DNA of 39,359 nucleotides from Candidatus Nanopelagicales bacterium. GTDB taxonomy: Bacteria > Actinomycetota > Actinomycetes > S36-B12. A program made the translations under genes and the position numbers. Within the stretch, counting starts at the first letter, position 1. Every line of letters begins with the position of its first letter. The stretch lies in NCBI GenBank assembly GCA_044240285.1, contig JBIHZU010000002.1, positions 1-39,359 of the forward strand, given 5' to 3'. Positions 1-39,359 of this stretch are shown in pieces. The notes beneath the pieces were generated by a model. It worked only from the letters and a program-made list of their open reading frames with translations, was not told the origin of the DNA and searched no databases.

Positions 1-903
1 GTCTACGTATGGTTCGACGCGCTTCTCAACTACATCACGGCGGTGGGCTACGGCGCAGATCCCGACACCGTAGAAGCTGAGTTATTCGAGCGTACGTGGC
101 CGGTTGACGTGCACTTAGTCGGCAAGGACATTCTGCGATTCCATGCGGTCTACTGGCCCGCGATGTTGATGGCGGCCGAACTTCCCTTGCCACGCAAGGT
201 CTTTGCGCACGGCTGGTTGTTGGTGGGCGGTGAGAAGATGAGTAAGACGCGATTGACGGGCATCGCTCCCGCACAGATTATCGACCACTTCGGTGCCGAT
301 GCGTTCCGCTACTACTTCCTGCGCGCAATCACCTTTGGTAACGACGGCTCTTTTTCGTGGGAAGACATGTCTGCGCGCTACACATCAGAGCTGGCGAATG
401 GCTTGGGCAACCTCGCCTCGCGAGCCACAGCGATGGTCGAGAAGTACTGCAGTGGCGCGGTTCCAGCGCCCAGTGTTTACACCGATGCAGACCTGCGGAT
501 CCAGCAGCAATTGGTCGAAGCAGTGGATGCGGCCGACACTGCATACCTCGCACTCGACTTCTCGACAGGCATCGGAGCGGTCAATGGTTTCGTCGAAGCC
601 GTCAATCGCTATGTGACAGAGCAAGAGCCGTGGAAGGTTGCCAAGGACGATTCACAGATCGAGAGGCTGCACACCATCCTCTACGTCCTGTGCGATTCAT
701 TGCGCGCTATTGCGGTCCTGCACCATGCGTTGATGCCTCGAGTAACTGCTCTCATGTGGGAGCAGATCGGTGCTGTTGTGCTCGGTGGCATTTCTGATCA
801 GCGCGTCCAGCATGCAGCTTTGTGGGGCTTGCTTCCCGTCGGAGCCCGTGTCACCAAGGGCGAGATTCTCTTCCCACGTCTGGAAGATCCGGTCGAAGCG
901 TGA
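1..903 (+). CDS. metG: Methionine--tRNA ligase, C-terminal part (5' end cut by window edge)
   Basis: Frame 1 is open from base 1 (VYVWFDALLNYITAVGY...). It carries FHAVYWPAMLMAA and the class-I 'KMSKS' loop as GEKMSKT. Stop TGA at 901-903. Confidence 0.9.
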   Translation, partial: VYVWFDALLNYITAVGYGADPDTVEAELFERTWPVDVHLVGKDILRFHAVYWPAMLMAAELPLPRKVFAHGWLLVGGEKMSKTRLTGIAPAQIIDHFGADAFRYYFLRAITFGNDGSFSWEDMSARYTSELANGLGNLASRATAMVEKYCSGAVPAPSVYTDADLRIQQQLVEAVDAADTAYLALDFSTGIGAVNGFVEAVNRYVTEQEPWKVAKDDSQIERLHTILYVLCDSLRAIAVLHHALMPRVTALMWEQIGAVVLGGISDQRVQHAALWGLLPVGARVTKGEILFPRLEDPVEA

Positions 904-1745
904 AGGGTCTCCCCGAGATCCCCGTGGGATTGACCACTCCTGTTGTGGATACCCACTGCCATCTCGACATCCACGACTCCGAACGTGCAGGGTTGCACAT
1001 GAGTGTCGACGAGGCCCTTGCAGCCGCAGCAGGCGTCGGTGTGACTCGAGTCGTGCAGGTGGGTTGCGATGTCGAGTCGGCTCGTTGGTCAGTGGCGCTT
1101 GCGAATTCACGCGATGATGTCGTGGCGGCCGTTGCGCTGCATCCCAATGAAGCGGCTCGACTTGTCGAGCGTGGTGGTCGACCCGCGCTGGAGTCGGCAT
1201 ACGACGAGATCGCATCGCTCGCACGACATCCGAAGGTTCGCGCAATTGGCGAAACCGGCCTTGACTACTTCCGCACCAAGGGAGACGGCCAGGAGATCCA
1301 GCGCGAGTCCTTCCGCTGGCACATCGATCTAGCGATCGAACTGGGCAAGACACTCGTGATTCACGATCGCGATTCGCACGATGACGTCTTGGAGACCTTA
1401 GAGAAGCACGGCGCACCTTCACGAGTGGTTTTTCACTGCTTTTCGGGTGATGCAGCGATGGCACGACATTGTGCGGAGCGCGGCTGGTTCATGTCGTTCG
1501 CTGGTGTCGTGACCTTCGCAAGTAATGACGCCTTGCGGGAGGCGTTGGTGGAGGTCCCTAACGATCTCGTGCTCGTGGAGACCGATGCGCCCTATCTCAC
1601 CCCCGTGCCACACCGAGGCGCAACGAATGCGTCCTATCTTGTGCCGCTGACTGTGCGGTCGATGGCCGAGACGCGTGGCGTTGACGTAGATGAACTCTCC
1701 GCGGCCTTGTGGCGCAATGCCGAAAGCGCGTTCGGCGCACTATGA
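900..1745 (+). CDS. tatD: TatD-family metal-dependent hydrolase/DNase
   Basis: N-terminal VDTHCHLD and C-terminal [14 protein letters not shown] motifs. GTG 900 overlaps the metG stop (GTGA); the part of the ORF upstream of 900 overlaps metG and was discarded. Confidence 0.85.
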
Positions 1746-1755
1746 CCGGCTATTT

Positions 1756-2598
1756 GTGAGCGAGTCGTTGCTCGGTCCAGTTCAGGTACGCGAACTCGCG
1801 GAACGCTATGGCATTCGACCGACAAAGCAACGTGGGCAGAACTTTGTCATTGACCCCAACACTGTTCGACGCATTGCCCGAGTGGCGGAGGTCGGGGCTG
1901 ATGACGTGGTGCTCGAAGTGGGCCCGGGCCTCGGCAGCCTGACTCTCGCGCTGCTTCCGCTGGTCCGTCGTGTGATCGCAGTGGAGATTGACGAGACGCT
2001 GGCTAGCGCCCTCCCGAAGACCATCGGGGAGTACCAGCCGGAACATCTTGACCGACTCGACGTGGTGTGTGCCGACGCGCTGCACATCAAAGACCTACCA
2101 GAGGCTCCGACCGCGTTGGTATCGAATCTTCCCTACAACGTGGCGGTGCCTGTGCTTCTGCACGTACTGGAGACCTACCCGACCATTCGTCGTTGTCTAG
2201 TGATGGTGCAAGCCGAGGTCGCTGATCGGCTCGCTGCGCCACCGGGTTCGCGTACCTATGGCGTGCCCAGCGTGAAGGCCCGTTGGTATGCCGATGTGCG
2301 TCTCGCCGGCTCGGTGCCACCCTCGGTGTTCTGGCCGGCACCGCGTGTCGACTCCGGACTCGTCCTCTTGGAGCGCCGCGACCCGCCGACTACCCATGCC
2401 TCGCGTGCGGCCGTCTTCGCTGCGATTGACGCGGCCTTTGCACAACGCAGGAAGGGGCTGCGTTCTGCCCTGGGCCAGTGGGCCGGGGGAGCAGTGCGCT
2501 CGGAGGAGATTTTGCGAGCCGCGGGATTCGATCCCATGACGCGTGGGGAGATGCTCTCAGTCGAGGACTTCGCGCGCATCGCCGAGCGACGGTCGTAG
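1756..2598 (+). CDS. rsmA: 16S rRNA (adenine1518/1519-N6)-dimethyltransferase
   Basis: [18 protein letters not shown]-binding [12 protein letters not shown] and SNLPYNV motifs. The start is taken as the in-frame GTG at 1756, just after the tatD stop (1743-1745); the exact start is uncertain. Confidence 0.88.
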
Positions 2599-2607
2599 GC
2601 TCTCGTT

Positions 2608-3513
2608 ATGCGTCAGCACATTGCCCGTGCACCTGCGAAGGTCAATCTGCAACTTTCGGTCGGGCCACTCCAAGATGATGGTTTCCACGATCTCGTCACG
2701 GTCTTCCATGCTGTTGCGCTCTTTGACGATGTACACGCGACGGCTGCCGAACCGGGCGCGGGTATCTCGCTCTCGGTCACGGGAGTTCAGCGTGACTTGG
2801 TGCCCCTCGACGCCAGCAATCTTGCTTGGCGCGCGGCACAGGCGCTAGCGAATCACGCGGGCGTTGACCCTGACGTACACCTACGCATCACCAAGGGCAT
2901 CCCGGTCGCCGGTGGCATGGCCGGTGGCAGTGCGGACGCGGCAGCTGCGCTCGTTGCCTGTGATTCGTTGTGGGGTCTGCGCACACCACGAGCCAAGTTG
3001 ATGGAGATCGCGGCAACTTTGGGGTCAGACGTTCCCTTCGGTCTTCATGGCGGCACGGCAATTGGCACCGGTCGTGGCGAGATTTTGACGCCGGTGCTCA
3101 CACGGAGTTCCTTCTGGTGGGTGTTCGCCCTTGCTGAAGGAGGTCTTTCGACTCCGGCGGTCTACGCCGAGTGCGATCGTCTTCGCGCTGGAAGCGCTGT
3201 CGCTGCACCGATGCTCTCCGGCCCGCTTATGTCGGCACTGCGCTCGGGCGACGCGACCGAAGTAGCCAAGAACCTCAGCAACGACCTTGAGCGCGCTGCT
3301 GTGTCACTGCGCCCTTCACTCTCGCGAGTTCTCGGACTTGGTGAGGAATATGCAGCTCTGCGCGCAATCGTGTCGGGCAGCGGACCCACGTGTGCATTCC
3401 TAGCTCGCGATGGCGAGCATGCCTTGGACTTGTCCGTAGCGCTTTCGTCAGCGGGACTATGCCGCACAGTGGTCAGAGCTGCGGGCCCAGTGCCCGGAGC
3501 CACACTTACGTAG
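2608..3513 (+). CDS. ispE: 4-diphosphocytidyl-2-C-methyl-D-erythritol kinase
   Basis: APAKVNLQLSVG N-terminus and the GHMP-kinase loop GIPVAGGMAGGSADAAAAL. The position after rsmA matches other actinobacteria. Confidence 0.9.
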   Translation: MRQHIARAPAKVNLQLSVGPLQDDGFHDLVTVFHAVALFDDVHATAAEPGAGISLSVTGVQRDLVPLDASNLAWRAAQALANHAGVDPDVHLRITKGIPVAGGMAGGSADAAAALVACDSLWGLRTPRAKLMEIAATLGSDVPFGLHGGTAIGTGRGEILTPVLTRSSFWWVFALAEGGLSTPAVYAECDRLRAGSAVAAPMLSGPLMSALRSGDATEVAKNLSNDLERAAVSLRPSLSRVLGLGEEYAALRAIVSGSGPTCAFLARDGEHALDLSVALSSAGLCRTVVRAAGPVPGATLT

Positions 3514-3525
3514 TGAGCTGCTCAG

Positions 3526-4539
3526 CTACTTGGCGACTTTGGCTGCGTCTGCAGCCGTTTTGGCTGCCAACGCCTTCTTGTAGCCACGAATTTTGTGACT
3601 CTTCTCTGGGTCGACGAGCTTGCCGGCGAGACGCAAGGGCTTGGGCCAGCGCACGTCGTAGGCCAATCGCGTCTGTTCGAGCCAGCGGATCGCACGCGCG
3701 CTGGCGTCGATCTGTCCGCGGAGCACTCCATGACGGGCGCATGTTGGATCTGCGTGATGCAGGTTGTGCCATGACTCACCCAGTGAGGGGATGGCCAACC
3801 AGTTGACGTTGGTCGAGTTGTCACGCGAGTTGAACGGACGCTTGCCGAAGACGTGACAGATGGAGTTGATCGACCACGTCACGTGATGCACGAGGGCGAC
3901 TCGGACCAGTCCGGCCCAGAAGAATGCCGTGATGGCGCCCTGCCACGACCATGTGATGAGCCCGCCGATTACTGCTGGCAGAAGCAGGGAAGCCAGAACG
4001 AGCCACATGAAACTCCTGGTGATCCGGCGGAGGTCGTTGTCCTCGGCGAGATCAGGCGCCCAGCGTTCGATGGAGGACTGCTGATCAGAGAACAGCCAGC
4101 CCGCATGAGCCCACCACAGACCCTTGGTGAGGGCCCACGGGGTCTTACCGAAGCGCCATGGAGAGTGCGGATCGTTTGCTTCGTCACTGAAGGCGTGATG
4201 GCGGCGGTGATCGGCGACCCACTGGCCGATGGATCCCTCGACGGCAAGTGAACCGGTGAGCGCGAGCAGGATCTTGACCGTCCGGTTGGTCTTGAAGGAC
4301 CCGTGAGTGAAGTAGCGGTGGAATCCAACCGTGATGCCGCCGGCACTAAGCACGTAGAAGACCAAGAAGATTACTACGTCAGTCCAAGACAGCCAGCCCT
4401 GCCATGCGACTGGGATCGCGGCAATGACAGCCATCAGGGGGATCACAATGAAGACGACGATCATCAACTTCAGGAGCGTGCTGGGCGGGGTTTCCTCCAC
4501 ATCGGAAAGGGGCTTGCGTTCGGGCGCTGCCGTGGTCAT
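3526..4539 (-). CDS. Membrane fatty-acid (acyl-CoA/stearoyl-CoA type) desaturase
   Basis: Three histidine boxes (HRYFTH, HRRHHAFSD, HNLHHADP) plus N-terminal hydrophobic helices. ATG start at 4537-4539 (reverse complement). Confidence 0.85.
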   Translation of the reverse strand: MTTAAPERKPLSDVEETPPSTLLKLMIVVFIVIPLMAVIAAIPVAWQGWLSWTDVVIFLVFYVLSAGGITVGFHRYFTHGSFKTNRTVKILLALTGSLAVEGSIGQWVADHRRHHAFSDEANDPHSPWRFGKTPWALTKGLWWAHAGWLFSDQQSSIERWAPDLAEDNDLRRITRSFMWLVLASLLLPAVIGGLITWSWQGAITAFFWAGLVRVALVHHVTWSINSICHVFGKRPFNSRDNSTNVNWLAIPSLGESWHNLHHADPTCARHGVLRGQIDASARAIRWLEQTRLAYDVRWPKPLRLAGKLVDPEKSHKIRGYKKALAAKTAADAAKVAK

Positions 4540-4654
4540 GCCGTCTCCTTGCAGTGGGGAATGCTCGCAGGAATCAATCTACCTCAGGATGCCCTGCCTT
4601 GCCTTTCCTCACCCGGTGTCACAATGATCACTGTAATTTTCCAAGATGGAGCCG

Positions 4655-4725
4655 TCCCGGTTCGTCTAATGGCAGGACAAGAGCCTTTGGAGCTCTGTAT
4701 GGGGGTTCGACTCCCTCACCGGGAG
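4655..4725 (+). tRNA. tRNA-Gln (anticodon UUG)
   Basis: Hand-folded cloverleaf. Acceptor TCCCGGT/ACCGGGA, D-arm GTCT-AATGGCA-GGAC, anticodon arm AGAGC-CTTTGGA-GCTCT (U33-UUG-G37), T-arm GGGGG-TTCGACT-CCCTC, discriminator G. The 3' CCA is not encoded exactly (the tRNA is followed by CCCA). Confidence 0.85.
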
Positions 4726-4773
4726 CCCACGTGTGGGCGATAGTGTGGCTAGGTCACACCATCAGGAGGTCCC

Positions 4774-6222
4774 GTGTCCGCATCCCCCCGCCCCGCAGTG
4801 GTCGTGATTCTCGCGGCCGGCGAAGGCACCCGGATGCGCTCGGCGTTGCCGAAAGTTCTGCATCGCGTTGCGGGCCGTTCACTTGTTGAGCACGTAGTTG
4901 AGTCTGCGGCCCATCTGTCACCGGCGCGTGTTGTTGTCGTTGTTGGACACGGACGCGAGCAGGTCACTGCGCACATCACGGAGATCTCTCCGTGGGTCAC
5001 AACCGTCGTTCAAGAGGAGCAGCTCGGCACAGGTCATGCCGTGCGCGTCACCTTGGCCGCCATGGGTGCAATTGAGGGTGGCCCAGTAGTCGTACTCACG
5101 GGTGATACCCCGCTGCTGACCGGAGTCACCCTCGAAACCCTCCTCGCGCACCACTCGGCTACAGACGCTGCCGCAACAGTGCTGACGGCCGTACTTGAAG
5201 ATCCGACGGGATATGGCCGCATTGTGCGCGGTTCTGATGGCCAAGTACGCCAGATTGTCGAACATCGCGATGCTGACGATGCCGTGCTCTCGATTAATGA
5301 GATCAACTCTGGGATGTACGTCTTTGATGCTGCGCAGCTGGCTGCGGCGCTTGCACAAATCACAACGGCAAATGCGCAAGGGGAGGAATACCTCACCGAC
5401 GTTATTGCGATCCTGCGCACTTCGGGAGCCCGTGTCGAAGCGATCGCTGCAAGCGACCCGACCGAGATCATGGGTGTTAACGATCGCGTGCAACTTGCTG
5501 AGGCGGGTGCCCACATGCGCGATCGCATTAACGCCCGATGGATGCGCGCCGGTGTCACGATGGTGGACCCGTCCAGTGTGTGGATCGACGTTGACGTAGA
5601 CCTCGCTCGCGATGTGACCTTGCTCCCCGACACGCACCTGATCGGCCCAACGGTTATCGCTGAGGGTTCGGTCGTTGGCCCCGGTACGACGTTGAAGGCC
5701 TGCGAGGTCGGGGAGCGTGCCACGGTTCGGCACACTTGGGCCGAACTCGCGGTCATCGGTCCCGACGCATCCGTTGGTCCGTATACCTACCTACGTCCGG
5801 GCACCATGCTGGGCGCTCATACCAAGGCCGGTGCATTCGTGGAGATGAAAAACGCGTCTCTAGGTGATGGTTCCAAGGTGCCGCATCTTTCCTATGTCGG
5901 AGATGCCCAGATCGGCGAAGGCTCAAATATTGGTGCCTCCACCGTTTTCGTCAATTACGACGGAGTCGAGAAGCACACCACCGTCATCGGTGATCAGGTC
6001 CGAGTAGGCAGCGACACGATGCTCGTTGCGCCTGTCACTATCGGCGATGGGGCCTACACCGCGGCAGGATCCGTCATTACCGAGGATGTTCCCCCGGGAG
6101 CAATGGCAGTTGCACGGGCGCAGCAGCGCAACATCGAAGGATGGGTCGAACGCCGTCGTGGCGGCACGAAGTCAGCACAAGCAGCAGCACGAGCCAAGGA
6201 CAATCCGAAGGAGGACGCATGA
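4774..6222 (+). CDS. glmU: Bifunctional UDP-N-acetylglucosamine pyrophosphorylase / glucosamine-1-phosphate N-acetyltransferase
   Basis: [14 protein letters not shown] nucleotidyltransferase motif and a C-terminal left-handed beta-helix hexapeptide region. AGGAGG lies 5 nt upstream of GTG 4774. Confidence 0.93.
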
Positions 6223-7208
6223 CGGGTCTGAGTGTTCCCACCAGTAAGCAGTTGGTGCTGCTGAGTGGGCGCGCCCATCCAGAGCTCGCCGCAGAGGTGG
6301 CCGAGCAACTCGGCATCTCCTTGTCTGTGACTTCTGCCTACGACTTCGCCAACGGAGAGATCTTCGTGCGATTCGAGGAGTCGGTGCGCGGTTGCGATGT
6401 GTTCGTGCTGCAGAGCCACACCACGCCAATCAATACGTGGATTATGGAGCAGCTGATCATGGTCGACGCGCTTAAGCGCGCATCTGCCAAGCGCATCAAC
6501 CTGATCATTCCGTTCTACGGGTATGCCCGCCAGGACAAGAAGCACCGCGGACGTGAGCCCATCTCCGCCCGGCTGCTCGCTGACCTTTTTAAGGCTGCAG
6601 GTGCAAGTCGCATCATGACGGTCGATCTACACACGTCGCAGATCCAAGGGTTCTTTGATGGCCCCGTCGATCATCTCTTCGCACTTCCGCTGCTCTCGGA
6701 GCACGTAGCCAGCCGCGTTGATCGTCGCGAGATCACCGTGGTGTCTCCGGACGCGGGCCGCGTGCGTGTGGCCGAGCGCTGGACAGACGTGCTCGGTGCG
6801 CCCCTAGCGATCATTCACAAGCGCCGTGACCCGGACGTCCCCAACCAGGTCACCATGCTCGAGGTCGTCGGAGACGTCGAGGGCCGCGTGTGTGTCGTAG
6901 TCGATGACATGATCGATACGGGTGGCACCATTGCGAAGGCCGCCCAGACCCTCATGGACTTCGGCGCCAAGGACGTCATTGTGGCCGCTACCCACGGAAT
7001 CCTCAGCAAGCCAGCCGCAGAGCGCCTCCGCGATGCCCCGATTTCGGAGGTAGTCGTGACGAACACCCTCCCGATCCCGGAGGATCAGCGCTTCGACAAG
7101 CTCACGATCCTCTCGATCGCCCCGATCCTCGCCCGGGCCGTCTATGAGGTCTTCACGGACGGCTCCGTCACTCGCATGTTCGAGGGGGAGCACGAGTCGT
7201 CGGCCTGA
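6219..7208 (+). CDS. prs: Ribose-phosphate pyrophosphokinase
   Basis: [19 protein letters not shown] and the PRPP loop [14 protein letters not shown] 6219 overlaps the glmU stop (ATGA) and is preceded by GAAGGAGG. Confidence 0.93.
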
Positions 7209-7267
7209 TTCGGTCGTTCGTGGTCGGTGGGCTAGACTGGCGCGCTGAAACCCATGAAGGAGTAGTC

Positions 7268-7633
7268 GTGTCGCAGGTTCGTCTTGTTGCTGAGCCCCGT
7301 TCCGATTTTGGCAAGGGCGCAGCTCGTCGTCTTCGCCGCGCTGGCCAGGTGCCTGCGGTGATCTACGGTGCTGGTGAGCTCCTGCATGTCGCGCTCCCGG
7401 GCCACGAGCTCACTCTCGCTCTCACCAAGCCACGTGTCGTCCTTGAGGTGGAGTTTGGTGGCACCGTCACTCTGACCAAGCCCCGAGATATCCAGCGCGA
7501 TGTGGTCAGCCGTCAGCTCGAGCATGTCGACCTCATTGTCGTCACCAAGGCGGAGGCTGGCGATCGCGCTGCCGAGGCAGTGGTTATCGCCGACGCTGAG
7601 GCTGTGGCTGAGGCTGAGGGCAACGCTTTCTGA
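7268..7633 (+). CDS. rplY: 50S ribosomal protein L25 (short form: N-terminal domain plus Ala/Glu-rich tail)
   Basis: GKGAARRLRRAGQVPAVIYG motif. GTG 7268 is preceded by GAAGGAG. The position between prs and pth is conserved. Confidence 0.8.
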   Translation: MSQVRLVAEPRSDFGKGAARRLRRAGQVPAVIYGAGELLHVALPGHELTLALTKPRVVLEVEFGGTVTLTKPRDIQRDVVSRQLEHVDLIVVTKAEAGDRAAEAVVIADAEAVAEAEGNAF

Positions 7634-7634
7634 C

Positions 7635-8225
7635 GTGGACAGCCCGTGGCTCGTCGTGGGTTTGGGCAATCCGGGGCCTGAATACGCAGCGACGCGTCAC
7701 AACGTCGGCGCGATGGCCGTCGCCACACTCGCATCCCGTCTCAACGAAAGACTCACGGCGCACAAGCGTGGCCGCAGTGACGTTGTCGAGGCCCGCATCT
7801 CGCAGCAACGTTCGGTATTGGCCATTCCGCGCAGTTTCATGAACGAATCAGGTGGTCCAGTTTCTGCCTTGCTCGAGTTTTACAAGGTCGATCCGACTCA
7901 TCTCATAGTTGTGCACGACGAACTAGACATCGCTTTTGCCGCGCTTCGAGTGAAGTTCGGTGGAGGTGACGGCGGGCACAATGGGCTCAAGAGCATCCGA
8001 CGCTCGATCGGCACCGGTGAGTATCTCCGGGTTCGGGTGGGCATCGGACGTCCACCCGGTCGGCAAGACCCCGCTGATTTCGTGCTTCGGGCGTTTGGTT
8101 CTGAAGAGCGCAAGGAACTCCCGGTAGTGCTTGAGCAGGTGGCTGACGCGATCGAGTCTTTAGTTGTTGCTGGTCTTGAACGCACGCAGAACGTGTACAA
8201 CTCCATCGATGGAAAGGCGACATGA
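7635..8225 (+). CDS. pth: Peptidyl-tRNA hydrolase
   Basis: WLVVGLGNPGPEYAATRHNVG and FMNESG motifs. GTG 7635 lies 1 nt after the rplY stop. Confidence 0.9.
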   Translation: MDSPWLVVGLGNPGPEYAATRHNVGAMAVATLASRLNERLTAHKRGRSDVVEARISQQRSVLAIPRSFMNESGGPVSALLEFYKVDPTHLIVVHDELDIAFAALRVKFGGGDGGHNGLKSIRRSIGTGEYLRVRVGIGRPPGRQDPADFVLRAFGSEERKELPVVLEQVADAIESLVVAGLERTQNVYNSIDGKAT

Positions 8226-9034
8226 TGTCCACCGATAGCGAACTGTCCGTCACGTCAGCGATTGAGGCTGGCCAACTCCTGCTGGACCTGCGAGCGACGT
8301 TCGGCGAATTGGATCCCGCCGACACAGACACGGCAAATCGACTCCGCAAAGAAGCTGACCGCGCTTCCCACCTGCTGATTGTCGACCGACTCGGATCTGC
8401 TCGGCCCAATGATTGCATTCTCAGTGAGGAAGGCAAGGACGACCTTGCCCGCCTCGGCGCTGATCGGGTCTGGATAGTCGATCCCCTTGATGGCACGTTT
8501 GAGTACGGCCAAGGACGTTCGGATTTTGCGGTTCACATCGTGTTGTGGGTTCGAGACGAGTCCGCGCCGACAGGTGGGCGGCTTGAGGCGAGCACGGTCG
8601 AACTCCCGGCGCAAAAACTCACACGCACCGATACCGATCCGGCGGGTCTGTCTTTCGCTTTGCCCGCGGATCGACCGATCCGCATCGTGGCATCGCGTAG
8701 CCGTGCACCCAAGTGGCTGCCCGCCGCGGTCGTGACTCTGGCGGAACGCCTCGGCCGCGAGGTCGAGGTTATTGACGTGGGATCTGTTGGGGCAAAAGTC
8801 AATGAGATCCTCTGCGGACGGGCGGATGCCTACGTACACGACACCGGCTTTTACGAGTGGGATGTCGCGGCGCCCTACGCCGTTGCGCACCAATACGGCT
8901 TGCACGCATCGCATGTCGATGGCGCACCCATCGTTTTCAATGCAGATCCGCCGTACGTCAACAGTCTGCTTGTCGCAATCCCGCCACTTCTTTCAGACCT
9001 ACGGGCGGTCTTCGCGGAGGCCAGTTCCTCGTGA
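8222..9034 (+). CDS. Inositol-monophosphatase family protein (CysQ-like 3'(2'),5'-bisphosphate nucleotidase)
   Basis: LSEE...WIVDPLDGTFEY metal-binding motif. ATG 8222 overlaps the pth stop (ATGA). Confidence 0.75.
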   Translation: MMSTDSELSVTSAIEAGQLLLDLRATFGELDPADTDTANRLRKEADRASHLLIVDRLGSARPNDCILSEEGKDDLARLGADRVWIVDPLDGTFEYGQGRSDFAVHIVLWVRDESAPTGGRLEASTVELPAQKLTRTDTDPAGLSFALPADRPIRIVASRSRAPKWLPAAVVTLAERLGREVEVIDVGSVGAKVNEILCGRADAYVHDTGFYEWDVAAPYAVAHQYGLHASHVDGAPIVFNADPPYVNSLLVAIPPLLSDLRAVFAEASSS

Positions 9035-12000
9035 CTCTTGTCGCGCTTCTGCGATTGGCCCAGGCGGATCCAGCATTTGCCGAGGCAATGCGGCTGGCTG
9101 GTCTTCAGCGCGGTGCGGTGAGTGATGTCGGAATTACTGCCCCTGCCTCTTTGCGAAGTCTGATTGCTTCAGGTGTGGCTCAGCACCGCACGGTCCTATT
9201 GGTGACTGCTACTGGACGTGAAGCTGAGGATTTGTGTTCCTCACTTCAGGGGGCAATCGACGGCGTATGTGCGGAGTTTCCGGCTTGGGAGACACTTCCG
9301 CATGAGCGGCTCTCGCCCTCAGCAGACACAGTCGGCCGACGCATTGACCTGCTGTCACGCCTAGCTGATCCGAGCCGCGATGTGCGTGTGATTGTTGCTC
9401 CGGTCCGTTCGATTCTGCAGCCCATCGTGCAAGGGCTAGGTCGATTGAAGCCGCTTGTGATTCGCGAGGGCGAAGATATCGACATTGATGCAATCGCGTA
9501 CGCCTTAGTCGAACGTGGCTACACCCGCACGGATCTAGTCGAACGCCGCGGCCACTTCGCTATCCGTGGCGGCATCATTGATGTGTTTCCACCGACCGCT
9601 GAGCATCCATTGCGCGCTGAGCTGTGGGGTGACACGGTCGAAGAGGTTCGCAGTTTCGCCGTTGCGGATCAGCGGTCCCTTGAGGCAGTGCCTGATGGCA
9701 TTAACTGTCTCCCAGTGCGCGAACTGCAGCTCACGAGCCAAATTCGTGAGCGTGCTGCGGCGCTAGTAGACGCGCACCCGGAAGTTGCAGATCTTCTCGC
9801 CCGCATCGCAGAAGGCGTAACTGTGGATGGCATGGAGGCTCTTGCTCCATTGTTGGCAGAGGGCATGGAGACCTTGCTCGACGTCGTTCCCGACGACACC
9901 CTTGTGCTGGTCTGCGATCCAGAGCGAGTGCGTGCGCGAGCGCATGAACTCGTTGCGACGTCACAGGAGTTCCTTGAGGCGTCTTGGCACAACGCGACGG
10001 TGGGCAACAGCACACCCATTGACCTCGCAGCGGCTGCCTATCGGTCGATAAGCGACCTTCGCGAAATTGCTTCCGCTCGCCAATTGCCGTGGTGGTGGAT
10101 AACGCCATTCGCCGACGACAGTGACGTTGAGTCCTTGGTGATCGATGCTCAAGAAGGTCAGGCCTATCGCGGTGACATTGAGCGGGTGATTGGCGATGTG
10201 CGCGCGCACCTCGTGCAAGGCATGAGCGTGGTATGGGCTTGCGAAGGCCATGGCTCTGCCGAACGCACGGTCGAGTCGTTGGTTGCGGCCGAGATCGCGG
10301 CCACACTTGTCTCCGATCTTGACGATGCTCCTCGCGCCGGAATCGTGACCGTGGTAACCGCCCGCATCTATCACGGCTTCGTGTCACCGTCGATGAATCT
10401 TTTGCTCATCACCGAGGACGACGTTGTTGGCCAGCGCTCCTCGACGCGTGACATGCGCCGAATGCCATCTCGGCGCCGCGCGACTCTTGATCCGTTGCAA
10501 CTCAAAGTGGGCGATTTCGTCGTCCATGAGCAGCATGGCGTAGGTCGCTACGTCGAGATGGCACAACGAGTTGTGGCCGGGGCGACGCGTGAATATCTCG
10601 TGCTCGAATACGCATCCAGTAAGCGCGGCCAGCCTGCGGACCGGCTCTACGTGCCGATGGATCAACTCGATCAGGTCACGCGCTACGTGGGCGGCGAGGC
10701 GCCGACAGTGCATCGACTCGGTGGCGCGGATTGGGAGAAGGCCAAAGGTCGTGCTCGAAAAGCTGTACGCCAGATCGCTGGTGAACTCATTCGCCTTTAT
10801 GCAGCGCGTATGTCTGCTCCCGGATATGCATTCGGTCCGGATACTCCTTGGCAGCGCGAACTTGAGGATGCTTTCGCCTACGTGGAGACTCCCGATCAGT
10901 TGTCGTGCATTGATGAGGTCAAGGCCGACATGGAAAAGGCCATCCCCATGGACCGGCTCATCTGTGGTGACGTCGGTTACGGCAAGACCGAGATCGCGGT
11001 GCGCGCGGCGTTCAAAGCCGTGCAGGATGGTCGTCAGGTGGTTGTACTTGTCCCCACCACACTTCTCGTGCAGCAGCATTTGTCAACGTTTGGCGAACGA
11101 TTCGCGCCGTTCCCCGTGAAGATCGCCGGTCTCTCTAGATTCCAGACCGCTAAGGAAGCGACCGCCGTCGTGGAGGCGGTGGCTGACGGCACCGTCGACG
11201 TTGTCATCGGCACGCACCGCCTCCTCACGTCGCAAATGCGATTCAAAGACTTGGGTCTGGTCATCGTTGATGAAGAACAACGCTTCGGAGTTGAACACAA
11301 GGAGCATTTGAAGGCTCTACGCACCAATGTCGATGTGCTGACGATGTCCGCAACACCGATCCCGCGATCCTTGGAGATGGCTGTCACAGGCATCCGGGAA
11401 ATGTCAACGATTCAGACTCCACCGGAGGAGCGCCTACCGATACTTACCTACGTCGGGCCCTACGACGACAAGCAGGTCGGTGCTGCGATTCGCCGCGAAC
11501 TCTTGCGCGAAGGACAGATCTTCTTTGTGCACAACCGTGTCGAATCTATTGAACGCGTGGCAGCACGTGTGCATGAGCTCGTACCCGATGCTCGCATCGG
11601 TGTCGCGCATGGACAGATGAACGAGCACACACTGGAGCAGGTCATCCTCGATTTCTGGGAACGAGAGATTGATGTGCTCGTGTGCACGACAATCGTGGAG
11701 TCTGGGCTAGATATCTCCAATGCAAACACGCTCATCGTCGATCGTGCTGACCTGCTCGGGCTGTCTCAACTCCACCAGTTGCGAGGGCGGGTAGGTCGCG
11801 GGCGTGAGCGGGCCTACGCGTACTTCATGTATCCCTCAGAACAGCCGCTCACGGAGATGGCGCACGATCGCCTCGCGACGATCGCACAGCACACGGATCT
11901 TGGTTCGGGTATGCAGATCGCGATGAAGGATCTGGAGATCCGTGGGGCCGGCAATCTGCTCGGTGGCGAGCAAAGCGGCCACATCGCCGATGTCGGATTT

Positions 12001-12504
12001 GATCTATACCTGCGGCTCGTGGGGGAGGCGCTCGCAGAAGTGCGTGGCACAGGGGTGCAGGAGGTCGCGGAGGTTCGCGTCGAACTCCCCATTGACGCAC
12101 ATCTGCCACATGAGTTCGTACCCGAAGAGAGACTCCGACTCGACGTCTACCGGCGCCTCGCTGCAGCGACGACTGATCCGGAGGTGGAGGCCGTGGCGGC
12201 CGAAATGACCGACCGGTTCGGGGCTCTTCCCGCTGTTGTGGAGAGCCTCTTAGGCGTAGCTCGCTTTCGAGTCTTGGCCAGGCGAGCCGGCCTTGATGAG
12301 GTGGTTTTACAGGGCAATGCAGTGCGATTCCATCCGGTTGAATTACCCGATTCCCGGATGATGCGCCTGACGAGGCTCTACCCGGGGAGCATCATCAAGC
12401 CCACCGTCCGTACCATCCTTGTACCGAGACCGGACGGCAACCTGCTGCAGTGGGCGACCGACCTCATCACCTCGGTACTAGAGCCAGACAGGAGCGTTTC
12501 GTGA
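9031..12504 (+). CDS. mfd: Transcription-repair coupling factor
   Basis: [12 protein letters not shown] (RNAP-interaction/CarD-like region), helicase Walker [18 protein letters not shown] box and [14 protein letters not shown] 9031 overlaps the upstream stop (GTGA). About 1157 aa. Confidence 0.93.
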
Positions 12505-13106
12505 AGTTGATCCGCCGCGGACTTATCCCCGCCGCCGGCATCGCCGTTGTGGCGATTCTCCTTTCAGCATGTGGTGGCCCCATGGCTGCTTCTTCGGCTG
12601 TGATCGTCGGCGAGCAGGCTGTTGCCAACACGACTCTTGACAATTACGTCTCTGATTTACATCGAGCGCTGAACGAGCCAGTCGATCAAGCGGACTTCGC
12701 GGTGACACAGGCAGCCTTGAATCGATTGATTCTTGAAAACCTCGTCGACCAGTCGGGTGCGAGACTCGGCATCGTGGTCACAGACGCACAGATTCAAGGC
12801 GCTATTGCAACGGCTGATGCCACCCTCGGGGGCCATGACAAGCTCCTCGCGGCGTTGCTAGAGAGTCAAATTCCGCCAACCGCCATAAACAACGCCTTCC
12901 GACTATCCCTGACGCTAGAAAAGATGGGTCCGGCCCTCGTGCCGGGCACCGATACACAAGCGCAGCAGCAGGCTGTCTATGACTATGTGTTCAATCTAGC
13001 TGCCGAGATTGGTGTCACCCCCAACCCGCGTTATGGCACCTGGAACGCGGCTGAGTTGACGCTCGGTGCGCTGCCCACTGACCTGTCCACACCTGTTTCG
13101 AAGTGA
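12501..13106 (+). CDS. Lipoprotein with SurA-N-like chaperone domain
   Basis: Signal peptide ending in the lipobox LLSAC|GG. The Leu/Ala-rich helical body resembles SurA N-terminal domains. GTG overlaps the mfd stop (GTGA). Confidence 0.6.
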   Translation: MKLIRRGLIPAAGIAVVAILLSACGGPMAASSAVIVGEQAVANTTLDNYVSDLHRALNEPVDQADFAVTQAALNRLILENLVDQSGARLGIVVTDAQIQGAIATADATLGGHDKLLAALLESQIPPTAINNAFRLSLTLEKMGPALVPGTDTQAQQQAVYDYVFNLAAEIGVTPNPRYGTWNAAELTLGALPTDLSTPVSK

Positions 13107-13774
13107 CCTCACGACCTGGTGAGCGCCTCCTTGACCTCGTTGAGGTCATGGATCGGCTGCGCTCGCCGGGTGGTTGTCCGTGGGACGAAAAGCAGACCCA
13201 CGAGTCTCTCGTTCCGTACCTGATCGAAGAGACCTACGAGACTCTCGACGCGATTGAATCGAAAGACTCAGCAGCGCTCCTCGAAGAACTTGGTGATCTC
13301 TTGCTCCAAGTTGTATTCCACGCCCGGATCGCTCAAGACGGTGAGCAGCCGTGGTCCATCGACGATGTGGCCGATGGCATTGTGACAAAACTGATTTCTC
13401 GTCACCCGCACGTCTTCGCAGATGGAGATGCCGAGACACCCGAGCAAGTCGAGTCGGCGTGGCAAGCGATCAAGACCCGCGAAAAGGGCCGCACCTCAGT
13501 GACTGATGGCGTTCCGATGGGATTGCCAGCACTGGCCCTAGCGGCGAAGCTTCTCAGCCGGGCGCGCAACGGCAACGTCGCGGTCGACCTGCCCGCATCG
13601 GCTGCGGCAGATGAGGTCGTCGACGCTCTGCCCGATATGGCTGCGTACGGCGACTTGTTGCTGGCCCTAGTGGCAGCAGGCGCGCAGCAGGGCTGGGAGG
13701 CCGAAACGGCCCTACGTGACGCCGATCGCCGCTATGCCACCGCGCTGCGGCAGGCCGAGGGACACAAGGAATAG
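13103..13774 (+). CDS. mazG: Nucleoside triphosphate pyrophosphohydrolase MazG
   Basis: RLRSPGGCPWDEKQTHESL, EETYETLDAIE and GDLLLQVVFH MazG motifs. GTGA overlap with the upstream gene. Confidence 0.85.
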   Translation: MTSRPGERLLDLVEVMDRLRSPGGCPWDEKQTHESLVPYLIEETYETLDAIESKDSAALLEELGDLLLQVVFHARIAQDGEQPWSIDDVADGIVTKLISRHPHVFADGDAETPEQVESAWQAIKTREKGRTSVTDGVPMGLPALALAAKLLSRARNGNVAVDLPASAAADEVVDALPDMAAYGDLLLALVAAGAQQGWEAETALRDADRRYATALRQAEGHKE

Positions 13775-13794
13775 CTCAGCCGGACTGCAGATAG

Positions 13795-15084
<1,290 letters not shown>

Positions 15085-15102
15085 TCGTGCGACCCTAGAC
15101 GC

Positions 15103-15504
15103 ATGTCTACGCCGCGTGAGGGTCGCGTCGCTGCGCCCCGGCGCCGCCGCTCAGCTCGGGGCAGAGCTGTCGCGCTGCTCGTTGTGTTGGGCGCCTTAGC
15201 TCTCACGCTGGCACTTCCGATTCGTGAATGGGTCTCGCAGCGCATGGAGATCTCCCAGCTTGAGGCATCTGTCGCAGCCACGCAGCAAGAGGTCGCGGAC
15301 CGCACTGCTGAGCAGGAGCGTTGGCAGGATCCGGCCTATGTTGCGGCTCAAGCGCGAAGCCGGCTGCACTTCGTGTTACCGGGAGAGATTGGCTACGTCG
15401 TGATCGGCGGCGATGACACACCCGTTGTGACAACTGCTGCAGGCGAAGAGCGATCGTGGTGGTCGGGACTTTGGGATTCCGTACGAGTTGCTGATGCCGG
15501 CTGA
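15103..15504 (+). CDS. Septum-formation initiator (FtsB/DivIC family) protein
   Basis: Arg-rich N-terminus, a single TM helix, then a coiled coil (ISQLEASVAATQQEVADR). The position after eno matches Rv1024 in M. tuberculosis. Confidence 0.7.
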   Translation: MSTPREGRVAAPRRRRSARGRAVALLVVLGALALTLALPIREWVSQRMEISQLEASVAATQQEVADRTAEQERWQDPAYVAAQARSRLHFVLPGEIGYVVIGGDDTPVVTTAAGEERSWWSGLWDSVRVADAG

Positions 15505-15979
15505 ACCACCAACCCGTGCTGACATCGCCGCCGTCGCTGCACAGTTGGGTCGCACTCCACGCAATATTCGGGCGATCGCTCATCGTTGTGGTTGTGGGCT
15601 GCCGACCGTTGTCGAGACCGAGGCACGACTCGAGGATGGCACTCCATTCCCTACTGTCTTTTACTTAACCTGTTCAAAGGCCTCTAGCGCAGTTGGCACG
15701 CTCGAAGCTAGCGGTGTCATGCGCGAGATGAACGAACGTCTTGCTGATGACCCTGAGCTGCGTGATGCTTATGCCATAGCGCACGCGGATTATCTTGAGC
15801 GTCGCGGTGACGCAGTGCCTGAGATTGCCGGGATTTCTGCCGGTGGCATGCCCACGCGCGTGAAGTGCCTGCATGCATTACTCGGACATGCACTTGCTGC
15901 AGGTCCTGGCGTCAATCCATTGGGTGATGAAGTCCGAAAAATGCTCGGCGAATGGTGGAAGGACGGACCATGCGCGTAG
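15494..15979 (+). CDS. DUF501 domain protein
   Basis: CGCGLPTVVETEARLEDGTPFPTVFYLTC and KCLH motifs. The position (Rv1025-like) lies between the ftsB-like gene and ppx. The start is ATG 15494 or TTG 15488. Confidence 0.75.
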   Translation: MPAEPPTRADIAAVAAQLGRTPRNIRAIAHRCGCGLPTVVETEARLEDGTPFPTVFYLTCSKASSAVGTLEASGVMREMNERLADDPELRDAYAIAHADYLERRGDAVPEIAGISAGGMPTRVKCLHALLGHALAAGPGVNPLGDEVRKMLGEWWKDGPCA

Positions 15980-16884
15980 GGGCTATTGACTGTGGCACCA
16001 ATTCGATTCGGCTACTCATCGCCGACATCGATGGGGATCAATTCGCAGAAGTCGATCGCCGAATGGAGATCGTCCGGCTTGGTGAAGGCGTCGATCGCAC
16101 CGGGACGTTGTCCGCTGCGGCGCTCGACCGTACTTTTGCCGCATGTGATCGCTATGCCGAAGTGTTGTCCTTGCACGGCGTGACTCAAGTGCGCTTTGTT
16201 GCCACCAGCGCCAGCCGTGATGCCAGCAACAGGGATGACTTTATTGCTGGCGTTCGGGCGCGCTTGGGCATCGACCCGGAGGTCATCACGGGAGCCGAGG
16301 AGGCTGCGCTCTCCTTCACGGGAGCCGTGCGTGGCTTACGCAACCCGGTCGCCTTGCCGACTCTTGTCGTGGATATTGGAGGTGGCTCAACTGAGTTCGT
16401 ACTCGGTGCAGACCTGCCGATTGCGGCAATGTCCGTCGACATTGGTTGCGTACGCCTCACTGAACGTCACCTTCGAGCAGATCCGCCTAGCAGCGCGTCG
16501 ATTGACGCCACGATCGCGGACATTGACGCCGCAATTGATCGTGCAGCAGAGAGCGTCCCTCTCGACCAGGCGAAAAGCCTCCTTGGTCTCGCCGGATCCG
16601 TGACGACTCTTGCAGCCATCGCCTTGGATCTGTTGGTCTACGATCCGGCGGTTTTGCATGGGTCCATCCTGATGCCCGATCAGGTGGCGCGTGTGACTGC
16701 AGACCTACTCCACATGACTAGAGCCGAGCGAGCAGTTATGACCCTGATGCACGACGGCCGGGTGGACGTGATCGGGGGCGGGGCGCTCATCTTGGACCGA
16801 ATTGTGCGCCGGGTCGGCCTCCCCGTGGTCGTGAGTGAGACTGACATCTTGGATGGGATCGCTTGGAGTATGGCTAAGGGATAG
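15970..16884 (+). CDS. ppx: Ppx/GppA-family exopolyphosphatase
   Basis: ASKHA-fold motifs GAIDCGTNSIRLLIA and VVDIGGGSTEF. ATG 15970 overlaps the end of DUF501. Confidence 0.85.
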   Translation: MRVGAIDCGTNSIRLLIADIDGDQFAEVDRRMEIVRLGEGVDRTGTLSAAALDRTFAACDRYAEVLSLHGVTQVRFVATSASRDASNRDDFIAGVRARLGIDPEVITGAEEAALSFTGAVRGLRNPVALPTLVVDIGGGSTEFVLGADLPIAAMSVDIGCVRLTERHLRADPPSSASIDATIADIDAAIDRAAESVPLDQAKSLLGLAGSVTTLAAIALDLLVYDPAVLHGSILMPDQVARVTADLLHMTRAERAVMTLMHDGRVDVIGGGALILDRIVRRVGLPVVVSETDILDGIAWSMAKG

Positions 16885-17031
16885 GTCGATCTTCTGTAAC
16901 CCCTTGCATGGCTTTAACGGGGTGCCTAGAATCCGGATTTGGCAGGGACTGGGGGCATTCTGCCGCAAACGTTTTCTCATGGATGATCTGTTCATCTGCG
17001 TGTAGACACGTACTAAGGATTCGGAGGCGAC

Positions 17032-18051
17032 ATGACAGGCCGCAACATCACCATCCGCGATGTGGCGAAGATCGCGGGTGTCTCCACAGCGACTGTCTCG
17101 CGAGCGCTCAGAGGACTGCCACACGTCGATGGCGCAACGCGGGATCGTGTTGCTCGTGTGGCCGAGGAACTTGACTACGTCATTTCGCCTAGCGCATCGC
17201 GATTGGCGAGTGGTCGGACTGGCACCATTGCGATCGTCACCCCGTATGTCTCCCGCTGGTTCTTCGCGACTTTACTTTCGGGGATCGATTCAGTTTTTCA
17301 AGGAGCGGGAGTGGACTTGCTCCTCTTCGGTGTTGGCGATCCTTCGGTGTCGACGGAGAGAATCCCCTCAGAACGTCGTCTGCGCGGCCGAGTCGATGGA
17401 TTAATGGTGTTGGCACTCCCCGCCGCGCTACCGGAGGTTCAGAACCTTGTCGGGATGGGGCTCCCGGTCAGTCTTGTGGGGATGACTGCTTCAAGCGTTC
17501 CGTCTGCATCTATTGATGATGTGGAAGCCGCCCGCATGGCAACCCAACACTTGTTGAACCTGGGCCACGTTGACATCGGGCTCATCGCCGGTGACAAAAG
17601 CCCCACCGAATTCACCATGCAGGATGAGCGGCGCAGGGGATTCACGGCAGCGCTCAGTGGCGCAGGACTGACTCATGACCCGGTCTTGGAAGCAAGTGGA
17701 CATTTCACCGTGGCGGGAGGCGAACGAGCGATGACCGTGTTGCTGTCACAGCCCAAGCGGCCAACGGCAGTCTTCGCCATGTCTGATGAGATGGCCTTCG
17801 GCGCGATTCGCGCTCTACAGCGACACGGACTTCGCCCTGGTCGCGACGTGTCCATCGTTGGGGTTGATGGCCATGACATTTCGGAGTTGCTTGACCTGAC
17901 TACGGTTGAACAGCCAGTCGCCGAGCTCGGCCGTGTCAGTGCCGAGGCTCTGCTCGAGCAGTTGCGCACCGGGGTTAAGCCCTTCGAAACCATTGTGCTC
18001 CCCACCGAATTGGTGGTGCGCGGAAGCACTGTGCCGTCTTCGACACACTAG
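17032..18051 (+). CDS. LacI-family transcriptional regulator
   Basis: N-terminal HTH TIRDVAKIAGVSTATVSRALRG followed by a periplasmic-binding-protein-like effector domain. Confidence 0.9.
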   Translation: MTGRNITIRDVAKIAGVSTATVSRALRGLPHVDGATRDRVARVAEELDYVISPSASRLASGRTGTIAIVTPYVSRWFFATLLSGIDSVFQGAGVDLLLFGVGDPSVSTERIPSERRLRGRVDGLMVLALPAALPEVQNLVGMGLPVSLVGMTASSVPSASIDDVEAARMATQHLLNLGHVDIGLIAGDKSPTEFTMQDERRRGFTAALSGAGLTHDPVLEASGHFTVAGGERAMTVLLSQPKRPTAVFAMSDEMAFGAIRALQRHGLRPGRDVSIVGVDGHDISELLDLTTVEQPVAELGRVSAEALLEQLRTGVKPFETIVLPTELVVRGSTVPSSTH

Positions 18052-18061
18052 AGTCGCCACT

Positions 18062-18745
18062 ATGAGTGAACACATCGCGATCCCACGCCGTGACTCGGAC
18101 ATCCCCGGCACCCTGGCAATTCCAGCCTCAGGTTCGGGTATTGGAGTCTTGGTCATTCAGGAGTGGTGGGGCGTAGTCCCGCATATTGCCAGTGTCGTAG
18201 ATCGACTTGCTGAGGCTGGATTTGTTGCTCTTGCCCCGGACCTGTACGGCGGGGTGAACACCACCGAACCTGATGAGGCGGGCAAGCTCATGATGGGTCT
18301 CAAGGTGGCGGCAGCAGCTGACGACATAGCTGCGGCGGCTGACTATCTCGTACGTCGGCCTGAGCTCAACTCGGCGAAGCTCGGCATTGTCGGGTTCTGC
18401 ATGGGCGGCGGACTCGCTCTTCTCGGCCCGACCGTGACTCCACATGTATTCGCTGCGTCGGCCTTCTATCCGGCGATGCCATGGCCGGAATACTCGCCCG
18501 CTTGGGCCAACTACGCGGGACGTGCTGCCCTGGTCCATCAGGCCGAATCAGATCTTCCATCGACGGGCGACTCCATCGCGTCGTACGTCAAGGACATCCG
18601 CGGGCATGGGGGCGATGCGATTGTTGAGACTTATCTGGGCACTGAACACGCGTTCTTTAACGATGACCGTCCCGAGGTCTACAACGCGGAGGCCGCGGCG
18701 CTTGCTTGGGATCGCACTCTGGAGTTATTCAGAACACTCGGCTAA
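18062..18745 (+). CDS. Dienelactone hydrolase family protein
   Basis: alpha/beta-hydrolase with a Cys nucleophile elbow (GFCMGGG) and a C-terminal TEHAFFND motif. ATG 18062 lies 10 nt after the LacI stop. Confidence 0.8.
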   Translation: MSEHIAIPRRDSDIPGTLAIPASGSGIGVLVIQEWWGVVPHIASVVDRLAEAGFVALAPDLYGGVNTTEPDEAGKLMMGLKVAAAADDIAAAADYLVRRPELNSAKLGIVGFCMGGGLALLGPTVTPHVFAASAFYPAMPWPEYSPAWANYAGRAALVHQAESDLPSTGDSIASYVKDIRGHGGDAIVETYLGTEHAFFNDDRPEVYNAEAAALAWDRTLELFRTLG

Positions 18746-18752
18746 ATCGCCC

Positions 18753-18829
18753 GCCCCCGTAGTCCAACTGGCAGAGACGCCCGGCTTAAACCCGGCACAG
18801 TGTGGGTTCAAATCCCACCGGGGGCACCA
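18753..18829 (+). tRNA. Atypical tRNA: anticodon UAA (Leu codon UUA/UUG), Leu-like 3-bp D-stem, only a 5-nt variable loop
   Basis: Hand fold: acceptor GCCCCCG/CGGGGGC, TA, D-arm GTC-CAACTGGCAGA-GAC, G26. Anticodon arm CCCGG-CTTAAAC-CCGGC (4 bp plus a C:C top pair). Variable loop ACAGT, T-arm GTGGG-TTCAAAT-CCCAC, discriminator A, encoded CCA. Confidence 0.6.
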
Positions 18830-18949
18830 TCGAAGGTCTCCCCGGGTGCCACCTCCTGCGGCCGTGGCCCGAGTGCGCGGGTGTGGGGCGTGTCGAAATT
18901 GTGGGTCTAGAGGGTGCTTAGCGGTCGGGGCTGGGTTATTCTTCTGAAC

Positions 18950-19774
18950 ATGCAGACCACGTCTAACCCAGTCCTTTCCAAGCTCACTCGACCGGCGAAG
19001 GCGACCCCTCAGCCGATCCCCGGTTCAGGTGTCACCACGGGGACTCTCGCGCCCCCCGTTGGCCAGCCGATCTCGACGCAACCCGCATGGACGCAGCCCG
19101 TCGCCAACGAGCCAGCCGTCACCATGGCCGACATCATGTCGAAGTGTTTCCTCGTCTTCGGCGTATGCGTCGTGTTCGCCTTTGTGGGCTGGTTCATCCC
19201 GGCCCTGCTGATCGTGGGCGCGATTGGCGCGCTGGTGCTCGGCATCGTCAATGCTGTGAAGCGCAAGGTCTCACCCGTGCTTGTGCTCCTCTACGCAGTG
19301 TGCAGCGGCTTGATGCTTGGTGCAGTGAGTTACATGTACGACGCGTACGTCGTCAACCCGGAATACACCGGACTCGTTCTTCAGGCAGTGATCGGCACTA
19401 TGACGGCATTCGGCGTCATGCTCGTTCTCTACACCACCAAGATCGTCAGAGTCACGGCGCGATTCATGCGCGTCTTCATCGGCGCGATGATCTCCTACGC
19501 CCTTATCGCCCTTGCATCGCTTGTGGCCTCGTTCTTTGGTGTAGGCGGCGGTTGGGGCTTCTACGGCGTCGGCGGTTGGGGCCTGCTCCTGTGCCTCTTC
19601 GGTGTCGCTCTGGCTTCTTTCAGCCTCATGCTCGACTTCGAGGCAATTAGTCAAGCAGTCAAAATGGGTGTGCCCCAGCGTGAAGCGTGGCGACTGGCTT
19701 TTGGCTTGCTCATCACCCTCGTGTGGCTTTACCTCGAGATCTTGCGTTTGCTTGCCATCATCAATCGCAACTAA
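18950..19774 (+). CDS. Bax-inhibitor-1/YccA family membrane protein
   Basis: MQTTSNPVLSK N-terminus, a Pro/Thr/Gln-rich linker, then about 7 hydrophobic helices, as is typical of actinobacterial BI-1 proteins. Confidence 0.8.
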   Translation: MQTTSNPVLSKLTRPAKATPQPIPGSGVTTGTLAPPVGQPISTQPAWTQPVANEPAVTMADIMSKCFLVFGVCVVFAFVGWFIPALLIVGAIGALVLGIVNAVKRKVSPVLVLLYAVCSGLMLGAVSYMYDAYVVNPEYTGLVLQAVIGTMTAFGVMLVLYTTKIVRVTARFMRVFIGAMISYALIALASLVASFFGVGGGWGFYGVGGWGLLLCLFGVALASFSLMLDFEAISQAVKMGVPQREAWRLAFGLLITLVWLYLEILRLLAIINRN

Positions 19775-20094
19775 TGCCGGTGGTTCATTCATCGCCGCGT
19801 GAGCGGATTGTGCTCGAATGTGGGCGCGTTCGCGATCGCTTGCGATCATTGACCCTAAATCGAATCGCCCCGATTGCTGAGGCGGTTCATGCTGTGGCCG
19901 AAGCAATCCTGCACAGCGATCTGCGACTCGAGGGTCGTCCGGTGCGCGAGCTACCGCGCCTTGGTGACGAAGTGCTTGAGGCGCAACTCGGTGTTGTCTC
20001 TACGGACCTGCTTTCTGCGGCTGGCCCCCACGACGAGGCCGTGCTCACCGAAGCGGCAGATGCGCTTACGGACCTGCGGCGCTCGCTGCCTTAG
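19774..20094 (+). CDS. Hypothetical protein (106 aa), translationally coupled to the BI-1 gene
   Basis: ATG 19774 overlaps the BI-1 stop (TAATG). The sequence is Ala/Leu/Arg-rich and probably helical. No recognisable motif. Confidence 0.45.
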   Translation: MPVVHSSPRERIVLECGRVRDRLRSLTLNRIAPIAEAVHAVAEAILHSDLRLEGRPVRELPRLGDEVLEAQLGVVSTDLLSAAGPHDEAVLTEAADALTDLRRSLP

Positions 20095-20197
20095 CGCATG
20101 GTGCGTGTCACTCGCAGTTGTGACATTTTCTGCGACCTATGGCGTATTCTCCAATTCGATGACCGCTTCAATGGGCCGAAATTGAGGGAGCTGCGCC

Positions 20198-20899
20198 TTG
20201 AATATCCACACGACTCCGAGTCCTGATCGCGATGCCCCTGCAGGCTCGAAGCGGCGCTTGCGCAAGCCGCTGGTTGTGGGGGCCTGTGTGTCGGCAGCCA
20301 CGGTCGTCTGCGGCGGTCTGGTCTTCGTTGCGGGCCAAGCAGTCGCTGGCAATGGAAATCAGGCTATCCAACGGCCCGCTTACTACGCATGTGTGAACGC
20401 GAATGGCGACATGACTCTGACTACTCGAGATGCCTTCTGTGCCGCGGGAGATACGAAGTACACCTGGCGTGGTGCGGGAGCCAGTGGCCCCGCCGGACCG
20501 CAGGGTGACCGCGGGCGTCAAGGCCTCGCTGGTGCTGCTGGCCCTTCCGGTGCCGCTGGCCCTTCTGGTGCTGCTGGTCCTACGGGCCCCGCTGGTCCTA
20601 CGGGTCCTGCAGGCGTGTTGGGCGTCTACACGGTCACAAATTCCGGGACGCTCTACCCCCAAGGCGACTTTCGGTCGTTGACGGCCAGTTGCAACACGGG
20701 CCACTCAGTCTTGAGTGGTGGTTTCGATATGACGGGGAACCCCGGTGATGCGTGGATAAGTTCCGTCAAGGTTACGTCCAGCGCTCCCACCGTGGGTGTC
20801 GATGGTTGGACAGTCACTGTTGTCAGTAACATGCAGTTCATGGTGGCCGCTCCGTTGACAGTCACGGCAATCTGCTCACCAACACCACCGCCCGGTTAA
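20198..20899 (+). CDS. Membrane-anchored collagen-like triple-helix repeat protein
   Basis: TTG start 7 nt after GAGGGAG and an N-terminal TM/signal-anchor (LVVGACVSAATVVCGGLVFVAG). Fifteen uninterrupted G-X-Y triplets (GASGPAGPQGDRGRQGLAGAAGPSGAAGPSGAAGPTGPAGPTGPAG). The C-terminal domain (~95 aa) is beta-rich and contains Cys. Confidence 0.75.
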   Translation: MNIHTTPSPDRDAPAGSKRRLRKPLVVGACVSAATVVCGGLVFVAGQAVAGNGNQAIQRPAYYACVNANGDMTLTTRDAFCAAGDTKYTWRGAGASGPAGPQGDRGRQGLAGAAGPSGAAGPSGAAGPTGPAGPTGPAGVLGVYTVTNSGTLYPQGDFRSLTASCNTGHSVLSGGFDMTGNPGDAWISSVKVTSSAPTVGVDGWTVTVVSNMQFMVAAPLTVTAICSPTPPPG

Positions 20900-20911
20900 A
20901 CGACTGCTGAC

Positions 20912-21622
20912 TCAGCGTTTGCCCGCTCGTGCGAGAAAGCCGCGGACCTGTTCGCGGGCGTTTGTGCGGATCTCGGGCCCGTGGGTGAAGGCGGCAATCC
21001 GATAGTCAAGGTCAGCGAATACTGCTGCGCTTTGGGCGTTGAGCGCGGAGGATGTGCAGAATGCCGCGAAGGGCCACGCGAGCTTGGAGCGCATGTTGAA
21101 GATGGCATCACCCGTGATGAGCACTCCGCTGTCTTCGTGAAGCAGCGAGATGTGCCCGGGAGTGTGTCCTGGCGTATGAATCGCGCGAAGACCGCCAGCA
21201 ACCGGCAATATGTCGCCGTCACGCATCACGTGGTCGACACTCACTGGAGCGAATCCGCCTTTGTTAACGCGCGCGAAAATCCTGCCTGAAGTTGAGTCGT
21301 TGCCAAATGGTGGCGACATGCCTGCTTCGAGGAAATCTACATCTGCCTCATGTGCCGAAATGCCGGTCGCAGTGGTCTTCTCAATCATCTCCGCAGCACC
21401 ACCTGCGTGATCGTTGTGCGCATGTGTCAATACGATGCGCTGCACATCTTTGGGGTCCTTACCCATCTGAGCAAGCGCTTTGACGATCTTTGCTGGGGCG
21501 CGCTTGATGCCACAGTCCACCAGGGTCACCGAACCGTCTGCTTCGGTGAACGCAAAGGAGTTGATGTAGTCGCCCATCGTCGGAATTCGATGGACATGGG
21601 GAGCGAGAGTTACGACGGCCAT
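20912..21622 (-). CDS. MBL-fold metallo-hydrolase
   Basis: HAHNDHAGG (HxHxDH) and the downstream HTPGHTPGH motif. The start is taken at [10 protein letters not shown] (ATG 21620-21622), which overlaps the msrA 3' end by 13 nt. Confidence 0.85.
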
Positions 21623-22248
21623 GGCAGAGGCACGCCGGTTTGTGAATGACAGCGGTAACCATTGGGCACCTTGTAGAGATATTGCTGGTGGTATTCCTCG
21701 GCGTAGTAGAACGGGCGTCCTTCGGCAGGCACAATCTCTGTCGTGACGGTGCCGTATCCACGTTCGATCAATACTGGTTCGTAGGCGGCAGCGCTCTCCG
21801 CTGCAAGCACACTTTGCTCCTCGGTCGTCCAATAAAGGGCGCTGCGGTACTGACTGCCGACGTCATTGCCTTGGCGCATGCCTTGGGTTGGATCATGCTC
21901 TTGCCAGAAATGCTGCAGAAGTTCGGTCGTGGTGACCTTGGCGGGGTCAAATGCAACGAGTACTGCCTCAGTGTGTCCGGTGCGTCCGCTGCAGACTTCT
22001 TCGTAGGTCGGGTGCTGCGAAACTCCGCCCTGATAGCCAACCGCGGTAGTGAAAACTCCAGGGATGCGCCAGAAGATCTCCTCGGCGCCCCAGAAGCAAC
22101 CCATCCCGAAGTAGATAACCTCGAGGCCCGCGGGCCAAGGCTGATCCGGAATCTCGCGCATCGGTGAGCCCAGAACCGCGTGGTCAACGGCCAACAGGAA
22201 TGGGTAGTCGGGTCGTCCGGGCAGTGGATTGCTGGGAGTGAAGGTCAC
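21610..22248 (-). CDS. msrA: Peptide-methionine (S)-S-oxide reductase
   Basis: Catalytic [10 protein letters not shown] motif and GHTEAV...DPTQ downstream. Confidence 0.93.
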
Positions 22249-22252
22249 CTGC

Positions 22253-23515
22253 TCATTCTGTCACCGTCGGCCGCCGGCGCAAGGTCTCTGGCATTGCGAG
22301 GGCCAAGATGAGCGCGATCACCATGATGACCAAGCCCATAGCGAATGCCCACTCGAAGTCGAAAGCGTCGACGAGTAGCCCGCCTAAGAGCGGTCCGATC
22401 ACGATGCCGAGGTCGGACATCATTTGGAAGAGTGAGACGACGAGGCCGCCGCGACTGTTGCCAATCACGTCACCGACCACAGCGGACGGCGCGGGCCCTA
22501 GGAATGCACTGCCAAGACCACTGATCGCCATGGCCACGAACAGCATCACCACGCCGAACACTGAATTGTGGCTGGGATCGTTGGACAGCAGATCGGACAA
22601 CGTGAGTGCGAGCATTGCCACTGCTGTGATGGACGTTCCGGCGATCATGACGATCCGACGCCCGCGAGTGTCAGTCCACCGACCCGCGGGGAGTAAGAGG
22701 ACGGCCTGTGCACCGGCGGCGACGAGGAATGCTGCTCCGGACAGTCCCGCAGATTGATTTAACCCCTCGATGATGAACAGGGGTACCAAGGCGGCACGAA
22801 GGCCGAAGGAGACCAGGCCACCGGCAAGATTTGCTGCTAGCGCGGCGATGTACGCCCGGTTGCGCAGCGCGATCTTCAGCTCCGGTAGACCCGATTTTGT
22901 CACGGGAACCTCAGGCTCGGTGGCTGTGTTGAGGCGAGCCATGCGTCGCGGATGCAAGAAGACAATGCATACGATTGCACCAAGTCCCAGTGATGCCGCG
23001 TAGACGAAGAATGGTGCGCGTAAGGAGATGGCAAGCACAAGTCCGCCGACGGCTGGGCCGGCAACTCCGCCGATGAGAAAACCACCTTGGTAGGCAGCGG
23101 ACGCACGTCCACGCTGCGGTGCATCGACGACTCGCAGGATGAGTGCCTGAGCGGCCACGGTGAACATGGATGATCCGACTCCGCCTACGGCCCGCATCAC
23201 AATCAAGTTGGTGTAGTCGGTTGCAAAGCCGGCAAGTGTGCTGGAGACCGCGACGATGATGAGGCCGGCGGCGATCGTCGTACGCTCACCGATTCGGCTC
23301 GTCAGCCAGCCGGCAAAGGGGGCACTGACGAAGCGCATGAGTGCGAATGCGGAGATGACAGCGGTGGCCGCGAAGGCAGATACACCGAAGGAGCGAGCAA
23401 AGATCGGGATTGCGGGCGCGAGAATCCCGAATCCGAGGGCCACGCAGAACGCGACGGCAGTCAGGACTGTGACCTCTGGCGGCAACTCACGCAGGAGGGG
23501 GATCCGATGCCGCAC
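22253..23515 (-). CDS. MFS transporter
   Basis: About 12 predicted hydrophobic helices and the loop 2-3 motif [14 protein letters not shown] start. The stop lies 4 nt before the msrA start. Confidence 0.85.
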
Positions 23516-23567
23516 CGCCCGAATCTATGCCTTCGGGCCAGTTGGCGATGATTCGACCACGCTGCCG

Positions 23568-24083
23568 ATGTATTTTGGCAGTATGACGACTTCAGGTGGC
23601 AATCTCCCCCCCGCAGGCTGGTACCCCGATCCCACCGATGCGACGCGCATCCGGTGGTGGGACGGTACCCAGTGGACCGACCAGTACCAGGCTTCGATCA
23701 CCGAGCAGTCTCCCGGCGAGATCGGGGCGGCCCCAGCGGCATACTCAGGTCCGCCAATTCTCGTGGTGACTACCAACGAGATCGTGGGCTATCGCATCAC
23801 TGCCGTACACGGTGAGGTGTTTGGACTGACCGTGCGCGCTCGCAATGCGTTCGCGAACATGGGCGCTTCCTTCCGCACCGTCTTTGGTGGCGAGGTCAAG
23901 GGCTACACCAAGCTCCTTGCCGACAGTCGCCTTGAGGCAGTCGATCGGCTTCGCATGTCGACGTATCAGGTCGGTGGCAATGCAGTCGTGGCGATGCGTT
24001 TTGACACCGGCGAGGTTGGCGATGTCATGAACGAGGTTGCCGCCTACGGCACAGCCGTGACAGTGGAGCGGATCGAAAGCTAA
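23568..24083 (+). CDS. DUF2510 + YbjQ (UPF0145) fusion protein
   Basis: N-terminal GWYPDPTDATRIRWWDGTQWTD (DUF2510-type) and a C-terminal YbjQ-like domain (GYRITAVHGEVFGLTVRARN...GGNAVVAMRFD). The start is ATG 23568 or 23583. The longer ORF from 23238 overlaps the MFS gene. Confidence 0.75.
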   Translation: MYFGSMTTSGGNLPPAGWYPDPTDATRIRWWDGTQWTDQYQASITEQSPGEIGAAPAAYSGPPILVVTTNEIVGYRITAVHGEVFGLTVRARNAFANMGASFRTVFGGEVKGYTKLLADSRLEAVDRLRMSTYQVGGNAVVAMRFDTGEVGDVMNEVAAYGTAVTVERIES

Positions 24084-24162
24084 GCGGCAGGGTGGCTCGT
24101 TTATCCCCAGCCAGCTGATGTGGGGCTTGGGAGATGTCCGACCTTCGGCTTATCGTCACGAT

Positions 24163-24648
24163 ATGAATCGGGACTCTCACCGGTCGGCGGTCTACGCCGC
24201 CGAAGATCAGATTGCCGCCTTGCTCGCGAGGGGCGGCGAGGTCGACTTCTTCGGCTCGTCCATCACCTTGCCGATTGAGCGTAGGTTTGCCGACGTACGG
24301 TCGATTCAGGCTTACGCCGACGCGGTCCTTGGGCTCCCAACCGTGCGGCGAGATTGGCCCACATGCGGGGCAGTCGCGGTTCGCGAGCGGGCGGGCTCGT
24401 CGCGTGCAACATACGAACGAGACGGTTCGGTCATCGCGATTCCGCTGGCCGGGCCGCCACCTCGTTGGGCGGGGCGTGAGTTAGTGGTCTTGCACGAAGT
24501 CGCCCACCATCTCGCGTATTCAAAGGATCGCGACATCGCGGCGCATGGCCCGGAGTTCATCGCGACAATGGGCGTGCTTGTGGAGATCGTTATTGGTCCA
24601 GAAGTCGCGCTCGTGCTGCGTGCAGCATTCGATGGGGTGGGCGTATGA
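24163..24648 (+). CDS. HExxH-motif putative metallohydrolase (SprT-like; resembles the actinobacterial TIGR04338-type family)
   Basis: LVVLHEVAHHL zinc-binding motif and the N-terminal SAVYAAEDQ motif. About 161 aa. The family assignment is from memory. Confidence 0.6.
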   Translation: MNRDSHRSAVYAAEDQIAALLARGGEVDFFGSSITLPIERRFADVRSIQAYADAVLGLPTVRRDWPTCGAVAVRERAGSSRATYERDGSVIAIPLAGPPPRWAGRELVVLHEVAHHLAYSKDRDIAAHGPEFIATMGVLVEIVIGPEVALVLRAAFDGVGV

Positions 24649-25460
24649 AGCACCTCGACCGCATTGCAGCCCTGCTTGCGAAGGCCGAGCGCACTGACAA
24701 CCCAATAGAAGCAGAGCTCTACCTCGCCAAGGCCCAAGCGCTCGCCACTCAAGCGAGTGTTGACTTAGCAGTGGCGCGTGCACGCATTGCAAAGCGCGAA
24801 GCACGTGAGCAGCCCACAAATAAGACGATTCACATTGGTGAGCCAGCTCAACGGGCTAATCGCCATCTCGTGGCACTCTTCTTATCGATCGGGCACTGCA
24901 ATGCGCTCAAGGTCGACATTGCGCACAACTCCACATATGTCATTGCCTATGGGATGCCCAGCGACATCGAGGTGTGCGAGACGCTCTACGCCTCGCTCGC
25001 GACACAAATGGCGACGAGTGCCACTTTATGGCTCAAGCGTGGGGAGTGGCGCGGTGATCGATATCGGTCGCGCGAGGGATACGCGAAGGAGCACACCTCG
25101 CAAACTGCGCGTGCCGCCTTTTACGCCGCATTCATCGAGCGCATCGCACAACGATTGCGTGAAGCTTACGAGCAGGAGGTTGTGCGTCAGTCACAACGAG
25201 TCGTGGACATCGCGCCCGAGGAGTTCGGGGCTGTGACCGGGCAAAAGGTCACTGGTGAGTTGGTGTTGAGAGCCAAGGAGGTCGAGGTACGCGACTTCTA
25301 TCGCTCCTCATCAAAAGCGCGTGGTCGGTGGACGGGCTACTCCGGGTCGGTCAGCCGCCAAGGCGGAGCCGCATCATTGGCAGGTCGTGAGGCAGCTGCG
25401 CGTGCGCGGCTCGGTTCGAGTCGTGAGGTCACCTCAAAGGGTCCGGGGTTATCGGCCTGA
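24645..25460 (+). CDS. DUF2786-domain protein
   Basis: N-terminus IAALLAKAERTDNPIEAELYLAKAQALA is characteristic of DUF2786. ATG overlaps the stop of the HExxH gene (ATGA). Confidence 0.65.
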   Translation: MKHLDRIAALLAKAERTDNPIEAELYLAKAQALATQASVDLAVARARIAKREAREQPTNKTIHIGEPAQRANRHLVALFLSIGHCNALKVDIAHNSTYVIAYGMPSDIEVCETLYASLATQMATSATLWLKRGEWRGDRYRSREGYAKEHTSQTARAAFYAAFIERIAQRLREAYEQEVVRQSQRVVDIAPEEFGAVTGQKVTGELVLRAKEVEVRDFYRSSSKARGRWTGYSGSVSRQGGAASLAGREAAARARLGSSREVTSKGPGLSA

Positions 25461-26867
25461 ACGTCTGCGCAAGGTCACCGGAAGTCCGCCCTTTGGCCGC
25501 AACGTGACAGCGGGCTGCGGTTCGACCGCGTGGCCCTGCTGCAGTTGGGGTTCCCAGCGCTGCGCGAGAGTCGCCAAGATGAGTTGCGCCTCGGTCCACG
25601 CGAACTGCTCGCCAATGCAACGACGGTTGCCCCAACCAAATGGGAACCATGCTCCCCGCGGTTGTCCTGGATTGGTCTCACTAAACGCGCCATCTGCTCC
25701 GATCCATCGTTGTGGTCGGAAGGCGAGTGGTGAGTCCCACCAGCGTGGGCTTCGCTGCAGCGCGTACTGGCTCGAGAGCACCATTGCCCCACGAGGCACC
25801 AGCCACTTACCGAGCGTGAGATCCTCGAGTACCCGTCGGCCCATGCTCCACGCCGGTGGGTACATACGCATAGATTCTGCGATGACCGCATGAGTGCGCG
25901 GCAGTGCGCCAAGATCCTCGAAACCCGGTGCGCGTCCGGCAAGCTCCGAGTCGAGCTCTTCATGGAGCCACTCGGCGACCTGAGGGTTACGAGCAAGCAA
26001 CATCCACGTCCATGACATGGCCATGGCAGTTGTTTCGTGCCCTGCAAGGACAAGTGTCATCGCTTCGTCGCGTACCTGCTCGTCGCTCATGCCCTCGCCA
26101 TCTTCTTGAGCTGCGATAAGCAACGAGAGCATGTCGCCGGTGTCACCGCCACGTCGATGATCGTCGACCATGCGCTGCACGATGGCATCGAGGGCTGCGC
26201 TTGATTCCACCGATCTTCGTCGAGCAGGTGTCGGCAGGCGCAGAATTCCACCACCCATCATCAGGCGCGCGCCGGATCCGGTGAGTACTTCAGTTAGAGC
26301 AGTATTCATTTCTGCAGCGTCTGAGGTGAGGTCTGCCCCAAAAAGCGTCTCACCAACGATCGCGAGGGTGAGCGCACTCATGTCTTCGACCATGTCGAAT
26401 GTCGCGCCCTCCTTCCAGCGCTGTTCGTGACGTTGCGTGATCGCGGCCATTGTCTGGGCATACGACACGACGCGATCGCGATGGAAAGCCGGCTGTACGA
26501 GGCGCCGCTGGCGCAGGTGAAAGTCACCGTCGCTGGTGAGGAGTCCGGTGCCAAGAACGGCCTTGGCTCCTTGCAATGCGCGGCCCTTCATGTTGCCGCG
26601 AGAGTGGTTGAGGAAGAATTCCACAACGAATTCTGGGTCGTTGAGGATGTACAAGTGATCGCGCAGCATCCGCGTGTGTGCGATCTGTTCGTATTCACGT
26701 TCAACGGCGACGAAGTACCCGCAGATGTCTCCACCCGTAGCGAATCGGTAGGGGAGATCGGCGGCACGCGGGCCAAGTGGCCGCTCGATGTCACGACGGC
26801 GATCTACCGGGGAATCCACCTTGCTGCGCCGGAGTCGTTCAATGACTGCGTTTACCTGTCTCGCCAT
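25449..26867 (-). CDS. Cytochrome P450
   Basis: Heme loop FGWGNRRCIGEQFA, I-helix LAGHETT and ExxR (AESMR). The start is either ATG 26867 or GTG 26921 (undecided). The 3' end overlaps the DUF2786 gene by 12 nt (convergent). Confidence 0.88.
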   Translation of the reverse strand: MARQVNAVIERLRRSKVDSPVDRRRDIERPLGPRAADLPYRFATGGDICGYFVAVEREYEQIAHTRMLRDHLYILNDPEFVVEFFLNHSRGNMKGRALQGAKAVLGTGLLTSDGDFHLRQRRLVQPAFHRDRVVSYAQTMAAITQRHEQRWKEGATFDMVEDMSALTLAIVGETLFGADLTSDAAEMNTALTEVLTGSGARLMMGGGILRLPTPARRRSVESSAALDAIVQRMVDDHRRGGDTGDMLSLLIAAQEDGEGMSDEQVRDEAMTLVLAGHETTAMAMSWTWMLLARNPQVAEWLHEELDSELAGRAPGFEDLGALPRTHAVIAESMRMYPPAWSMGRRVLEDLTLGKWLVPRGAMVLSSQYALQRSPRWWDSPLAFRPQRWIGADGAFSETNPGQPRGAWFPFGWGNRRCIGEQFAWTEAQLILATLAQRWEPQLQQGHAVEPQPAVTLRPKGGLPVTLRRRSGR

Positions 26868-26925
26868 AGGTCCAGTCTGGCACCAATCCCGTGCCTGATC
26901 GCGTTGAACGTGTAGCGTCACGCAA

Positions 26926-27909
26926 GTGGGTGACGTAATTGAAGCCAGCGGCTTAGTGAAGCGCTATGGCGAAGTGGTGGCGCTTGACGGGCTTGACCTG
27001 CGCGTATCCGAAGGGACAGTCCTAGGTCTGTTAGGTCCCAACGGCGCGGGCAAGACGACCGCGGTGCGAGTGCTGGCCACCTTGCTCAAGCCAGATGCGG
27101 GCACAGCGAAAGTTGCTGGCCACGATGTGCGGACAAAACCCAATGCCGTGCGCAGATCGATCGGGCTGACGGGTCAGTACGCCGCCGTAGACGAGTACCT
27201 CACCGGTCGAGAGAACTTGCGAATGTTCGGTGGGCTCTACCACCTCAAGCCGGCCTACGTGAAGGCACGTACGGATGAGCTCTTAGAACGGTTCGATCTC
27301 ACGGCGGCGGCGAATCGTTCGCTGCGGACGTACTCAGGTGGAATGCGCCGCAGGCTCGACCTGGCCGCGAGCCTTATTGCCAAACCGCCCATCCTCTTTC
27401 TCGACGAACCTACAACTGGTCTCGATCCAAGATCACGCCTTGGGCTCTGGCAGGTGATTCGCGATCTTGTGGCGGAAGGGACGACCGTTCTGCTCACGAC
27501 GCAGTACCTCGACGAGGCCGATCAGCTGGCCAACGAGATTGTCGTGATCGATAAGGGGCGCGTCATCGCCAAGGGCACTGCAGACATGCTGAAAGATCAG
27601 ATCGGTGGTGATCGCATTGAGATCACCATTGCGGACGTCGCCAAGGCGAATGCGGCAGCGGTGGCACTTCGTTCGGTGAGCACCGGCGAAGTGAGCATTG
27701 AAGATGATCGTCTTTCCGCTCCGGTGAGTGGTGGCTCTACTGTCCTTGTTGATGCGATTCGAGCTCTTGACGCACAAGATGTGGCGGTGACCGATCTCGT
27801 ACTTCGTCGACCCACGCTTGACGATGTCTTCCTATCTCTCACTGGGCACGCAGCCGAAGAGGATAATTCACCGCCACCCCCAAGTCGTCGTCGTGGAAGG
27901 GGGCAGTGA
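26926..27909 (+). CDS. ABC transporter ATP-binding protein (DrrA-like)
   Basis: Walker A GPNGAGKTT, signature YSGGMRRRL, Walker B ILFLDEPTTGLD. Confidence 0.9.
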   Translation: MGDVIEASGLVKRYGEVVALDGLDLRVSEGTVLGLLGPNGAGKTTAVRVLATLLKPDAGTAKVAGHDVRTKPNAVRRSIGLTGQYAAVDEYLTGRENLRMFGGLYHLKPAYVKARTDELLERFDLTAAANRSLRTYSGGMRRRLDLAASLIAKPPILFLDEPTTGLDPRSRLGLWQVIRDLVAEGTTVLLTTQYLDEADQLANEIVVIDKGRVIAKGTADMLKDQIGGDRIEITIADVAKANAAAVALRSVSTGEVSIEDDRLSAPVSGGSTVLVDAIRALDAQDVAVTDLVLRRPTLDDVFLSLTGHAAEEDNSPPPPSRRRGRGQ

Positions 27910-28748
27910 TGACCACCGGTGCACCAGAGATTATGAAGCGGCCAATCATTGGCTGGGGGCTGCATGACGGACTTGTCGTAGCGCGTCGAAATCTAATTCA
28001 GACCATTCGGGTGCCGGAGTTGCTGTTCTTCTCACTCGTACAGCCGGTCATCTTTGTGTTGTTGTTTGCCTATGTCTTCGGTGGAGCTATTCCGATCCCG
28101 GGTGATGATGGCGCAAGCGCCTATCGGGAGTACCTGATGCCGGGCATCTTCGGACAGACAGTGGCCTTTGCAGCCGCTGCCAGCACAGTGGGCTTGGCGG
28201 AAGACATGAAGCGCGGGCTGATAGATCGTTTCCGCGCCCTTCCAATGTCCAGCGGCGCAGTGCTCTTCGGGCGGACGGTGGCAGACACGCTGCGCCAAGT
28301 CCTAGTGCTCACCGTGTTGTCGATCACGGGGCTCCTCGTGGGGTGGCGCATCAACAATGGAATCTTCAACGCGATCCTCGCTTATCTGCTCCTCCTGCTG
28401 TTTGCCTACACCGTGGCTTGGATTGGTTCTTGGATTGGTTTGAAGGTGCCTAATCCAGAGACGGCAAGCACCGCTGGCCTGATCTGGCTCTTCCCCCTAA
28501 CCTTCTTGTCCAATGCATTTGTGCCGATTTCATCAATGCCGGGGTGGCTTCAAGTCGTTGCGGCATGGAACCCGGTCTCGTCGGTTGTTTTGGCTGCCCG
28601 AGAACTCTTTGGCAATCCCACTGGCATTCCTTCGACAGCATGGCCAATGCAGCATGCGGCGCTCTACACGTTGATCTCATGTGCAGTGCTCATTGCGATC
28701 TTTGCGCCGCTGGCAATTAGGAAGTACCGCAGCACGACGAGTCGTTAA
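27906..28748 (+). CDS. ABC-2 type transporter permease (DrrB-like)
   Basis: About six hydrophobic helices. The start (GTG 27906 or ATG 27909) overlaps the ATPase stop. The protein ends ...FAPLAIRKYRSTTSR*. Confidence 0.85.
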   Translation: MMTTGAPEIMKRPIIGWGLHDGLVVARRNLIQTIRVPELLFFSLVQPVIFVLLFAYVFGGAIPIPGDDGASAYREYLMPGIFGQTVAFAAAASTVGLAEDMKRGLIDRFRALPMSSGAVLFGRTVADTLRQVLVLTVLSITGLLVGWRINNGIFNAILAYLLLLLFAYTVAWIGSWIGLKVPNPETASTAGLIWLFPLTFLSNAFVPISSMPGWLQVVAAWNPVSSVVLAARELFGNPTGIPSTAWPMQHAALYTLISCAVLIAIFAPLAIRKYRSTTSR

Positions 28749-28790
28749 GTACGTCTGGGCAACTACCGCTAGCGGGGAAGTTCCCCGTAC

Positions 28791-28983
28791 CGGTTCCGCA
28801 GGCCTGTTCGCCAGCCTGTGCTCCGAGCTTGTACTCCGAGCTTGTACTCCGAGCTTGTACTCCGAGCCCGTTCTCCAGCCCTTCACTCCGGCCCGTTCTC
28901 CAGCCCTTCACTCCGGCCCGTTCTCCAGCCCTTCACTCCGGCCCGTTCTCCAGCCCTTCACTCCGGCCTGTTCTCCAGGCCCA
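28791..28983. repeat. Non-coding tandem array with 12/13/25-bp periodicity
   Basis: Four perfect 25-mers cccgttctccagcccttcactccgg at 28867-28966. They are preceded by three perfect 13-mers (ctccgagcttgta, 28821-28859) and by degenerate 12/13-mers from 28791. A partial unit follows at 28967-28983. Confidence 0.9.
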
Positions 28984-29001
28984 ATTCTCTTGCACCCCCG
29001 T

Positions 29002-29118
29002 AGTTGCTGACTTGTGGCAGTTGGTTTTTCCCAGTTGCTGACTTGTGGCAATTTTCGGAGGTCAAAAAGTTGCCACAACTCAGCAACTGCAAATTCTCGG
29101 TTGCCACAACTCAGCAAC
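29002..29118. repeat. Repeat cassette A: four 17-18-bp sites, two direct then two inverted
   Basis: agttgctgacttgtggca at 29002-29019 and 29033-29050. ttgccacaactcagcaac at 29070-29087 and 29101-29118, which is the reverse complement apart from the central base. Site centres are 31, 37 and 31 bp apart. Confidence 0.9.
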
Positions 29119-29147
29119 AAAGGGTGGAGACTGCCGATAATCGTTAC

Positions 29148-29263
29148 GTTGCCCGGTTATGGCAGTCGCAATCTTGTCATTGCCCGGTTGTGGCAACTTT
29201 TGCTCCCCTCGAAGTTGTCACAACCGGGCAACAAGGAGTCGGGGACTGTCACAACCGGGCAAC
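29148..29263. repeat. Repeat cassette B: paralogue of cassette A with the same geometry
   Basis: gttgcccggttatggca at 29148-29164, attgcccggttgtggca at 29179-29195, and tgtcacaaccgggcaac at 29216-29232 and 29247-29263 (inverted). Centres are again 31, 37 and 31 bp apart, offset 145 bp from cassette A. Confidence 0.9.
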
Positions 29264-29304
29264 AACGCGAAAAATGAGCCTGCCGTTGTGCCGAGGATCA
29301 GCGC

Positions 29305-29346
29305 CCACTGGCGATCAGGAAGCACCGCAGCACGACAAGTCGTTAG
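29305..29346 (+). pseudogene. Orphan duplicate of the ABC-2 permease 3' terminus (13 codons plus stop)
   Basis: cca ctg gcg atc agg aag cac cgc agc acg aca agt cgt tag encodes PLAIRKHRSTTSR*, against PLAIRKYRSTTSR* at 28707-28748. Five of six nucleotide differences are silent. There is no upstream ORF continuity. Confidence 0.8.
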
Positions 29347-29831
29347 CCGGCGTACGCCTCCACGCTGACGACGGTGACGCTCACTGATTTGCCGTTAGCG
29401 AGCTCGTAACTCGCCGAGTCACCCACGTGCTTGCCGAGTACGGCCGCGCCTAACGGAGACGACGGGGAATAGACCTCGACCGACGTGTGGGCAGCTTCTT
29501 CGCGAGATCCGAGCAGGAATGTCTCTTCTTCGTCGAAGTCATTGAACCGCACAGTGATGACTTTGCCGTGTGACACTTCGTCGGGGTGTGAGTCAGGTAC
29601 GCCGATTTGTGAGTTCTCGAGCAGCTGGCGCAACTGGCGGACTCGGGCCTCGTTCTTGCCCTGCTCCTCACGCGCTGCGTGGTAACCACCGTTCTCCTTG
29701 AGGTCGCCCTCCTCGCGCGCGGCTTCGATGCGCTTGGTGATCTCTTGGCGGCGCGGGCCCTCGCGATCAGCAAGTTCCTCGCTGAGTCGGTTGAAGGCTT
29801 CTTGGGTCAACCACGTCACGTGCTCGCTCAT
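29343..29831 (-). CDS. greA: Transcription elongation factor GreA
   Basis: MSEHVTWLTQEAFNRLSEEL coiled-coil N-terminus and a C-terminal FKBP-like domain (SPSSPLGAAVLGKHVGD). ATG start at 29829-29831. Confidence 0.92.
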   Translation of the reverse strand: MSEHVTWLTQEAFNRLSEELADREGPRRQEITKRIEAAREEGDLKENGGYHAAREEQGKNEARVRQLRQLLENSQIGVPDSHPDEVSHGKVITVRFNDFDEEETFLLGSREEAAHTSVEVYSPSSPLGAAVLGKHVGDSASYELANGKSVSVTVVSVEAYAG

Positions 29832-29848
29832 CCGAGCAGGGTACGCGA

Positions 29849-30325
29849 TCAGGCTGAATTCGGTGTCCACGGCTGTTCGGGTGGGAATACGCCGGGGGGG
29901 AACTGTGGGGGAATCACTCGTACGGGTGGTCCACCAGCCTCACAGGCCAGGATTTCGACGGTGTAGGCCGTAGCGAGCGTCCGCAAGGGGTACGTCAATT
30001 GCACGTAGCTCGCACCGGCTGCAAGAGGGATTGTGGCGTACGCAACATCGATGTGGGTCTCGTCCTGTGCACGCAGGATGCACCAGACGTTCGACTCCCC
30101 ATTGCGTCGGATCTCAAAGGTGACGTCGGTGTGTTCGGGGGAGAGGACCTGCCAGGTGAGCACCTTGGATTGGATCTTAGGGGCGGCGAGTTGCCAGGTG
30201 CCGTAGGCGATCGCTGCGCCGAAGGCCGCGATGACGACGACGGCCAAGGCAATAGTCCAGCGCGGCGTCCCTAGCCGATAGCGCTCGGCAATGTGAGGAG
30301 GGACATCCTTGGCCTTCACATGCAC
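29849..30325 (-). CDS. DUF4307 domain membrane protein
   Basis: Single N-terminal TM helix followed by a beta-rich domain. The position between greA and mca matches Rv1081c in M. tuberculosis. Confidence 0.65.
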   Translation of the reverse strand: MHVKAKDVPPHIAERYRLGTPRWTIALAVVVIAAFGAAIAYGTWQLAAPKIQSKVLTWQVLSPEHTDVTFEIRRNGESNVWCILRAQDETHIDVAYATIPLAAGASYVQLTYPLRTLATAYTVEILACEAGGPPVRVIPPQFPPGVFPPEQPWTPNSA

Positions 30326-30367
30326 CTCCGCTCGCGTGGTCCGGGTAGTTATTGGGAGACTATCTCT

Positions 30368-31240
30368 GTGCCCGAATCCTTTCGACTCCTAGCCGTCCAT
30401 GCCCACCCTGACGACGAGTCGAGCAAGGGTGCCGCAACGGTGGCCCGCTATGTCGCTGAGGGCGTCGAAGTCCTCGTAGCGACCTGCACTGGGGGCGAGC
30501 GTGGCGACGTTCTCAATCCGCTCACCCAGGCGCAGGTAGATCAGTACGGCATCGCCGAAGTCCGTCGCCGCGAAATGGCCCAGGCAGCGGCCCTACTCGG
30601 CGTGAGCCACGTGTGGCTGGGCTTCGAAGACTCTGGCTACCCCGAGGGAGACCCCAAGCCTCCGCTTCCGGAGGGTTGCTTCGGGTCACTTCCACTGGAA
30701 GTCGCCGCACGCCCCTTGGTGGAGATCGTTCGCCAATTCCGCCCGCACGTGATCACCACGTACGACGAAAACGGCGGCTATCCGCACCCTGATCACATTC
30801 GGTGCCATGAAGTTGCCATGGAGGCATACGAGACCGCTGGTGATCCGACAAAGTATGTCGGCACGGGCGAGCCGTGGGAGACATTAAAGCTGTACTACCA
30901 CCAAACGTTCCATCGAGCGCGTGTCGAGGCACTTCATGAGGCTCTGCTCGCGCAAGGCTTTGAGTCACCTTTTGGTGATTGGGTCGAGCGACTTCTAGAG
31001 CGACCCGACGACGCTCATCGAGTGACGACGCGAGTGCCTGCATCGCCGTGGTTTCACATCCGTGATGAGGCTCTGAGGGCGCATGCGACACAGGTGGCAC
31101 CAGATGGTTTCTGGTTTGCTATGCCGCTCGAGATGCAACATGAAGTGTGGCCGACAGAGGATTATGAATTGGCGCGCTCGCGTGTTCCAATCAATGTGCC
31201 GGAGGTCGATCTCTTTGCCGGAATTAGGGAGCAGTCATGA
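30368..31240 (+). CDS. mca: Mycothiol conjugate amidase (LmbE/PIG-L family)
   Basis: LLAVHAHPDDES zinc motif and HPDH downstream. The greA-adjacent position is typical of mca rather than mshB. The start is taken at GTG 30368; the ORF is open from 30293. Confidence 0.78.
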   Translation: MPESFRLLAVHAHPDDESSKGAATVARYVAEGVEVLVATCTGGERGDVLNPLTQAQVDQYGIAEVRRREMAQAAALLGVSHVWLGFEDSGYPEGDPKPPLPEGCFGSLPLEVAARPLVEIVRQFRPHVITTYDENGGYPHPDHIRCHEVAMEAYETAGDPTKYVGTGEPWETLKLYYHQTFHRARVEALHEALLAQGFESPFGDWVERLLERPDDAHRVTTRVPASPWFHIRDEALRAHATQVAPDGFWFAMPLEMQHEVWPTEDYELARSRVPINVPEVDLFAGIREQS

Positions 31241-31461
31241 CGTGGTTCGAGGAAGTTCCACCGATTGATCCCAATCGAGTGACGCCAGGTCTGTTGGGGC
31301 TGTTGTCCTTCATCTTCTTGATTGTCGCCGTTTTCTTGCTCTGGAGATCAATGCGCAAGCAGATGAAAAAGATCGACCCTTTGCTGCCTCAGGGCAAGGA
31401 AGAAAAGCGACGCGCGGATGAGCAAATCCCTGAGGAGCCCGACGGCTCGTCAGGTCAATGA
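31237..31461 (+). CDS. Small single-pass membrane protein
   Basis: One TM helix (LLGLLSFIFLIVAVFLLW) followed by a basic stretch. ATGA overlap with the mca stop. Confidence 0.55.
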   Translation: MTWFEEVPPIDPNRVTPGLLGLLSFIFLIVAVFLLWRSMRKQMKKIDPLLPQGKEEKRRADEQIPEEPDGSSGQ

Positions 31462-32180
31462 CCATGCTGCGGCTTCTGTTCACCCCGCGCTGGCTTGTTC
31501 GCTCGCTGTTGGGCGTGGTGTTGTTGGCCGTCTGCGTGGGATTGGGTGTCTGGCAGTGGGATCGGGCTCAGCTGACCCTTGAGTCAGAGCGTGCCGCACT
31601 CCAGGTTGCCGTTGACGTTGTTGACCTGGCACCGACCGGCGCTGAGCTTCCCGGTGAGAGTGTCGGACGACCAGTATTCGCGACCGGGCGCTACGCAGAA
31701 CCGCCGTTGTTCGTCTCCAATCGCTCGCTTGATGGCCGCAAGGGGTTCTGGGTGCTCAGTCCGCTCGACCTTGGTGATGGCTCTCGAGTCGCGGTCCTGC
31801 GCGGATGGCTTCCGGAGGTAGTCGAGGTCCCGACGGGCAACGCCACAGTTGATGGCGTGATGCAGCCGTACGAGAACTTCTATTCCGGCTCGACCTCGAA
31901 GAACGGAGTCATCGTCTCAATGACTCGCGACGAGATCGTTGCTGCATGGGGCGAAGATGTGCGTGCGGGCATCCTGAACCTCACCAGCCAAGAGCCTGCC
32001 TACGCCGGTGACCCGCTTCCAGTCCCTACGACTGTGCTGCCTCCCGGCGGGGGCTTCCCCTTGCAGAATTTCTTCTATGCCCTGCAATGGCTCATATTCG
32101 CCGGGTTTGTAGTCTTCTTCTGGTGGCGGTGGATCGGTATGGATCTGCGTGAACTCAAACAAAGGAAAGAGGCACCATGA
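31458..32180 (+). CDS. SURF1-family protein
   Basis: N-terminal TM helix followed by GVWQWDRAQ (SURF1 'WQ..R' motif), then a C-terminal TM helix (YALQWLIFAGFVVFFWW). ATGA overlap with the upstream gene. Confidence 0.75.
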   Translation: MTMLRLLFTPRWLVRSLLGVVLLAVCVGLGVWQWDRAQLTLESERAALQVAVDVVDLAPTGAELPGESVGRPVFATGRYAEPPLFVSNRSLDGRKGFWVLSPLDLGDGSRVAVLRGWLPEVVEVPTGNATVDGVMQPYENFYSGSTSKNGVIVSMTRDEIVAAWGEDVRAGILNLTSQEPAYAGDPLPVPTTVLPPGGGFPLQNFFYALQWLIFAGFVVFFWWRWIGMDLRELKQRKEAP

Positions 32181-32512
32181 AGGGTCTAGCCGGAGCGGCG
32201 ACGCGCTACCGCATCATGGCATGGATTACCGGTGTGCTTTTGGCGGTGCTGGTCTGTATTGGTATGCCGCTTCGGTACTGGCTACTCAAGGACAACTGGA
32301 ACCCACCCATCTCCACGATCTACGCAATCGGGTGGGTGCTCCATGGCTGGGTTTTCGTCGTGTATCTCGCCGCCGCACTCGATGTGACCTTCCGGATGAA
32401 GTACTCCGTGCTGAAGGTTCTCGGTGTCGCTATTTCCGGCACCATTCCGTTCATGTCTTTCGTGGCAGAGCATTTCGTCAAGCGAGATGTCAACGCAAAG
32501 CTGAGCCAGTAA
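32177..32512 (+). CDS. DUF3817 domain membrane protein
   Basis: RYRIMAWITGVLL and HGWVFVVYL motifs, 3-4 TM helices, ATGA overlap with the SURF1 stop. Confidence 0.7.
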   Translation: MKGLAGAATRYRIMAWITGVLLAVLVCIGMPLRYWLLKDNWNPPISTIYAIGWVLHGWVFVVYLAAALDVTFRMKYSVLKVLGVAISGTIPFMSFVAEHFVKRDVNAKLSQ

Positions 32513-32513
32513 C

Positions 32514-32547
32514 AAAAGAGGGCCCCGGAATCCCGGGACCCTCTTTT
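32514..32547. terminator. Bidirectional intrinsic terminator between convergent genes
   Basis: AAAAGAGGGCCCCGG-aatc-CCGGGACCCTCTTTT: a GC-rich stem of 10 bp plus one mismatch, flanked by A4 on the left and T4 on the right. It lies directly after the DUF3817 stop and 15 nt from the DUF805 stop. Confidence 0.8.
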
Positions 32548-32561
32548 GATTGAGTGCAGGT

Positions 32562-32999
32562 CTAAGCCTTGGGGTCCGGACCGAAGCGGTTTGGGCCGCG
32601 GGTGCCCTCTGATACCCAGAAGATAAGCAAAACGATCCAGCCGAAACACACGAGGTTGATCCACCACCACCAGCCGGAGTGATCGGCGTCGTGAAGGCGG
32701 CGGACCATCACCGAGAGCGTGGGAAGCAAGATCGCGAGGGCCCAGACTCCGACGATGATGAGCATGATGATGGCGAATGCGCTCAGACTGGCATTGCCAT
32801 TTGTGGTGATTTCGCCCGTCGTCTCATTGACGACAATTCCATCGGCACTTCCGTTCAGTGCGATCGTGAGAGGAATGGTGAGAACAACATTCACGATGAT
32901 GATGAAGAGGTAGTAGTACCAGAACTCGGACCGGCGGGCCCTTCCCTGGAATGTCGCGTACTTGCGGAAGCACGTGGAGACTGCTTCACCAAAGCCCAT
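32562..32999 (-). CDS. DUF805 domain inner-membrane protein
   Basis: FQGRARRSEFWYYYLF signature and four hydrophobic helices. The start is taken at MGFGEAV (ATG 32997-32999). Confidence 0.8.
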   Translation of the reverse strand: MGFGEAVSTCFRKYATFQGRARRSEFWYYYLFIIIVNVVLTIPLTIALNGSADGIVVNETTGEITTNGNASLSAFAIIMLIIVGVWALAILLPTLSVMVRRLHDADHSGWWWWINLVCFGWIVLLIFWVSEGTRGPNRFGPDPKA

Positions 33000-33151
33000 T
33001 GCAACTCCTTGAGACGGTGGGCCGATGGCCCGTGTACTGTCCACGCTAGCGGCGCACCGGTCGACGCACCAGATCCCACGCCGACTCTTCTTGATACCAA
33101 GGCAAATGCTCGGTCATTTTGCTTCCTAGTTGACGCTCCCGCGAGCATGAG

Positions 33152-33469
33152 TTAGCGAATCTGCCGAACGTGAAGAGCTGCAATTCCCTCGAAGTCATCG
33201 GGGTTGCGGGTGCAGACGGAAAGGTCATGACGAATTGCCGTTGCAGCGATGAGCGCGTCGGACGCGCGAGCGCGGCCTCTGCGACCTGAAACTCTCAGCG
33301 AAGCGGCCACCCGGCCTAAGACGCGCGCAGTCTCTGCATCGAAAGGGAGTGGGCTGAATGCCGCCTCGGCCACCTGGAGAACTGATTGGCGTCGGACGCG
33401 TTCGTCGGAGGTAGCAGCGACGAGTGAGCCAACGGAGAGTTAGTCGAGTGTGATTGCGGAGATGAAACT
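33152..33469 (-). pseudogene. Degenerate VapC (PIN-domain) toxin gene: 5'-truncated, with an in-frame stop
   Basis: The C-terminal two-thirds reads like VapC (PLPFDAETARVLG..., SDALIAATAIRHDLSVCTRNPDDFEGI). Upstream in the same frame is FISAITLD*LSV, with TAA at 33440-33442 where the conserved 'SAIT.aEL' Glu is expected. There is no N-terminal LDT.. segment and no antitoxin ORF. Confidence 0.55.
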
Positions 33470-33470
33470 C

Positions 33471-33824
33471 TCAGAGGGAAGTTGCAAGAGTTGCGGTACT
33501 GATTGCGAGCATGGCAATGGCAGGCAAGGTTCCCCGAAGGTGATCCTTGACTCGAAGATGAGCCCCAACGGCAAGGACGAAGTAGATCGACAGGCCGACT
33601 GCGGCAGCGATTCCGATTGCGTCGATTGCGAAACCGACGATCAATCCGACAGCTGCCAAGGTTTTGAGCAAGCCGAGAACGGTGCAGAGGTTGGGCGGAC
33701 AGCGAACTGTTTCAGCGGCTCTCGTGACGCTCGGTAGCTTGAGAAAGTCCCCGATTGCTGATGCTGTGCAGAGAACCGCGAGGACGACGCTGAGGATCGA
33801 GTGGGCAGAATTCATGACTTCCAA
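33471..33824 (-). CDS. DoxX-like small membrane protein
   Basis: 117 aa with four hydrophobic helices and the IGDFLKLP / VGAHLRVKD pattern typical of DoxX-like proteins. Confidence 0.55.
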   Translation of the reverse strand: MEVMNSAHSILSVVLAVLCTASAIGDFLKLPSVTRAAETVRCPPNLCTVLGLLKTLAAVGLIVGFAIDAIGIAAAVGLSIYFVLAVGAHLRVKDHLRGTLPAIAMLAISTATLATSL

Positions 33825-33948
33825 TTTTACTGCCTCTTGCTTCTAGGTCGACGTCGATGTGCCGCTACGTCGATTCGATGACGTATGGATTACCACGCCA
33901 AGTTCACCCGGCTGCTCACGGCTGGCCCTCTCACGGAAGTATGGGGAC

Positions 33949-35964
<2,016 letters not shown>

Positions 35965-35999
35965 GCGCCTAATCTCGTGAAACGAGCGTAGTCGAGTTC

Positions 36000-36761
36000 T
36001 TAGGAGCCGAATCGTCGCTGTCGGGCGGCGTAAGAACGCAGCGCGCGAAGGAAGTCGATGTGCCGAAAGTCTGGCCAGTACGCCTCGCAGAAGTAGAACT
36101 CTGAGTGAGCGCTCTGCCACAACAAGAAGCCGCCAAGTCTTTGCTCGCCCGAGGTGCGGATCACGAGGTCAGGATCTGGCTGGCCTTTGGTGTAGAGGTT
36201 CTTGGCGATGTCTTCGACGTCGATAGTCGCGGCCAGCTCTTCGAGCGACGTGCCCTTCTCGGCGTGCTGTTGGAGGAGTCCGCGTACGGCATCGACGACC
36301 TCGCGTCGACCGCCGTAGCTCACGGCGATGTTGACGAGCGAGCCGTTGATCGTGGACGTTGATTCGGCGGCTTCCTTCAGCACCCGCGAGGTGTGCGCGG
36401 GGAGCAAATCGAGGGAACCCACTGGGTGCAGACGCCAACGACCCGTTTCTGCGAGATCGGTGACGGTGTCCTCGATGATCGTGACGAGTGCATCGAGTTC
36501 TTCACGCGTACGAGAGAGGTTGTCTGTGGACAGCAGCCACAACGTGACGACCTCGACCCCGGCCTCATCGCACCACCCCAGGAAGTCCTTGATCTTTGCG
36601 GCCCCGGCTCGGTGGCCTGCCGATGACGTGGATCCCTGCATGCTGGCCCAACGGCGATTGCCATCGAGGATGACCCCCACGTGGCGCGGGACGCGGCCAC
36701 CGGCGACCTGCTTGCGGAGTCGGCGCCCATACGCCGAATACACCAGGTCCGTAAGTCCCAC
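36000..36761 (-). CDS. uppS: cis-Prenyltransferase (isoprenyl/undecaprenyl diphosphate synthase family; Rv1086-like position)
   Basis: HVGVILDGNRRWA and IRTSGEQRLGGFLLWQSAHSEFYF motifs. Confidence 0.88.
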   Translation of the reverse strand: MGLTDLVYSAYGRRLRKQVAGGRVPRHVGVILDGNRRWASMQGSTSSAGHRAGAAKIKDFLGWCDEAGVEVVTLWLLSTDNLSRTREELDALVTIIEDTVTDLAETGRWRLHPVGSLDLLPAHTSRVLKEAAESTSTINGSLVNIAVSYGGRREVVDAVRGLLQQHAEKGTSLEELAATIDVEDIAKNLYTKGQPDPDLVIRTSGEQRLGGFLLWQSAHSEFYFCEAYWPDFRHIDFLRALRSYAARQRRFGS

Positions 36762-36905
36762 GCCGCCTCCACTTCAAGTCCCGTCAGGCTACCGGGCCGC
36801 GCTTCGTGACAGTTATGTGAACGCCAGAAGAGCATCGGCGTGGCGTCGCGGGGCTGACTAAGGCCCGCCTTAACGTCGGAGACACCAGCGCCGGGACTGG
36901 CCCGG

Positions 36906-38240
36906 ATGCGCCGAGCTTTCGGAGAACACGTGCCTGCTGCGAGCCGCCCCTCCGTCCGCACCTACGTACTCGACACCAGCGTGCTGCTGTCTGATCCGCA
37001 TGCGCTGCTGAGATTCGACGAACACGAGGTGGTTCTTCCGCTCGTAGTGATCACTGAGCTTGAGGCTAAACGCACGCATCCTGAACTTGGCTATTTTGCG
37101 CGCGCCGCGCTTCGCTTGTTGGATGATGTGCGCCTCAGCGGGGGTCGACTTGACCAGCCAATCCCGATTGGCGAGCACGGTGGCACCTTGCGAGTTGAGC
37201 TCAATCACATCGACACGGCGGTGTTGCCGGCCGGATTCCAATCTGGTGACAACGACACCCGCATCCTCGCCGTTGCGCGCAATTTGGCAGCTGAGGGGCA
37301 CGACGTTGTTCTTGTCAGCAAGGACCTACCCATGCGCGTTAAGGCCTCAGCAGTTGGGCTGGAGGCAGACGAATATCGCGCCGAACTTGTTGTCGAATCC
37401 GGTTGGACGGGCATGGCCGAATTAGAGGTCGCTGCCACGATGATTGACGAGCTCTACGACGAGGGCGCGATCGATCTGGATCAAGCGCGAGATCTACCCT
37501 GCAATACCGGCCTCGTGCTGCTGTCTGATCGTGGGAGTGCGCTGGGTCGTGTCACAGCGGAGAAGCGTGTTCGGCTTATTCGCGGCGATCGTGAAGCATT
37601 TGGTATTCATGGCCGCTCGGCAGAGCAGCGTGTGGCACTGGATCTCTTACTTGACCCAGACATCGGTATCGTCTCCCTGGGTGGGCGAGCCGGCACCGGC
37701 AAGAGTGCGCTTGCACTGTGTGCCGGACTCGAAGCGGTGATGGAGCGACGTCAGCATCGCCGGGTGATCGTGTTCCGACCGCTCTACGCCGTGGGTGGTC
37801 AAGATCTTGGCTACTTGCCGGGTAATGAGGCAGAGAAGATGGGGCCTTGGGGCCAAGCAGTCTTTGACACCTTGGGCGCTGTGGCCACCCAAGAGGTCGT
37901 CGACGAGGTCCTCGATCGCGGCATGCTCGAGGTCCTACCGTTGACTCATATTCGTGGTCGCTCGCTCCACGACGCCTTTGTCATCGTCGATGAGGCGCAG
38001 TCCCTAGAGCGCAATGTTCTGCTGACGGTCCTCTCCCGCATCGGTCGAGACTCTCGAGTGGTGCTCACCCACGACGTCGCCCAGCGTGACAACCTGCGGG
38101 TGGGGCGCCACGACGGGGTCGTGGCCGTGGTGGAGAAACTCAAGGGTCACCCCCTCTTCGCCCACGTGACCCTGACCCGATCTGAGCGCTCGCCCATTGC
38201 GGCGTTGGTCACAGAAATGCTCGAGGACCCGCTGATTTGA
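36906..38240 (+). CDS. phoH2: PhoH2: N-terminal PIN domain fused to a PhoH-like ATPase
   Basis: PIN motif [13 protein letters not shown]...VITELE, Walker A GRAGTGKS, Walker B FVIVDEAQ. The start could be ATG 36906 or a downstream GTG. Confidence 0.88.
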
Positions 38241-38360
38241 CCTCATACGGGCGACTTAGTCATGTGACTTAGTGGTCCGTCCGTGTCCAATCTGTTACCG
38301 TTGGCCCGTTCCCATCCACCCAGGTGGGGACCTCGCGGGGACGCCAAGTCCTGCCCCCTC

Positions 38361-38510
38361 GTGAGCGCTAACCGCGGGCAGGAGCGGGGGACCCAACACC
38401 GCGCACGTACTTCTAGGGCGCGGGGGCGAGTGATCGCCCTGGGGTGAAGTCACGAACCTGTGACCGGCCAACTCCCGGCCGAACCCGACAGCTCACCCCG
38501 TAGGCGTGTA
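38361..38510 (+). promoter_or_regulatory. Cyclic-di-AMP riboswitch (ydaO/yuaA class)
   Basis: Conserved blocks in the canonical order: GAGCGCUAACC...GGAGCGGGGGACCCA (38362-38394), CCCUGGGGUGAAGUC (38438-38452) and CCGAACCCGACAGCUCACCCCGUAGGCGUG (38479-38508). Compare B. subtilis ...GAGCGGGGGACCCA...GGGGUGAAUC...CCGAAUCCGACAGCUAACCUCGUAAGCGU. The 3' end abuts the AGGAG RBS of the next gene. Confidence 0.82.
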
Positions 38511-38520
38511 GGAGATGTCC

Positions 38521-39327
38521 ATGCGTCGAGTGCTTGCTGTGCTCACGGTAGTTGCCGCGTTTGCGGCTCCCACCGCAGTCGCGTCAGCTCACGCTGCAAC
38601 GGCCTCGCCGAGTGTGGCGGCCGCAGCCGCTACGCGTGCTGTGCCCCCGACTCTTGAGTTTGGCGATAAGGGCCCGGCCGTACAGATCTTGCAGACTGCA
38701 CTTCGTGTCCCAAAGGCCAAGGCCCAGGGCTTCTTTAATCGCAAGACGCAGCGCGCAGTCAAGGCGTTCCAATTGCGCATGGGTCTTCGCACCACTGGCG
38801 TCGTCACCGCTCCTACCTGGGCTGCTCTCGGACCGCGGGTTTCGCGTGCTGCAGCACGCACCGTCGCAATGGCTCCGTCCGATGTGCTCCCGTGGGAGTC
38901 TTTCGCGGCACGTGACCTCGTGGGTTATCGCACGAGCGCCTACCAGGGCAAGCACTTCGTCGCCGGCATGGAGCAGTACCGCCTGTGCATCGTGCAGCGC
39001 GAGTCCGGCGGCAATTACCGTGTCGGCAGCTACTACCAAGGCGCCTACCAATTTGCGCCGTCGTGGAACTCGACAATTCGCGCCCACCTGCGGCCTGAGA
39101 TGGCGGCCAAGTACGGCCAAGCCGGTGCTAATGCGGTTGATGCACTTGCAGGGAAAAACATTAGCGAGTGGAACCGTTTCTGGCAGGACGCGGCCTTCTA
39201 CTCCGTGGTTGCTCACTCCGGCACCGGACCGTGGGCGGGGGGCAACTGGTCCTGTGACTCTCGGTCAGGCCGGGAGTCGGGTTGGCCGAGCGCTGGCGCG
39301 TGGAACTATCTCCCTTTTGAGGGCTGA
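38521..39327 (+). CDS. Secreted peptidoglycan-binding protein with a transglycosylase-like (Rpf/lysozyme-like) domain
   Basis: Signal peptide MRRVLAVLTVVAAFAAPTAVASA|HA and a PG_binding_1-like segment (GDKGPAVQILQTAL...TQRAVKAFQ...TGVVTAPTW). The C-terminal CIVQRESGGNYRV...GAYQF resembles the catalytic-Glu region of Rpf. ATG 38521 lies 6 nt after AGGAG; ATG 38515 is also in frame. Confidence 0.8.
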   Translation: MRRVLAVLTVVAAFAAPTAVASAHAATASPSVAAAAATRAVPPTLEFGDKGPAVQILQTALRVPKAKAQGFFNRKTQRAVKAFQLRMGLRTTGVVTAPTWAALGPRVSRAAARTVAMAPSDVLPWESFAARDLVGYRTSAYQGKHFVAGMEQYRLCIVQRESGGNYRVGSYYQGAYQFAPSWNSTIRAHLRPEMAAKYGQAGANAVDALAGKNISEWNRFWQDAAFYSVVAHSGTGPWAGGNWSCDSRSGRESGWPSAGAWNYLPFEG

Positions 39328-39359
39328 GTTAGTTCGGCCGCCCCACCGGGATTGTCGTT

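Follow-up and report, generated by a model that had tools for sequence, protein, structure and literature searches.

The 556 bp that separate two copies of a permease gene end in this genome are probably a derived insertion that belongs to a family of extragenic palindromic sequences specific to this lineage and resembling REP, REPIN, and BIME elements, and that arrived with a 42- to 44-bp duplication of its target. The insertion lies between an ABC-2 permease gene and greA on a contig of Candidatus Nanopelagicales. All positions are those of the window, by which we mean the whole 39,359-nucleotide stretch of DNA that was analyzed. The junction comprises the following features.

27909 to 28748, plus strand: ABC-2 permease gene, 279 aa (PF01061 ABC2_membrane, E = 2.7e-31), ending in the proximal repeat copy with a TAA stop
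28707 to 28748, plus strand: left (proximal, functional) repeat copy, ccgctggcaattaggaagtaccgcagcacgacgagtcgttaa, with the TAA stop
29305 to 29346, plus strand: right (distal, orphan) repeat copy, ccactggcgatcaggaagcaccgcagcacgacaagtcgttag, the original permease end, with a TAG stop
29343 to 29831, minus strand: greA (PF03449 GreA_GreB_N and PF01272 GreA_GreB), convergent with the permease gene

The recurrence of the 42-nt permease end 598 bp downstream, reported in a first-pass annotation of this DNA, can be read directly from the sequence. The copies differ at six positions, five of them silent (ccg/cca, gca/gcg, att/atc, acg/aca, and taa/tag) and one changing Y to H (tac/cac). A repeat search returned the pair at 88% identity over 41 nt with a spacing of 598 nt, and none of 300 shuffled sequences aligned as well as the two copies did with each other, so the annotation was right that the pattern is not random similarity. 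Its further reading of the copies as two diverged alleles is unnecessary: every one of the variant bases is an ordinary polymorphism of the population and can be found in left copies and empty sites as well. The final A of the left-copy TAA is the first base that departs from the target, and the TAA is followed by gtacgtctggg in every filled allele and by ccacgtttagg in the sister species. On the other side of the insert, the distal TAG (29344 to 29346) overlaps the stop codon of greA, whose minus-strand ORF ends at 29343, as had been noted. ORFs within the insert gave no Pfam match at an E value of ≤0.1, in agreement with the earlier statement that it holds no recombinase or credible ORF, and no ORF of at least 30 aa in the ORF list terminates at the orphan stop. 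The permease protein on record was matched with an ATG start at 27909.

Such repeats cause breaks or false joins in short-read assemblies, and several contigs do end within arrays (L004, L021, and L035). The two-copy structure was nevertheless present in at least 10 independent contigs drawn from ENA, Logan, JGI, and NCBI assemblies, and the copy-versus-copy local alignment score of 57 was far above those of shuffled sequences (mean of 13, maximum of 21). An assembly artifact, which the annotation had allowed for, or a chance repeat is therefore barely credible. Three contigs span the whole two-copy insert (L002, L027, and L026), and seven others contain one junction each (L004, L006 to L010, and L012). 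The direct repeat extends to 44 nt in the relative L027, with 42 of 44 positions identical, and in L002 the copies are identical apart from TAA/TAG (41/42). In L026, from the sister species, the right copy has decayed through insertions of 5 and 7 nt. Across at least 10 contigs, no filled allele contained additional DNA.

Polarity was assessed in relatives with permease identities of 50 to 80%. Of the 32 related metagenome loci that contain both genes, 29 had them convergent and −4 to +20 nt apart, and contigs L041 and L042 have the same overlapping junction, cgcTAGcc, with a gap of −4. The empty permease-greA junction that the annotation had proposed to look for exists not only in relatives but also as a single-copy site in L001, L003, and L005, where the encoded permease is identical to that of the window; filled and empty alleles thus specify exactly the same 279-aa product. 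Because relatives and empty sites have the single-copy, overlapping TAG junction, the spacer is supported as a derived insertion, in which the TAG copy is the original permease end and the TAA copy the end in current use. This agrees with the ancestral convergence without a spacer that had been suggested. The insertion brought a duplication of its target, and therefore both genes kept intact ends. The sister-species metagenome-assembled genome (MAG) that provided L026 has the insert, joined on the left by the same TAA junction, at a permease identity of 90.7%; on this comparison of alleles, the insertion is older than the split from a sister species that is ∼9% diverged. Empty alleles are nested among filled ones at 97 to 99% identity, so that presence and absence of the insert are polymorphic. 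Collapse of repeats during assembly could in principle account for the three empty contigs from the same species.

The insert itself is a mosaic of unique segments, tandem arrays, and two modules.

28749 to 28798: left unique segment, conserved by alignment in the orthologous inserts of L027, L002, and L026
28799 to 28981: variable-number tandem arrays of a 13-nt unit and a 25-nt unit (GCCCGTTCTCCAGCCCTTCACTCCG, 4.8 copies)
28997 to 29124: A-type module with sites at 29003-29021 (>), 29034-29052 (>), 29069-29087 (<), and 29100-29118 (<), in 31-nt phasing
29148 to 29263: B-type module with sites at 29148-29166 (>), 29179-29197 (>), 29214-29232 (<), and 29245-29263 (<), in 31-nt phasing
29264 to 29304: right unique segment, aligned across orthologous inserts and without a counterpart at the second locus described below

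The sites are 16 to 19 nt long, partly palindromic, and of two flavors, A (TTGCTGACTTGTGGCA) and B (TTGCCCGGTTGTGGCA), which in their 19-nt form read GTTGC-N9-GCAAC and GTTGCC-N7-GGCAAC, respectively. Both modules are predicted to fold into hairpins on either strand, with free energies for the plus and minus strands of −69 and −74 kcal/mol for the A module (z = −8 and −11) and of −77 and −69 kcal/mol for the B module (z = −12 and −8). The inner > and < sites, together with ACTTTT/AAAAGT, would form a stem of ∼23 bp. An Rfam scan of positions 28000 to 30000 returned only sub-threshold look-alikes of microRNA hairpins and no real family. The tandem arrays vary in copy number and unit sequence across strains (window, L004, L027, and L002), and the site arrays also change, with 2+2 sites in the window versus 1+3 in L027. 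Neighboring sites carry common private mutations: in the window, the two A< sites both have AACTC and the two B< sites both have TGTCAC. The left unique segment has a marginal likeness to a piece at the edge of L034 (GGGCAACTA..GCTAGCGG), which was equaled in 1 of 500 shuffles over 12 comparisons.

The modules belong to a dispersed repeat family. In a search of 185,579 species genomes, the two-site pattern occurred at 18 loci, all of them in just two freshwater Actinomycetota MAGs, and in one chance match elsewhere; in total, 116 sites were collected from 19 loci plus the window, all intergenic. Each MAG contains ∼9 other intergenic loci with roughly 50 sites, as counted in incomplete, fragmented assemblies (∼200 contigs) and among loci with two adjacent sites. 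This low copy number counts against the reading as an insertion of REP-like elements. Modules are laid out as > > < < with a site spacing that is always 31/36/31 nt, and 109 of the 116 sites have exactly TGAC or CCGG at the four positions that the search pattern left free. The intervening spacers lack complementarity and show no relationship from one locus to the next. Among orthologous modules, 5 of 320 core positions (1.6%) had changed versus 66 of 479 positions (13.8%) in spacers and loops, counts that leave out the L027/L026 pair; Fisher's exact test on five pooled pairs, including the poorly aligned L027/L026, gave P = 2e−12. This pattern of substitution demonstrates clear purifying constraint on the site cores. 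Almost every module locus of one MAG has an ortholog in the other, and recent transposition was therefore not seen. A literature search for the site sequences returned no match. Sigma-54 promoters, dif/Xer sites, integron attC sites, shufflon sfx sites, CRISPR arrays, and parS sites were considered and dropped, as their sequence, spacing, or host biology did not appear to fit.

A second locus, represented by contigs L039 and L022, has the same architecture: a gene end is followed by a tandem array, a B module, and a copy of the gene end that abuts a convergent gene. Its direct repeat, 17 to 28 nt long and reconstructed as up to 37 nt, contains …ggcggctgatcaaggtctgc…; the repeat comes from the local target and bears no relation to the 42-mer. 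This locus was empty in 10 of the 10 contigs listed, out of 19, of a relative; the outgroup P0013 differs in synteny and was uninformative. A flanking duplication was detectable at two of the eight module loci tested, and a search for decayed flanking duplications at the other six found none. The inserts of the permease locus and the second locus have no common terminal sequence, only internal modules in common, and therefore no defined element end. The scarcity of flanking duplications and the undefined ends both weigh against the reading as an insertion of REP-like elements.

Both loci bear on the possibility that the spacer grew in place, i.e., that slippage duplicated the gene end in tandem, drift and array expansion followed, and gene conversion or template switching later brought in modules from other loci, leaving the 42-mers as the outermost surviving units. 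Short tandem re-duplications of gene 3′ ends, stops included, are common at module loci (L033/L029, L034/L023, and L038), the empty allele of the second locus already contains a 24-nt tandem duplication of the gene end, the 25-nt array of L022 seems, by eye, to grade out of gene-end sequence, and arrays clearly gain and lose units. At the permease locus, however, the interior of the insert is no more similar to the repeat than expected by chance (242 of 500 shuffles were as good), so that a graded duplication in situ is unsupported there. Moreover, the outer copies are the best conserved (41/42 in L002), which is opposite to the decay of a tandem array, and alleles at an intermediate stage, for example with a duplicated end but no modules, were not seen. 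We regard growth in place as unlikely.

The first-pass annotation had interpreted the junction as the attL/attR-like footprint of a site-specific integrative element. Spelled out, a circular element would have carried an attP with ∼41 nt equal to the permease 3′ end and would have been integrated by a tyrosine or serine recombinase. The element would later have been deleted to its att arms or would persist as a CIME-like miniature mobilized by an integrase in trans. Several features fit: the direct repeat is a gene 3′ end whose left copy provides the replacement stop, alleles with and without the insert coexist, the dense repeated sites could serve as arm-type binding sites, and in the window the left copy has the "chromosomal" alleles with TAA and the right copy the others with TAG, as expected of a crossover near the right edge of the core. 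Yet a recombinase gene is absent in or beside every filled allele, and the "element alleles" of the right copy are ordinary variants of the population, seen likewise among left copies and empty sites. A BLAST search with the whole insert returned no phage record, and the plasmid matches (Rpn nuclease genes of Enterobacter) covered only the tandem-repeat part at 84%, a chance similarity. IMG/VR gave no match to the 29-nt core of the 42-mer or to the two-site module pattern, and a single 17-nt A site occurred there eight times, always as a single match, at about the chance expectation. A full-length relative with an integrase was not found in the filled alleles, in IMG/VR, or among phages. Further copies, which the annotation had also proposed to seek, do exist for the modules, at ∼9 other loci per MAG, but not for the 42-mer core, which occurs nowhere else in the fetched loci; and the second locus, with a different repeat taken from its own target, does not share an att core with the first. 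An integrative scar is thus improbable. Among the options the annotation had listed, a miniature element mobilized in trans or an undescribed element comes closest to the evidence.

One-sided (homology-facilitated illegitimate) recombination would also account for two slightly different alleles of one end and for two intact genes, and would need no dedicated enzyme. A donor molecule from a relative, with a permease end (TAA) and the spacer, would have recombined homologously within the permease gene, its other end being joined illegitimately 42 to 44 nt upstream of the recipient's stop so that the recipient's end remained as an orphan. The difficulty then passes to the donor, whose permease gene must already have been followed by the spacer, and no relative was found with the permease followed by the spacer but without greA. 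The architecture of the second locus would also require a second such accident. This scenario is highly improbable.

Insertion of a repeat family member remains our favored explanation. We infer that the sites are recognized by a protein, for which the candidate is a Vsr-like (DUF559) endonuclease, the only module-flanked gene; it is not a Y1 HUH transposase (RAYT). The DUF559 gene occupies a fixed slot between ftsW/rodA and a radical-SAM gene, and in three lineages (L028, L032, and L141/L142) it has a complete A module on either side. Homologs that are 64 to 66% identical occur with B modules in two lineages; these modules lie on both sides of the gene in L139, and in L140 the left module is complete and a single B site is present where the contig ends. 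The protein variant matches the flavor of the flanking sites, although this amounts effectively to one evolutionary switch. A and B variants are 55 to 58% identical in the N-terminal part and 77 to 80% identical in the nuclease part. The C-terminal domain of an AF2 model (pLDDT of 93) matches the Vsr-like homing endonuclease I-Bth0305I (PDB 3r3p, TMt of 0.76). The N-terminal 200 residues gave no Pfam match; an AbiEi_4 DNA-binding domain was detected in 3 of 35 aligned members of the family formed by the endonuclease and its homologs. No toxin partner, intron, or intein context is known for the endonuclease. Neither of the two MAGs yielded a B-flanked gene, though many B modules are present there. 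A distant DUF559 homolog of Curtobacterium has no flanking modules, and the association with modules is therefore no general property of DUF559 proteins. A literature search for DUF559 together with "palindromic" returned nothing relevant.

The repeat family may be tended by an unusual nuclease. A fuller model, which we put forward only tentatively and consider doubtful as a whole, is a partnership like that of REPINs and RAYTs but with another enzyme at its center. A vertically inherited protein, present in a single copy, with a sequence-specific N-terminal domain and a Vsr-like PD-(D/E)XK nuclease, encoded between cognate hairpin modules, would maintain or spread the arrays of phased 19-bp A and B sites in this freshwater actinobacterial lineage, and new insertions would arise with target duplications of 28 to 44 bp. 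The long duplication length (28 to 44 bp) is close to the 31- to 36-bp spacing of the sites.

Under the insertion reading, a family member would have entered the junction at which permease and greA converged with overlapping stops. Each of its modules, with two phased direct and two inverted sites, would be able to extrude a long hairpin. Duplication of 42 to 44 bp of target, perhaps via widely staggered cuts or a template switch, made the left copy the working end (TAA) and the right copy a noncoding orphan. To our knowledge, no mechanism described for REP or REPIN elements yields a 40-bp target duplication. The arrays continue to turn over by gain and loss of units, and the empty alleles nested among filled ones are most readily explained as precise deletions between the direct repeats, which the intervening palindromes would favor. 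Convergent genes with overlapping stops could in this way gain a spacer undamaged and then lose it precisely.

Several known classes of element share part of this anatomy. MITEs have fixed target duplications of 2 to 10 bp, in contrast to the 42 to 44 and 28 to 37 nt at the two loci and none at six others, and the two inserts share no conserved terminal inverted repeats. CIME-type elements are att-flanked integrative elements that lack the recombination module. As in these elements, a direct repeat of a gene 3′ end brackets noncoding DNA and empty sites exist; unlike them, the inserts have no core common to loci and no integrase-bearing relative that we found, and their content consists of dispersed repeats. 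Long, variable direct repeats of 8 to 514 bp are formed on insertion of IS1549 and IS1634 of the IS1634 family (PMC2266710). The duplications of 44 bp and of 28 to 37 bp are similar in kind, and IS1549 is likewise actinobacterial, but the insert has no DDE transposase, terminal inverted repeats, or conserved ends. With regard to the candidate enzyme, AbiEi-type winged helix-turn-helix regulators bind sets of inverted repeats (PMC7319586). The AbiEi_4 domain in 3 of 35 family members recalls these regulators, from which the endonuclease differs in having no known toxin partner. The modeled C-terminal domain superposes on I-Bth0305I, from which the endonuclease differs in lacking a known intron or intein context.

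Enterobacterial BIMEs are mosaics of REP units in both orientations that lie at gene 3′ ends, often between convergent genes. The modules resemble them as mosaic intergenic clusters with strain-variable unit numbers and differ in their unit sequences, in the lack of conserved linker motifs, in the > > < < layout instead of strict alternation, and in their occurrence in Actinomycetota. Proteobacteria have the best-understood extragenic palindromic repeats, which are tended there by the tyrosine transposase RAYT. The reference system is that of REP/REPIN sequences and the RAYT transposase (Bertels and Rainey 2011, PMC3116915; PMC5581495). The family described here shares with it short extragenic palindromic units that pair in inverted orientation to form hairpins, conserved units with variable spacers, different flavors within one genome, local tandem clusters, vertical inheritance, and a single-copy gene in a fixed slot whose variant matches the flavor of the cognate repeats that flank it. 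It differs in that the flanked gene encodes a Vsr-like PD-(D/E)XK (DUF559) protein instead of a Y1 HUH transposase, in that each hairpin arm contains at least two sites with 31-nt phasing and unpaired spacers and not the classical doublet, in copy number (tens of sites per genome, not hundreds), and in the 28- to 44-bp target duplications of two inserts. Transposition of the IS200/IS605 type is not known to make target duplications. If the link to the enzyme is true, this would be an independent origin of a system made of a domesticated nuclease and dispersed hairpins and would offer a handle on the origin of long target duplications, which are unexplained even for IS1549 and IS1634. The sites and modules themselves constitute a family in uncultured freshwater Actinomycetota that is comparable to REP/REPIN sequences yet anatomically distinct, with phased multisite arms, two specificities, and a different candidate enzyme.

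The last 42 nt of the ABC-2 permease gene occur twice in the window, at 28707-28748 (ending in TAA) and at 29305-29346 (ending in TAG), and direct reading of the sequence confirmed both copies and the six differences listed in the first-pass annotation. The pair was the sole long direct repeat of the region in a repeat search, and its alignment score of 57 was equaled by none of 300 shuffles (maximum 21) in a local-alignment control. A domain search identified the neighbors of the 556-bp insert as the ABC-2 permease gene and greA, whose minus-strand ORF terminates at 29343; the overlap of the distal TAG (29344-29346) with the greA stop was confirmed. No ORF within the insert had a Pfam match, in agreement with the annotation that no credible gene lies between the copies.

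An exact-protein look-up of the 279-aa permease returned contigs with and without the insert, so the same protein is encoded by filled and empty alleles. In contigs L002, L004, and L006-L009, the insert follows the left TAA junction; L010 and L012, found via greA, have the right TAG junction. The "empty" permease-greA junction that the annotation had proposed to look for was found in L001, L003, and L005, where one copy with the TAG end runs directly into greA, and in outgroup loci. The empty state of these three same-species contigs may be a repeat collapse in assembly, but the outgroup evidence is independent of them. A permease scan of metagenome contigs yielded 80 related loci, 32 of which also contain greA; in 29 of the 32, down to 50% identity, permease and greA converge with a gap of -4 to +20 nt, and the 4-nt overlap (cgcTAGcc) is identical in L041 and L042. 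These comparisons identify the tight junction as the ancestral state and the spacer as derived, as had been suggested from the window alone. The reading that the insertion left the original gene end as an orphan was also right, in that single-copy alleles and outgroups end in TAG. In two relatives with 77 to 78% permease identity, the junction contains unrelated sequence: a 417-nt insertion with a small membrane-protein-like ORF and TAGCC at each border (L040 4852-5270) and an 81-nt hairpin (L044 3702-3784). The junction seems prone to insertions.

Organization of the 556-bp insert, in order.
50 nt: left unique piece, first part of the insert
28799-28981: tandem arrays of 13-nt and 25-nt units
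128 nt: A module, four A sites (TTGCTGACTTGTGGCA and its complement)
116 nt: B module, four B sites (TTGCCCGGTTGTGGCA)
41 nt: right unique piece, last part of the insert

Within a module, two direct sites 31 nt apart are followed, 36 nt on, by two inverted sites 31 nt apart, and every site is a short palindrome in its own right (GTTGC…GCAAC). Whichever strand is folded, both modules are predicted to form very stable hairpins (-69 to -77 kcal/mol, z = -8 to -12), and an Rfam search of the module region found no genuine family. At the left end of the insert, the initial ~30 nt (28749-28780, GGGCAACTACCGCTAGCGGGGA) weakly resemble an edge piece after 51-nt B-site repeats in L034 (3176-3202, GGGCAACTAGCGGAAGCTAGCGGCGA); 1 of 500 shuffles scored equally, with 12 comparisons made. 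Elsewhere in the window, tandem repeats with a 9/18/36-nt period (20528-20614; GCTGGTGCT…, GGTCCTACG…) probably lie in coding sequence, possibly that of a repeat protein of collagen-like or Gly/Pro-rich type.

In a second species-level MAG (WLOK01, L026; 90.7% permease identity), the orthologous locus has the spacer and the same TAA left junction, with an orphan copy decayed by two small insertions. In an alignment of the orthologous inserts, spacer divergence is in step with flank divergence. Within the window's species, empty alleles are nested among filled ones at 97 to 99% identity. The simplest history would be a single ancient insertion, with precise loss from time to time via the 42- to 44-nt repeats; intervening palindromes stimulate deletion between direct repeats. 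Alternatively, the empty alleles may reflect a long-lived presence/absence polymorphism rather than precise loss.

Tandem-unit copy number varies among strains. The 25-nt unit is present in 4.8 copies in the window (28859-28978), ~3.5 in L004 (2740-2830), whose permease gene is identical to that of the window, and 1 or 2 in more distant strains (L027 2600-2640, L002 6960-7010), the behavior of a VNTR-like marker. The A sites are arranged 1+3 in L027 versus 2+2 in the window, and three B sites have been lost from the WLOK01 spacer. Both inverted A sites of the window (29071-29118) have a common G>C change (AACTC; ACAACTCAGC replacing ACAAGTCAGC) and both inverted B sites (29216-29263) have TGTCAC replacing TGCCAC, while L002 has the consensus forms at these sites. 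Such private changes, common to neighboring sites, indicate local unit-by-unit duplication or gene conversion in the arrays.

The first-pass annotation had interpreted the repeat as an integrase-type attL/attR footprint, which was not borne out. No filled allele contains a recombinase, and neither phage records nor IMG/VR contigs matched the insert, its module pattern, or the core of the 42-mer; plasmid records gave only chance matches of the insert to tandem repeats. The search for further copies succeeded for the modules, which are dispersed at other loci; among the fetched loci, the 42-mer core occurs at the permease-greA junction only. The window's left copy reads gca att … tac … acg versus gcg atc … cac … aca in the right copy, a pattern that resembles an att crossover, but the variants composing it are found in left copies and empty sites of other strains as well.

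A second filled locus lies between RHS-like and MEKHLA-domain genes (L039 in WLOK01, L022 in CAINMH01), in the order gene end, ~25-nt tandem array, B module, and a gene-end copy abutting the convergent gene. The repeat was detected as 17 to 28 nt and reaches up to 37 nt after both orthologues are reconciled. It derives from its own target and is unrelated to the 42-mer. Among the matches listed (10 of 19 similar places), all 10 contigs of a relative have an empty site; in this 37-nt gap the gene end already shows a 24-nt tandem duplication. The two MAGs are slightly closer to each other than to this lineage, so its empty state may be ancestral. Only modules are common to both inserts, neither ends nor repeats. 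At six other module loci, no flanking duplication was detectable.

Comparison of insert and repeat did not support a graded in situ origin of the duplication at the permease-greA junction. Widely staggered cuts would yield the observed duplication, as would, equally, a template switch re-entering upstream of its exit point. The duplication lengths (28 to 44 bp) are near the site spacing (31 to 36 bp), which we note merely as a coincidence. IS1549/IS1634 likewise have long, variable target duplications without a mechanistic model (PMC2266710), but the insert has no transposase and no element ends.

One genome from each of 185,579 species was scanned with a two-site pattern in which four central bases were free. 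Apart from one unrelated chance match, all 18 loci were in two freshwater Actinomycetota MAGs, CAINMH01 (Loclat_bin-11151) and WLOK01, the majority between convergent genes. The free bases were TGAC or CCGG in 109 of 116 sites. Site spacing is 31/36/31 nt throughout, site numbers vary (2+2, 3+2, 5+2, 2+4), and A and B sites are never mixed within one hairpin. Only the sites and a central ACTTTT…AAAAGT are conserved among loci; the between-site spacers are unrelated and show no pairing with one another. Between the MAGs, 5 of 320 positions changed in orthologous site cores versus 66 of 479 in spacers and loops (24/384 versus 131/586 for all five orthologous pairs pooled; Fisher P = 2e-12), so the sites are constrained or homogenized, suggesting that a protein recognizes them. 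Many contigs stop within or just past modules (L139, 1577 nt; L140, 1186 nt; L142, 1777 nt; L004; L021; L035). Modules break short-read assemblies, and MAG-derived copy numbers are therefore lower bounds. At several module loci, the last 10 to 25 nt of flanking genes, including stop codons, are re-duplicated as short tandem arrays exactly at the gene/intergenic border, as they are in the empty allele of the second locus.

Gene-end re-duplications at module loci.
L033 ~300-356 and L029 ~7890-7960
L034 3180-3212 and L023 1584-1625
L038 2700-2805
L121 2950-3000

A candidate partner protein of the sites is encoded by a DUF559 gene (~300 aa) that, in both MAGs and a third lineage, occupies a slot bounded by ftsW/rodA and a radical-SAM gene, with a complete A module close by on each side. 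In two other lineages, homologues with 64 to 66% identity occupy the same slot with B modules in place of A. These lie on both sides in L139; in L140 the left module is complete and the right contig end has one B site.

DUF559 gene with modules.
L028 4640-5889
L032 4882-6131
L141 2297-3546
L139 123-1343
L140 97-1186

The A and B protein variants are 55 to 58% identical in the N-terminal 180 residues and 77 to 80% in the nuclease part, and the link between site flavor and variant reflects effectively one A-to-B switch. The AlphaFold model is confident (pLDDT 93), and its C-terminal domain matches the Vsr-like catalytic domain of the homing endonuclease I-Bth0305I. AbiEi-type DNA-binding domains, which bind sets of inverted repeats (PMC7319586), are found in 3 of 35 aligned family members. 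No B-flanked DUF559 gene was seen in the two MAGs, and no modules surround a distant Curtobacterium homologue.

The insert thus belongs to a family of phased palindromic site arrays that is narrow in distribution and had not been described before. The module-flanked DUF559 gene mirrors the REPIN/RAYT arrangement (PMC3116915, PMC5581495) with a different enzyme, and it is conceivable, if rather unlikely, that the family is a new nuclease-based counterpart of that system. REP, REPIN, and BIME elements are the closest known kind, from which the insert departs by the RAYT criterion and by its long target duplication.

Follow-up and report, generated by a model that had tools for sequence, protein, structure and literature searches.

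The permease-greA junction

The window, that is, the whole stretch of 39,359 nt analysed here, carries a gene for an ABC-2 type transporter permease (27906..28748, + strand; Pfam PF01061, E = 2.7e-31) that is convergent with the gene for the transcription elongation factor GreA (29343..29870, - strand; Pfam PF03449 and PF01272). The two genes are separated by a block (28749..29304) consisting of a unique leader that includes a variable tandem repeat, a cassette of short sites (cassette A), a linker, a second such cassette (cassette B), and a tail. In two relatives (L110 and L113, with permeases 86% and 82% identical at the amino acid level), the permease and greA stop codons lie 6 nt apart or overlap, with nothing between them; the block in the window is therefore an insertion. 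The sole duplication that distinguishes the window locus from these empty sites comprises 41 nt of the permease 3' end. Its left copy (28707..28747, + strand) is 88% identical to the right copy (29305..29345, + strand) and is in frame with the open reading frame at 27906-28748. Judging from the alignment with L110 and L113, the right copy is the ancestral permease end, which overlapped the greA stop codon, and the left copy now provides the functional 3' end of the permease gene.

The tandem repeat adjoining cassette A (28799..28981) is built of 13/25-nt units (4.8 copies of a 25-mer according to TRF), and its copy number varies among orthologues, with fewer copies in L006 and L005. The open reading frames running across the cassettes (29004-29387 and 28681-29010) have no Pfam match, and the window holds no nuclease gene of the AbiEi/DUF559 type discussed below.

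Architecture of the cassettes

The region 29003-29263 contains eight exact matches to RTTGC-N4-TTRTGRCA, versus 0.01 expected by chance per window, and no further match is found in the rest of the 39 kb. Each cassette comprises four 17-bp sites in the order -> -> <- <-. The sites of cassette A (29003..29118) start at 29003 and 29034 (+ strand) and at 29071 and 29102 (- strand), those of cassette B (29148..29263) at 29148 and 29179 (+ strand) and at 29216 and 29247 (- strand). Start-to-start spacing is 31/37/31 bp in both; the last A site and the first B site are 46 bp apart, and the two cassettes begin 145 bp from each other. The two cassettes of identical geometry described in an earlier note on this DNA are thus real, whereas several details of that description need revision. 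Its consensus with a 5-nt core has zero matches; the variable core is 4 nt long. In cassette A it is TGAC at the two + sites and TGAG at the two - sites, and in cassette B it is CCGG (the first B site is TTATGGCA and the second begins ATTGC). The spacers between sites measure 14 nt rather than forming 13-nt internal loops. Loops of 16-18 nt are likewise not found, as pairing extends 5 nt into the 20-nt centre and leaves an inner loop of ~10 nt. In the central spacer of cassette A (29051..29070), the five outermost nucleotides at either end (A-TTT / AAA-T) prolong the inner inverted sites and the middle is variable; the description of the equivalent spacer of cassette B (29196..29215) rests on the pairing analysis given below. 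CRISPR arrays can be discounted, since the repeats are 17 nt long with 14-nt spacers and switch orientation mid-array, and there is no cas gene among the neighbours examined.

The changes between A and B had also been described as compensated in the inverted copies. This holds in so far as the same 17-mer occurs in both orientations, but the inverted copies of A carry TGAG instead of TGAC, which leaves an uncompensated C/C mismatch in each A stem. The B core, CCGG, equals its reverse complement, which makes its "compensation" automatic.

Base pairing within the cassettes

Folding yields -153.9 kcal/mol for the + strand (z = -14.3) and -149.8 kcal/mol for the - strand (z = -12.1). The two strands fold with equal strength, as expected of a DNA palindrome and not of a strand-specific RNA. 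In 25 canonical cassettes the sites pair at 96-97% and the 14-nt spacers at 32%, which is the chance level. In the centre of the same cassettes, pairing reaches 88-96% at positions 49 and 51-53, 56% at position 50, and 4-68% at positions 54-58. The conserved base-paired structure that the earlier note offered as one reading of the covariation is not supported: the "covariation" between A and B amounts to one 17-mer in both orientations, the spacers are unpaired, and the arms are frequently unequal. Rfam 15 gives no match at the gathering threshold; the sub-threshold look-alikes of miRNA hairpins (<=33 bits versus thresholds of 60-90) are generic hairpin noise, and a known RNA family was rejected on these grounds. 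An intrinsic terminator was rejected as well, since no T-tract follows the stems and the interval 28600-29500 holds two weak matches versus 0.8 in shuffled sequences, neither of them combining a cassette stem with a T-tract.

A dispersed family of cassettes

Cassettes A and B belong to a dispersed intergenic repeat family of freshwater Actinomycetota. A search of genome contigs with the inner-hairpin pattern returned 24 loci, including ten contigs from the MAG Loclat_bin-11151 and eight from UFOp-RH-23may17-460. The former carries at least 14 cassettes at 9 loci and the latter at least 12 at 8 loci, all of them intergenic. (The orientation of genes around cassettes was assigned with a GC3 filter, which is noisy and serves for qualitative use only.) The types A and B recur across loci, often side by side. 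Cassette A is 75-82% identical over ~120 nt to the type-A cassettes of L001, L003, L007, L010, L014, L016, L021, and L022, and cassette B matches type-B cassettes at L002, L003, L004, L009, L015, L016, L019, L021, and L024. Plasmids and phages give no match at the DNA level, and viral contigs have none to the site pattern; together with the absence from phages of the nuclease protein described below, this led us to reject a plasmid or phage origin.

Two loci, L006 and L005, are orthologous to the window locus (91% identical) and differ from it by whole 31-nt units or by site-to-site deletions. The array of L006 (+ - - -) might be taken for an inversion of the window array (+ + - -) between inverted sites, but the central spacer points the same way in the two arrays; one 31-nt unit is lost on the left arm and one is extra on the right. 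Arrays with unequal arms (5+2, 3+1, 2+4) occur elsewhere. Arrays change by gaining and losing 31-bp units. Divergence is 2.1% within sites (15/714 positions) versus 10.5% outside them (133/1271; p = 2e-13). The earlier note had staked its reading on further copies existing and on the sites not drifting independently; copies do exist, and the sites are conserved relative to non-site positions. Such conservation could, however, stem from palindrome-templated gene conversion and not from selection for binding. The two MAGs, which are ~90% identical, share their cassette positions, so the evidence reaches two ancient gains and not recent mobility.

A nuclease gene bracketed by cassettes

In related genomes, a gene for a protein of ~300 amino acids directly follows rodA, with cassettes on both sides; its neighbours are rodA and a radical-SAM gene. 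The protein occurs in three allelic types, A, B, and C, bracketed by the cores TGAC, CCGG, and TCAG, respectively. The type A gene is bracketed at L014, L007, L025, and L026, and the type C gene at L126. The type B gene has cassettes on both sides at L105 and upstream only at L106, where the contig ends at the stop codon of the gene. The enzyme gene is also flanked by repeats at L008. The upstream cassette ends ~40-90 bp before the nuclease start codon. Two rodA/radical-SAM junctions (L122 and L124) have neither gene nor cassettes, and comparison of the occupied locus with empty sites reveals no recognisable duplication. Nuclease genes are often found on contigs of 1-2 kb whose ends lie close to the flanking repeats, probably because assemblies break there.

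Compared with type A, the proteins of types B and C retain 78-86% identity across the nuclease part, 54-58% across the N-terminal part, and 54-59% across the middle. A conserved "AARLWGLP" helix is nearly identical in all three, which counts against our reading of the partnership. Across types, the flanks of the locus share 82-95% DNA identity versus 72% for the gene, where it can be aligned at all. The covariation of protein and core involves three lineages, in which gene and flanks are physically linked, so that it could follow from shared descent alone. Moreover, MAGs with the type A gene alone hold gene-less ("solo") cassettes of types A, B, and C. The protein may tolerate all cores, the incompleteness of the MAGs may have hidden other alleles, or the B and C cassettes may be relics.

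The protein and its homologues match DUF559, MTES_1575, and AbiEi_4 in Pfam, the last (PF13338) in 3 of 16 homologues. Profile matches in the PDB are 3hrl, 3r3p (E = 9e-5), PvuRts1I, and Vsr. The AlphaFold2 model built with an alignment has a pLDDT of 91.8 (33 for the single-sequence model), and its best Foldseek matches are Rv2827c (1zel) and the catalytic domain of I-Bth0305I (3r3p; TM 0.74, target-normalised). The protein is accordingly predicted to combine an AbiEi-like winged-helix (wHTH) DNA-binding N-terminal part with a C-terminal Vsr/DUF559 nuclease of the EDxHD type. The nuclease residues S, E, D, and E are invariant in all 40 aligned homologues, and the sequence includes the motif IEYDGAHHRD. 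Phages lack the protein, and plasmids almost never carry it.

Distant homologues

Proteins combining the AbiEi-like wHTH and the Vsr-like nuclease form a family of 15,076 clusters (50% identity) at E <= 1e-30. At 36 of 59 distant homologue loci, the two flanks of the gene share exact stretches of at least 15 nt, compared with 3/289 permuted and 2/57 shifted controls (1-3.5%); the remaining 23 have no shared flank sequence in this exact-match test. In these lineages, spread across Actinomycetota, the shared flanks carry lineage-specific palindromes or phased arrays with a period of 22 or 33 bp, and the architectures (G being the gene) include >< G >< and, with either period, >>> G <<<. In an independent lineage, represented by a Marmoricola MAG, the gene of a homologue with 28% identity (E = 2e-14) has ATTGCGGGGTTGTGACA hairpins on either side. 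The gene is also bracketed in cultured Curtobacterium, Mycetocola, Arthrobacter, and Tsukamurella. Arthrobacter has extra repeat copies besides those around the gene. In Tsukamurella, where the gene is next to genes for a HAD hydrolase and a SpoIID/LytB protein, eight solo palindromes occur on seven other records, and all three that were checked lie between convergent genes.

Interpretation

Cassettes A and B are probably solo phased arrays of putative binding sites, whose partner we propose to be the AbiEi-like/Vsr-DUF559 nuclease. The earlier suggestion that a single DNA-binding protein loads in phase on two specificity variants of its site is upheld in modified form: a wHTH-nuclease gene is bracketed by the sites, three protein types go with three cores, and the sites keep to a helical phase (31 bp in this family, 22 or 33 bp elsewhere). 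Binding, cleavage, and the mode of copy spread are steps that we infer. The protein would bind the 17-mers as double-stranded DNA, with adjacent molecules on the same helical face, given that 31 bp is about three turns and that the inverted pair is 37 bp apart, near the operator spacing of 36 bp in Rv2827c/AbiEi. By acting within or close to the arrays, the nuclease would trigger repair or recombination, which would create and homogenise arrays and at times copy them into other intergenic regions, much as in REPIN-RAYT systems. Solo arrays would persist mainly at the 3' ends of convergent genes, where insertions are tolerated, and may double as hairpin barriers to read-through transcription.

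Hairpin formation might also be all there is to the cassettes, as bidirectional RNA terminators or 3'-end stabilisers, or as DNA cruciforms, which nuclease genes merely borrow as terminators. The very strong folding of both strands accords with this, as do the location of the window copy and of the three checked Tsukamurella solos between convergent 3' ends, the persistent pairing of the first 5 nt of the centre, and the orthologous pair L010/L017, in which TGAC is replaced by TCAG in both arms around an identical loop. We nevertheless regard it as unlikely: spacers that pair at the chance level are still fixed at 14 nt, the numbers of sites per arm are often unequal, and the mismatch of the A stems in the window is common to both inverted copies. 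The stems lack a T-tract, terminator-like matches are no commoner than in shuffled sequences, no Rfam family matches, and in several homologue lineages the arms stand 1 kb apart around the gene, which makes a hairpin impossible.

A purely regulatory or architectural role, which we hold to be similarly improbable, would have the AbiEi-like protein autoregulate its gene, with the solos as extra chromosomal binding sites of a domesticated protein that has no part in making or moving them (for example in nucleoid organisation or in managing convergent transcription). AbiEi-family autoregulators do bind inverted repeats upstream of their own genes (PMC7319586), and the short distance between upstream cassette and start codon, the positions kept between the ~90%-identical MAGs, and the scarcity of the protein on plasmids and its absence from phages all fit. 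Left unexplained, however, are the cassette downstream of the gene, the intact nuclease domain with its invariant residues in 40 homologues, the replacement of one allelic protein type by another at a single locus, and the insertion of identical arrays at unrelated intergenic sites. It is highly improbable that the cassettes are ordinary MITEs whose transposase, of the DDE or another conventional kind, is encoded at another locus, and that the DUF559 genes lie in a MITE hotspot. The cassettes are small, palindromic, dispersed, and intergenic, their ends resemble terminal inverted repeats, and the frequent adjacency of A and B recalls targeted insertion; yet the single duplication found is 41 nt long instead of a short target-site duplication, and the loci examined contain no transposase, the only bracketed gene being that of the DUF559-type nuclease. 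Such genes are bracketed by wholly different repeats at 36 of the 59 distant loci, and the core of the sites tracks the protein type.

The partnership of solo arrays and nuclease might extend well beyond these genomes. Tentatively, and with somewhat more doubt than conviction, we suggest that AbiEi-wHTH/Vsr-nuclease proteins are the enzymes of a hitherto unrecognised class of repeat elements that are driven by a nuclease, are passed on mostly by vertical descent, and occur across Actinomycetota. Each protein would recognise its own phased array, bracket its own gene with it, and seed gene-less arrays at convergent ends, and specificity would switch by allelic replacement, as with types A, B, and C at one locus. 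The class would be a convergent counterpart of REPIN-RAYT with a different enzyme and recognition of double-stranded DNA. Each of the 15,076 clusters of this two-domain family (DUF559 or "endonuclease domain-containing" proteins, function unassigned) would thereby gain a concrete predicted DNA target. If true, the arrangement of a repeat population with a single-copy enzyme arose separately from REPIN-RAYT, with a PD-(D/E)xK-type nuclease, which bears on the origin and persistence of intragenomic repeat-enzyme partnerships. The three natural protein/site pairs, whose sites differ in a 4-bp core only, offer a system for studying specificity change and a possible source of sequence-specific binders or nickases.

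Comparison with known systems

The earlier note had recognised no named element here. The cassettes indeed belong to no named family, but REP, which had been dismissed, is what they behave much like. In common with the REP/REPIN-RAYT systems of Proteobacteria, they are short palindromes outside genes, scattered in tens of copies as inverted doublets or clusters, most of which lie at 3' ends or where genes converge. Every cassette has an inner inverted pair that could fold into a hairpin (96-97% complementarity), the cognate chromosomal enzyme gene is itself flanked by repeats, and several repeat types occur per genome, at positions here common to related genomes. The differences are equally clear. 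RAYT is an HUH Y1 transposase, whereas the enzyme here joins an AbiEi-wHTH to a Vsr/DUF559 nuclease of the PD-(D/E)xK type. The arrays are strictly phased (31, 22, or 33 bp) and their spacers are unpaired, which suggests binding of double-stranded DNA and not recognition of a single-stranded hairpin. Instead of a conserved 5' GTAG, only some outer sites have GTAG before them (28999-29002 in the window), the others being preceded by gtc, ctc, gca, or ctt. Finally, the host phylum is Actinomycetota.

Rv2827c and AbiEi, of type IV toxin-antitoxin systems, bind pairs of 23-bp inverted repeats; in Rv2827c, 13 bp separate the repeats (~36 bp between centres), and two pairs stand in tandem (PMC7319586). 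The 37 bp between the inverted sites here is similar, the N-terminal part of the protein has 1zel as its best structural match, and homologues match AbiEi_4. However, there is no gene for an AbiEii (DUF1814) nucleotidyltransferase among the neighbours, the C-terminal domain is a nuclease instead of an antitoxicity domain, and sites are found after the gene, too, and at numerous unrelated loci. I-Bth0305I, a dimer with a footprint of ~60 bp (PMC3239194), is likewise multidomain, and its catalytic domain and other Vsr-fold nucleases match by both profile and fold (3r3p, 3hrl, Vsr). The >>> G <<< arrangement looks like a gene placed within a split recognition array. The gene is, however, free-standing and intergenic, apparently outside any intron or intein; at the rodA locus it lies between two intact cassettes and splits none, the >>> G <<< form being that of other lineages, and gene-less arrays persist in the same genome.

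The ends of Tn7 and Mu, and MITEs with subterminal sites, also have sites repeated directly within each end and inverted between ends, and a gene-less cassette resembles the two ends of a Tn7/Mu-type element joined. Unlike these, the elements here have neither a DDE transposase nor a short target duplication, and each side of the gene has a complete palindromic cassette. Literature searches on DUF559/MTES_1575 proteins, REP/REPIN-RAYT, and AbiEi turned up no account of this pairing of repeat and enzyme, which resembles REP/RAYT but employs an unrelated enzyme. The one hint is that DUF559 proteins are enriched among predicted targets of programmed inversion (PMC9881135), an enrichment that could arise from inverted repeats such as the flanking palindromes seen here.

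Architecture of the cassettes

The two cassettes of phased sites described in the earlier note are present exactly: the pattern RTTGC-N4-TTRTGRCA has eight perfect matches at the cassettes, against 0.01 expected by chance, and none in the rest of the 39-kb window. Sites start at 29003 and 29034 (+) and at 29071 and 29102 (-) in cassette A, and at 29148 and 29179 (+) and at 29216 and 29247 (-) in cassette B, giving a 31/37/31 start-to-start spacing in both. Some details given earlier need correction, as the core is 4 nt rather than 5 nt long, the consensus as written has zero matches, and the spacers measure 14 nt. The compensatory changes claimed for the two cassettes need correction as well. 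The inverted A copies carry TGAG, not TGAC, leaving an uncompensated mismatch in the A stems, and CCGG is self-complementary, so that compensation in B is automatic. Folding is about equal on the two strands (z = -14.3 and -12.1), the signature of a DNA palindrome and not of a strand-specific RNA.

Insertion between the permease gene and greA

The cassettes separate an ABC-2 permease gene (27906-28748, +) from greA (29343-29870, -), two genes whose 3' ends face each other; past greA lie a DUF4307 gene and then a gene for a PIG-L family deacetylase. The window has a G+C content of ~60%, and on this value, the order of its genes and the related loci described below it is assigned to Actinomycetota. 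It contains no nuclease gene of the kind discussed below. In two relatives with empty sites (L110 and L113; permease 86% and 82% identical), the permease stop is 6 nt from the greA stop or overlaps it, which identifies the ~560-bp block at 28749-29304 as an insertion. A direct repeat of 41 nt, with 88% identity between its copies (28707-28747 and 29305-29345), borders the block on either side. The right copy is the ancestral permease end, which once overlapped the greA stop codon, and the left copy is a duplicate, through which the permease reading frame stays intact. The duplication far exceeds a normal target-site duplication in length, and the orthologous locus L005 has unrelated sequence in place of the right copy. 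Directly upstream of cassette A lies a tandem repeat of 13/25-nt units (28799-28981; 4.8 copies of ACTCCGGCCCGTTCTCCAGCCCTTC), whose copy number decreases from the window to the orthologous locus L006 to L005; unrelated short tandem repeats adjoin other cassettes (L001/L019, L016, L021).

Elsewhere, the window contains genes for tRNA-Gln (TTG; 4655-4727) and tRNA-Leu (TAA; 18753-18829), and a large ORF for the transcription-repair coupling factor Mfd (8857-12504). An 18/36-nt tandem repeat at 20529-20614, inside ORF 20198-20899 (+), specifies a Gly-X-Y stretch resembling collagen (Pfam Collagen, E = 2.2e-8), an unusual feature for a freshwater actinobacterium with a small genome. A c-di-AMP riboswitch (RF00379, 67 bits; 38356-38521, +) directly precedes a 270-aa ORF with a peptidoglycan-binding domain (38515-39327).

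A dispersed repeat family and an associated nuclease gene

Searched with the inner inverted pair, 185,579 species-representative genomes yield 24 loci, comprising 10 contigs from the MAG Loclat_bin-11151, 8 from the freshwater actinomycetotal MAG UFOp-RH-23may17-460, a handful of variants from further actinobacterial MAGs, and two matches outside Actinomycetota that look like chance. The two main MAGs draw on only a small set of recurring 17-mers: A (GTTGCTGACTTGTGGCA), B (GTTGCCCGGTTGTGGCA) and, in a single instance, C (GTTGCTCAGTTGTGGCA). Their arrays follow one plan, with 1-5 direct copies set precisely 31 bp apart, then a 37-bp step over the dyad, then 1-4 inverted copies, and cassettes of type A often lie beside those of type B. 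The two MAGs share their cassette positions, so any recent mobility is at most presumed.

At two loci (L014, L007), type-A cassettes lie on both sides of a 315-aa ORF with a Pfam DUF559 match, just downstream of rodA. Close homologues occupy the same place in other assemblies. In L105, type-B cassettes bracket P0003 (66% identical to the type-A protein); in L106, P0004 has an upstream type-B cassette and the contig ends at the gene's stop codon; in L126, type-C cassettes bracket a protein 95% identical to P0002 and 69-71% identical to the A and B proteins. Three protein types are therefore paired with three cores. The RodA proteins of L014 and L126 are 95% identical, and the DNA around the L105 nuclease locus is 82-95% identical to L014, while the nuclease gene itself is 72% identical or unalignable, which indicates alleles replacing one another at a single locus. 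Divergence falls mostly in the N-terminal two thirds (54-59% identity; nuclease domain 78-86%). The L105, L014 and L126 alleles share 66-71% mutual identity at one locus where RodA is ~95% identical. In two more distant relatives (RodA 74% and 70%), a radical-SAM gene follows rodA after 26-27 nt and this junction holds neither nuclease gene nor cassette; relative to such empty sites, the element is an insertion.

Bracketing extends to distant lineages. An unrelated Marmoricola MAG encodes a homologue (28% identity, E = 2e-14) between variant-site hairpins (ATTGCGGGGTTGTGACA) with 36-bp spacing. A metagenome scan gave 80 homologue loci (27-40% identity), 59 of them flanked by 200 nt or more on either side; upstream and downstream flanks share an exact match of at least 15 nt at 36 of these 59, against 3/289 permuted pairs and 2/57 shifted positions. 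The repeats are lineage-specific and take three arrangements around the gene (G): a palindrome with a 19-30-bp stem on each side (>< G ><), direct arrays of 22- or 33-bp period whose orientation flips from one side of the gene to the other (>>> G <<<), and the form of this freshwater lineage (>><< G >><<). In the second, the gene is preceded by 2-5 direct copies of the site and followed by 2-5 inverted ones (22-bp period in L094, L077, L064, L060, L041, L042 and L073; 33-bp in L053), which amounts to the cassette geometry with a gene placed in the middle. Bracketing also occurs in genomes of cultured strains (Curtobacterium flaccumfaciens, Mycetocola sp. CAN_C7, Arthrobacter sp. StoSoilB13 and Tsukamurella tyrosinosolvens NCTC13231). 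The Tsukamurella palindrome recurs as eight solo copies in seven other records (78-85% identity), between convergent genes in 3/3 checked, and Arthrobacter also has extra copies. Among 1.84 billion representative proteins, the family profile matches 15,076 clusters at E <= 1e-30. Many homologues lie on contigs of just 1.0-1.6 kb (L032, L035, L061, L105, L106), and the two inspected (L105, L106) end in or beside flanking repeats, which suggests that metagenome assemblies break systematically at these elements.

Evolution of the sites and arrays

Relative to the window locus, two orthologues (L006 and L005; 91% identity) show differences in whole 31-nt units and a deletion fusing an A site to a B site, so arrays evolve by whole units. 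An inversion in L006 is ruled out, since the orientation of the central spacer is unchanged. Across ten orthologous-cassette comparisons the sites are constrained, with 15/714 differences (2.1%) against 133/1271 (10.5%) at non-site positions (Fisher's exact p = 2e-13). Among 25 canonical 116-nt cassettes, the sites are 96-97% complementary between arms, whereas the 14-nt spacers are at chance level (32%); what is maintained is thus the 17-mer and its spacing, not arm pairing. Within the 20-nt centre, complementarity is mostly retained at just the five outermost positions per side (four at 88-96%, one at 56%). In the orthologues L010 and L017, the core has changed from TGAC to TCAG in both arms around an identical loop, showing that the arms evolve in concert; such concerted palindrome evolution could mimic selection on the sites. 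Directly upstream of its solo type-C hairpin, L017 carries a degenerate B-like site, GTTGCCCTGCTTTCACA (4026-4048); the corresponding outer site in L010 is a complete A site. An inner pair can outlast its decaying outer sites.

Interpretation and comparison with known systems

Cassettes A and B are best interpreted as solo arrays of putative binding sites for the winged-HTH nuclease. An AlphaFold2 model built with 40 homologues (pLDDT 91.8) has as its best fold matches Mycobacterium tuberculosis Rv2827c, an AbiEi-family antitoxin, and the I-Bth0305I catalytic domain (3r3p). Profile searches of PDB sequences match 3r3p, the DUF559 structure 3hrl, PvuRts1I and Vsr; homologues match AbiEi_4 and MTES_1575, and four residues of the nuclease part (S, E, D and E) are the same in 40/40 aligned homologues. 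AbiEi and Rv2827c bind inverted-repeat pairs of 23 bp, and the Rv2827c operator has two tandem pairs of repeats 13 bp apart, ~36 bp centre to centre (PMC7319586), close to the 37 bp of the cassettes. I-Bth0305I is a multidomain dimer with a ~60-bp footprint (PMC3239194). The nuclease would be loaded in helical phase on the double-stranded DNA of the arrays and may cleave it. New arrays could arise by repair-mediated copying or, alternatively, by loss of the gene through recombination between its flanking cassettes, as in solo LTRs.

A hairpin or terminator role retains some weight, given the cassettes' striking position between convergent genes. The pairing of protein and core could reflect linkage rather than specificity, and MAGs with only the A-type gene still hold A, B and C solos. 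The full-text literature searched, whose coverage leaves out most subscription journals, describes no repeats bracketing DUF559 or AbiEi-Vsr proteins and no REP-like system of Actinomycetota built on such proteins; this absence is not proof of novelty. One survey finds DUF559 proteins enriched among predicted programmed-inversion targets (PMC9881135), and inverted repeats like the flanking palindromes could be the source.

Among known systems, the elements are not conventional MITEs, as they have no short target duplication and, in the loci examined, no transposase, and not AbiE toxin-antitoxin systems, as there is no toxin gene; the nuclease is probably not an intron-borne homing endonuclease either. 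The allelic replacement at the rodA/radical-SAM locus resembles that of defence or conflict genes. Membership in REP/RAYT is ruled out because the enzyme is unrelated; the likeness to REPIN-RAYT systems lies in dispersed palindromic repeats at gene ends and a chromosomal cognate gene flanked by repeats.
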